A DNA stretch of 43,985 bases, from positions 1 through 43,985 of the forward strand of contig DAOLDN010000001.1 in assembly GCA_035327385.1 (NCBI GenBank). The letters are read 5' to 3'. The stretch is from Verrucomicrobiota bacterium. GTDB taxonomy: Bacteria; Verrucomicrobiota; Verrucomicrobiia; Limisphaerales; JADLHS01. The notes under the pieces are model-generated. The model did no database searches. It was not told the origin of the DNA and worked only from the letters and a program-made list of their open reading frames with translations. Position 1 is the stretch's first letter; the number at the start of each line of letters is the position of its first letter. The translations under genes and the position numbers were made by a program. Positions 1-43,985 of the stretch are shown here, piece by piece.

Positions 1-236
1 AAGGGAAAATCGTTTCCGGCGCGAACCGTGTCGTGTCCGACGGGCCATTTGTTGAATCCAAGGAAACCATTGGCGGCTACTTTTTGCTGACGGTGAACAC
101 GCTCGATGAAGCGGTCAGCATCGCGAAGGATTGCCCGGGCCTGCCCCACGGTGTGCGCGTGGAAGTGCGCCCCATCGCCCCTCAATGTCCGATGGTGGAC
201 GAACTCGCCGCCAATGAACAACTCGCCCACGCCTGA
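1..236 (+). CDS. YCII/DGPF-domain protein (5' end outside window)
   Basis: The frame is open from nt 3. The translation ...VVSDGPFVESKETIGGYFLLTVNTLDEAVSIAKDCP...VEVRPI resembles the YciI-like DGPF family. Stop TGA at 234-236. Confidence 0.6.
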   Translation, partial: GKIVSGANRVVSDGPFVESKETIGGYFLLTVNTLDEAVSIAKDCPGLPHGVRVEVRPIAPQCPMVDELAANEQLAHA

Positions 237-268
237 ACCAACTCCAACGCTCAACCAAACACCAAACT

Positions 269-631
269 ATGCCCACCTACGTTGACGGATTCGTCATTCC
301 CGTTCCCAAGAAGAAGCTCGCCGCCTACCTGCGCATGGCGAAAAAGGCCGGCAAGATCTGGAAGGAACACGGCGCGCTTGATTACAAGGAATGTGTCGGC
401 GACGATTTGAATGTGAAGTGCGGACTGCCGTTTCCGAAAGGCATCAAAGCGAAGCCCGGCGAGGCCATCGTGTTTTCCTACATCGTTTACAAGTCCCGCA
501 ATCATCGCGACAAAGTCAATGCCGCCATCATGAAAGACCCGCGCATCCACGAGATGTGCGATCCAAATGACATGCCTTTTGACGTGAAACGCATGCTCTA
601 CGGCGGCTTCAAGGCGGTGGTGGAAATCTGA
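269..631 (+). CDS. DUF1428 family protein
   Basis: 120 aa. MPTYVDGFVIPVPKKKLAAY...IVFSYIVYKSRNHRDKVNAAIMKDPR is typical of DUF1428 (YbaA-like) proteins. Confidence 0.8.
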   Translation: MPTYVDGFVIPVPKKKLAAYLRMAKKAGKIWKEHGALDYKECVGDDLNVKCGLPFPKGIKAKPGEAIVFSYIVYKSRNHRDKVNAAIMKDPRIHEMCDPNDMPFDVKRMLYGGFKAVVEI

Positions 632-771
632 ATGTCTGCGGTGAACTGGGCGGGCCATGAGCGCCTCCGCAACAACGGTGACAACGAACAACGCGGAGTT
701 CCATCGCCAGCCCGCCGGCCACACCATCCGGGATTGTCATGCCGTAAAGCCGACGTAGGACGACATCGAAG

Positions 772-1563
772 TCAGAAGTCGGGCGACAGACGGATTCGCG
801 ATTCGATACCTCCCTCTTTTCTCAATAGAACCGAGGGCTTGCCGGTTTCAGGGGCGGGCAGCAGTTCGTAGTAGTCTGTCCCCGTCAATTCCACGGTCTG
901 AGGCGTCATGCAACGGCAGATGAGCGTCGTCAAACCGCCGTCGGCCGCCAGATGCGCAATCGGGCCCATCGCCACCGGGCCATCCTCGATGACCCTCGCC
1001 ACAATCGTGTCAGGAGCGTTGTTGGTGGATTGTTCGACTGCAAACCTGCGACCGGGCAGGGGCGCGCCAAAATGATTCCGGGCGCGGGCTTCGGCCGATT
1101 CCGTCACGATGACGACGCGAGGGTGCGTCGAACCGTCCAACACCTCCCAGATCACGGCCCGATTGCGGGAATCGAGTGTTGCGCGCATGCCCAGCCATTG
1201 ATCGCGGTCCGGCCGGGATCTGTGAGTTTGCATTTCAGTTCGCAACCAAACAAAGGTCATCTGCGGGTGCGGTCGTCCGTTGATCGTGGTTTCGCCAGGC
1301 TCAAATAAAACGACGCGAGGGCCTGAATTGGTTTCCGTGGCGGTCATTTCACAGAGGAACAGCGGCGACAGCACGGCGGACAGATTTGTGCTGCCCGCCT
1401 CCTCGCGCGGTTTGAGCAGCAACGCGCTTTGAAACACGGTGTCGGCTAGATCGTAAGCGGCTTGGGCAATCGGAGCGGACGCGGACGGCGCGCGATGGTC
1501 GCAGCCCGAAAGCCACCCCACTGCGGCGACAAGCAAGACCAGAAACGGAGCGAGTCGTTTCAC
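772..1563 (-). CDS. hypothetical lipoprotein
   Basis: I place the start at GTG 1563-1561, which overlaps the TGA of the upstream epimerase gene (GTGA). The N-terminus VKRLAPFLVLLVAAVGWLSGC is a signal peptide with a lipobox Cys. No recognisable domain. Confidence 0.45.
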   Translation of the reverse strand: MKRLAPFLVLLVAAVGWLSGCDHRAPSASAPIAQAAYDLADTVFQSALLLKPREEAGSTNLSAVLSPLFLCEMTATETNSGPRVVLFEPGETTINGRPHPQMTFVWLRTEMQTHRSRPDRDQWLGMRATLDSRNRAVIWEVLDGSTHPRVVIVTESAEARARNHFGAPLPGRRFAVEQSTNNAPDTIVARVIEDGPVAMGPIAHLAADGGLTTLICRCMTPQTVELTGTDYYELLPAPETGKPSVLLRKEGGIESRIRLSPDF

Positions 1564-2567
1564 CGTTTCACGTAACCGTTTGCCCGGAACCAATCCACGG
1601 CGTCCTTTAACGCGACCTTGACCGGAGTTTGCGGCAGGCCGAGTTCGCCAATGGCTTTGGCGGAACTGAACCACATTTTGTGGCCGGCCATGCGCACTCC
1701 GGCCAGAGGGACTTTTGGTGGAATTCCAGTGAGCGACGAAAACGCTTCGTTGACGTAACCGGCCATCATCGCCAGCGCGTGAGGGAATTGCATTTTCGGA
1801 GCGGGCACTCCGCTGATTTCCGAAAGCGCGTCGAGCACGGCTTTCATCGTCCAGTTGCCTTCGGCGTTGCCGAGGATGTATCGCTGGCCGATGCGTCCCT
1901 TTTCCGCGGCGAGAATGTGCCCCACGGCCACGTCGCGCACGTGGACCCAGTTGAGGCCCGTGTCAATGTAGGCGGGCATCTTGCGATTCAGGAAGTCCAC
2001 GATCATCTGTCCGGTGGGCGTGGGTTTGACGTCGCGCGGGCCGACGGGCCCGCTGGGATTGACGATGACCAACGGCGCTCCGTTTCGCGCGAACTCCAGC
2101 GCCACCTGTTCCGCGCGCCATTTAGAGAGTTTGTAGGGATTCTTCATCTGCGCCTCGGACACGGGCGTGTCTTCGTCGGTGGGAGTGACGTGTCCGTTCA
2201 CCGGTTTCGGCAGCCCGATGCAACCGACGGTGCTGGTGTAAACGATTCGGGAACAACCCGCTCCAGTCGCCGCATCGAGTACGTTGCGCGTGCCTTGAAC
2301 GTTTGACTCGAACATCGGCTTGTAATCGCGCATCCAGAGGTGATAGACGGCGGCGACGTGGAAACACCAGTCGCAGCCGCGCATGGCTTCGGTCATGATC
2401 GCGGTGTCCGCGAGACCGCCTTCGACACGCGTGTGAGCGACACCCTCCAGCGCACGCAGATCGCTGCCGCGCCGCGCCAGCACCCTGACGCGATGCCTGC
2501 GGGCGACCAGCTCATGGACGAGATTTGAACCCACGAAACCCGTGGCACCTGTGACGAAACATTCCAT
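1560..2567 (-). CDS. NAD-dependent epimerase/dehydratase (SDR; HpnA / dihydroflavonol-reductase-like)
   Basis: Start trimmed to MECFVTGATGFVGSNLV, which puts the Rossmann GxxGxxG at the N-terminus. YxxxK is present (PYKLSK). The 84 extra N-terminal codons of the track ORF have no support. Confidence 0.85.
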   Translation of the reverse strand: MECFVTGATGFVGSNLVHELVARRHRVRVLARRGSDLRALEGVAHTRVEGGLADTAIMTEAMRGCDWCFHVAAVYHLWMRDYKPMFESNVQGTRNVLDAATGAGCSRIVYTSTVGCIGLPKPVNGHVTPTDEDTPVSEAQMKNPYKLSKWRAEQVALEFARNGAPLVIVNPSGPVGPRDVKPTPTGQMIVDFLNRKMPAYIDTGLNWVHVRDVAVGHILAAEKGRIGQRYILGNAEGNWTMKAVLDALSEISGVPAPKMQFPHALAMMAGYVNEAFSSLTGIPPKVPLAGVRMAGHKMWFSSAKAIGELGLPQTPVKVALKDAVDWFRANGYVKR

Positions 2568-2612
2568 AATGATTAACGCGTTCGCTCCAAGCCCAACACA
2601 AGGCCGGGGCGG

Positions 2613-3098
2613 ATGAAAGAAAAAATTGCCCCTGCTCCGCTTGACTTGAACCGCACCGTTCGCAAACATCCCATCAGTCGCATGCCGGCAAAAAATAACG
2701 CCAGAAAGAGCATCACCCGCCAGCAGCAGCGTGACCTTGATGTCAAAATCAAGTTCATGGAGGGCATCGTGCGCCGCGATCCCGAATACGTGGACGCACT
2801 GCAACTGCTTGGCGATCATTACACGCAGCGTGGACGCTTCTCGGAGGGTCTCGACGTGGACGAAAAACTGTCGCGTCTTGAGCCGGGTAACCCGCTGGTC
2901 TTTTACAACCTGGCGTGCAGTTATTCACTGACGAGCCAGTTCGAGAGCGCCGTGGAATCGTTGGAAAGGGCCTTGACGCTGGGTTACCGCGATTTCACAT
3001 GGATGGCAAAGGACCCCGACTTGAGCGCGTTGCGCAAACATCCGCTTTACCGCCGCATCCGGGCCAAGGTACGCTCGCTGAAAGTCCGCATCGGTTGA
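2613..3098 (+). CDS. TPR-repeat protein
   Basis: 161 aa. The stretch DPEYVDALQLLGDHYTQRGRFSEGL...PLVFYNLACSYSLTSQFESAVESLERAL is TPR-like. The start is uncertain; internal ATGs lie near 2682 and 2757. Confidence 0.6.
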   Translation: MKEKIAPAPLDLNRTVRKHPISRMPAKNNARKSITRQQQRDLDVKIKFMEGIVRRDPEYVDALQLLGDHYTQRGRFSEGLDVDEKLSRLEPGNPLVFYNLACSYSLTSQFESAVESLERALTLGYRDFTWMAKDPDLSALRKHPLYRRIRAKVRSLKVRIG

Positions 3099-3149
3099 GG
3101 CCACTGACAACGCGCGGCCACGCATCGGCCGCCGTCCCGGATTTCTGAA

Positions 3150-4304
3150 ATGAAGGTCACCGTCGGCAATCGCACCCGGCATTTTCGCACAGTCACGTTC
3201 GACACGGCGAAGAATTCCGTGCAGCTCATCGAGCAACGTCTTTTGCCGCATGAATTCAAAATCGTCGCCACTCGCGATTATCGGGAAACCGCCCGCGCCA
3301 TCACGGACATGATTGTTCGTGGAGCGGGCGCGACCGGTGCGACGGCAGCCTACGGTCTGGCGCAGGGAGCGCGCGCATTTCGTGGACGCGACCTTGCGAG
3401 GTTCGGGAAACATCTCACGCTTGTATATCAAACACTGAAGACCGCGCGCCCGACGGCGGTGGACCCGGTCAATGCGATGGACCAGGTGCGGGCCGCAATG
3501 AGCGCCGGCAAATCCGTGGACGATCAACAATCGCTCGCTCTGGCCGCGGCGGAAGACTTCGCAAACGAAGATGTGCGGCACTGCGAAGCCATCGGTCGGC
3601 ATGGAGCCGATCTCATCCACAACGGCATGCGCGTTCTCACGCACTGCAACGCGGGCTGGCTGGCGTTTGTGGACGTCGGCTCGGCTACCGCTCCGTTGTA
3701 TGCGGCGCAGGCGCAGGGAAAGAAATTCCACGTTTTCTGCGATGAAACACGTCCGCGTTCGCAGGGTGCAACGCTCACGGCCTGGGAACTGGCGCAACAG
3801 GGCGTTTCGCATCAGATCATTGCGGACAACGCCGCAGGACATTTGATGCAGCGCGGCGAGATTGATCTCGTCATCGTCGGCAGCGACCGCACGCTGGGTC
3901 GCACGGGTGAAGTGACGAACAAGATCGGCACTTACACCAAGGCAGTCCTGGCGAAGCGGCATGGGATCCCATTTTACGTGGCCATCCCGCTTTCGACGAT
4001 TGACTGGAAATTGAAATCCGGCTTCGACATTCCCATCGAGGAACGGCACGAACATGAAGTGCTGGGGGCGTGGGGAATGATTTCAAATCCGCAATCCGGA
4101 GTTCAAGATCTGAAATCCGCACAGCGTGCCTATGTTCGGGTGGCCAATCCCGGCAGTGGAGCGAGGAATCCGGGCTTTGACGTGACGCCGCCGGAACTGA
4201 TCACCGGCATCATCACTCCCGAAGGCGTGTTTAAACCTAATCAACTGTGGCCAAGCAGGATGAAGCTTGGCTTTGCGGGTCGTAACCGGATTGTTTCCAG
4301 ATAG
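3150..4304 (+). CDS. mtnA: S-methyl-5-thioribose-1-phosphate isomerase (eIF-2B alpha/beta/delta family)
   Basis: Matching stretches are LIEQRLLPHEF, AITDMIVRGAGATGATAAYGLA, GSDRTLGRTGEVTNKIGTYTKAVLAKRHGIPFYVA and NPGFDVTPPELITGIITPEGV. Confidence 0.85.
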   Translation: MKVTVGNRTRHFRTVTFDTAKNSVQLIEQRLLPHEFKIVATRDYRETARAITDMIVRGAGATGATAAYGLAQGARAFRGRDLARFGKHLTLVYQTLKTARPTAVDPVNAMDQVRAAMSAGKSVDDQQSLALAAAEDFANEDVRHCEAIGRHGADLIHNGMRVLTHCNAGWLAFVDVGSATAPLYAAQAQGKKFHVFCDETRPRSQGATLTAWELAQQGVSHQIIADNAAGHLMQRGEIDLVIVGSDRTLGRTGEVTNKIGTYTKAVLAKRHGIPFYVAIPLSTIDWKLKSGFDIPIEERHEHEVLGAWGMISNPQSGVQDLKSAQRAYVRVANPGSGARNPGFDVTPPELITGIITPEGVFKPNQLWPSRMKLGFAGRNRIVSR

Positions 4305-4489
4305 ATTTTGACATTGAAGGCAAAGTCGTGTCTTTTACCCGCGTTAAAAGATGAACAACGTGTTCAACAAAATGCAGAAGCTGGTCGCCGTTTATGGTCG
4401 CACGACCATTTGGCAGCGTTCCTGCCTGCATTTGGCAATCGCGGTTGCGAGACAGGAGAGGTGAAGATACGACCAGATTTCTCAAAAAA

Positions 4490-4520
4490 CCCGCGATTGC
4501 CAGTCAATCGCGGGTTTTTT
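4490..4520 (+). terminator. rho-independent terminator (possibly bidirectional)
   Basis: Perfect 10-bp stem CCCGCGATTG / CAATCGCGGG with a 5-nt loop, followed by T6. An A6 run lies upstream. Confidence 0.85.
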
Positions 4521-4570
4521 GTTGAATAACCGCTCCCGACGAGTGTCGGAAGCTCAAAAGAAAGAGAAAA

Positions 4571-4894
4571 ATGAACTTGGAATACAGACGAGTGCCGACT
4601 CGATTCGGCCCTGAGACGCGGTTCGAGGTCAGGCCGTTCCGCGCGGTCCAGGAAACGGAATTGGAACGGCTCAAAAACCGGCTCTTGCAGCAAAGACTCG
4701 GAACGACAACCGCGCCTGAACTCAACGCGCGATTGCGTCGCGCGGCCAACGAAGCCGCCGCGCTGGCTTGGATCACGCCGTTTCCGTTGCTGATGTTTCC
4801 GGCGTTGTTCGAGGAAATCGCGCAAACTGCTCGCGTTCAAGCGGCACGCCAGTTCCGCATCCGCGAGCGCAGCCGGGAGTTGCTCGCCGCATGA
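4571..4894 (+). CDS. hypothetical protein (107 aa)
   Basis: ORF preceded by a purine-rich AAAGAAAGAGAAAA. It shares an identical 17-mer (4784-4800, encoding PLLMFP) with a short ORF at 27625-27738, suggesting a small multi-copy family. Confidence 0.45.
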   Translation: MNLEYRRVPTRFGPETRFEVRPFRAVQETELERLKNRLLQQRLGTTTAPELNARLRRAANEAAALAWITPFPLLMFPALFEEIAQTARVQAARQFRIRERSRELLAA

Positions 4895-5259
4895 AAACAC
4901 CAGCCTTTGAAGTGGGGATTGGGCGCGCGGGGAGTCGTTGTCGCAGTCGCAAGGCCATGTTCTGCGATTCCGACAACGGCTCCTCGTCGCGCCGTTTTGG
5001 TTGCGACCGGCACGGATTGATCTGAACGAAGGGCGCAAACGCGACCCGGATTGTGCGCGAGCGCAGACCGGTTCGCGCCGCCCTCGTTCAGATGACAATG
5101 GGTTGCCTCCCTTCGCCGCTAAACCTGCCAATCGCACCGCAAACATTACGCCAATCCTTTGCTTTACCCGACTTTGTGAAATAAATCACGAAACCTGCTT
5201 GCCCGGCTGCGGCACGCTGTTTAACCTAGAGCAGCGTCAAAACCTGACGCACGATTCCC

Positions 5260-5787
5260 ATGAGTCAGACCACGGAATTCGGCTATGATTCGCGAATTGA
5301 GGGCGATGTCATCCACACCACGGTGGATGCGGCCATCAATTGGTTTCGCAAGAATTCCATCTGGCCGATGCCGATGGGTCTGGCGTGCTGCGCCATTGAA
5401 TTGATGGCCACGGGGGCAAGTCGCTTCGATATTTCCCGGTTCGGCATGGAGGTCATGCGGTTTTCCCCTCGCCAATCGGACGTGATGATCGTGGCGGGCA
5501 CGGTGACTTACAAAATGGCCATGTCGGTGAAACGCATTTACGACCAGATGGCCGAGCCGAAATGGGTCATCGCCATGGGCGCGTGCGCTTCGACGGGCGG
5601 CATGTATCGCAGTTACGCGGTTTTGCAGGGCGTGGACAACATTTTGCCGGTGGACGTTTATGTGGCGGGTTGTCCACCCCGGCCCGAAGCGTTGCTCGAC
5701 GCGCTGATTAAACTTCAAAACAAGGTTCAATGTGAGCCGTTGCTGGCCACTTTGAAGAAACCCGGCCCGGCGCTGGCCAAGGCTTAA
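5260..5787 (+). CDS. nuoB: NADH-quinone oxidoreductase subunit B
   Basis: Matching stretches are [25 protein letters not shown] and [12 protein letters not shown] (N2 cluster cysteines). Confidence 0.95.
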
Positions 5788-5928
5788 ATGAAATTCCAAG
5801 CTCCAAGCTCCAAGCTCCAGAGAAATTCCAAGCCCCAAGCCCCAAGAGCGTGCGGAGTTGATCGGAATTTGAATTTTGGTGCTTCTCTGGTGCTTGGATG
5901 TTGGTCCTTGGAGCTTCCCTTGCCGTGA
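5788..5928 (+). repeat. family A heptamer palindrome, copy 1 (contains a 46-codon bridging ORF)
   Basis: (CCAAGCT)3 and (CCAAGCC)2 on the left, complementary TTGG-type heptamers on the right, with an inverted core CCAGAGAA / TTCTCTGG. ATG 5788 directly follows the nuoB TAA. The TGA at 5926-5928 overlaps GTG 5925. Confidence 0.85.
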
Positions 5929-6599
5929 ACACTATAGATCTCGCCAAACAACTCAAAGCCAAGTTCGGAGATTTGATCTCTGAACCGACGGAGTTTCGCG
6001 GCGAACCATCGGTGAAAGTCGCTGATGCTGAGAGAATTGTTGAAGTCGCTGCCTTTGCCAAAAAAGAACTGGGTTTCGACTACCTCGTGGACGTTTCCAG
6101 CTTGGATAATTACGGCGAAGATCCCCGCTGGACGGTGGTTTATCACCTCTACGGAATCGCCTCGAAACAGTATCTCCGCATCTCCGTTACCGTTAATGAA
6201 GAGAAATCCGAGCTTCCAACGGTCACAACGGTGTGGCGGACGGCGGATTGGCATGAGCGCGAGATTTACGACATGATGGGCATCCGCTTTCGCGGTCATC
6301 CCGATTTACGCCGCATTCTGATGTGGGAAGGCTATCCCTATTTCCCTCTGCGCAAAGACTTTCCGTTGGCTGGCAAGCCGAGCGATATGCCCGAAGTGGC
6401 GTTTTCGAAGCCTGCTCCGATGGAGGGGGGGCCATTTGTGACGATTGCGGGTGGCAATGATTCCATTGCCCGTGAGCCGCGGGTGAGAATTCCTGGGACT
6501 GATTCCATTGAATTCAACAATCGCGTCGAAGCGCGCTCTGACAACAAGGAAACCCGCGGTCAGGCGTTTGGTCCCGGCCCAATTGAACCGAAGAAGTAA
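5925..6599 (+). CDS. nuoC: NADH-quinone oxidoreductase subunit C
   Basis: WHEREIYDMMGIRFRGHPDLRRILMWEGYPYFPLRKDFP. I place the start at GTG 5925 (VNTIDLAKQLKAKFG). The alternative ATG 5898 lies inside the repeat. Confidence 0.88.
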   Translation: MNTIDLAKQLKAKFGDLISEPTEFRGEPSVKVADAERIVEVAAFAKKELGFDYLVDVSSLDNYGEDPRWTVVYHLYGIASKQYLRISVTVNEEKSELPTVTTVWRTADWHEREIYDMMGIRFRGHPDLRRILMWEGYPYFPLRKDFPLAGKPSDMPEVAFSKPAPMEGGPFVTIAGGNDSIAREPRVRIPGTDSIEFNNRVEARSDNKETRGQAFGPGPIEPKK

Positions 6600-7894
6600 T
6601 GCCTGAAGTTCACGACATTGAGATTCGCGATTCTGCCGCCCGTGCTGCGGTGGCGGCTAAATCATTGCCGCATCCCATAGAAGAAGATTTGCAGGACATG
6701 CAGGGGGAAAAGATGGTCCTCAACATGGGGCCGTCGCACCCGTCCACGCATGGCGTGTTGCGCATCATTCTGGAATTGGATGGCGAAATCATCACCAAGG
6801 CGATTCCGGACGTGGGTTATTTACATCGTGGCGACGAGAAAATCGCCGAGAACATGACTTACACCCAGTTCATCCCTTACACGGATCGGCTGGATTATCT
6901 CGCGCCGCTGGCGAACAACGTCGCCTACGCGCTCGCGGTGGAAAAACTTCTCGGCATTCACGACAAACTTCCACCCCGCTGCCAATACATCCGCGTGATT
7001 TGCTGCGAGCTGGCGCGCATTTCGTCGCACTTGCTCGGCGTCGGCTGCTTCGCGATGGACGTCGGCGCGATGACGGTGTTCCTGCTTACGTTCACCGAGC
7101 GGGAAAAGATTTACAACCTCGCCGAGGCCCTCAGCGGCGCACGGTTCACGACGAGTTACACACGCATCGGCGGCGTTTCCCGTGACACGCCGCCCGGTTG
7201 GTGTGCAGCGGTACGCAAGTTCATCAACGAAGTCCTCGTCAACATTGACGAAGTCGAGACGCTGCTTACGCGCAACAAAATCTGGGTGGACCGCACGAAG
7301 GACGTGGGCGTCATCTCCAAGGCGGACGCGATTGACTTCGGACTCAGCGGTCCGAATCTCCGCGGCAGCGGCGTGAATTACGATTTGCGCAAAGATCAGC
7401 CGTATCTTTGCTACCAGGATTTGCAGTTCGATGTGCCGCTCGGCGAAGTCGGCGATTGCTACGATCGCTATCTCGTCCGCATGGAAGAGATGCGCCAGAG
7501 CGTGCGCCTCATCCATCAGTGTCTCGACAAAATTCCCGGCGGTTTCGACAACGCATCAAAAGAACCGGTCAATGTGGCCGATGGCAAAATCGTTTTGCCA
7601 CCGAAAAACAAAGTCATGTCGAGCATGGAGGAATTGATTCATCAATTCATGCTCGTGACGCAGGGTGTGAATTGTCCGCCCGGCGAAGTTTATTTTGGCC
7701 ACGAAAATCCGAAGGGTGAACTCGGCTTTTACATCAACAGCCGGGGCGGTGGCACGCCGTATCGGATGAAGATCCGCAGCCCCAGCTTCGTGAATCTGAG
7801 CATCCTGTCGCATCTGTTGCCCGGCCACATGATGAGCGACACGGTTTCGATCCTGGGCTCGTTCGACTTTGTGATGGGAGAATGTGACCGATGA
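6599..7894 (+). CDS. nuoD: NADH-quinone oxidoreductase subunit D
   Basis: MVLNMGPSHPSTHGVLRI...GECDR C-terminus. The ATG overlaps the nuoC TAA by 1 nt (TAATG). Confidence 0.95.
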   Translation: MPEVHDIEIRDSAARAAVAAKSLPHPIEEDLQDMQGEKMVLNMGPSHPSTHGVLRIILELDGEIITKAIPDVGYLHRGDEKIAENMTYTQFIPYTDRLDYLAPLANNVAYALAVEKLLGIHDKLPPRCQYIRVICCELARISSHLLGVGCFAMDVGAMTVFLLTFTEREKIYNLAEALSGARFTTSYTRIGGVSRDTPPGWCAAVRKFINEVLVNIDEVETLLTRNKIWVDRTKDVGVISKADAIDFGLSGPNLRGSGVNYDLRKDQPYLCYQDLQFDVPLGEVGDCYDRYLVRMEEMRQSVRLIHQCLDKIPGGFDNASKEPVNVADGKIVLPPKNKVMSSMEELIHQFMLVTQGVNCPPGEVYFGHENPKGELGFYINSRGGGTPYRMKIRSPSFVNLSILSHLLPGHMMSDTVSILGSFDFVMGECDR

Positions 7895-8044
7895 ACTTTG
7901 CCGCAAAAGAACGCAGAGAACACAAAGGAGCGCGGGTCTGTGACCCGCAGCGGCCCGCTTTGTATTTGAACGTGCTGCGGCTCACAGAGCCGCGCTCCGC
8001 AGAGGTTTTTTGTGCTCTTTGTGTTCTTTCGTGGCTAACATAAA
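7895..8044 (+). repeat. composite element: family B arms enclosing a 72-nt family F palindrome
   Basis: Left arm ACTTTGCCGCAAAAGAACGCAGAGAACACAAAGG (7895-7928). Right arm TTTTGTGCTCTTTGTGTTCTTTCGTGGCTAACA (8007-8040). The inner palindrome 7927-7998 has 25-nt arms GGAGCGCGGGTCTGTGACCCGCAGC / GCTGCGGCTCACAGAGCCGCGCTCC. A 50-codon ORF 7891-8043 bridges the nuoD stop to the nuoE start. Confidence 0.8.
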
Positions 8045-8530
8045 ATGAGTTTCACTGTTCCAGCCAACTTGGAAGCCGAGATTGACGAGCTGATCACGCA
8101 TTATCCCGTGAAGCGCAGTGCGTCGCTCATGTTGCTGCACGCGTTGCAGGAGCACTTCGGCTACATCTCGCCCGAAGCGACCGAATGGGTCGCAAAGAAA
8201 CTCGGTTTGCAACCCATCAACGTTCACGAACTCGTGACGTTCTATCCAATGTTCCGTCAGTCAGCGCCGGGCAAATATCAGATCAAGGTCTGTCGCACGT
8301 TGAGCTGCGCGCTCGGTGGTTCGCACAAGTTACACGAACATTTCTGCACCAAACTCGGCCTCGATCCGCACGCGCACGGGTTGCAGACCTCGAAGGATGG
8401 CAAGTTTTCGGTCGAATTTGTGGAATGTCTTGCCGGTTGCGGCATGGCACCGGTGATGATGTGCAACGAGGATTTTTACGAAGGCGTCACGAACGCCAAA
8501 GCGGACGAAATCATGGGAGGCTGCAAATGA
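8045..8530 (+). CDS. nuoE: NADH-quinone oxidoreductase subunit E
   Basis: 2Fe-2S motif CRTLSCALGG ... VECLAGCGMAPVMM. Confidence 0.95.
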   Translation: MSFTVPANLEAEIDELITHYPVKRSASLMLLHALQEHFGYISPEATEWVAKKLGLQPINVHELVTFYPMFRQSAPGKYQIKVCRTLSCALGGSHKLHEHFCTKLGLDPHAHGLQTSKDGKFSVEFVECLAGCGMAPVMMCNEDFYEGVTNAKADEIMGGCK

Positions 8531-9003
8531 AGAAGCCGGGCCTCTATCTTGAAACCTCGATTGTGAGTTATCTCACCGCGAGACCGGCGAAAGATTTGAA
8601 CACGGCGGCGCACCAACAGATTACGGTGGAGTGGTGGGACACGAAGCGGAAGGGTTTCGACATCTACATCTCGAACGTGGTGGTGCGGGAGGCGGCTGCG
8701 GGTGATGCGGAAGTTGCGCAACGACGGTTAAAGATTTTGAAACCACTGCCGTTATTGCCGATCAACCGCGAGGTAGTCGCGCTCGCCCGAAAGTTTGGCA
8801 AGTTGGGCTGCGTGCCAGCGAAGGCCGCAGACGACGCTCTGCACATCGCGCTGGCGGCAGTGCATGGCGTACATTTTCTACTGACGTGGAACTGCACGCA
8901 CATCAACAACGTGGCGACGATTGATGAGATTCGGGAAGTTTGTGAGAATCATGGCTATGCATGTCCGGTCATTTGCACCCCGGACGAGTTGATTCGAATT
9001 TGA
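8527..9003 (+). CDS. PIN-domain (VapC-like) protein
   Basis: The ATG overlaps the nuoE TGA (ATGA). LYLETSIVSYL, a central acidic stretch, and DDALHIALAAVHGVHFLLTWNCTH resemble the PIN fold. The upstream part of the track ORF (8185-8526) is an out-of-frame overlap of nuoE. Confidence 0.65.
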   Translation: MKKPGLYLETSIVSYLTARPAKDLNTAAHQQITVEWWDTKRKGFDIYISNVVVREAAAGDAEVAQRRLKILKPLPLLPINREVVALARKFGKLGCVPAKAADDALHIALAAVHGVHFLLTWNCTHINNVATIDEIREVCENHGYACPVICTPDELIRI

Positions 9004-9006
9004 GTT

Positions 9007-9222
9007 ATGAAAGATCCAATTATTGCAGAGCTTCGTAAGATCCGCGATGCGCATGCTGCGAAGTTCAACTATGACTTCGATGCCATCGCTGCCGACTGGT
9101 TTAAGCAGGAGGCTGCTGCCCGGCGTGCTGGCCAAAAGTTTGTGGACTTGTCCGCCAAGCGAAAGCCGCGCCCGCGTCATCGTTCGGTTACGGTGAAGTC
9201 CAGCAAGGGGCGCAAAGCGTGA
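9007..9222 (+). CDS. small basic-tailed protein, putative partner of the PIN protein
   Basis: 71 aa, starting 3 nt after the PIN gene. MKDPIIAELRKIRDAHAAKFNYDFDAIAADW followed by a Lys/Arg-rich tail. Confidence 0.5.
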   Translation: MKDPIIAELRKIRDAHAAKFNYDFDAIAADWFKQEAAARRAGQKFVDLSAKRKPRPRHRSVTVKSSKGRKA

Positions 9223-9251
9223 ATCGCAAATCCGAAATCGTAAATGGAGAG

Positions 9252-9325
9252 TGGTTGCCCGACATGGATTTGAACCATGACAAACAGATTCAGAGTCTGC
9301 TGTGCTACCGTTACACCATCGGGCA
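9252..9325 (-). tRNA. tRNA-Gln (anticodon CUG), CCA encoded
   Basis: The reverse complement folds as a cloverleaf. Acceptor UGCCCGA/UCGGGCA. D arm GUGU-AACGGUA-GCAC. Anticodon stem GCAGA/UCUGU with loop CUCUGAA. Variable region UUGU. T arm CAUGG-UUCAAAU-CCAUG. Discriminator A, then CCA. 74 nt. Confidence 0.85.
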
Positions 9326-9378
9326 AACCGACGTGTCGCACAGGCTAGATATTTCCCTCTCAGAGTCAAGAAACTGAT

Positions 9379-10803
9379 ATGCCGCAAGAGTTCAAACTCA
9401 TCCTGAAGCACGCCGACCAGCCGGGTTACACCCCCGACATCGAATGCTATTTGCGGCACGGCGGCTATGACGCGCTCAAGAAGGCACTCGCGATCCAGCC
9501 TAAGGATTTGGCTGACGGCAAGAAAGCGTCGCCGCAGGAACAGATTCGCGATGACGTGAAGCTCTCCGGCTTGCGCGGTCGCGGCGGTGCGGGTTTCTCG
9601 TGCGGACTCAAGTGGAGCTTCGTGGATCGTCGCAGCGGCAAGCCCATTTACCTGATCTGCAACGCCGACGAATCCGAGCCCGGCACGTTCAAGGATCGTC
9701 AGATCATCCACAAAGATCCGCATCAGCTCATCGAGGGCATGATTATCTCGTGCTTCGCGAACGACGTGAAGCTTGCCTACATCTACATCCGCGGCGAAAT
9801 GCCGAAGGGAGCAAAGTTGCTGAACGCGGCTTTGGCCGAAGCGCGCGCGAAAAATTTTCTCGGAAAAAACATTCTCGGCAGCGGTTACGATCTGGAGATT
9901 CATGTGCATCGCGGCGCGGGGGCTTACATCTGCGGCGAGGAGACTGGCCTGATCGAATCGCTCGAAGGCAAGCGGCCTTATCCGCGCATCAAGCCGCCGT
10001 ATTTCCCGGCGGTGCTTGGGCTCTACATGTGCCCGACCATCGTCAACAACGTCGAGACGCTCTGCAACGTGAAGCACATCGTCGCGATGGGCGGCGCGGA
10101 GTTCGCCAAGCTCGGCACGCCGAACAACACCGGCACGCGCATCGTGAGTTTGAGCGGTCAGGTGAAACGCCCCGGCTATTACGAAATCGAAGTCGGCAAG
10201 GTCACGCTCGGCCAGTTGATCAACGATGCGAATTTCGGCGGCGGCTTGCGCGATGGTCGCAAGCTCAAGGCGATTATTCCCGGCGGCTCGTCCTCGAAGA
10301 TTTTGAAAGCGAGCGAGAAATTCAAACTCAAGCGCAAGGTGGACGGCAAGGACGTTGAAATTGAAACCGACGTGCTGGATTTGCCCTACGATTTTGATTC
10401 GCTCATGGCGGCGGGCACGATGTCTGGTTCGAGCGCGATCATCGTCATGGACGACAGCGTGGACATCGTCGAAGCGCTGGCGAATCTCAGTGAATTTTAC
10501 GCGCACGAAAGCTGCGGCCAATGCACGCCGTGCCGCGAAGGTTCGCTTTGGATGAGCAAGACGTTGCATCGCCTCACGCACGGTCACGGTCGCAAGGGCG
10601 ACGCGGATTATCTCGAGAAGATCGCGAACAACATCCCCGGCGGCCGCACGATCTGCGCGTTCGGCGAAGCGTGTTCGTGGCCGGTGCAAAGTTTCGTCGC
10701 CAAATTCCGGGACGATTTCGTCGCGAAAGGCGCAGCGGACGAAGAGCGCAACAAGCAGGCCACGCCCGCGAAGGAAAAGAATTTAGCCGCAGCCGCACAC
10801 TGA
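9379..10803 (+). CDS. nuoF: NADH-quinone oxidoreductase subunit F
   Basis: Matching stretches are GRGGAGFSCGLKW, GAGAYICGEETGLIESLEGKRPYPR and ESCGQCTPCREG. Confidence 0.95.
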   Translation: MPQEFKLILKHADQPGYTPDIECYLRHGGYDALKKALAIQPKDLADGKKASPQEQIRDDVKLSGLRGRGGAGFSCGLKWSFVDRRSGKPIYLICNADESEPGTFKDRQIIHKDPHQLIEGMIISCFANDVKLAYIYIRGEMPKGAKLLNAALAEARAKNFLGKNILGSGYDLEIHVHRGAGAYICGEETGLIESLEGKRPYPRIKPPYFPAVLGLYMCPTIVNNVETLCNVKHIVAMGGAEFAKLGTPNNTGTRIVSLSGQVKRPGYYEIEVGKVTLGQLINDANFGGGLRDGRKLKAIIPGGSSSKILKASEKFKLKRKVDGKDVEIETDVLDLPYDFDSLMAAGTMSGSSAIIVMDDSVDIVEALANLSEFYAHESCGQCTPCREGSLWMSKTLHRLTHGHGRKGDADYLEKIANNIPGGRTICAFGEACSWPVQSFVAKFRDDFVAKGAADEERNKQATPAKEKNLAAAAH

Positions 10804-10818
10804 TAAACTATAAGACGT

Positions 10819-11052
10819 ATGAGCACGACAACTGAAAAAGTTTGTATCGAAGCCCTGAGCCTCCCGCGCGATGCCCGGGCGGAGATCGCCCATCGTCTGC
10901 TGGTGAGTTTGGAGACCGAAGATTTCTCGGATGACGTCAGCGAAACTTGGAAAAGCGAGATCAACCTGCGGCGGCAGGATTTCCGCGAAGGAAAGGCGAA
11001 TGCCGTATCCGCCGAAGAAGCAATCCGTCGCGCCCAGGCTGCGATTGAATGA
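10819..11052 (+). CDS. putative addiction-module antitoxin
   Basis: 77 aa. ALSLPRDARAEIAHRLLVSLE...WKSEINLRRQDFREGKA resembles the 'addiction module component' antitoxin family. It precedes a RelE/ParE gene with an ATGA overlap. Confidence 0.7.
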   Translation: MSTTTEKVCIEALSLPRDARAEIAHRLLVSLETEDFSDDVSETWKSEINLRRQDFREGKANAVSAEEAIRRAQAAIE

Positions 11053-11345
11053 AACCCGTCATCCTTCACTGTGAAGCCGATGTTGAACTTACCGCCGCCG
11101 CCAAGCGTTATGCTTGTCAAAGTCCTGAGTTGGCTCGGGACTTCGTGCGGGCGTTCCGCGCGGCGAAGGATGCCATTGAGAAGCAACCGGATCGCTTCTC
11201 CTTTCTGGACAAACCAGTCCGGCGAGTACGGGTTTCCGGGTTTCCGTATCGAATCGTTTACGAAGAAATGGACAACTGTGTTCAAGTGTTGGCGGTCATG
11301 CACGACAGCCGCGAACCCGGTTATTGGAAAAGCAGATTGAGTTAA
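11049..11345 (+). CDS. RelE/ParE-family toxin
   Basis: 98 aa. EL..AAKRYA...FPYRIVYEEMDNCVQVLAVMHDSREPGYW is the typical plasmid-stabilisation toxin pattern. Confidence 0.8.
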   Translation: MKPVILHCEADVELTAAAKRYACQSPELARDFVRAFRAAKDAIEKQPDRFSFLDKPVRRVRVSGFPYRIVYEEMDNCVQVLAVMHDSREPGYWKSRLS

Positions 11346-11347
11346 AC

Positions 11348-13093
11348 ATGTCCGCCGTCGCCACAACTGAAACCAAGCCCGCGCCGCCCGTGATCGAAAA
11401 GATCAAGGTGAAGGTGGACGGGCGCGAAATCGAAGTGCCGAAGCTCTCGCCGGATCACACCGGCAAGCTCGTGCCCACGACGATGATTCAGGCGACCGAA
11501 GCCGCGAAGACGGATGTGCCGCATTATTGCTATCACCCGAAGCTGCCCATCGCCGGCAATTGCCGCATGTGTCTCGTCGAGTTCGGCACGCCCGCGCTCG
11601 GCCCAGATCGCAAGCCGGTGATGAACCCCGACGGCACGCCGAAGATCGCGAAGTCGCCGCGCCCGGCCATCGCCTGCGCTACGCCGATTTCGCCTGGCAT
11701 GGAGATTTACACCAAGACGCCCGCCGTGAAGCAAATGCGCGAGGGCGTGTTGGAATCGCTGCTCATCAATCACCCGCTTGATTGTCCGATCTGCGACCAG
11801 GCCGGCGAATGCAAGCTCCAGGAATATTCCGTGGACTACGGCCAGAGCGCGAGCCGCTTTGTCGAGGCGAAGGTTCACAAGCCCAAGGCCGTTGATCTCG
11901 GGCCGCGCATCATGCTCGATGCGGAACGTTGCATTCTCTGCACGCGTTGCATCCGCTTCACGCGCGACGTGGCAGGCGACGACGCGCTCGGCATCGTGAA
12001 TCGCGGCAGTTACAACACGATCGCGACGTATCCGGGCATGCCGTTCAACAACAACTACACGTTGAACACCGTGGACATCTGTCCGGTGGGCGCGCTCACG
12101 TCGAAGGATTTTCGTTTCCAGATGCGCGTGTGGTTTCTCAAGGAAACCAAGAGCGTCTGCACGAGTTGCGCGACGGGCTGCAACATCCTCATCAGCTCGC
12201 GCGAGGAGAAGATTTACCGCTACACGCCGCGCGACAATGACGGCGTCAACGGCCCGTGGATGTGCGACGCCGGGCGCTTGAACTACAAGTGGATTCAGCG
12301 CGAAGACCGCTTGAAAGACGTTTTGGTGCGCGGCGAAAAATCGTCGTGGACCGTGGCGCTCAGCGAGATCGCCGACAAATTGAAGCAAGCTCCGGCAGGC
12401 TCGGTGGCGATTGTCGCGTCCGCGCGGCAGACGAACGAGGAACTCTGGCTGTTAAGCAAGCTCAAAGCGAAGCTCGGCGCGATCAGTGATTCCGTCCCAC
12501 GCATCGGCAAGGGCGACAATCTGCTCGTGGACGAGGACAAAAATCCGAACACGAACGGCGCGCGCCTCACCGGCATGAGCTTTACCGAGATGGGAATCAA
12601 CCTCTCGAAGATCGCGGCGGGCATTGCGCGCGGCGAGATCAAGACGTTGATTGTCTTCGGCGAGGATTTGCTGATGAATTCGGTCCAGAGCGACAAGCTG
12701 CGCGAGAAGGAACTCACCAGCGAAGTCATTAGCGAACACGGCATCACGGCGGAACTGCTCGGCAAGCTGGACACGCTCATCGTGAGCGACATCTTGCCAA
12801 ACGCGACGGCGAAATATGCGCACTACGTGTTGCCCGGCTGCGCGCACGCCGAGAAACGTGGCTCGTTCACGAATCGCGACGGTCGCGTGCAAAAGTTCAT
12901 GCAGGCGATCCAGCCCAAGGGCGACGCGCGCGCCGAATGGGATTTCCTGCACGATCTGGTTTTCAACGTCACCGGCAAGAATGGTTTCCTGACCATCGAA
13001 GGTTTGTTCAACGAGATGGCAAAAGATGTTCCGGCGTTCAGCGGCCTCACCTGGGCCGGCTTGGGTGATGCGGGTGTGACAGTGAAGATTTGA
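11348..13093 (+). CDS. nuoG: NADH-quinone oxidoreductase subunit G
   Basis: Start at ATG 11348, 2 nt after the RelE TAA. Matching stretches are CYHPKLPIAGNCRMCLVEFG, HPLDCPICDQAGECKLQE, CILCTRCIRF and CPVGALT. Confidence 0.92.
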   Translation: MSAVATTETKPAPPVIEKIKVKVDGREIEVPKLSPDHTGKLVPTTMIQATEAAKTDVPHYCYHPKLPIAGNCRMCLVEFGTPALGPDRKPVMNPDGTPKIAKSPRPAIACATPISPGMEIYTKTPAVKQMREGVLESLLINHPLDCPICDQAGECKLQEYSVDYGQSASRFVEAKVHKPKAVDLGPRIMLDAERCILCTRCIRFTRDVAGDDALGIVNRGSYNTIATYPGMPFNNNYTLNTVDICPVGALTSKDFRFQMRVWFLKETKSVCTSCATGCNILISSREEKIYRYTPRDNDGVNGPWMCDAGRLNYKWIQREDRLKDVLVRGEKSSWTVALSEIADKLKQAPAGSVAIVASARQTNEELWLLSKLKAKLGAISDSVPRIGKGDNLLVDEDKNPNTNGARLTGMSFTEMGINLSKIAAGIARGEIKTLIVFGEDLLMNSVQSDKLREKELTSEVISEHGITAELLGKLDTLIVSDILPNATAKYAHYVLPGCAHAEKRGSFTNRDGRVQKFMQAIQPKGDARAEWDFLHDLVFNVTGKNGFLTIEGLFNEMAKDVPAFSGLTWAGLGDAGVTVKI

Positions 13094-13265
13094 TTTGTAG
13101 CAGCCGACGAACGCGACGGACAATTCTGCAACAAGCTGTTGCAGGATTTGACGCAGCACGGGCTGGGAAGTCTGCGCTACGAACAGTGCGGTTTCGCGGA
13201 AGTCAGAGTGAACTTGCCGCCGGGCGGCGTGACAATCGAGATCTGATTGGCAATAGTATTGAGGT

Positions 13266-13481
13266 ATGAGTGTGACACTTGAACTACCGTTCCAGGTAAC
13301 GGACGAAGAAGTGCGGCTGGCGCTGGCGGTGCGGCTGTTTGAGAAAGGCCGCGTGACGCTTGGGCAGGCGGCAAAACTGGCGGGCTTCACCAAACGCGCC
13401 TTTATTGACGTGCTGGGGCGCGAAGGCGTGCCCGTCTCAAACTATCCGGCTGAAGAACTCGAAAAGGAAGTTCGCCGGTGA
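13266..13481 (+). CDS. UPF0175-family antitoxin-like protein
   Basis: 71 aa. LAVRLFEKGRVTLGQAAKLAGFTKRAFIDVLGREGVPV is the UPF0175 pattern. Confidence 0.75.
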   Translation: MSVTLELPFQVTDEEVRLALAVRLFEKGRVTLGQAAKLAGFTKRAFIDVLGREGVPVSNYPAEELEKEVRR

Positions 13482-13927
13482 GCCGCATCATCGTCAGCGA
13501 TAGTGCGTGCTTGATTGGACTCGAACGAATTCAACAACTCGATTTGTTGCCGGGCTTGTTCGATGAGGTGTTTGTGCCGCCCGCAGTCGCTGCTGAGTTT
13601 GGAACTCCGCTTGCGTGGCTGAAAGTGCGCGCACCGCAAGACGCGGGGTTCGTCTCCGCGATGAAATTGCTGGCTGACGACGGCGAAGCGGAAGCAATCG
13701 CCTTGGCAAAGGAACTCGGTTGTGAAGTGATTCTGGACGATTTACCCGCGCGCAAACTGGCGGCAAAACAAAATGTCAGTGTTGTCGGGCTGCTTGGTTT
13801 GCTGGTGCGTGCGAAAAACTCCAGGCGGTTGACCGAAATTCGTCCGTTGGTCGAGGCGCTGCGTCGCGAGAATTTCTTTTTCAGCGAGGCGCTGGTTGCC
13901 GAGGCCCTGCGGCTGGCGCGGGAATGA
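13478..13927 (+). CDS. DUF3368 (PIN-like) protein
   Basis: The GTG overlaps the upstream TGA (GTGA). IIVSDSACLIGLERIQQLDLLPGLFDEVFVPPAV...GEAEAIALAKELG. The UPF0175/DUF3368 pairing is a recurrent module. Confidence 0.75.
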   Translation: MSRIIVSDSACLIGLERIQQLDLLPGLFDEVFVPPAVAAEFGTPLAWLKVRAPQDAGFVSAMKLLADDGEAEAIALAKELGCEVILDDLPARKLAAKQNVSVVGLLGLLVRAKNSRRLTEIRPLVEALRRENFFFSEALVAEALRLARE

Positions 13928-13936
13928 TTTATTGAA

Positions 13937-15013
13937 ATGATTGAGTGGTTTAATAATTTGGATGCGACAACGCAGTTCGTGATTTTCACGGGCCTCAAAG
14001 CCGTCGCGTGCTTCGCCATCATGATGACCATGGTGGCGTACACGGTCGTGCTCGAACGCCGGCTCTGCGCGTGGATTCAAGATCGCATCGGACCGAACCG
14101 GGTCGGTCCGTTCGGCTTGTTGCAGCCAGCCGCCGATGGCATTAAAGCCTTCTTCAAAGAAGAGATTACCCCGGCCCATGTGCGCAAAGTGTTCTTCACG
14201 CTGGCGCCGATGATTGCACTCATCCCGGCCATTCTGAATCTCGCGGTGATTCCGTTCGGCTCGAATCTCGGCGATCAAAAGATGGTCCTCGCCGACCTCA
14301 ACGTCGGCATTCTCTACACGTTTGGCATCGTCTCGCTGGGGGTTTACAGCATCGTGCTGGCGGGTTATGCGAGTAATTCCAAGTTCCCCTTCCTCGGCGG
14401 CATTCGGTCCACGGCACAGATGATTTCCTACGAAATCGCCATGGGCATGAGCGTCATCCCGATCTTTCTCTTTGTCGGTAGTCTCAATTTGAGCGACGTC
14501 ATCGCCGCGCAAACCGGCACGCAACTCGGCTTCCTGCCGAACTGGTTCGTGCTGCAAAGCCCGATGACGTTCCTCGCGTTCTGCATTTTCCTCGTGGCGG
14601 CATTTGCAGAAACGAACCGCACACCATTCGATTTGCCGGAAGCCGAGCAGGAACTCGCGGGCGGTTACAATATCGAATACAGCTCCATTAAATTTGCGAT
14701 GTTCTTCATGGGCGAATACGCGGCCATGATTTTGGTGTCGGCCATCATGGTAACGCTGTTCTTTGGCGGCTGGACGTTGCCGTGGTTTGGCCTCGATCAC
14801 GCGGCGACCACGCTGCTCGGCGGCCTGCTGCACATCGGCATTTTCCTCGGAAAGGTTTTTCTGTTCCTCGTGATGTTCGTCTGGATTCGCTGGATGTGGC
14901 CGCGCTTCCGGTACGATCAACTGATGGACTTGGGCTGGCGGCGGTTTATTCCGGTGGCGCTGGCAAACATTGTGATCACCGCGGTCTGGTTGTGGTGGCA
15001 AAGCGGCAAATAA
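13937..15013 (+). CDS. nuoH: NADH-quinone oxidoreductase subunit H
   Basis: Multi-TM ND1-like protein. Matching stretches are DRIGPNRVGPFGLLQP and PFDLPEAEQELAGGYNIEYSS. Confidence 0.95.
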   Translation: MIEWFNNLDATTQFVIFTGLKAVACFAIMMTMVAYTVVLERRLCAWIQDRIGPNRVGPFGLLQPAADGIKAFFKEEITPAHVRKVFFTLAPMIALIPAILNLAVIPFGSNLGDQKMVLADLNVGILYTFGIVSLGVYSIVLAGYASNSKFPFLGGIRSTAQMISYEIAMGMSVIPIFLFVGSLNLSDVIAAQTGTQLGFLPNWFVLQSPMTFLAFCIFLVAAFAETNRTPFDLPEAEQELAGGYNIEYSSIKFAMFFMGEYAAMILVSAIMVTLFFGGWTLPWFGLDHAATTLLGGLLHIGIFLGKVFLFLVMFVWIRWMWPRFRYDQLMDLGWRRFIPVALANIVITAVWLWWQSGK

Positions 15014-15014
15014 C

Positions 15015-15557
15015 ATGATCGTCAAACGCAAACCATTGAATCTCGCGGAGCGGCTTTATTTGCCGGCCATCATCGGCGGCTTCAAAGTCACGCTGCGCCA
15101 TCTCTTCAAAAAGAAGGTGACGATGCAGTATCCCGAAGAGAAATGGGTCGTGCCCGAAGGTTATCGCGGCGCGCCATATCTCGTGAAGGATCAGGAAGGC
15201 AGCACCAAGTGCGTGAGCTGCCAGCTTTGCGAATTCGTCTGTCCGCCGAAAGCCATCAAAATTACGCCGCCCGGTCCAGCAGGCCAACTCGCGGATCGCC
15301 CGAACGCGGAGAAGATGCCAAAGGAATTCGAGATCAACATGCTGCGGTGCATCTTCTGCGGCTTCTGCCAGGAAGTCTGCCCCGAGGAAGCGATCTTCCT
15401 GCAAAAAGATTATTCGCTCACCGGCACGAGCCGCGCGGAGATGATTTACAACAAAGAAAAACTCCTCGCCCTCGGCGGCACACACGCGGGCGTCCAGAAA
15501 TGGAAGCACAAAGCGGAAGAAGCCAAGGCGCAGGAAAGTTTCCCGGTGAAAGTGTGA
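15015..15557 (+). CDS. nuoI: NADH-quinone oxidoreductase subunit I
   Basis: Two 4Fe-4S motifs, CVSCQLCEFVCP and CIFCGFCQEVCP. Confidence 0.95.
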   Translation: MIVKRKPLNLAERLYLPAIIGGFKVTLRHLFKKKVTMQYPEEKWVVPEGYRGAPYLVKDQEGSTKCVSCQLCEFVCPPKAIKITPPGPAGQLADRPNAEKMPKEFEINMLRCIFCGFCQEVCPEEAIFLQKDYSLTGTSRAEMIYNKEKLLALGGTHAGVQKWKHKAEEAKAQESFPVKV

Positions 15558-15559
15558 CG

Positions 15560-15694
15560 ATGAAGCTCCAAACACCAACATCCAACATCCAGGGAAGCAC
15601 CAAGCTTCAAGCTCCAATCGAGGCGCGCGGCGGTATTGGTGTTTGGGATTTGGATGTTCTCTGGAGCTTGGAGCTTGGAGCTTGGAATTTTTAG
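15560..15694 (+). repeat. family A heptamer palindrome, copy 2 (44-codon bridging ORF)
   Basis: ATG 15560 lies 2 nt after the nuoI TGA. The TAG at 15692-15694 lies 1 nt before the nuoJ ATG. Contains a (CCAACAT) array, CCAGGGAA...TTCTCTGG, and (GGAGCTT)3. Confidence 0.85.
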
Positions 15695-15695
15695 A

Positions 15696-16202
15696 ATGGC
15701 AATCCCCGACATCTTATTTTACGTCTTCGCGATTGCGACGCTCTTATTTGGGGCGCTCGTCGTCGCGAATCCGTTTAGCCGCAACCCGGTCACGAGCGCG
15801 ATGTTTCTCGTGCTCACGATTATTTCCATGGCGGGATTGTTCGTGCTGCTGCACGCCTTCTTCCTCGCGGCCGTGCAAGTGGTGGTTTATGCAGGCGCGG
15901 TCATGGTGCTGTTTCTCTTCGTCATCATGCTGCTCGATTTGAAGGAGGAAGAGCGTCGCAAAATCAAACTGACAGGGTTGGTGGCAGGCGTGATTTCTGT
16001 CGGAGCCATCGTCGGCATCTTTATCCGCTCGCTGCTGGCAACACATCCGGGCAAAGACGCAAACCCCGCCGCAATTGGCGACACCGCCGCGCTGGGCAAA
16101 TTACTGTTCACGAAATATCTGCTGCCGTTTGAAATCATCTCCGTGTTGCTGCTGGTGGCGATGGTGGGCGTGATTCTCCTAAGCAAAAAGGACCTAAAAT
16201 AG
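15696..16202 (+). CDS. nuoJ: NADH-quinone oxidoreductase subunit J
   Basis: Start trimmed to MAIPDILFYVFAIATLLFG, outside the repeat. Hydrophobic ND6-like protein. Confidence 0.9.
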   Translation: MAIPDILFYVFAIATLLFGALVVANPFSRNPVTSAMFLVLTIISMAGLFVLLHAFFLAAVQVVVYAGAVMVLFLFVIMLLDLKEEERRKIKLTGLVAGVISVGAIVGIFIRSLLATHPGKDANPAAIGDTAALGKLLFTKYLLPFEIISVLLLVAMVGVILLSKKDLK

Positions 16203-16706
16203 CCGCGAAAGAACGCAAAGAACACATAGAAAGGAGATTCAAACATGCAAACCAAGACCATCAACGACCTGTGCGACAGCGTGAGGCAGACGGCGTATGA
16301 CGTTCATGTTTATCATGGCAACGGACATTTGGAGAAAGTGTATGAGAATGCGTTGGCAAATCGGCTTCGGAAAGCGGGCTTCGACGTGAAGCAACAGCAT
16401 CCGCTAAAGGTTTATGACGAGGACAGCACGGTCATCGGCGAATACTTCGCCGACCTCTTGGTTGATGGTCGCCTGATTGTCGAATTGAAAGCAGCCAAGA
16501 CTGTCGCCGACGAGCACGTCGCGCAAACGCTTGGCTATTTGAAAGCGTCGCGGATTGAGCATGGGTTGCTGATCAACTTTGGCTCATATCGTTTCCAGAT
16601 TCGGAAGTTCGTGTTGAGCAAAGGCAAGGTGAGCGAGGAAGGTTTAGGGCGATTGGCTTGCCTTCTGCCTTTTCTCTTTGCGATCTCTGCGTTCTTTCGC
16701 GGCTAA
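16200..16706 (+). mobile_element. TIR-bounded cargo unit carrying the GxxExxY gene (family B arms)
   Basis: Perfect 16-bp inverted repeat AGCCGCGAAAGAACGC (16201-16216) / GCGTTCTTTCGCGGCT (16689-16704). The nuoJ TAG and the cargo TAA both lie inside the arms. Confidence 0.45.
16245..16706 (+). CDS. GxxExxY protein (PD-(D/E)XK nuclease superfamily)
   Basis: GHLEKVYENAL is the GxxExxY motif. ADLLVDGRLIVELKA is a D...ExK nuclease core. Strong SD AAGGAG 8 nt upstream. The C-terminal tail is encoded by the right repeat arm. Confidence 0.8.
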   Translation: MQTKTINDLCDSVRQTAYDVHVYHGNGHLEKVYENALANRLRKAGFDVKQQHPLKVYDEDSTVIGEYFADLLVDGRLIVELKAAKTVADEHVAQTLGYLKASRIEHGLLINFGSYRFQIRKFVLSKGKVSEEGLGRLACLLPFLFAISAFFRG

Positions 16707-16714
16707 AAAAGAAA

Positions 16715-17020
16715 ATGAATGTCGGCCTTGAACATTATTTAGTGGTCAGCGCGCTGTTGTTTGCGCTGGGCCTGCTCGGCGTCATCGTGCGGCGCAATCT
16801 CATCGTGATTTACATGTCGCTGGAGTTGATGCTCAATTCGGCGAATCTCGCGCTCGTCTCTTTTTCGCGGTTCAACGACAACCTCAACGGCCAGGTGATG
16901 GTGTTCTTCATCATCACCGTGGCGGCGGCGGAAGTGGCGGTGGGCCTGGCGCTGATCGTGGCGCTGTATCGCAAACGCCGGTCGGCACATGTTGAAGACC
17001 TGACGAGCATGAAACTTTGA
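16715..17020 (+). CDS. nuoK: NADH-quinone oxidoreductase subunit K
   Basis: Start trimmed to MNVGLEHYLVVSALLFALGLLGV. 101 aa, ND4L-like. Confidence 0.92.
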   Translation: MNVGLEHYLVVSALLFALGLLGVIVRRNLIVIYMSLELMLNSANLALVSFSRFNDNLNGQVMVFFIITVAAAEVAVGLALIVALYRKRRSAHVEDLTSMKL

Positions 17021-17021
17021 A

Positions 17022-17162
17022 ATGAAGCTCCAAGCACCAACATCCAACATCCAGAGAAGCACCAAGTCTCAAGCTCCAATCGGGGCGAGCGGCGATTTTG
17101 GTGTTTGGGATTTGGATGTTCTCTGGAGCTTTGAGCTTGGAGCTTGGAATTTTCCGGAATGA
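17022..17162 (+). repeat. family A heptamer palindrome, copy 3 (46-codon bridging ORF)
   Basis: ATG 17022 lies 1 nt after the nuoK TGA. The TGA at 17160-17162 overlaps the nuoL ATG 17159 (ATGA). Confidence 0.85.
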
Positions 17163-19033
17163 AACTCGAAGCGTTACCTTGGCTGATCTTGTTCCTGCCG
17201 CTGCTCGCGGCGGGCATCATCGCGCTTTTTACCCTGCGCAACAAAGCCGTCAGCGCCACGTTATCCATCGGCGCGATTGTCACCGGCTTCGTCCTCACGC
17301 TGGCGGTGATCAAGTTCGGCGGCTGGGAAGCGCGCGAACTTTCCGTCAACTGGCTCTCCATCGGTAGTCTGACGGTGGATTTCGGCCTCAAGCTCGACGC
17401 GCTCAGCCTGATGATGTTGCTCATCGTCACCGGCGTCGGCAGCGCCATTCACATTTATTCCTACGGCTACATGCACGACGACCCGGGCTTCTCGCGCTTC
17501 TTCGCGTGCCTGAGCCTGTTCACGTTCTCGATGCTCGGCATCGTGTTGTCGAACAATTTCCTCCAGATGTTCATCTTCTGGGAACTGGTCGGTGTGTCGA
17601 GCTACCTGCTCATCGGGTTTTGGTTTGAGAAGGCCAGCGCGGCGGACGCGGCGAAAAAGGCATTCATCACGAATCGGCTGGGTGATTTTGGCTTCATTCT
17701 TGGAATTCTCATGGTGTGGGCAATGTTTGGATCGCTCTCGTTTGATGGAATGAAACCCGGTCTTGCGAGTTTCATGGCTGAACACAGCGGGCCAACGCCA
17801 CTTTTCTTCTTGGCAGGTTTGCTCATTTTCTGCGGCGCAGTTGGCAAGAGTGCTCAGTTCCCCCTGCATGTTTGGTTGCCGGATGCCATGGAAGGTCCAA
17901 CCCCGGTTTCGGCTTTGATCCATGCTGCTACGATGGTGGCTGCTGGTGTGTTCATGTTGTGTCGGGTTTTCTTTTTGCTCGAACCCAGCGGTGCGCTCAC
18001 CGTCATCGCGTGGATTGGCGGCTTCACCGCGTTGCTCGCCGCGCTCATCGCCGTCCAGCAAAACGACATCAAACGCATCCTCGCCTACTCGACGCTGTCG
18101 CAACTCGGCTACATGGTCATGGCCGTCGGGTTGCATTCGCCCGAGTCAGGCATGTTCCATCTGACCACGCACGCGTTCTTCAAGGCACTGCTGTTCCTCG
18201 GCGCCGGCTCGGTAATCCACGCGATGCATCACGAGCAGGACATCTGGAAGATGGGCGCGCTCCGCAAGAAAATGCCCGTCACGTTCTGGACATTCATGGT
18301 TGGCACAATTGCGCTGGCGGGCGTCTGGCCGTTGAGCGGCTTCTTCAGCAAGGACGCCATCCTCGCCGCTGCACATGAGCATAGCATTCCACTGTTCATC
18401 CTTGGCGTGTTCGTGGCGTTGCTCACCACGTTCTACATGTTTCGACTCGTGTTCGTGGCGTTTTTCGGCGCGGCCAAATCGCACGGAGTGGATCACGCGC
18501 ACGAATCACCCGGTGTCATGATCTGGCCGCTACGAATTCTTGCCATACTGAGCATCGTCGGTGGCGTCATCGGCATCGAATCGCTGTTCGCCGGTATGTT
18601 CAAGCCTGAAGGCGAACATCCGCACGGCCTCGTCGCGCAACTGATTTATCCGTTCCAACACGCGCCTGTCGCGGCGTTCAGCGGACTCGCGGTGTTCGCC
18701 ATCGGCCTGTTTGCTGCGTGGAAACTTTACGCGAACGCGAAGGAAGACCCGTTGCCCGCAAAACTCGGCGCATTGTCCAAGGCGATGCAGAACCGCTTTT
18801 ATTTCGACGAGATTTACGAAGCTACTTTCATCCGCGCGCACGACGCCATCGCGGCAGTGGCCGACTGGATTGACCGCTGGATCGTCGAGGGCTTTTGCAT
18901 CGGCCTCGTGCGCGGCGGAACGGATTTGACGGGCCGTGCATTGCGCCTCGTCCAGACCGGCAACCTCCAGACCTACGCCTTCCTGTTCGTGCTCGGCGTG
19001 GCCGTGGTGCTGTGGTTCGTGCTCGGAAAATGA
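17159..19033 (+). CDS. nuoL: NADH-quinone oxidoreductase subunit L
   Basis: Start trimmed to MKLEALPWLILFLPLL. Matching stretches are WLPDAMEGPTPVSALIHAATMVAAG and the antiporter-like TM pattern. Confidence 0.93.
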   Translation: MKLEALPWLILFLPLLAAGIIALFTLRNKAVSATLSIGAIVTGFVLTLAVIKFGGWEARELSVNWLSIGSLTVDFGLKLDALSLMMLLIVTGVGSAIHIYSYGYMHDDPGFSRFFACLSLFTFSMLGIVLSNNFLQMFIFWELVGVSSYLLIGFWFEKASAADAAKKAFITNRLGDFGFILGILMVWAMFGSLSFDGMKPGLASFMAEHSGPTPLFFLAGLLIFCGAVGKSAQFPLHVWLPDAMEGPTPVSALIHAATMVAAGVFMLCRVFFLLEPSGALTVIAWIGGFTALLAALIAVQQNDIKRILAYSTLSQLGYMVMAVGLHSPESGMFHLTTHAFFKALLFLGAGSVIHAMHHEQDIWKMGALRKKMPVTFWTFMVGTIALAGVWPLSGFFSKDAILAAAHEHSIPLFILGVFVALLTTFYMFRLVFVAFFGAAKSHGVDHAHESPGVMIWPLRILAILSIVGGVIGIESLFAGMFKPEGEHPHGLVAQLIYPFQHAPVAAFSGLAVFAIGLFAAWKLYANAKEDPLPAKLGALSKAMQNRFYFDEIYEATFIRAHDAIAAVADWIDRWIVEGFCIGLVRGGTDLTGRALRLVQTGNLQTYAFLFVLGVAVVLWFVLGK

Positions 19034-20145
19034 TGCCTCGATTCACCAACAACAAAACTCTGACCAAAGGCCGCCCGGCCTCGGGGAAGATTGTCGCTAC
19101 ATCGTCACGACAATTGGCGAAGGCTTCACCCAAAGCATTGCTGGCAGATGTGCGTGAGTTGATTCTCGCAGCCCGTGAAGGCGTGGCTCAAGCAGTCAAC
19201 GCGAGCCTTGTGACGCTTTACTGGCAAATTGGCAAACGCATCCACAAAGACGTTCTCCAAGAGAAGCGGGCGGAGTATGGGCAGAAGATTGTCGCCGCAC
19301 TGGGGCGACAATTAGAAACTGAGTTCGGGCGAGGCTTCACAGAGAAAAATCTTTGGCGCATGGTTCAGTTCACAGAGGCTTTTCCTAATGAACAAATTGT
19401 CGCCGCACTGCGGCGACAATTGGGCTGGACTCATTTCAGGCAGTTAATTCCTATCGAAGATCCGCTCAAGCGTGACTTCTACGCAGAGATGTGCCGGATT
19501 GAGAATTGGAGCACCCGGACGCTTGCAAAAAAGATCAGTGGACTACTTTTCGAGCGCACCGCCATCTCCAAGAAAACCGACAAGCTGATCCGTCAGGAAC
19601 TCAAAACGCTTCGCGAGGAAGACAAGCTTACCCCTGACCTTGTCTTCCGCGACCCTTACGTGCTGGATTTTCTAAAGCTGAAGGACACTTACAGTGAGAG
19701 TGACATCGAAGCGGCGATCTTGCGGGAGATTGAGTCGTTCATTTTGGAGTTGGGCGCAGGCTTTTGTTTTGTGACGCGCCAGAAGCGGATGCAAATTGAC
19801 TCGCGCGATTACTACCTCGACCTACTGTTCTATCACCGCAAGTTGCGCCGCCTCGTAGCGATGGATTTGAAGCTCGACGAATTCGACGCCGCCGACAAGG
19901 GGCAGATGGAGCTTTATCTCAACTGGCTGAAGAAACACGAGCAAGGCGCGGACGAAGCGCCGCCGTTGGGCATCATCCTGTGCGCGGGCAAGCGGCAGGA
20001 GCACGTTGAACTGCTGGCGATGGATCGCGACGGCATCCACGTCGCCAGCTACGTGACGAAGGAGATTCCGAAGAAACAGCTCGAACGAAAGCTTCACGAA
20101 GCCGTGCGTCTGGCGCGGGCGCGGTTGGAAAGGGGGAAACTATGA
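19030..20145 (+). CDS. YhcG/DUF1016-family PD-(D/E)XK nuclease
   Basis: The ATG overlaps the nuoL TGA. N-terminal stretches LVTLYWQIGKRI...GRGFTEKNLWRMVQF. C-terminal nuclease core YYLDLLFYHRKLRRLVAMDLKLDEF. Confidence 0.85.
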   Translation: MMPRFTNNKTLTKGRPASGKIVATSSRQLAKASPKALLADVRELILAAREGVAQAVNASLVTLYWQIGKRIHKDVLQEKRAEYGQKIVAALGRQLETEFGRGFTEKNLWRMVQFTEAFPNEQIVAALRRQLGWTHFRQLIPIEDPLKRDFYAEMCRIENWSTRTLAKKISGLLFERTAISKKTDKLIRQELKTLREEDKLTPDLVFRDPYVLDFLKLKDTYSESDIEAAILREIESFILELGAGFCFVTRQKRMQIDSRDYYLDLLFYHRKLRRLVAMDLKLDEFDAADKGQMELYLNWLKKHEQGADEAPPLGIILCAGKRQEHVELLAMDRDGIHVASYVTKEIPKKQLERKLHEAVRLARARLERGKL

Positions 20146-20714
20146 AAGAACTTTTCATAGGAATTGAGCCAAAGAACACAAAAGAATGTGTTAGCAGAAT
20201 TCTTGCGACAACAGCGGGATTTATCGCCCTAGCGTATCTGTTCAACGCGCCAATTCGCGTCGATAAATACTTCCTCATATTTTACGCAATGGCGTTTCTT
20301 CCTTGGATTGGATATTTCATCAAGCGAGCGGGAAAAGATAACATTGAATTTTCAGACCCCACATCAGAAAAAGTCTCCAAAGAAACCCTCGTTCAGATTC
20401 CAAAGGTACAGGAGGCCGTCAAATTTGAATCCCTCTCGCCGGAGGCAAAGCGAATCCTAAAGACGCTCGATTACTACCAGCGCCAAGGGTTTAAGAAACT
20501 CGACGCGGAAGGGCGTTGGGCGTTCACGATACCGTTTGGACATCCAAATCACGCCCAGTTCATGGGCGGAATTCTTGAGCTTCACAGTTCGGGGTTAATT
20601 TCAATGGATCACGGGACTGGGCGGTTTGGTCTTTCAGACGACGGGGTGAAACTGCTTTCGGAGAATCAGAACGATATTGGCAAAATCTCTGGCAGGTATG
20701 TTTTCGACAACTGA
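20142..20714 (+). CDS. hypothetical membrane protein (2 predicted TM helices + soluble C-terminal domain)
   Basis: ATGA overlap with yhcG. Predicted helices ILATTAGFIALAYLFNAPI and YFLIFYAMAFLPWIGYFI. Low GC. Confidence 0.6.
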   Translation: MKELFIGIEPKNTKECVSRILATTAGFIALAYLFNAPIRVDKYFLIFYAMAFLPWIGYFIKRAGKDNIEFSDPTSEKVSKETLVQIPKVQEAVKFESLSPEAKRILKTLDYYQRQGFKKLDAEGRWAFTIPFGHPNHAQFMGGILELHSSGLISMDHGTGRFGLSDDGVKLLSENQNDIGKISGRYVFDN

Positions 20715-20739
20715 GCAACGATTTTAACCTGACGCGTCT

Positions 20740-22233
20740 ATGAAAACGAAGATCGCAAATAAAATGCTATTGGGGCTCTGTTTGGCGATTGCAGTTGGTG
20801 GTTGCGAAAAGCAAAAGAAACCCGAAGAGGATTATAAGACTGGCGAAGCATTTGTAGTCCTCAAATCGGGCGAGGTTCTCTATATGGCCGACATGGAAAT
20901 TGTCTGCTTGAAACAGAGCTTCAAGACCAATTTTAACGCATTAAAAGCTGACTATGAGCGTCACGCTCCTACTCGAAAAGCTGTGACCGAAGACCCTGGT
21001 GTAAAAGCGAAACTGAAAGAAATGGACGATGGCATCTCGGAGCTAAGTGCCAAAATCGCTCGCGCTCCGGATGAGGGTAAAGGCATAGCTGACCAGTTAA
21101 TGCGCGGGATCGAATCTGAGCGAAATGCGATTGCGGCGGAAATCGCCAAAAACAAAGACCTCTTGAATGAATACAAACAAATTGTCGATCCGTTGGATAA
21201 GCGGATCGAAGAGCTGAGAATTGAAGCAGCGAAACTCGCACAAGGGAAAAGAGATCTAATCAGCCAGACGATTCAGAATATTAATTCCTATATTGTTGAT
21301 TCAAAGCTTACCGTCTCGATATTAGAACTGAAAAATGATGAGTCTCTTTTCGAAACAACCGAAGAATTCACACAACACTATCCATCGATCGGCAGCCCGG
21401 AGCGTCGGCCTCATCCACTCAATTCTTATCTAGTAGGAGTTCGCAATCCGTTTTTGGTAGAAAAAAGGAGAAATCGGATGGATTACGGGTCGGCTTCAGA
21501 TTGGACATCTGATTGGATATTTCTGAAGTACGTCCCGGCTGAACTTGAGGGAACACCGATGGATGCAACAATCAAAGCGGCCTACAAGAAATCGCTGAGT
21601 CTTCAATCGCGTATAGAGGGCGCAAATAAAAAGCTTTGGGCGGAAACAGCGCGAGAACATGAACAGCTATTGCCTTGGCAAAATCGTCACGGCATTTCGA
21701 TCTCGGATGGCCGTGGAATGATTGCACAAGAAGCCCGACAGAAAATAAATCTGGCGCAGCTCGACGATCAAATTAACGATTTCAGAACAGATGCCCCCAA
21801 AGCGCGGGCGCTCGTTCAAGCTGAAATTCAAAAAAAGATCGCTGAACTTAATGAATCTTTGACTTCATTAAAAAAGCGCCGTGAGGTTTTCGAGCGGGAG
21901 GCTGCCAAAAAAGCCAGCGACGCTGTTGAAGAGTCTTTCGAATCAGTTAAGAACGAACTCAAGTCGGAATATCGGCAGAAGTTTTACGAGTTGCTAAATA
22001 AGAACGTCCTCACTGCTGTGCGAACTGGAAGCAAGGGAGACTTCATTGTTTCGGGCGAAGCCGCCTACCTCTTTGCAGAAACGCACCGGGACAATAGCGA
22101 AAAGCTTGCGTGGTTAGTTCGCGTTGATCCGAAGTCTCCCAAGGTTAAAATGAGTTTGTCAAACGCTGCCTCCGCTGGCGGCAGGGGAGACTTTGATGAC
22201 TTCTGGATGCTTCGCTGGAATCTGGCTGAGTGA
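20740..22233 (+). CDS. hypothetical coiled-coil lipoprotein
   Basis: MLLGLCLAIAVGGC is a signal peptide with a lipobox. Long charged helical stretches (e.g. AIAAEIAKNKDLLNEYKQIVDPLDKRIEELRIEAAKLAQ). No NTPase motif seen. Low GC. Confidence 0.65.
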   Translation: MKTKIANKMLLGLCLAIAVGGCEKQKKPEEDYKTGEAFVVLKSGEVLYMADMEIVCLKQSFKTNFNALKADYERHAPTRKAVTEDPGVKAKLKEMDDGISELSAKIARAPDEGKGIADQLMRGIESERNAIAAEIAKNKDLLNEYKQIVDPLDKRIEELRIEAAKLAQGKRDLISQTIQNINSYIVDSKLTVSILELKNDESLFETTEEFTQHYPSIGSPERRPHPLNSYLVGVRNPFLVEKRRNRMDYGSASDWTSDWIFLKYVPAELEGTPMDATIKAAYKKSLSLQSRIEGANKKLWAETAREHEQLLPWQNRHGISISDGRGMIAQEARQKINLAQLDDQINDFRTDAPKARALVQAEIQKKIAELNESLTSLKKRREVFEREAAKKASDAVEESFESVKNELKSEYRQKFYELLNKNVLTAVRTGSKGDFIVSGEAAYLFAETHRDNSEKLAWLVRVDPKSPKVKMSLSNAASAGGRGDFDDFWMLRWNLAE

Positions 22234-22254
22234 ATCACCACCTGAATTAAAATT

Positions 22255-22791
22255 ATGCCAACACCAACTGATTTGGAATGCTTTGTTCGGTGGTTTGCAG
22301 TGCCCGTTGAGACGCTGAAAACCTTGCCTAACGGCGACGCTGCATTTGTGGCTCTGTCGGTCGGTTTTCTTTTGTGTGAACGGTATTACAGGATTACTAC
22401 CACCAGCCAAGAGGAAGTGCCCGTAGACAAATCTAGGAACAGAGCCGCAGAAGAGATGAACGTCAACAAGAAGTTCTTCAGCATTTTCTGGTCAACCTAT
22501 CGAAATGGGCTGATGCACCAAGGAACACCTAAAATATATGAGTGCGACGGCATCAAATACAAGTGGATGATTGATGCGGAGTTTGAAGCCTACCCAACTT
22601 ACTATGACAGGGACGGGTTCAGATTCATTTGTCTCAACCCTTGGAAGTTTACCGACTTCATGATTTCGAAGTTTTTGAATAATCCGCAGCATTTGAATGG
22701 TTCTTTGATTTACGAGTTGGGTCACATCTTTGATGCAAAACTCGTTGGAAAACCAATACAAGTGCCGCTGAACGCAGCTTATCCCGATTAA
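22255..22791 (+). CDS. hypothetical protein with HEPN-like Rx4H motif
   Basis: 178 aa. FWSTYRNGLMHQG (R codon 22501-22503, H codon 22516-22518) is an R-N-x3-H motif. Low GC. The stop lies 9 nt before the nuoM ATG. Confidence 0.55.
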   Translation: MPTPTDLECFVRWFAVPVETLKTLPNGDAAFVALSVGFLLCERYYRITTTSQEEVPVDKSRNRAAEEMNVNKKFFSIFWSTYRNGLMHQGTPKIYECDGIKYKWMIDAEFEAYPTYYDRDGFRFICLNPWKFTDFMISKFLNNPQHLNGSLIYELGHIFDAKLVGKPIQVPLNAAYPD

Positions 22792-22800
22792 CTCAATTTG

Positions 22801-24342
22801 ATGTCCACACTGACCTTAATTTTTGCTCTGCCGTTGCTCGCCGCAATCGCACTGGCGTTCGTGCCCCGCAACTTTGCCGTCATCATGCGCGCCGTGGCGG
22901 TGGGCGTGACCGGCGTCACGATGCTGCTGGCTGTGCTGATGTTCTGGCAGTTCAATTGTGTCGAGCCTGATGCCAACGGATACCGGTTTGTCAGCACCAT
23001 TCCCGGACTCGGTGCGGAATCGCTCGGCATCGCCTGCAAGCTGGGCGTGGACGGCTTGAACGTGGGGCTGGTGTTGATGGGCGCGATCGTGGCGTTCGCG
23101 GCGGCGTGCTGCTCGTTCGAGATCAAATCGCGCGAGAAGGAATTTTACATCCTTCTGCTCACGATGACCGGCGGCATCCTCGGCGCGTTCATGTCGCTCG
23201 ACCTGTTTTTCTTCTACTTCTTCCATGAACTCGCGCTCGTGCCGACGTTCATCATGATCGGCGTGTGGGGTCGCGGCGAACGCAAGAATTTCGCGACGTT
23301 CCAGATCACGATTTATCTGAGCATCGGCGCGTTGCTCGCGCTCATCGGCCTCATTGCACTCTATCTGCAATTGCCCGCCGACGTCCGCACGTTCGACATT
23401 CCGACACTGACGAATTATTTCGCCGAAAACACGATGGCGCACAGCGCGCAGATGTTCATCTTCCCGCTGCTGCTGCTGGGCTTCGGAATCCTTGTTTCGC
23501 TCTGGCCATTCCATTCGTGGGCCGCGCTGGGTTACGGCTCTGCTCCAAGCGCAACAGCAATGCTCCATGCCGGCGTCTTGAAAAAGTTCGGGCTTTACGG
23601 TTTGATCCGCATCGCGATTCCGTTTTGTCCGGAGGTGGCGCAATCCCACCTCCAACTCATCGCATGGCTCGCGCTTGGCAACGTGCTTTACGTCGGCTGG
23701 GTGGCGATGCGGCAGAAGAATCTGAACCTGCTCATCGGTAATTCCAGCGTGGCGCACATGGGCATGATCTTCCTGGGCATCGCCAGCCTGAACCTCATCG
23801 GCGTGACCGGCGCGGTGGTCATCATGGTGGCGCACGGTTTCCTCGCGGCGCTGACGTTCGGCCTCAGCGGTTACATCTACAATCAGACCGGCACGCTGGA
23901 AATGAGCGAGCTGGGCGGGCTGGCGAAGAAACTGCGGTTCATCGGCGTGGCGTTTGTGATGGCGGCGATGGCGGGCTGTGGCTTGCCGGGTTTCCTGAAT
24001 TTTGTGGGCGAAGTCAAGGTGTTCTTTGGCGCGTGGCAGGTGCCAGCGTTGCGCACAGTCACGGTGCTGGCAGTGTGGGGCGCGTTGTTGATTGGCGCGG
24101 TTTACATGTTGCGCGCGGTGCGGGCCGTGATGCACGCGGACATGCCAGAAAAATGGGCGGCGGTTTCCGATGCGAACCTGTGGCGCAAGCTGCCGTATGC
24201 GGTGTTGATCGCGAGCCTGTTGGTGTTCGGATGCTTTCCCAAGCTGCTCACAGAAAAGGTCACGCCGGTGACGGAGCAGATTGTAAGCATGGCGACGGTG
24301 AAGCAAGAAGCGCCTGTTGTGGTGGCGGAGATTCAGAAATGA
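22801..24342 (+). CDS. nuoM: NADH-quinone oxidoreductase subunit M
   Basis: ATG 22801 (the track starts at TTG 22798). ND4-like TM pattern, WPFHSWA...HAGVLKKFGLYG. Confidence 0.93.
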   Translation: MSTLTLIFALPLLAAIALAFVPRNFAVIMRAVAVGVTGVTMLLAVLMFWQFNCVEPDANGYRFVSTIPGLGAESLGIACKLGVDGLNVGLVLMGAIVAFAAACCSFEIKSREKEFYILLLTMTGGILGAFMSLDLFFFYFFHELALVPTFIMIGVWGRGERKNFATFQITIYLSIGALLALIGLIALYLQLPADVRTFDIPTLTNYFAENTMAHSAQMFIFPLLLLGFGILVSLWPFHSWAALGYGSAPSATAMLHAGVLKKFGLYGLIRIAIPFCPEVAQSHLQLIAWLALGNVLYVGWVAMRQKNLNLLIGNSSVAHMGMIFLGIASLNLIGVTGAVVIMVAHGFLAALTFGLSGYIYNQTGTLEMSELGGLAKKLRFIGVAFVMAAMAGCGLPGFLNFVGEVKVFFGAWQVPALRTVTVLAVWGALLIGAVYMLRAVRAVMHADMPEKWAAVSDANLWRKLPYAVLIASLLVFGCFPKLLTEKVTPVTEQIVSMATVKQEAPVVVAEIQK

Positions 24343-24482
24343 AAAGCACCAAGCACCAAGCACCAACATCCAGAGAAACTCCAAACCCCAAGCTTCAAGC
24401 GGGCGGCGGGCGTTTCCTGGTATTTGAAAATTGGAGCTTCTCTGGAGCTTGGAGGTTGGAATTTGGAGCTTTCAACAGATGA
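24339..24482 (+). repeat. family A heptamer palindrome, copy 4 (47-codon bridging ORF)
   Basis: The ATG at 24339 overlaps the nuoM TGA (ATGA) and the TGA at 24480-24482 overlaps the nuoN ATG 24479 (ATGA). Contains (CACCAAG) heptamers and CCAGAGAA...TTCTCTGG. Confidence 0.85.
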
Positions 24483-25939
24483 ACCTTTCATTGATGTCAT
24501 TGGAAATCGGGGTGGTGCTGCTGGGCATTGTTGTGCTCATGGCGGATTTGTGGCTGCCGGCGGAGCGCAAGCGCCTGCTCGGATATGGAGCAGCGGTGGT
24601 GCTCGCGCTGCTGTTTGTGAACTCCTTCACCAGCCATTGCAGTTGTGCTCTCAATGGCGAGGCTTTCGGCGGGATGTTCGTGCAGGACGAATTGTCGGTG
24701 TTTTTCAAACGATTCTTCCTGCTGGCGGCGGCGCTCGTGCTGGTGGTGGCGGTGGAATTCTCCGATCGCATCGCCGCAGGCATCTCGGAATATTATTCGC
24801 TCATCATCTTTGCGCTGGCAGGGATGTTGTTCGCCGCGTCTGCAAACGACTTTGCCCTGCTGTTCGTCTCCATCGAACTCATCACGATCACATTCTACGT
24901 GCTGACCAGTTTCACCAGGGCCAAGGTGGCGTCGCTCGAATCCGGTGTGAAATACCTGATCCTCGGCGCGCTGTCGTCGGCCTTCATGGTTTATGGAATC
25001 GCGCTGGTCTGGGGCACGACCGGCGCGTTCAACTTCAGCGAACTGGCGATGGTCAACGCTGACTTCATCGGTAACAGAATCTTCCTGTTCGGCGTGTTGT
25101 TCGTCCTCGTCGGACTCGGATTCAAGATCGCCGCGTTCCCGTTTCAGATCTGGACGCCGGACGTTTATCAAGGAGCGCCCACGCCATCGACGGCGTTTCT
25201 GGCCGTCGGCTCGAAAGCGGCGGGTGTGGTGCTGCTGTTGCGATTCCTGTTCGCGGCGATTCCTGAAGTGACCGCCCAATGGGTGAATCTGTTGATCGTG
25301 ATTTCAGCGGTGACAATCCTTTACGGCAACCTGTGTGCCATTCCACAGCGCAACCTCAAGCGGCTGCTGGGTTATTCGAGCATCGCGCACGCGGGCTACC
25401 TGCTGCTGGGTGTCGCCGCGATGGCGGGGTCAGCATCCGCGGACGGCGGATCGGCGGTGCTGTATTATCTGGCCGGGTATTTGTTCACGACGCTGGCGGC
25501 GTTTGGAGTGATCGCTCTGGTGATGCGCAAGCTCGACAGCGAGGACATCTCCGGGCTGGCTGGATTGAACCAACGTTCGCCGTTGCTGGCCACCACGATG
25601 ACGCTGGCGATGGTTTCGCTGGCGGGAATTCCACCCTTGGCTGGATTCTTCGGAAAATTTCTGCTGCTCAAAGCCGTCATCGAGCAGGGAGGGTCGAATC
25701 CCGGCTATTACTGTCTGGCGTTCACGGCGTTGGTGGGTGTGGTCATCTCGCTTTACTACTACTTTGGCGTGATCCGCGCCATTTACTGGAGCAAGGACGT
25801 GCCGGACAATTCGCCCATCGCCATCACCCGGCCGATGAAGCTTGCGATGGCCGTGTGCATCGGCGGGATGTTCTGGCTGGGGCTGTTTCCGGGGTCGGTG
25901 CTGGCCCTGGCGGATTCGGCGGCGACTCTTTTACAATAA
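24479..25939 (+). CDS. nuoN: NADH-quinone oxidoreductase subunit N
   Basis: Start trimmed to MNLSLMSLEIGVVLLGIVVL. ND2-like protein with FPFQIWTPDVYQGAPTP. Confidence 0.92.
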   Translation: MNLSLMSLEIGVVLLGIVVLMADLWLPAERKRLLGYGAAVVLALLFVNSFTSHCSCALNGEAFGGMFVQDELSVFFKRFFLLAAALVLVVAVEFSDRIAAGISEYYSLIIFALAGMLFAASANDFALLFVSIELITITFYVLTSFTRAKVASLESGVKYLILGALSSAFMVYGIALVWGTTGAFNFSELAMVNADFIGNRIFLFGVLFVLVGLGFKIAAFPFQIWTPDVYQGAPTPSTAFLAVGSKAAGVVLLLRFLFAAIPEVTAQWVNLLIVISAVTILYGNLCAIPQRNLKRLLGYSSIAHAGYLLLGVAAMAGSASADGGSAVLYYLAGYLFTTLAAFGVIALVMRKLDSEDISGLAGLNQRSPLLATTMTLAMVSLAGIPPLAGFFGKFLLLKAVIEQGGSNPGYYCLAFTALVGVVISLYYYFGVIRAIYWSKDVPDNSPIAITRPMKLAMAVCIGGMFWLGLFPGSVLALADSAATLLQ

Positions 25940-26075
25940 CAGGGTCTCCGGCATCAGCGCCGCGACGGTTTTCCTGGAGACGAAAACCCGGTTTTAGGGC
26001 GAACGGAAAGCCTTGAAACAGATGTTGACTTGCCCTGCCTGTCTGATAGTGTCTGCGCCCTTTGATTGGAAGAAA

Positions 26076-26510
26076 ATGAAAACGCATTTGCCTAAAGTGA
26101 ATTTGGACGAGCGCAAGTGGCACGTGATTGATGCCGACGGCGCAGTTTTGGGCCGTCTGGCCGTGCAGGTTGCCGATATTTTGCGCGGCAAGGACAAGCC
26201 CGTCTATACGCCCCACCTCGACGCCGGCGACTTTGTCGTCGTTATCAATGCCGAAAAAGTGCGCGTCACCGGCAAGAAGGAAACCGCCAAGGAATACATG
26301 ACCTATTCCGGCTGGAAAGGCGGCGAAAAATACACCACCGTCGCCCAGTTGCGCGACAAGCAGCCCGAAAAGCTCATCCATCGCGCCGTCAAGGGAATGA
26401 TCCCCAAGAACCGCCTCGGCGACCGCCTGCTCACCAAGCTCAAGGTCTATAAAGGCCCGAACCATCCGCACACCGCGCAGCAGCCGGATGCAGTCAAGGC
26501 GGCCAACTAG
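26076..26510 (+). CDS. rplM: 50S ribosomal protein L13
   Basis: Start trimmed to MKTHLPKVNLDERKWHVIDADGAVLGRLA. Also KGMIPKNRLG. Confidence 0.93.
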   Translation: MKTHLPKVNLDERKWHVIDADGAVLGRLAVQVADILRGKDKPVYTPHLDAGDFVVVINAEKVRVTGKKETAKEYMTYSGWKGGEKYTTVAQLRDKQPEKLIHRAVKGMIPKNRLGDRLLTKLKVYKGPNHPHTAQQPDAVKAAN

Positions 26511-26537
26511 TCTTTCAACTCTCAACCTCACCGCTAA

Positions 26538-26939
26538 ATGGCTGACTCCAAAACATCCGAATTCCTCGGCACGGGCCGTCGCAAGACCTCCGTCGCCCGC
26601 GTTCGACTGGCTACCGGCAACGGCAAGATCGTCGTGAACGGACGCGCGTTTGAAACCTATTTCCCGCTCGAGACACTGCGCTCGACCGTTTCCCAGCCGC
26701 TGACCGTCACCGGCACGGCGGACAAACTGGACGTGAAGGTCAATGTCACCGGCGGCGGCCCCAACGGCCAGGCCGGTGCGGTCCGTCACGGCATCGCCCG
26801 CGCGTTGCTGGAGTTCGACGCCAACCTGCGTCCTGCCCTCAAGGCCGAGGGTCTTCTGACCCGCGACCCTCGCATGCGCGAGCGCAAGAAGTATGGCCAG
26901 CCGGGTGCGCGCAAGCGCTTCCAGTTCAGCAAGCGCTAA
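26538..26939 (+). CDS. rpsI: 30S ribosomal protein S9
   Basis: [14 protein letters not shown]...[19 protein letters not shown]...[20 protein letters not shown]. Confidence 0.95.
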
Positions 26940-26960
26940 TCTGCTGCAACTTTTTCAAAA

Positions 26961-26990
26961 CCCCGCTGGCGAAAGTCGGCGGGGTTTTTT
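26961..26990 (+). terminator. rho-independent terminator of rplM-rpsI
   Basis: 10-bp stem CCCCGCTGGC / GTCGGCGGGG (two G-U pairs) with a GAAA tetraloop, followed by T6. Confidence 0.9.
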
Positions 26991-27051
26991 GTTGCTTCGA
27001 GCATATGTTCGTCAGGCTTGCCTGGCGACGGGATGCAATTAACCTGCCGCC

Positions 27052-27312
27052 ATGCCTGAATTGAGCCGCTTCTATGGCATCATTATCCGCATGTTCTACG
27101 GCGACCACGCGCCGCCGCATTTTCACGCCGTCTATCAGTGAGAACAGGTTCAGATCAACATCGAAACCCTTGCGGTCATGAATGGTTCGATGCGGCGGCG
27201 GGCGCTGATGCTGGTGCTGGAATGGGCCGCGTTGCACCAGGACGAACTCCATCAGGCCTGGGAGCAGGCCAGTCACAATCAAGAGCCTTCCAAAATCCAG
27301 CCTTTGGACTAA
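27052..27312 (+). pseudogene. DUF4160 family gene interrupted by one in-frame TGA
   Basis: MPELSRFYGIIIRMFYGDHAPPHFHAVYQ, then TGA (27139-27141), then EQVQINIETLAVMNGSMRRRALMLVLEWAALHQDELHQAWEQA... in the same frame to TAA 27310-27312. The typical DUF4160 layout continues across the stop. Confidence 0.7.
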
Positions 27313-27321
27313 AGTAAACGC

Positions 27322-27621
27322 ATGGTTCGGATTGAAACAGCCCAACCGCTGGCAGGCCATCGTTTGAAGGTACGCTTCGACGACGGATTGGAGGGTGTTT
27401 ACGCTGTTGAACCTGAACGACGCGGCGGAGTCTTCCTCAAATTGCTGGACGCAAAAGTCTTCAACGCAGTCACCGTCAATCCTGACTTCGGCTGTGTGGA
27501 ATGGCCCGGCGGCATTGACCTTTGCCCGGACACGATGCATCAGGCCATGACCGGTTCGGCAGTGGATGTGGAACAATCCACGCCGACGGCACTGCGCGAA
27601 GACGCAGAAAAGAAACAGTAA
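27322..27621 (+). CDS. DUF2442 family protein
   Basis: 99 aa. L.V.F.DG....V......FL.LLD..VF..V.V......V.WP.GIDLCPD pattern. DUF2442 is the usual partner of DUF4160. Confidence 0.8.
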   Translation: MVRIETAQPLAGHRLKVRFDDGLEGVYAVEPERRGGVFLKLLDAKVFNAVTVNPDFGCVEWPGGIDLCPDTMHQAMTGSAVDVEQSTPTALREDAEKKQ

Positions 27622-27741
27622 AAGATGCTGGAGAACCGGAGAACGGTTGAAACGCCCGTCCTCACCTCGTTTCCGGCGGTGCAATTGAACATCCCGCCAA
27701 TCCCGTTGCTGATGTTTCCAAAGACGCGGCGCACGTGAAAG

Positions 27742-27914
27742 CCCTCTCCGTGGGGAGAAGGTTTGGGTGAGGGAGGTCGTCAAAACATTCTTCGACGCAA
27801 CGGCGCAAAGGTAGGGCGCGCCAGCCTCTGCGCGCCGGGCGTTCGCAGACCAAAGACGGCGCGCACGGCTTGTCTCGCCGGAGCGGGCAGAGGCGGAAGT
27901 GACGCGCCCTGCCA
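27742..27914. repeat. non-coding repeat cluster (family E half-copy plus a ~105-nt GC-rich palindrome)
   Basis: CCCTCTCCGTGGGGAGAAGGTTTGGGTGAGGGAGG at 27742-27776. The palindrome 27809-27914 has arms GTAGGGCGCGCCAGCCTCTGC... / ...GCAGAGGCGGAAGTGACGCGCCCTGCC. Confidence 0.6.
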
Positions 27915-28052
27915 AAATGGCGTGGCGGCGATCCGGCAGAGAGCCGGCGTTTTGGGTTCAGTCAGCACGGTCTGCCGACGCGCCGCTACGGCGCGGGGAA
28001 AGCCGGAAAACGACCGCTTGCGTCCCGCACAATTTCACGGATAATTCGTTAC

Positions 28053-28238
28053 ATGAGCGCACAGGAAATCTTGATCGAAGAAATCAAGCATCAGCCCGAA
28101 TCCGTGGCGCGCGAAGTCCTGCGTTATCTCAAACTCCTCGAACGCCAGCGCCAGACGGAAGCGCCGATGGACAACCTCGTCGCGGACACCTGGGAAAAAC
28201 TGGGGCCGCCGCCGGAAGTGGACTATGACAAGCTTTAA
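28053..28238 (+). CDS. putative antitoxin of the MazF/PemK-like toxin
   Basis: 61 aa and acidic. It overlaps the downstream toxin gene by 14 nt. Confidence 0.55.
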   Translation: MSAQEILIEEIKHQPESVAREVLRYLKLLERQRQTEAPMDNLVADTWEKLGPPPEVDYDKL

Positions 28239-28545
28239 TCGCGGCGACGTCGTCGTGGTGGATTTGGGCATGGCAGCCAAGGTGCGACCCTGTGTGGTGG
28301 TTTCTGTTCCCCAACCCGACCGTCAACGCAACATGTCCGTAGTTGTGCCGATGACGACGGAAATTCGCGGCGGTGAATGTGAAATCCGCTTTCCCAAGCC
28401 CGCCTGGCTCCGACAGGAATCCGTCGTGAACGTGCTGGGGATTGCAGGAGTGGACAACGCGAAAATCGAGCGGCGCATCGCCGCCTTTCTCGCCGACAAG
28501 TTGAAGGAGATTGAATCCGTGTTGAAACGAGTGTTTGGCTTGTGA
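28225..28545 (+). CDS. MazF/PemK-family toxin
   Basis: FNRGDVVVVDLGMAAKVRPCVVVS...VVPMTT is the typical PemK/MazF N-terminal beta-barrel motif. Confidence 0.75.
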   Translation: MTSFNRGDVVVVDLGMAAKVRPCVVVSVPQPDRQRNMSVVVPMTTEIRGGECEIRFPKPAWLRQESVVNVLGIAGVDNAKIERRIAAFLADKLKEIESVLKRVFGL

Positions 28546-28556
28546 ATCGCCGGATG

Positions 28557-28658
28557 AAAAGCGGCGGTGAACGCACCGCAGTCCAGACGCTTCGCGCGGT
28601 TCGAGGACACCCGGCAATCGCGAGCGTTTGGAGTGCGCGTGGCTTTAGCACCGCTTTT
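28557..28658. repeat. family D REP-like palindrome, copy 1
   Basis: AAAAGCGGCGGTGAACGCACCGCAGTCCAGACGCTTCGCG ... CGCGAGCGTTTGGAGTGCGCGTGGCTTTAGCACCGCTTTT. The arms are near-complementary. Confidence 0.8.
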
Positions 28659-28677
28659 CCATGAAACCTCCATCCCC

Positions 28678-28780
28678 AAAGCGGCGATAAATCAGCCGCA
28701 CTCCAAACGCTTCACGACCGCCGAACACCACAGAACAGCGCGGAGCGTCTGGAGTGCGGACGGCTTCAGCGCCGCTTTTT
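28678..28780. repeat. family D REP-like palindrome, copy 2
   Basis: AAAGCGGCGATAAATCAGCCGCACTCCAAACGCTTCACG ... CGCGGAGCGTCTGGAGTGCGGACGGCTTCAGCGCCGCTTTTT. Confidence 0.8.
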
Positions 28781-29024
28781 GAGCCGACCGTCCGCTGCGC
28801 GGCTTCAGTGGTTCAAAGCGCGAATTGAGATTCGGCGATTCTCTCCCCGTTCGAGGCGGAGAGGGAGAATCTCGGTCAGTCTCTTTGCGATCTGTGCGTT
28901 CTTTTGTGGCTGATCGTCGTCTGGAGGCGGCGCTGCTGATCATTGGAGGAACTCGCGGACGAGCCGTCCGCGCTCCTTGCAAATTTTCGTGTAGTTCGTG
29001 TGTTTCGTGGTTAGAGTTTCCCGG

Positions 29025-30086
29025 ATGAAAACGAAGAAAGTGGCGATTGTCGGGGCATCCGGATATTCCGGCGAGGAACTGGTGCGCCTGCTGTTGAATC
29101 ATCCGCAGGCGGAACTGGTGGCGGTCACTTCGCGCCAGAGCGCCGGCCAGACGCTGGGCCAGGTGTTTCCCAAGTTCGCAAGCCATCCCAGGGCGAAGTC
29201 GCTGCGTTTCAGCGAGCCGAACTCCGAGGTGCTGGCCAAGCAGGCGGACATCGTTTTCCTCGCGCTGCCTCACGGTGTGGCCGCCGAATACGCCGTGCCG
29301 TTGCTGGAAGCGGGCTGCATCGTCATTGATTTGAGCGCCGATTTCCGGCTCAAGAGCGCGGACATCTACAAGGAATTCTACGCGCACGATCATCCCGCGC
29401 CGGACCTGCTGGCAAAATCCGTTTATGGTCTGCCGGAAATCCACCGCGACCAGATCAAGAAAGCCACGCTCATCGCGTCGCCCGGGTGTTATCCCACGAG
29501 CATTCTGCTGCCGACGATTCCGTTGTTGAAGGCAGGCATCATCAAGCCGCACGGGATCATCGCCGATTCTTTGAGCGGTGTCAGCGGCGCGGGTCGCAAG
29601 GCGGAGGTGGATTATCTGTTCTGCGAGTGCAACGAAAGCGTCCGGCCCTACGGCATTCCCAAGCACCGGCATTTGTCGGAGATCGAGGAGCAACTGTCTC
29701 TGGCCGCAGGAGCGCAGGTGACGGTCCAGTTCACGCCACATTTGATTCCTGTCAATCGAGGTATCCTGACGACGTTGTATCTCGCGCCCGCAAATCATTT
29801 CAGCACACCCGACGAAGTCGCGAAACTCGGCGAACAGATTGCCGCCTGCTATCGGACTGCTTACGCGAACGAACCTTTCGTTCGCTTGCTCGAAGGCAAG
29901 GCGTTTCCCGACACCAAGAACGTCGTTGGCACAAACGTCTGCGAAATCGCGTGGCGACTGGACGCACGCACGGGCCGGCTGATTGTGATGAGCGCCGAGG
30001 ACAATCTGACCAAGGGCGCCAGCGGCCAGGCCGTTCAAAGCATGAACATCCTCTGCGGCTGGCCGGAGACGGCGGGGCTGGTTTGA
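29025..30086 (+). CDS. argC: N-acetyl-gamma-glutamyl-phosphate reductase
   Basis: Start trimmed to MKTKKVAIVGASGYSGEELVRLL. The active-site region is ASPGCYPTS. Confidence 0.93.
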   Translation: MKTKKVAIVGASGYSGEELVRLLLNHPQAELVAVTSRQSAGQTLGQVFPKFASHPRAKSLRFSEPNSEVLAKQADIVFLALPHGVAAEYAVPLLEAGCIVIDLSADFRLKSADIYKEFYAHDHPAPDLLAKSVYGLPEIHRDQIKKATLIASPGCYPTSILLPTIPLLKAGIIKPHGIIADSLSGVSGAGRKAEVDYLFCECNESVRPYGIPKHRHLSEIEEQLSLAAGAQVTVQFTPHLIPVNRGILTTLYLAPANHFSTPDEVAKLGEQIAACYRTAYANEPFVRLLEGKAFPDTKNVVGTNVCEIAWRLDARTGRLIVMSAEDNLTKGASGQAVQSMNILCGWPETAGLV

Positions 30087-30365
30087 AGGAAGAATGCAGA
30101 ATGAAGAATGAAGAAACGGGTGTTCTGTCGCTTGGCGACGGCCTGACAAGGGCTAATTGCCGCGAACGCTCCAAAAGCGGCGGAGGGCCGCCGCAGTCCA
30201 AGACGCTACCGCGTTCAATGAACTCTCGCCCATTCGCGAAGCGTCCCGGAGTGCGCCGGTCCTCTGGCGCTTTTTTCACGCAACTCCACAAGCCTTCCCT
30301 CCACCGCGCAGTCACCAATCACGCTTGTGGTCATTCGTCATTCGTCATTCGTCATTCGTCATTTG
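30087..30365 (+). repeat. composite element: GAATGAA-type heptamer arm / family D copy 3 / (CATTCGT)4 arm
   Basis: Left arm GAAGAATGCAGAATGAAGAATGAAGAA (30087-30115). Family D palindrome at 30173-30276. Right arm (CATTCGT)x4 at 30331-30364. A 92-codon ORF 30101-30379 ends in a TGA that overlaps GTG 30376. Confidence 0.75.
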
Positions 30366-30375
30366 GACTCCTCCC

Positions 30376-31269
30376 GTGACCGCTTCAGAAAAGTCTCACG
30401 CCCGGTGGAATGCGGCAGACTACGCCGCCAATTCCGCCGTGCAACAATCCTGGGCGCGTGAATTGATTGCGCGACTCAAGTTGCGCGGTGTTGAACACGT
30501 GCTGGATGTCGGTTGTGGCGATGGAAAGGTGACTGCGGAACTGGCGTGCGCCGTTCCACGGGGACGGGTCGTGGGTGTGGATGCTTCCGAAGAAATGATC
30601 CAGTTCGCGCGCAAAACATTTCCGCCGACAACGCATCCGAATCTCGAATTCCAGGTTTGCGACGCCCGAAAACTCGGCATCGAATTGGAGCGCCGGTCTC
30701 CGACCCGGCGGGTCGTGGGCAGTGCGGAGCATCACGCCGGGTCGGAGACCAGCGCTCCGTTCGATTTGGTTTTTTCCAACGCAGCCCTGCATTGGGTTGA
30801 CGATCACAAGGCATTTCTCAGCAGCGCGGCAACGGCACTCAAAACGGGCGGACGACTTGTCGTTTCGTGCGGTGGCAAGGGAAACGCGCACGACGTGTTT
30901 CTCGCGTTGCGTCCGGAGATGCGGCTCGCGCGGTGGCGAACATTTTTTCGTGCGATGCCCAAGCCCTATTTCTTTTATTCGTCGCAGGATTACGAGCGCT
31001 GGCTTCCGCGCTACGGTTTTCAATCGTGCCGCGTGGAGCTCGCGCCCAAGGATGCCGTGTATGACGGAGCAGACGGTTTTGCCACCTGGCTGCGAACAAC
31101 GTGGCTGCCTTACGTGCAGCGTGTGCCGGAAGAATTGCGCGAGGATTTCATCAGCGCCGTTACAAAGCGCTATCTGGCAAAACATCCGCCGGATGCGAAC
31201 GGCGGCGTCCACGTGCGCATGGTGCGACTGGAAATCGAGGCCGTGAAAGCCGGAGCTATTGAAAAATGA
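30376..31269 (+). CDS. class I SAM-dependent methyltransferase (trans-aconitate methyltransferase-like)
   Basis: GTG start. Matching stretches are WNAADYAANSAVQQSWAREL, VLDVGCGDGKVT and DLVFSNAALHW. It carries a 72-nt palindromic insert in frame. Confidence 0.8.
   Translation: MTASEKSHARWNAADYAANSAVQQSWARELIARLKLRGVEHVLDVGCGDGKVTAELACAVPRGRVVGVDASEEMIQFARKTFPPTTHPNLEFQVCDARKLGIELERRSPTRRVVGSAEHHAGSETSAPFDLVFSNAALHWVDDHKAFLSSAATALKTGGRLVVSCGGKGNAHDVFLALRPEMRLARWRTFFRAMPKPYFFYSSQDYERWLPRYGFQSCRVELAPKDAVYDGADGFATWLRTTWLPYVQRVPEELREDFISAVTKRYLAKHPPDANGGVHVRMVRLEIEAVKAGAIEK
30687..30758 (+). repeat. family F 72-nt palindrome inside the methyltransferase CDS
   Basis: GGAGCGCCGGTCTCCGACCCGGCG + 24-nt loop + CGCCGGGTCGGAGACCAGCGCTCC (arms 23/24 complementary). 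72 nt equals exactly 24 codons. Confidence 0.85.
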
Positions 31270-32048
31270 AACTGCCGTACTATCACGTTGATGCATTTGC
31301 GTCACAGCCATTCCAAGGAAACCCAGCAGGCGTTTGCCTACTGGAGCATTGGTTGAGTGATGCGACGATGCAAAGCATCGCCGCTGAAAACAATCTCTCG
31401 GAAACCGCGTTCTTCGTTCCACACGGTGACGATTACGAGCTGCGCTGGTTCTCACCGGCAATCGAAATTGATTTGTGCGGCCATGCGACGCTGGCATCGG
31501 CGTTCATTCTGTTTTCTGAGCTGGGTTTTCGCGGTAACTCTGTCCGGTTTCATACGCGCAGCGGCGTTTTGTCTGTGACTCGCAAGAACGATGTCCTGAC
31601 GCTCGACTTTCCGTCGCGCCCACCCGCGCCCTGCATTGTGCCGGAAGCGTTGGTTCTCGGATTGGGAAGGAAACCGGTTGAAGTGCTCAAAGCCCGCGAC
31701 TATTTCGCGATCTACCCTGCTGAAGACGACGTGAAATCGTTGCAGCCTGACTTCGCGGAACTGGGGACACTCGATGCCAAAGTCATTGTCACCGCGCCTG
31801 GCACGAGCTGCGATTTCGTGTCGCGCTTTTTCGCACCGACAGCTGGAGTTCCAGAAGACCCGGTCACTGGCTCGGCGCATTGCACGTTGATTCCCTACTG
31901 GTCGCAACGACTGGGCAGGAACAAATTGCAGGCGCGGCAGGTTTCGAGACGCGGCGGCGAATTGATTTGTGAACTCGCAGGGGAACGGGTGTTGATCGGT
32001 GGTCGCGCAACGCTTTACATGCGCGGAGAGATTCAACTGCCCGATTAG
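31266..32048 (+). CDS. PhzF-family isomerase
   Basis: ATGA overlap with the methyltransferase gene. Matching stretches are YYHVDAFASQPFQGNPAGVCLL, ETAFF, CGHATLA and DPVTGSAHCTL. Confidence 0.85.
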   Translation: MKLPYYHVDAFASQPFQGNPAGVCLLEHWLSDATMQSIAAENNLSETAFFVPHGDDYELRWFSPAIEIDLCGHATLASAFILFSELGFRGNSVRFHTRSGVLSVTRKNDVLTLDFPSRPPAPCIVPEALVLGLGRKPVEVLKARDYFAIYPAEDDVKSLQPDFAELGTLDAKVIVTAPGTSCDFVSRFFAPTAGVPEDPVTGSAHCTLIPYWSQRLGRNKLQARQVSRRGGELICELAGERVLIGGRATLYMRGEIQLPD

Positions 32049-32139
32049 CGCACGGCATTGCGGCCCAAACTGTAAAAAAGGGTCGGATTTGGAGTCTGAT
32101 TCGAATACCTTCATGCCAGCTCGAATGAGCGTTCAGAAT

Positions 32140-33819
32140 ATGGAATGGATTACCCAATTGTCATCGAACCAGCCCGTCGCATGGGCTGTGCTTGTGTTGT
32201 CCGGCGTGGGTGCCATCGGCCTGGCACTGGCCAGCCTGAAAATTCGTGGCGTGGGCATTGGCATCGCGGGCGTGTTGTTCGCCGGGATTGCCGTCGGCCA
32301 CTTCGGAGTCCACATCGAAAAGGAGATTCTGGAGTTCGTCCGGGAGTTTGGATTGATCCTTTTTGTCTTCACCATCGGCCTGCAACTTGGCCCTTCGTTC
32401 TTTGCGTCATTGAGAAAACAGGGTTTGAAATTGAACCTGCTGGCGGCATCGGTCGTTGTGCTCGGTTCCGCCATTGCGATGCTGGGCGCGCATCTGGTGC
32501 TGGGCATAGACATTGCCGCGGCCATCGGATTGTTGTCCGGTGCCACCACCAACACTCCGTCGCTGGGCGCGGCGCAACAGGCGTTGATGACGCTGGGAGA
32601 ATCGGCGTCGGCCCAGGAGGCGCTGCCGGCGGTGGCCTACGCGGTGGCGTATCCGGGTGGCGTCGTTGGCATCATCGGCTCGCTGCTGCTGCTCCGCGCC
32701 GTGTTCAAAGTTGATCCAGAAAAGGAGGCCGAAGCCTTCCGCGCCGAACAACGCAAAGGAATCGAACCCGTCGAGCGAGTCAATTTCGTCGTGGACAATC
32801 CCAATCTCGAAAACCTCGCCATCGAGGACATTCCCGGACGGCGCGAAACGGGAGTTGTCATTTCGCGCATCCGTCGCGCCGGAAAAACCGACGTGGAAAC
32901 GGCCACAGACCAGACCGTTTTGCACCGCGGCGACATCATCCTGGCCGTCGGTTCGCGCAGAAACCTCGACCGCTTCCGCGTCATCGTGGGCCGCGAGAGC
33001 GACGTGGATTTGATGAAAGCGCCCGGCCGCGTGGTCACCCGCAAAATCGTCGTGACTCACAAGGAGGTGCTGGGCAAAACGATTGACGAATTGAACCTGG
33101 ACGAACGGCACGGAGCGACCATCACCCGAGTCACACGCACCGAAATTGAAATGACCGCGCGCCCGGAACTGCCGCTCCAGTTCGGCGACGTGGTGCAGGT
33201 GGTGGGCGAAGAGGCCGCGATTACCGCGGTGACAAAAGAACTCGGCAATTCCGTCCGAGCGCTCAATGAAACCAATTTCGTCCCCATCTTTGTGGGCATC
33301 GCATTGGGCATTCTGGCGGGATCGTTGCCCTTCTATTTTTCCGGAATGCCGGTGCCTGTGAAACTCGGCCTTGCGGGCGGACCGCTGGTCATAGCCATCA
33401 TCCTCAGCCGCATCGGGCGCATCGGCCGGCTGGTCTGGTACATGCCGGCGAACGCCAACACGGCGTTTCGCGAACTGGGCATTGTGCTGTTCCTTGCGTG
33501 CGTGGGATTGAAGGCAGGCGAAAAATTCTTCAGCGTCGTGTTCACGCAACAGGGTTTCATCTGGCTGCTGGCCGGTATTGCAATCACCGTGCTGCCGTTG
33601 GTGGTGGTGGGATTCGTGGCGCGAACGATTCTCAAGATGAATTTCACAGCCATCAGCGGCCTGCTGGCAGGCAGCATGACCGATCCGCCCGCGCTGGCGT
33701 TCGCCAATGCTGTTTCCAAGTCGGACGCACCCGCTGTTGCCTACGCGACGGTCTATCCGTTGACAATGCTGCTGCGAATCGTCATTGCCCAGGTGCTGGT
33801 GCTGATGCTTTTCCGGTAA
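32140..33819 (+). CDS. YidE/YbjL (AAE) family transporter with two RCK-C domains
   Basis: KIRGVGIGIAGVLFAGIAVGHFG..., two TrkA-C-like segments, and a repeated TM half. The start is uncertain (ATGs at 32113, 32125 and 32140). Confidence 0.8.
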   Translation: MEWITQLSSNQPVAWAVLVLSGVGAIGLALASLKIRGVGIGIAGVLFAGIAVGHFGVHIEKEILEFVREFGLILFVFTIGLQLGPSFFASLRKQGLKLNLLAASVVVLGSAIAMLGAHLVLGIDIAAAIGLLSGATTNTPSLGAAQQALMTLGESASAQEALPAVAYAVAYPGGVVGIIGSLLLLRAVFKVDPEKEAEAFRAEQRKGIEPVERVNFVVDNPNLENLAIEDIPGRRETGVVISRIRRAGKTDVETATDQTVLHRGDIILAVGSRRNLDRFRVIVGRESDVDLMKAPGRVVTRKIVVTHKEVLGKTIDELNLDERHGATITRVTRTEIEMTARPELPLQFGDVVQVVGEEAAITAVTKELGNSVRALNETNFVPIFVGIALGILAGSLPFYFSGMPVPVKLGLAGGPLVIAIILSRIGRIGRLVWYMPANANTAFRELGIVLFLACVGLKAGEKFFSVVFTQQGFIWLLAGIAITVLPLVVVGFVARTILKMNFTAISGLLAGSMTDPPALAFANAVSKSDAPAVAYATVYPLTMLLRIVIAQVLVLMLFR

Positions 33820-33878
33820 ATAGAGCGTCGTTGGACCGTATTGAAATGTTGTACCCGTGTGTGGATGGTTCGTTGCGT

Positions 33879-34036
33879 TCTCCCTCACCCTGACCCTCTC
33901 CCGCTGGGAGAGGGAAAAGTCATTGGGCGTTTTTTGCTTTTGCCAACGATTGACTAGCCAATACCGTCGCAGGTTCGCGGCAGAGGCGGCGTTTGATTCT
34001 CCCTCTCCCAGTGGGAGAGGGCCGGGGTGAGGGTGA
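33879..34036. repeat. inverted pair of family E hairpin repeats
   Basis: TTCTCCCTCACCCTGACCCTCTCCCGCTGGGAGAGGG (33879-33914) and CTCCCTCTCCCAGTGGGAGAGGGCCGGGGTGAGGGTGA (33999-34036) flank 84 nt. Confidence 0.8.
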
Positions 34037-34151
34037 TCTAGCGCAATGTCATGCCGGTCACGCCTTATCCCAGGCGGTTTTAAGCAGAGGGGCGTTGCAT
34101 TACAAATTGGATTGCGAGACGCGCACGCGTTGGCAATCTCTACACGATTTC

Positions 34152-35492
34152 ATGAAGCAACAATTCAAAGTCATCGAAGGTTCAATCACGGCGCCGCAAG
34201 GCTTCCTCGCCAGCGGAGTGTTTTGCGACATCAAACGCCTGGGCACGGGCAAAGGGTCGCAGAAAGGAAAGAAACGCGACCTCGCACTCATCGTTTCCGA
34301 AGTGCCGGCGACCGTCGCGGGCATGTTCACGACCAATCAGGTCTGTGCCGCGCCTGTGAAAGTGTGTGCTGAACGCGTGAAGAAAGGCGTGGCGCAGGCG
34401 ATTGTCGTGAACTCCGGCAATGCCAACGCCTGCACCGGCCGACAGGGCATGAAGGACGCACGCGAAATGACGGCGCAGGTCGCGAAGATTTTTCACATGC
34501 CGGAACAACATGTTCTGGTCGGCAGCACAGGACGCATCGGAGTGACGATGCCGATGGACAATGTGAGATCGGGCATCCGCCACGCCGCGCAGTTACTGGG
34601 CAACGATGCCGCTCATGCCACCGAAACCGCTGAAGCCATCATGACCAGCGATTCGCGCCAGAAACAGATTGCCGTTGAATTCAAATTGGGTGGCAAAACG
34701 GTGCGCATTGGCGGCATTTGCAAGGGCGCAGGAATGATCCAACCGGGAATGTCCGCCACCGGCGCACGACCGGCTGCGTTGCCGCACGGTGGATTGCACG
34801 CGACGATGCTGGGTTTTATCACCACGGACGCCGCGATTGAGGCAAAAGCGTTGCAGGCCGCGTTGCAGGAAGCCGTGGCGAACAGTTTCAACCGCATCAC
34901 CGTGGATGGCGACATGAGCACGAACGACACGGTGCTGGTGCTGGCGAATGGGCTGGCGGGGAATGAAAACATCCAACATCCAACATCCAACATCCAACAC
35001 CGAACGTTTCAGGCTGCGCTCACGTATGTCTGTCTGGAACTGGCGAAGATGATTGTACGCGATGGCGAAGGCGTGCATCGCGTGGTGACTGTGCGCGTGA
35101 ACGGCGCAAAGACGATTCAAGATGCCGATGCCGCCGCGCGTGCGGTGGCGAACAGCGCGCTAGTAAAAACAAGCTGGCACGGCGGCGACCCGAACTGGGG
35201 GCGCATCATTGACGCCATCGGTTATTCTCCGGCAACTGTCGTGGAGGAGAAGATTGACATCGGCTATTCCGCGCCCGGCAGCCGGAAGGTTCTATGGAGC
35301 TTGAAACGCGGCCAGCCGACGAAGGCGACGTTCAAGCAACTGTGTCTCGCCGTTGCTCCCAAGGAATTCGAACTGCGCATCAACCTTAACCTCGGCAAGG
35401 CCGCCGCCGTCATGTATGCAGCAGATTTGACCGAGGAATACGTGGACTTTAACAAAGGCGACGTGACTGATCCGACGACACTGGGAGGCTGA
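34152..35492 (+). CDS. argJ: bifunctional ornithine acetyltransferase / N-acetylglutamate synthase
   Basis: Start trimmed to MKQQFKVIEGSITAPQGFLASG. Matching stretches are the autoprocessing site HATMLGFITTDA, NRITVDGDMSTNDT and IVRDGEG. Confidence 0.9.
   Translation: MKQQFKVIEGSITAPQGFLASGVFCDIKRLGTGKGSQKGKKRDLALIVSEVPATVAGMFTTNQVCAAPVKVCAERVKKGVAQAIVVNSGNANACTGRQGMKDAREMTAQVAKIFHMPEQHVLVGSTGRIGVTMPMDNVRSGIRHAAQLLGNDAAHATETAEAIMTSDSRQKQIAVEFKLGGKTVRIGGICKGAGMIQPGMSATGARPAALPHGGLHATMLGFITTDAAIEAKALQAALQEAVANSFNRITVDGDMSTNDTVLVLANGLAGNENIQHPTSNIQHRTFQAALTYVCLELAKMIVRDGEGVHRVVTVRVNGAKTIQDADAAARAVANSALVKTSWHGGDPNWGRIIDAIGYSPATVVEEKIDIGYSAPGSRKVLWSLKRGQPTKATFKQLCLAVAPKEFELRINLNLGKAAAVMYAADLTEEYVDFNKGDVTDPTTLGG
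34970..34997 (+). repeat. (CATCCAA)x4 heptamer array inside argJ
   Basis: Four perfect tandem heptamers, translated in frame as NIQHPTSNIQH. The heptamer is the same one as in the left arms of family A. Confidence 0.9.
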
Positions 35493-35627
35493 TTTGTTAG
35501 CCACGGATTCACCATGTGGAACACGGATGAGGTTCAAACTGGACATGCTTATTTGAAAGGCGCAGGCTCGACCCCATAGAACAAGACAGGCTGTAAAATT
35601 GTAACCTAGTATCTGTTCGGCAAACCG

Positions 35628-36203
35628 ATGAACCTTTTCCTGCCAAAGCCACTTAGGGAAGCTCTTGAAAAGGGAGTTGGGTTTTTTATGGGCGAGGATT
35701 GCGAATGGAAATTCGAGCAAAAGGAATCGGCAGAGTTCATAGAGAAGATTGTGGGATGTCCTGTGTACGCCTTCGCCAACAATGGGTTTGGTGATTATTT
35801 GTTCCTGAAAAAGAGGCCGGACGGGGATGGATTTGGAGAGGATGTTTTTGAATTCTTTCACGAGGGACCGGAAATCAAGCGGATTACTGAAAATTTGGAG
35901 ACGCTGCTCGGATTGAAGGATCGCCCCGCGTCGGTAGATGTCTATCCAAAAGCCATCTACGAAACAGGAGAGTTGGTCCAGGTAGGAGATCGTGTTCAGG
36001 TCAAAGTGTGGGCAGAGTTTTGGAAGGGCTGGCAGGACGGACAGGTCGATTATGTCCCCGGAATCTCCAAGAAAAAGCTCAAGCACGAATACAACGGATT
36101 GAAGTGGGTTGCGATTAGATTCCGAAACGGGGAGATTTGCCCAGTGGTAGACCCCAAAAGCGGAAAACTTAGAAAGGTCAGATTTGTTGCACGGCACAGC
36201 TAG
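35628..36203 (+). CDS. hypothetical protein, N-terminal SMI1/KNR4 (SUKH)-like
   Basis: 191 aa with lower GC. YAFANNGFGDYLFLKKRPDG resembles SUKH immunity-protein motifs. It is flanked by family B arms (35494-35530 and 36279-36316). Confidence 0.45.
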   Translation: MNLFLPKPLREALEKGVGFFMGEDCEWKFEQKESAEFIEKIVGCPVYAFANNGFGDYLFLKKRPDGDGFGEDVFEFFHEGPEIKRITENLETLLGLKDRPASVDVYPKAIYETGELVQVGDRVQVKVWAEFWKGWQDGQVDYVPGISKKKLKHEYNGLKWVAIRFRNGEICPVVDPKSGKLRKVRFVARHS

Positions 36204-36328
36204 ACTGCAACCATCGCCGCCCGATCAGCCCGCGTTCTTAATTGTTCCCCCATTGCCCGCACAGTTCGTCCGCAATCAGAAGATCTGTGTTTTATCTATG
36301 TTCGTCTGCGGCTAACTTTTGGCACAAC

Positions 36329-36451
36329 GTGCATACCCTCATTGCCAAAGCCGCGACGTTGCTGGAAGCCTTGCCTTACTTTCAGCGTTTCCGCAACCAG
36401 AAGTTCGTCGTCAAATATGGTGGCTCGTTCATGGACTCGCCCGATGCTTGA
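36329..36451 (+). pseudogene. argB: relic of an argB 5' end (40 codons)
   Basis: [40 protein letters not shown] versus the intact ArgB N-terminus [40 protein letters not shown] at 41349. By my count about 94/120 nt are identical. Confidence 0.8.
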
Positions 36452-36453
36452 CT

Positions 36454-36468
36454 TCTATTGGCAATAGA
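36454..36468 (+). promoter_or_regulatory. palindromic candidate operator upstream of parDE
   Basis: TCTATTG-G-CAATAGA is a perfect 7-bp inverted repeat immediately after a TTGACT hexamer (36448-36453), 17 nt upstream of the parD ATG. Confidence 0.4.
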
Positions 36469-36484
36469 TGGAAATTCGCCCCGC

Positions 36485-36751
36485 ATGAGCCACGCGCTGA
36501 CACCCTACTACAAGCAGATCATCCGTCGGCAGATCGCCACCGGACGCTTCAATAATGAGAGCGAGGTTATCCGTCATTCACTGCGGCTGGCTGATTCGTT
36601 GGAGCGGGCCTCAGGACCATTGGGCCGCGCTTTCGCCGGACGCGAGGAGCTTGAGGAATTACTGCTGGAAGGGCTGGCGAGTGGCGACGGCAAACGGATG
36701 ACTCCAGCCCGGAAAAAGCAAATTTACAAGCTGGCGCTGGAGGAATCGTGA
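36485..36751 (+). CDS. parD: ParD-family antitoxin
   Basis: Start trimmed to MSHALTPYYKQIIRRQIATGRFNNESEVIRHSLRL, the ribbon-helix-helix ParD pattern. Confidence 0.8.
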   Translation: MSHALTPYYKQIIRRQIATGRFNNESEVIRHSLRLADSLERASGPLGRAFAGREELEELLLEGLASGDGKRMTPARKKQIYKLALEES

Positions 36752-37071
36752 GCGGCTATCATGCGCTGCCCAAGGCGGATGAGGATTTGATCGAGGGCGC
36801 ACGATGGATTCGCGCGGATAATCCGCAGGCCGCACGTCGGTTTCTGGGTGCGGCATTCGAGGCGTTTGACCGGCTGGCGGAATTTCCTGAGTCCGGCCCC
36901 ATGGCGCGGCTGAAAAACCGGCGACTGGCAAATATTCGTTTTTGCGTTTTGCCGCCTCCGTTTAACCGGTGGGTGATTTTTTATCGCATCATCGGTGGCG
37001 AGGTTGAAATCAATCGCCTGATTTACGGCACGCAAAACTGGCGCGGCAAACCAGGTTCATTTTTTATCTGA
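36748..37071 (+). CDS. parE: ParE/RelE-family toxin
   Basis: GTGA overlap with parD. A..DL......I....P.AA.RF...F.....L.EFPE.G.......R....PP....IFYRI....VEI.R.I.G. Confidence 0.8.
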   Translation: MSGYHALPKADEDLIEGARWIRADNPQAARRFLGAAFEAFDRLAEFPESGPMARLKNRRLANIRFCVLPPPFNRWVIFYRIIGGEVEINRLIYGTQNWRGKPGSFFI

Positions 37072-37191
37072 AGGGCTGTTGGCTGCAAGGCGATGGCGCG
37101 GTTGCGTGTTGCAGTGACGAACTGACTGAGAAGCGAAAAGATTTCAACAAAACTGCGGCGTCCGACATTATTCGGCAGTCAGCTAAATCAT

Positions 37192-38106
37192 ATGACTACT
37201 ATCACACGAGCCATCCTGGGTGGCGTTACCACAGTCGTTCTGATGACAGCACAAATCATGGCCGCTGAAACGAACGGTGTCATCGCGCCCGGTGCGAAAC
37301 TGGAGAAACTGGCGGGTGATTTCAAGTTCACCGAAGGTCCGACGTGCGACAAGGACGGCAACGTTTTCTTCACCGATCAGCCGAACAATCGGATCATGAA
37401 ATGGAGCGTGGACGGCAAGCTTTCCACGTTCCTCGAACCCGCCGGGCGCGCCAACGGAATGTTCTTTGATACGCAGGGCAATCTCATTGCCTGTGCCGAC
37501 GAAAAGACGGAGTTGTGGTCCATCACACCCGACGGGAAGCACACGGTGCTGGCGAAGGAATACGAGGGCAAGGCTCTCAACGGTCCGAACGATGTCTGGG
37601 TGCGGGCCGACGGCAGCCTGTTTTTCACTGATCCGTTCTACAAACGTCCGTGGTGGGATTACAACGATCCGCCACAGGGAACGCAGCAGGTGTATTTCCT
37701 GAGCGCCGACCGCAAAACGCTCAAGCGTGTGACCACCGATCTGGAGCAACCCAACGGCATCATCGGCACGCCGGACGGCAAAACATTGTTCGTTGCGGAC
37801 ATCAAGGCGAAGAAAACTTATGCCTACGACATCCAGCCCGACGGCGCGCTGGCGAACAAACGTCTCTTTTGTGAACTGGGTTCGGACGGCATGACATTGG
37901 ACACTGAAGGCAATCTCTATCTCACAGGCCGTGGAGTGTCGGTGTTCGACAAGACTGGAAAGAAGATCGGACAAATTGACGTGCCGGAAGGCTGGACGGC
38001 GAATGTCAGTTTCGGCGGTGCGGACCGTCGCACGCTGTTCATCACAGCGAGCAAGGGGCTATATTCCATCCGCACGAAATTCCCCGGCGCAAACGCCACC
38101 AAGTAA
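37192..38106 (+). CDS. SMP-30/gluconolactonase/LRE-family protein (secreted)
   Basis: Signal peptide. Matching stretches are FTEGPTCDKDGNVFFTDQPNNRI, NGPNDVWV, PNGIIGTPDGKTLFVAD and PEGWTANVSFGG. Confidence 0.85.
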   Translation: MTTITRAILGGVTTVVLMTAQIMAAETNGVIAPGAKLEKLAGDFKFTEGPTCDKDGNVFFTDQPNNRIMKWSVDGKLSTFLEPAGRANGMFFDTQGNLIACADEKTELWSITPDGKHTVLAKEYEGKALNGPNDVWVRADGSLFFTDPFYKRPWWDYNDPPQGTQQVYFLSADRKTLKRVTTDLEQPNGIIGTPDGKTLFVADIKAKKTYAYDIQPDGALANKRLFCELGSDGMTLDTEGNLYLTGRGVSVFDKTGKKIGQIDVPEGWTANVSFGGADRRTLFITASKGLYSIRTKFPGANATK

Positions 38107-38151
38107 TCCCACAAATATGGCGGCGCTCCGCAGGCACGCCGCCACGACGGT

Positions 38152-39576
38152 TCACAGGTTGTAGAATTGCTCCCAATCCTTGCGGGGCGGCGCGTCGGAG
38201 AGCAGTTCGTTGGCGGCCTTGTGATTGGTGATTTGTCTGGTCTCCCGGTCGAACAGCACTTTTGCGTTCACGCGCTGGGCGATGATGCCGATGGCCATCG
38301 CCTGGCACAACGGGCCGGCGACCGAGAACGGCGACCGGCATTTTTCCTCGCCCTTGCAGGCTTTCAAAAAGTTCGCAAAGTGATTGGACGGACTTTTCGG
38401 AACGGCAGGCAGTCTGGATTCCATGTCCTTCGCCTTGGATTCAGGAATGATCTTCAGCGTGGTGGCGTGCGAGCCGCCCTTGAAAACGAGGTCTTCGCCG
38501 TAAATGACTTTTCCCGGCGGATATTTCTTGGTGTCCAGTTTGCCGGTGCTTGGCGGCGGGATGTTGCCATCCACGACGGCGTCGCCAAATGCTTCAGGCA
38601 ACGGCGCGAGGTTGTTTTGTCCGTCATACCAGGTGAGTTCCACGGGCGGCATCGAGCCGCGTTGGGGGAATTTGAATGCCAGCGTGGAGGCTTGCGGAAA
38701 AATATAAGGGCTGTAGCCCTCAATGAGAACGGGATCAACCTCGGTGGGCAGGCCGAGGTCGAGGAATTCGTGGGCCGTGTCGAAGATGTGCGCGCCCCAG
38801 TCGCCGAGCGCTCCGTTGCCGTAGTCGTACCACGAGCGCCATTCTCCGTTGATGTAACCCTTGTTGTAGGGATGGAACGCGCCGGTGGCGACCCAGCAAT
38901 CCCAGTCGAGCGTTTCAGGCAGCGGCTCTTGCGGGAGGAAACCGGTGACTGTCATCCCGTGCCAGCGGCGCGGGTTATTCATGAAGGCAGTGATGCGCGT
39001 CACGTTCTTGATGACGCCGGCCTCGACCCATGTTTTGAACTGGAAATAGTTCGCCTCAGAATGGCCCTGGTTGCCCATCTGGCAGGCGACCTTGTATTTC
39101 TTCTCGGCCTGCATCAGCAGTTCGATCTGGCGGAAGGAATGTGCCATGGGTTTCTCGACATAGACGTGTTTGCCGAGTGACATGGCGAGAATGGTGATGG
39201 GGAAATGGGAAAAATCCGGCGTGCCCACGCACACGGCGTCAATCTGGTTTCCCAGCTTGTCGAACATCTTCCGGAAATCCTGGAATCGGGGAACATCGGG
39301 ATAGTCCTTGAGGATGCCGAGCGTTTGTTTGGCTCCCATGTCCACGTCGCAGAGGGCGACGATGTTGGCGAGGCCGGTTTTTTGGAAGTCCCGGATGATC
39401 TCCGCCCCTCGATTGCCGATGCCGCAGCAGGCGAGATTGACCTTGCCCGTTGATTCCGCGCCAAACGAGAAGCGCGGCAGGAACGCGGCGGAAGCTCCGG
39501 CGGCCAGCACGCCTTTGAGAAACGCGCGACGGTGCATGGGATTGGTGAACGAGTCGGTGCGGTTTTGGTGTTTCAT
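38152..39576 (-). CDS. Gfo/Idh/MocA-family oxidoreductase with TAT signal
   Basis: Start trimmed to MKHQNRTDSFTNPMHRRAFLKGVLAAGASAAF, with SD GGAGA 7 nt upstream. Also CCGIGNRG Rossmann and EKP. Confidence 0.9.
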   Translation of the reverse strand: MKHQNRTDSFTNPMHRRAFLKGVLAAGASAAFLPRFSFGAESTGKVNLACCGIGNRGAEIIRDFQKTGLANIVALCDVDMGAKQTLGILKDYPDVPRFQDFRKMFDKLGNQIDAVCVGTPDFSHFPITILAMSLGKHVYVEKPMAHSFRQIELLMQAEKKYKVACQMGNQGHSEANYFQFKTWVEAGVIKNVTRITAFMNNPRRWHGMTVTGFLPQEPLPETLDWDCWVATGAFHPYNKGYINGEWRSWYDYGNGALGDWGAHIFDTAHEFLDLGLPTEVDPVLIEGYSPYIFPQASTLAFKFPQRGSMPPVELTWYDGQNNLAPLPEAFGDAVVDGNIPPPSTGKLDTKKYPPGKVIYGEDLVFKGGSHATTLKIIPESKAKDMESRLPAVPKSPSNHFANFLKACKGEEKCRSPFSVAGPLCQAMAIGIIAQRVNAKVLFDRETRQITNHKAANELLSDAPPRKDWEQFYNL

Positions 39577-39599
39577 GAGATGTTCTCCGATATGGCAGT

Positions 39600-41030
39600 T
39601 CAAGGATTGGGAGGCACGCGCAGTTTGACGTTACGGAACGAAACCTCGTCGCCGTGGTCCTGCAACAGGATGTGTCCGTCCGGCCATTCGCCGAAGCCGG
39701 GGATGCTGTGATACTTGCTCCGGGCGACGAATTCGCGGAACGCTGGTGTGCCACGGTCGTATTCCAAAATCTTTTGGCCGTTGAGCCAGTGTTCGATGTG
39801 ATTGCCCTGGACAAGGATGCGCGCTGTGTTCCATTCGCCGATGGGATTTGGTTTTTTGTCCGGGGCGGCGGTGATGAGGTCATACAGCGAACCAAGGGTG
39901 CGATTGCCGTCGCGGCCCTGTTTGGCGTCGGGGTGACGTTTATCGTCGAGGATCTGGTATTCCAGTCCGATGGCCGAGCCGGTTGTGGTCTTTGCTCCTG
40001 TGCCGGTGATGGGATCGAGGTTCGGCTGGCAGAAATACTTGATGCCGCTGTTGGCACCGGGTGTGATTTTGAAGTCCAGAACGAGTTCAAAGCTGGAGAA
40101 ACGTTCGCGGGTGACGATGTCTCCGCCCGCTGTGGATTCTCCTCCGCCGCTGGCCAGAACGGTGAGCGCACCGTCGCGGATGACCCATCCGTGCGACGGA
40201 AATTTTTCCAGTTTGGCGCCGCGCCAGCCGTCTGTGGTATGGCCATCCCACAACAAACGCCAGCCGTCGGATTTCTCAGATTCGGTCAGTGTGTTTAGGC
40301 CCGTTGCCGCGTCGGGCAATTCAATGATCTTCAAATTCCGCCAGCGCACTTGAGTGCCGTCTTTTGGTTTCTCGTTGCCGATGCTGTGGACCTGCAACGC
40401 GATGAAGCCGCGTGGTGTCACATCGTCCTTTATGTCCGCGCAACGTGTGCCGTTGAGCCAGGTTTTGATCGAATCACCTTTTGCCTCGACGCGAACCTGA
40501 TTCCAGTCGTCGGGTTTGAAGATTTTCATGCCCTGTTCGCTGAATGTTTTTGCCTCCGGGCTTTTGTCGCCACCTGATGGAAAGAGCCAGCCGCGCCGCG
40601 ATTCGTCGTAAATGCCGCCGGTCCACATGCGCTTGCGCGCCACGTCCGGGTCAATCTCGACCTGGTAGCCATGCACGCGGCCCGCAGGGATGGTGATCGT
40701 CTTTCCGTTCCAATCAAAGTTGGTGGCCGTGTCAAAACACTCGCTGCGAATCTGCACGCCGGAGTTCAGTTTTGGGTCCACCTTGAATTCGTATTCGAGG
40801 ATGAAATCACCGAAAGTCTGTTCGGTGCAGAGAAAACTGTTCGGTGTGTTCATCACGGACGTGCCCACGATTTCGTTGCCTTCAACCGCGTAAAGCGCCT
40901 TGCCTCCGCGTTGCACCCAGCCGGAAAGGTCCTTGCCATTGAACAGTTCACGACCGCCATCGGCTGCGAACGACGTCGCGATGCCGAACAGGAGGACGGT
41001 GACGGCGTGCGGAAAAGATTTGAGGCTCAT
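39600..41030 (-). CDS. tandem DUF1080 (3-keto-disaccharide hydrolase-like) protein, secreted
   Basis: Signal peptide, then two copies of the LFNGKDLSGW ... NSG.Q.R....E.QILD ... F.N...R pattern. Confidence 0.85.
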   Translation of the reverse strand: MSLKSFPHAVTVLLFGIATSFAADGGRELFNGKDLSGWVQRGGKALYAVEGNEIVGTSVMNTPNSFLCTEQTFGDFILEYEFKVDPKLNSGVQIRSECFDTATNFDWNGKTITIPAGRVHGYQVEIDPDVARKRMWTGGIYDESRRGWLFPSGGDKSPEAKTFSEQGMKIFKPDDWNQVRVEAKGDSIKTWLNGTRCADIKDDVTPRGFIALQVHSIGNEKPKDGTQVRWRNLKIIELPDAATGLNTLTESEKSDGWRLLWDGHTTDGWRGAKLEKFPSHGWVIRDGALTVLASGGGESTAGGDIVTRERFSSFELVLDFKITPGANSGIKYFCQPNLDPITGTGAKTTTGSAIGLEYQILDDKRHPDAKQGRDGNRTLGSLYDLITAAPDKKPNPIGEWNTARILVQGNHIEHWLNGQKILEYDRGTPAFREFVARSKYHSIPGFGEWPDGHILLQDHGDEVSFRNVKLRVPPNP

Positions 41031-41348
41031 AAGCGTGAATTCGCGCCGGTTGTGATTGCGGCGACAACCTTAATGACATGCTTGCATCGCTGCAAATTCA
41101 TTATTTGTGCGACAGCTTCGTCCGGCGACTGACACCGCCTCCAGCAGCGCCTGCATGCCGGGGGAAATCGCTGAAACGTCGAATGTCTGTCTCCGCGCAA
41201 GCGTGCTGTGGACGGGGACTGTCCGCGCTCCGGCGGCAGTGCCCGATTTTGTCCACCGGGCGAATCCACCGGACACTGATCTGGAACTCTTGCCGCAAGT
41301 TGTGGTTTGAAATCCGCCCGGCGTCTGTGGCTAAATGCTCCCCGCGTT

Positions 41349-42230
41349 ATGCAAGACCTTATCGCAAAAGCCGCCACACTGCTGGAGGCGCTGCCCTACA
41401 TCCAGCGTTTCCGCACCCAGACGTTCGTCGTCAAGTATGGCGGATCGTTCATGGATTCGCCAGACCCCTCCATCCGCAACGGCGTGGCGCGCGACGTCGT
41501 GTTTCTTGAGGCTGTCGGAATCAATCCCATCGTGGTTCACGGCGGTGGCAAGGCCATCACTCGCGCCATGGAGGCCGCCGGATTGAAAGCTCAATTCATC
41601 CAAGGCCAGCGCGTCACGGACGAGGCGACCGCGCTGGTGGTGGACCGCGTGCTGTCGCGCGAGATCAATCCCGAAATCGTCAAGACCATCGAATCGTTGG
41701 GCGGCAAGGCGCGCGGGTTCAGCGGCGCGGACATCTTCAAGTGCCGGAAACTGCTGGTGGACGACAAGGAAAACCCCGGAAAGAAGATTGACGTCGGTTA
41801 CGTGGGCGAAGTCGTTGAGGTGAACACCGACCCGTTGCGCCAGTGCATCCGTCGCGGAGTGACGCCGGTCATCAGCCCGGTGGCGCTTGGCGAGGACGGA
41901 ATGATCTACAACTGCAACGCCGACGTTGGCGCCGCGCAAACGGCCATTGCCCTGAAAGCGAAACGTCTTGTGTTCATGAGCGACGTGCCGGGGTTGTTGT
42001 CCGATCCGAAGAATCCCGACTCGCTGATTCCACATCTCAAGACCGAAGCCGTGGCCGAATTGAAGGCGTTGGGCGTGATTGACAAGGGAATGATCCCCAA
42101 GGTGGACAGCGCCGTGGCCGCCATCAAGACCGGCGTGGAAAAAGTCTCCTTCGTGGACGGCCGCGTGCAACATTCCGTGCTGCTGGAGATTTTCACCGAT
42201 GAAGGTGTGGGCACGGAAGTGGTCTTGTGA
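41349..42230 (+). CDS. argB: acetylglutamate kinase
   Basis: Start trimmed to [21 protein letters not shown]. Matching stretches are VVKYGGS, VVHGGG and NCNADVGAAQTAIAL. Confidence 0.93.
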   Translation: MQDLIAKAATLLEALPYIQRFRTQTFVVKYGGSFMDSPDPSIRNGVARDVVFLEAVGINPIVVHGGGKAITRAMEAAGLKAQFIQGQRVTDEATALVVDRVLSREINPEIVKTIESLGGKARGFSGADIFKCRKLLVDDKENPGKKIDVGYVGEVVEVNTDPLRQCIRRGVTPVISPVALGEDGMIYNCNADVGAAQTAIALKAKRLVFMSDVPGLLSDPKNPDSLIPHLKTEAVAELKALGVIDKGMIPKVDSAVAAIKTGVEKVSFVDGRVQHSVLLEIFTDEGVGTEVVL

Positions 42231-42262
42231 TTTGGGATTTACGAATTACGATTTACGCGTAG
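42228..42262 (+). repeat. family C 8-mer arm (left type)
   Basis: TGATTTGGGATTTACGAATTACGATTTACGCG. The argB TGA is its first triplet. It shares the 19-mer GATTTACGAATTACGATTT with 42882-42907. Confidence 0.8.
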
Positions 42263-42296
42263 TGCGCGAACCGGGGACGAGCGCAGCCATCGCGCA

Positions 42297-42869
42297 ATGT
42301 CAGTCCGTGAACACGACGCATACATACTTCGCGAGAACACCGGAACATCCGGCGTGGTGGAATCCGCCCGAACCGCCGTCGAACTGCTGGCGGATCACGA
42401 CATTCCGCATCTGATTGTCGGCGGGCTTGCCGTCCAGGAACACGGCTATCCACGGGTGACCATGGACGTGAACATTGTTGTTCCGGACGTGATGGAGGCC
42501 GTGGAATGGTTGACAGCAAACCTGACCGGGCCGTTTTACCGTGTGGCCGATTTTCCTGACCGCGTCGAATACCGCCGCAATGGCGTGATGATTGACGTGC
42601 TGCCCGCCGGACGGGTTGTGAAAGACGGCTGCAAGGTTCCGTTTCCAACCCCGATCCGGGTCACGGAGCAGTTTCAGATCGTGACTCTGGAGGATTTGAT
42701 CTCTCTCAAACTGGACAGTTGGAGCAACAGCCCACACAAGCGGCTCCGGGACAAATCGGACGTTGTGGAACTGATCCAGCGCCGCAAATTGCCTCGCGAC
42801 CTGGCCGTCAATCCCGTCGTGCGCCCCCTCTACATCGAAACCTGGGACGCGTTGAACGCTGAGAAGTGA
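42297..42869 (+). CDS. hypothetical protein, possible minimal nucleotidyltransferase fold
   Basis: HLIVGGLAVQEHGYPRVTMDVNIVV resembles the GG..A...HG..R.T.D.D. motif of small NTases/AbiEii-like proteins, but reads D-V-N. The start is uncertain. Confidence 0.5.
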   Translation: MSVREHDAYILRENTGTSGVVESARTAVELLADHDIPHLIVGGLAVQEHGYPRVTMDVNIVVPDVMEAVEWLTANLTGPFYRVADFPDRVEYRRNGVMIDVLPAGRVVKDGCKVPFPTPIRVTEQFQIVTLEDLISLKLDSWSNSPHKRLRDKSDVVELIQRRKLPRDLAVNPVVRPLYIETWDALNAEK

Positions 42870-42958
42870 TTTGCGATTTGCGATTTACGATTTACGAATT
42901 ACGATTTGCCCGCGAATCCAAGTTGGACTTGTAAATCATAAATCGCATATCGTAAATC
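42868..42958 (+). repeat. family C palindrome (8-mer arms)
   Basis: Left arm GATTTGCGATTTGCGATTTACGATTTACGAATTACGATTTGCC. Spacer CGCGAATCCAAGTTGGACTT. Right arm GTAAATCATAAATCGCATATCGTAAATC. Confidence 0.8.
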
Positions 42959-42959
42959 C

Positions 42960-43985
42960 GTGAAGGAAATCGTTCCAGCGCCGCCGCCGATCATTCGCAA
43001 CCAGTTCGAGACCGTCCGCGAATTGTTTTCAAAAAACGTAGTGCCCAGCTATGGCCGCTTCGACATCGCGTTCAGCCACGGGCACGGCAGCGAGTTGTTC
43101 GATGTCAACGGCAAGCGTTACCTCGATCTCGGCGGCGGCATCGCCGTTTGCTCAATCGGCCACGCGCACCCGGCCATCACCGAGGCGCTGGTGGAACAAT
43201 CAAAGAAACTCGTTCACGTCTCAAATCTTTATTACACGGAGCAACAGGGCCGGCTGGCCCAGGCGCTGGTGAATCTCATTGCGCCGGGCAAGATGTTCTT
43301 CTGCAACAGCGGCGCGGAGGCCAACGAAGGTCTGTTCAAGCTCGCGCGAAAGTTCGGTCACGACGAAGGCCGTTTTGAGGTCATCACGACGATCAATTCC
43401 TTCCACGGCCGCACGCTTGCGGGCATTGCCGCCACCGGACAGGACAAGGTGAAGAAAGGTTTTGAACCGATGATGCCCGGCTTCCGGCACGTGCCTTACA
43501 ATGATTTGCAGGCGATGCGTGATGCCATTTCGCCCGCGACAGTGGCGATCATGGTCGAGGGCATCCAGGGCGAAGGCGGCGTCACTCCCGCGTCTCCCGA
43601 ATATCTGCTGGGACTGCGAGCACTGTGCGACGAAAGGAAATTGTTGTTGCTCATGGACGGTGTGCAGTGCGGACATTTTCGCACCGGAAGGTTCCAGAGC
43701 TTCCAGAGAATTCTTGAAGGTGTTTCCGGTGGCGAACATTTTGTTCCCGACGGCATCTCGATGGCCAAGTCGTTGGGCGGCGGTTTTCCGATGGGCGCGT
43801 TTTGGGTGCGGTCGCCATACGCGGATTTGCTCGGTGCCGGAACACACGGCACGACTTATGGCGGAACGCCGCTGGCGTGCGCCGTTGCTCTCAAGGTGCT
43901 GGAAGTCATCGAAAAGGAGAGACTCGCCGAGAACGCGCGCGCCGTTGGAGATCATCTCAAGAGCAGCCTGCTGGCATTGGCGGGG
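42960..43985 (+). CDS. argD: acetylornithine aminotransferase (3' end outside window)
   Basis: Not in the ORF track because it runs off the window. GTG 42960 follows an in-frame TAA at 42939. The frame is open for 342 codons. Matching stretches are VVPSYGRFDIAFSHGHGSELFDVNGKRYLDLGGGIAV, FFCNSGAEANEG and THGTTYGGTPLACAV. Confidence 0.9.
   Translation, partial: MKEIVPAPPPIIRNQFETVRELFSKNVVPSYGRFDIAFSHGHGSELFDVNGKRYLDLGGGIAVCSIGHAHPAITEALVEQSKKLVHVSNLYYTEQQGRLAQALVNLIAPGKMFFCNSGAEANEGLFKLARKFGHDEGRFEVITTINSFHGRTLAGIAATGQDKVKKGFEPMMPGFRHVPYNDLQAMRDAISPATVAIMVEGIQGEGGVTPASPEYLLGLRALCDERKLLLLMDGVQCGHFRTGRFQSFQRILEGVSGGEHFVPDGISMAKSLGGGFPMGAFWVRSPYADLLGAGTHGTTYGGTPLACAVALKVLEVIEKERLAENARAVGDHLKSSLLALAG

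Follow-up and report, generated by a model that had tools for sequence, protein, structure and literature searches.

Results

Genes and features between argJ and argB

The window, a 43,985-nt stretch of a Verrucomicrobiota metagenome-assembled genome (MAG), contains argJ and an intact argB. Between them lie a SUKH/SMI1-like gene, a truncated copy of the argB start (hereafter the relic), two predicted toxin-antitoxin genes and three genes of the SGL, Gfo/Idh/MocA and DUF1080 families (Table 1).

Table 1. Features of the argJ-argB region (positions in the window)
Feature	Position	Strand	Basis and remarks
argJ, ancestral upstream neighbour of argB	34152..35492	+	Pfam ArgJ, E = 1e-132
SUKH/SMI1-like hitchhiker gene	35628..36203	+	weak Pfam SMI1_KNR4 match, E = 9e-4
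argB-upstream motif, copy before the relic (TCTGTGTTTTATC...GTCTGCGGCTAAC)	36270..36328	+	alignment A1 (8 relatives and resident copy)
argB 5' relic	36329..36451	+	GTG start, codons 1-40, TGA; argB-derived sequence ends at 36445-36447
Cassette left end: TTGACT, palindrome TCTATTGGCAATAGA, GAAATT	36448..36484	+	read directly; promoter/operator-like
parD, predicted antitoxin, 88 aa	36485..36751	+	Pfam ParD_antitoxin, 28.7 bits (cut-off 21)
parE, predicted toxin, 107 aa	36748..37071	+	Pfam ParE_toxin, 48.6 bits (cut-off 23)
Unique junction 3' of the parE stop	37072..37191	+	followed by the resident-type block
SGL, gluconolactonase-like gene	37192-38106	+	Pfam
Gfo/Idh/MocA	38152-39576	-	Pfam
DUF1080/3-keto-disaccharide hydrolase	39600-41030	-	Pfam
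Resident argB-upstream motif (TTGAAATCC...GTCTGTGGCTAAAT)	41288..41348	+	alignment A1
argB, intact, 293 aa	41349..42230	+	Pfam AA_kinase; nt 1-117 form the repeat's second copy

The parD and parE genes overlap by 4 nt and are predicted to form a type II ParD/ParE toxin-antitoxin module, both products scoring above the Pfam cut-offs. The cassette measures 0.65 kb here, and GC3 is 0.64 in parD and 0.59 in parE. Its left end looks like a promoter/operator: TTGACT (36448-36453) is followed by the palindrome TCTATTG-G-CAATAGA (36454-36468) and by the parD ATG at 36485. The TGA of the relic (36449-36451) falls within TTGACT, much as the original prediction had placed it, at the point where TTGACT and the palindrome begin. 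The junction 3' of parE resembled neither the argB start nor the region upstream of it. An integrase was sought by Pfam among the ORFs of 36.3-41.3 kb and none was found, in agreement with the prediction; Pfam likewise revealed no mobility gene at this locus.

The SUKH-like gene has a low GC content (0.48; GC3 0.56). Its homologues number 118 in a protein collection (44-81% identity) and 18 among soil-metagenome loci (15 of them at 66-78%), and at none of the loci with context do they adjoin argJ or argB. The GC3 of SGL, Gfo and DUF1080 is host-like at 0.70-0.77, compared with the lower values of parD and parE, and the similarity of this block to relatives is ordinary. The order argJ-x-SGL-Gfo-DUF1080(-)-argB was found without a relic in G019 and GCA_964550825.1, the genomes with the closest argB (88% amino acid identity between the G019 protein and the one in the window), and SGL-Gfo-DUF1080 also precedes argB in locus L102 and on the P0009 contig. 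Since their GC3 is host-like and the closest relatives have the same order without a relic, the three genes (37192..41030) are probably of host type and not cassette cargo. A shorter order, argJ-SGL-argB, occurs in G035, G005 and G012. The search for empty sites that the prediction had called for was positive: argJ and argB are directly adjacent in six relatives (G006, G032, G037, G033, G030 and G025). A single argB start was present in 38 of the 41 genomes searched, and a short relic in one of these 38, G026, surfaced only in a local search. A search for genomes from the MAG's own genus or species found none; the nearest argB stands at 91%, and nucleotide identity to the nearest relatives is ~80%.

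The relic is a diverged copy of the argB start

The relic (36329-36451) aligns without gaps to 41349-41471, with 95 of 123 nt identical, and the translations share 33 of 40 residues. The nucleotide differences fall 6:4:18 on the three codon positions. These values bear out the estimate made from the sequence by eye, namely ~78% identity (~94/120 nt), 33/40 aa and mostly third-position changes. The repeat reaches 26 nt 5' of the start codons (36303-36446 and 41322-41465; 144 bp, 109/143 identical) and encloses an interval of exactly 5,019 bp. The longest identical runs, read by eye from the alignment, are ~11-13 nt and lie inside conserved codons, and none is marked as an att core. With E = 2e-22 in a self-BLAST of the genome and E = 7.9e-15 in a translated search, the match is not due to chance. 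Nor is the relic an assembly artefact, because two other assemblies, a 141-kb ENA contig and a Logan contig, hold identical sequence over 9-12.6 kb. The relic is thus a truncated, diverged and decaying copy of the argB-upstream motif and argB codons 1-40.

The upstream part of the repeat includes GTCTGCGGCTAA (36304-36315) and GTCTGTGGCTAA (41323-41334), the GTCTG[CT]GGCTAA sequences that had been taken for the arms of an island. They are instead a piece of a motif of the form AAAATCTGTGTTTCATCC-N10-TCTGTGGCTAAAT, which is kept before argB in at least eight relatives that have a single argB and no duplication. CTG.GGCTAA is invariant in alignment A1 (eight relatives and the resident copy). The motif is a putative promoter; a scan of it for the sigma-70 consensus gave no match.

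The divergence of the two copies was quantified by the Nei-Gojobori method, which gave 17 synonymous and 7 non-synonymous differences (pN/pS 0.13). The non-synonymous share, 7/24 versus ~64% expected, argues against duplication in situ followed by neutral decay of the relic (binomial P 0.0006). The changes private to the relic are distributed 4:2:3 over the codon positions and fit neutral decay at ~0.08 per site, and those of the resident copy are distributed 0:0:9, that is, nine private silent changes versus ~3 expected from the decay rate of the relic. The divergence is mostly silent and therefore does not reflect a fresh in-situ duplication. As had been predicted, these counts support the view that the copies are xenologous, each having probably evolved, for the most part as coding sequence, in a separate lineage. 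The 117-nt tree did not resolve the two copies, and an AU test did not reject their sister status (p = 0.43). Maximum chi-square breakpoint tests were weakly positive for argJ (p = 0.013-0.037, uncorrected) and negative for argB (p > 0.1).

Relic and ParDE in related genomes

The joint between argB and the cassette, at codon 40, where GAYGC is followed directly by the TTGAC of the parD operator, is identical in the window and in G192/G262 (= L123/L120), L124, L125, L117 and L146. In the latter loci (type B), the intact argB starts 4-5 nt after parE and there is no SGL block. Positions 36337-37067 of the window are colinear with the relic and ParDE of G192/G262 (68% nucleotide identity; ParE 72% aa). 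In a sister configuration, the cassette directly follows the argJ stop and precedes a relic of argJ's last ~45 codons; the joint is identical in three genomes (L111, L115 and L118). At none of the related loci is there room for a recombinase gene, argJ and argB bounding the cassette within ~50 nt. A site-specific enzyme acting in trans would likewise fit the clean edges of the cassette and the sharing of one joint by several families.

Close ParE homologues (66-82% identical) were found at 17 loci, and the block (GC)TTGAC(A/T)yCTATTGGsGATAGATGGArATT stands before parD in 17 loci. Since 16 of the 17 close homologues adjoin argJ or argB, versus 0 of 19 distant ones, the cassette appears to be tied to this locus. 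The ParDE lineage would be resident at the argJ-argB junction in many related Verrucomicrobia from soil, across Limisphaerales/Pedosphaerales (Verrucomicrobiota). Away from the cassette, each relic resembles the argB type of its own host (alignment A2). In L124, the outer 98 nt of the relic are all identical to the resident copy (98/98), and six differences lie in the last 22 nt on the cassette side. Because the joint is shared across loci and each relic matches the argB type of its host, the relic evidently belongs to the ParDE cassette, and the two form one unit that travels without the SGL block. The proposed ~4.9-kb island of ParDE, SGL, Gfo and DUF1080 accordingly comes apart: in related genomes its two halves were found separately beside argB, each without the other.

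Gene-end relics elsewhere

At least 12 further gene-end repeats were found in this MAG (60-112 bp, 66-94% identical), enclosing cassettes of MazF, HicAB, RelE/ParE-type, Uma2 and ORF6N genes. Pooled over 11 pairs, pS was 0.41 and pN 0.074 (dN/dS 0.13), and no repeat pair in this genome is ≥95% identical. Other cargo stands beside argB 5' relics in G028 (MNT-HEPN; 9 of 10 differences silent, with a TCA/AGC serine switch) and G026 (FkbM methyltransferase), and such relics are likewise present in G014, G063, G185 (where different DNA follows the end of the relic at codon ~40) and G265. Relic lengths at argB vary between events, at about 22, 30, 32, 40, 48 and 49 codons. The 12 or more repeats of this MAG suggest that the pattern of a relic beside a cassette is general in it.

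Discussion

Origin of the relic

We favour, with a probability of roughly 0.65, the reading that a ParDE cassette without a recombinase left the relic as its left-hand scar; the cassette would have spread by homologous recombination via duplicated gene ends and later been parted from argB. Host homologous recombination would carry the cassette between relatives. Since each of the two conserved gene-end copies that flank it can pair with the one target of a naive genome, an ordinary double crossover would suffice for its entry. The joint would be passed on, and the outer relic would be rebuilt from recipient sequence. New joints would form rarely, through one illegitimate join combined with one homologous crossover. 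At the locus in the window, another such event may have broken the right joint of the cassette exactly at the parE stop. An argJ-SUKH-motif-relic-ParDE segment would as a result abut a cassette-free, G019-like block of SGL-Gfo-DUF1080-motif-argB, and either half may be the imported one. In the systems examined to date, sequences only 80-90% identical over ~120 bp recombine homologously with low efficiency.

More tentatively, and at less than even odds, small toxin-antitoxin and nuclease cassettes may constitute a recombinase-free mobile system that uses a duplicated housekeeping-gene end as its attachment site. One copy would be carried along, RecA would provide entry into any relative, loop-out would occur between the copies, and fidelity to a locus would be long. 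Such a system would also explain the at least 12 other relics of the MAG, and the ParDE lineage at the argJ-argB junction would be an example with two alternative arms, argB 5' and argJ 3'.

It is unlikely that ParDE was moved by a site-specific recombinase encoded elsewhere, as a cis-mobilisable or integron-like element with a core at argB codon ~40 and, in the sister form, argJ codon ~455. The clean, conserved edges, the identical nucleotide position of the joint across different families, the similar end point of the G185 relic and the many different cassettes of the MAG that sit exactly at gene ends would all fit this. However, at least 12 target genes in one genome would demand many specificities, and the lengths of the argB relics vary. 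The L124 crossover lies inside the repeat, away from any fixed core, and beyond the gene-end copy no conserved core common to cassette and target was seen.

Slightly less probable again is the original prediction itself, that the ~4.9-kb island integrated at the argB start with a replacement 5' end, in the manner of e14, and either lost its integrase or came, by homologous recombination, from a donor already carrying it. The direct repeat does enclose the whole interval, the copies are apparently xenologous, empty argJ-argB sites exist, and one variant of the cassette reading has SGL-Gfo-DUF1080-motif-argB as the imported half. Yet the same joint of relic and ParDE occurs where parE directly abuts argB, and the closest relatives hold SGL-Gfo-DUF1080-argB with neither relic nor ParDE. 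The block is moreover host-like in GC3 and ordinary in its similarity to relatives, the "arms" are the conserved upstream motif, and an e14-like integrase mechanism finds no support here or at any related locus.

An in-situ origin, with the argB start duplicated as a long target duplication on insertion and the upstream copy slowly decaying, is very improbable. A model of this type is published for restriction-modification genes between 46-420 bp repeats (PMC2853133), and the changes private to the relic look neutral. For the window, however, it is statistically rejected by the deficit of non-synonymous differences, and it is further opposed by the excess of private silent changes in the resident copy, the low pooled dN/dS of 11 pairs, the lack of any pair at ≥95% identity in the genome, and the serine switch in the G028 pair. 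An assembly chimera of two strains is the least credible alternative: the source is a fragmented MAG of 777 contigs, but the sequence is identical in three assemblies from different pipelines and the architecture recurs in independent genomes.

How chromosomal toxin-antitoxin modules spread without a transposase or integrase is an old open question. The locus in the window offers a traceable example: across several families, the joint between a single ParDE lineage and a housekeeping gene is conserved, and the relic's outer part appears to be re-templated in each host. The pattern provides a concrete mechanism that can be tested, homologous recombination via duplicated gene ends. Relics of this type should not be counted as island or att boundaries, and pseudo-copies of gene starts and gene ends could be used in MAGs as markers of past cassette traffic.

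Comparison with known systems

The elements e14 and phage 21 at icd of E. coli have an integrase gene of their own and use a short core for recombination. As in these elements, the insert in the window lies within a gene end, an insert-linked diverged copy keeps the gene intact, and the displaced original is a pseudo-copy. Unlike them, the 0.65-kb cassette has no integrase, the duplication covers a 5' end together with the motif before it, the relic seems to have been partly rebuilt from each host's own gene, and the unit between the repeats is not present or absent as one block in relatives. CIMEs (cis-mobilisable elements), which integrative elements leave behind at a target gene's 3' end, carry att sites of a known integrase family, with one target. 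They too are small, recombinase-free and bounded by repeats that include a gene end, but the MAG shows many targets, and neither an att core nor an integrase was identified.

Restriction-modification units are the published case of 'insertion with long target duplication' (Nobusato et al. 2000; Furuta, Abe and Kobayashi 2010). Their repeats are 93-100% identical and were read as target duplications; the authors propose a life cycle that uses these flanking repeats (PMC2853133). Both cases involve an addiction-type unit without a mobility gene, flanked by direct repeats of >30 bp that are single-copy in insert-free genomes. In contrast, the copies described here are 77-79% identical and have diverged as coding sequence (pN/pS 0.13), although the outer 98 nt of L124 are identical. 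The cargo is a predicted toxin-antitoxin module, and across an order a single cassette lineage appears bound to a single locus. [quoted passage not shown] There, as in our preferred reading, a conserved stretch beside the incoming module serves as the homologous anchor, the other end is joined illegitimately, and displaced remnants remain. Those systems concern the variable tips of toxin genes, whereas the anchors here would be the ends of housekeeping genes (argB 5' and argJ 3'), and the joint, once formed, appears to have been inherited and spread.

An argB relic adjoins the parDE genes

The gene order of the window, which is one complete contig (43,985 bp) of a Verrucomicrobiota MAG of 777 contigs in the Pedosphaera/Limisphaerales group, was established from ORFs, Pfam matches and an independent gene call (see table). 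Gapless alignment of the relic, a truncated copy of the argB 5' end, with the start of intact argB gave 95/123 identical nucleotides and 33/40 identical amino acids, the differences being distributed 6:4:18 over the codon positions. The repeat extends from 26 nt before the start codon through codon 40 (36303-36446 and 41322-41465). In a self-comparison of the MAG this match had an E value of 2e-22, far beyond chance, and the structure of the locus is identical in two further assemblies, confirming that the relic named in the original prediction is real. The TGA of the relic sits within TTGACT, which is followed by the palindrome TCTATTG-G-CAATAGA; TCTATTGGCAATAGA may be a ParD-binding sequence.

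The dodecamer GTCTG[CT]GGCTAA preceding both copies had been taken for an arm of the insertion. It falls within the motif AAAATCTGTGTTTCATCC-N10-TCTGTGGCTAAAT, which was found 20-50 nt 5' of argB in at least eight relatives (genomes G018, G011, G020, G013, G015, G003, G017 and G001; loci L037, L046, L052, L053, L061, L062, L064 and L007). None of these eight has an argB duplication. The motif is a conserved element upstream of argB, perhaps a promoter or operator, possibly the operator of an arginine regulator, and the dodecamer within it is not an attachment arm. Neither argB copy nor parD showed a promoter when scanned with the E. coli sigma-70 consensus, so we can only infer a promoter role. 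The motif also precedes the relic of G265.

Coordinates of the features in the window, in other contigs of the MAG (C numbers) and in loci of relatives (L numbers)
Feature	Contig or locus	Position	Strand
argJ	window	34152-35492	
SUKH-like gene, low GC	window	35628-36203	
Upstream motif, first copy	window	36270-36328	
argB 5' relic	window	36329-36451	
parD	window	36485-36751	
parE	window	36748-37071	
SGL	window	37192-38106	
Gfo/Idh/MocA	window	38152-39576	minus
DUF1080 (3-keto-disaccharide hydrolase)	window	39600-41030	minus
Upstream motif, second copy	window	41288-41348	
argB	window	41349-42230	
Repeat pair	C124	2037-2948	
Repeat pair	C94	4422-5354	
Repeat pair	C49	598-1442	
Repeat pair	C392	74-858	
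Repeat pair	C283	3076-3830	
Repeat pair	C144	2495-3117	
Repeat pair	C450	307-957	
Repeat pair	C626	436-1359	
Repeat pair	C335	223-1274	
Repeat pair	C612	258-1169	
Repeat pair	C136	4129-5164	
Repeat pair	C150	5833-6513	
argJ 3' relic, type A	L111	2842-2949	
argJ 3' relic, type A	L118	2841-2975	
argJ 3' relic, type A	L115	1868-1978	

The interval between relic and argB is composite

The original prediction treated the interval as a single ~4.9-kb island inserted at the argB start. The corresponding empty site, with argJ adjoining argB, was found in six relatives (G006, G032, G037, G033, G030 and G025), and the order argJ-SGL-argB occurs in G035, G005 and G012. The most similar argB genes (88% aa) are those of G019, GCA_964550825.1 and a JGI contig, all of which carry SGL-Gfo-DUF1080(-)-argB with neither relic nor ParDE. 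Immediately 5' of this block, G019 and GCA_964550825.1 have argJ and a ThuA gene, which on the JGI contig are located elsewhere, inverted. GC3 of SGL (0.71), Gfo (0.77) and DUF1080 (0.70) is like that of the window's housekeeping genes (0.70-0.79), from which ParD (0.64), ParE (0.59) and the SUKH-like gene (0.56) are set apart. The identities of the SGL, Gfo and DUF1080 proteins to those of relatives span the same range as nuoH, nuoL and argD. Together, the arrangements in relatives, the GC3 split and the ordinary protein identities show that the interval is composite and make a single island unlikely. The overall GC profile of the interval equals its flanks, low GC being confined to the SUKH region. 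On the JGI contig of P0009, SGL-Gfo-HEAT-DUF1080-argB-MFS is inverted relative to argJ-AspAlEx-PhzF-argC, further evidence of a rearrangement-prone argJ-argB interval.

The two argB 5' copies come from different lineages

Relic and resident copy differ by 17 synonymous and 7 non-synonymous changes (pS 0.62, pN 0.078; Nei-Gojobori counting). Were this an in-situ duplication with one copy decaying neutrally, ~64% of the differences would be expected to be non-synonymous, and the binomial probability of seven or fewer among 24 is 0.0006. Polarisation with 40 outgroup sequences assigned relic-specific changes of 4:2:3 over the codon positions (~0.08 per site), which fits recent neutral decay, and resident-specific changes of 0:0:9, exclusively at third positions. 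The non-synonymous deficit and the polarised changes thus uphold the earlier inference that the copies evolved in different lineages. A 117-nt phylogeny of both copies and 40 relatives, the check originally proposed, did not resolve the copies and its AU test was not decisive, adding nothing for or against this reading; ranking both copies by identity to relatives gave no native or foreign signal.

A ParDE cassette lineage is tied to argJ and argB

An order-wide scan of 301 genomes with the first 57 ArgB residues revealed additional partial argB copies in G028, G063, G185, G192, G262 and G265. G192 and G262, from another family, have the order argJ-TPR gene-argB relic-parD-parE-argB. Their ParE is 72% identical to that of the window, their relic and ParDE are colinear throughout with window 36337-37067, and they share its joint, in which argB codon 40 (GAYGC) is followed by TTGACTyCyATTGGCrATrGAT. 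A ParE alignment scan with one genome per species gave 17 close homologues (66-82% identical), 16 of which adjoin argJ and/or argB; none of the 19 more distant homologues (49-58%) does so.

The junction sequences sort into two forms. Type B (L120, L123, L124, L125, L117, L146 and L121) consists of argB 5' relic, cassette, parE stop, 4-5 nt and the argB ATG; the relic is shortened in L117 and reduced to ~12 nt in L146. Type A, with a joint common to L111, L115 and L118, consists of argJ stop, ~10 nt, cassette, parE stop, ~12 nt and ATGAGCGCGCCGAAGGAATTTGAACTGCAC, a relic of the final ~45 argJ codons. The type A relic starts with ATG (ATGAGCGCGCCGAAGGAA...), so translation is possible, and it could serve as a relay ORF restoring coupling to the next gene. 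The left joint of the window is type B and the right one breaks off precisely at the parE stop; the DNA leading from there into SGL showed no similarity to argB, and no second repeat was found. Judged from these junction sequences, the relic is part of the ParDE cassette.

Loci L114, L121, L130, L133 and L134, which have ParDE homologues, bear the public labels Bifidobacteriaceae (two), Bifidobacterium sp., Klebsiella sp. and Akkermansia muciniphila. The cassette is also beside argJ in L114 and beside argB in L121. The Bifidobacteriaceae and Klebsiella labels, at least, appear to come from wrongly labelled MAG bins.

Gene-end relics occur elsewhere in the MAG and its relatives

Besides the argB pair, self-comparison of the MAG revealed at least 12 direct repeats present in two copies, 60-112 bp long, with 66-94% identity and 0.4-1 kb between copies. 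Each comprises a true gene end and a relic; no pair was ≥95% identical. The duplicated ends belong to moxR-like, fumarate hydratase, purM, hemC, exbD-like, groEL, nuoK, purQ, argG and ftsY genes, named from reading their translations without a family search, and to unnamed genes on C136 and C150. Between the copies lie MazF (three times), HicAB, RelE/ParE-type, YafQ-like, Uma2, ORF6N and DUF6036 nucleotidyltransferase genes; two inserts had no Pfam match, and the groEL insert is, from reading its sequence, a putative lipoprotein. Eleven pairs pooled gave pS 0.41, pN 0.074 and dN/dS 0.13.

Within the same family, ParE homologues lie at the mfd 3' end in G022 and G023, bracketed by 86-87 bp repeats. 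The argB 5' relic of G028 carries MNT-HEPN as cargo, with 9/10 copy differences silent, including a TCA/AGC serine switch, and that of G026 carries an FkbM methyltransferase. G014 (L050, its contig C605) has argJ-SGL-vapBC-decayed argB relic of ~30 codons-Uma2-hflX, its intact argB lying on another contig after lgt-miaA. G036 (L058) has argJ-vapBC-argB, the vapC stop touching the start of intact argB.

On C72 (8957-10143) the ftsY 3' end is present in three copies (8957-9025, 9660-9728 and 10085-10143), separated by a gene for a Uma2 endonuclease and an ORF of 99 aa, which looks like two cassettes stacked in series. The nuo operon of the window (15547-15691 and 17010-17153) contains a palindromic dispersed repeat, ...CCAAGCTCCAA...GGAGCTTGGAGCTTGG..., with >100 copies in the MAG.

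A model for the spread of the cassette

The outer portion of each relic is of the host's own argB type, QRFR in the window and QKFSGE in G192/G262. The L124 relic matches the resident copy perfectly over its first 98 nt and differs from it at six positions in the last 22 nt beside the cassette, which is the signature left by a crossover or by gene conversion within the repeat. A cassette flanked on either side by a copy of a conserved gene end could be introduced into a naive relative through a simple double crossover, since both copies can pair with the single target. The recipient would then supply the template for the outer relic, and the inner joint would be inherited. This model would account jointly for the shared joints, the host-type relics and the silent-site divergence between copies. 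New joints, such as those at argB codon 40, argJ codon ~455 and the window parE|SGL, would be rarer events of homology-facilitated illegitimate recombination, combining one homologous crossover with one illegitimate join. All of these transfer and joining steps we infer. Movement of the cassette by a recombinase acting in trans seems improbable. An inversion-associated DNA duplication was also considered and discarded, since the copies are direct repeats.

The window locus could have been formed by import of [argJ 3' part-SUKH-motif-relic-ParDE] into a G019-like chromosome, or of [SGL-Gfo-DUF1080-motif-argB 5' part] into a type B locus. Maximum chi-square breakpoint tests on argJ (p = 0.013-0.037, uncorrected) lean weakly to the former; those on argB were negative, and a sliding identity comparison meant to identify the imported half was weak or negative. 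No same-genus genome was found for comparison, the closest argB being 91% identical and on a 2.6-kb contig. The 5' part and middle of the window argJ are closer to G019/L102 and its last ~150-300 nt to G006/G005, a weak mosaic signal.

Public metagenomes and MAGs contain 118 homologues of the SUKH/SMI1-like gene (GC 0.48), with 44-81% identity to it. A search of their contexts for argJ-SUKH-argB never placed them beside arg genes, and no argJ 3' repeat was found around the gene in the window. Since its neighbours differ in every context examined, this is apparently one more small gene that moves about.

Comparison with known systems

The limited literature covered, which does not prove absence, contained no account of toxin-antitoxin cassettes linked to duplicated gene ends. 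What is new here is the demonstration that a single cassette lineage is bound to a single locus and inherits its joints, together with the two alternative arms (argB 5' and argJ 3'), the mosaic relic of L124 and the silent-site statistics. Homology-facilitated illegitimate recombination is defined in PMC3240628, and PMC5361080 proposes it as the route of displacement at T6SS and Rhs loci. The likeness to e14 at icd, drawn in the original prediction, fits the outcome, in that a replacement gene end is supplied, but not the mechanism. Restriction-modification units offer the closest published pattern, 'insertion with long target duplication' (Nobusato 2000; PMC2853133). The repeats of those units are near-identical and were interpreted as target duplications (PMC2853133), whereas the relic and resident copies described here are diverged.
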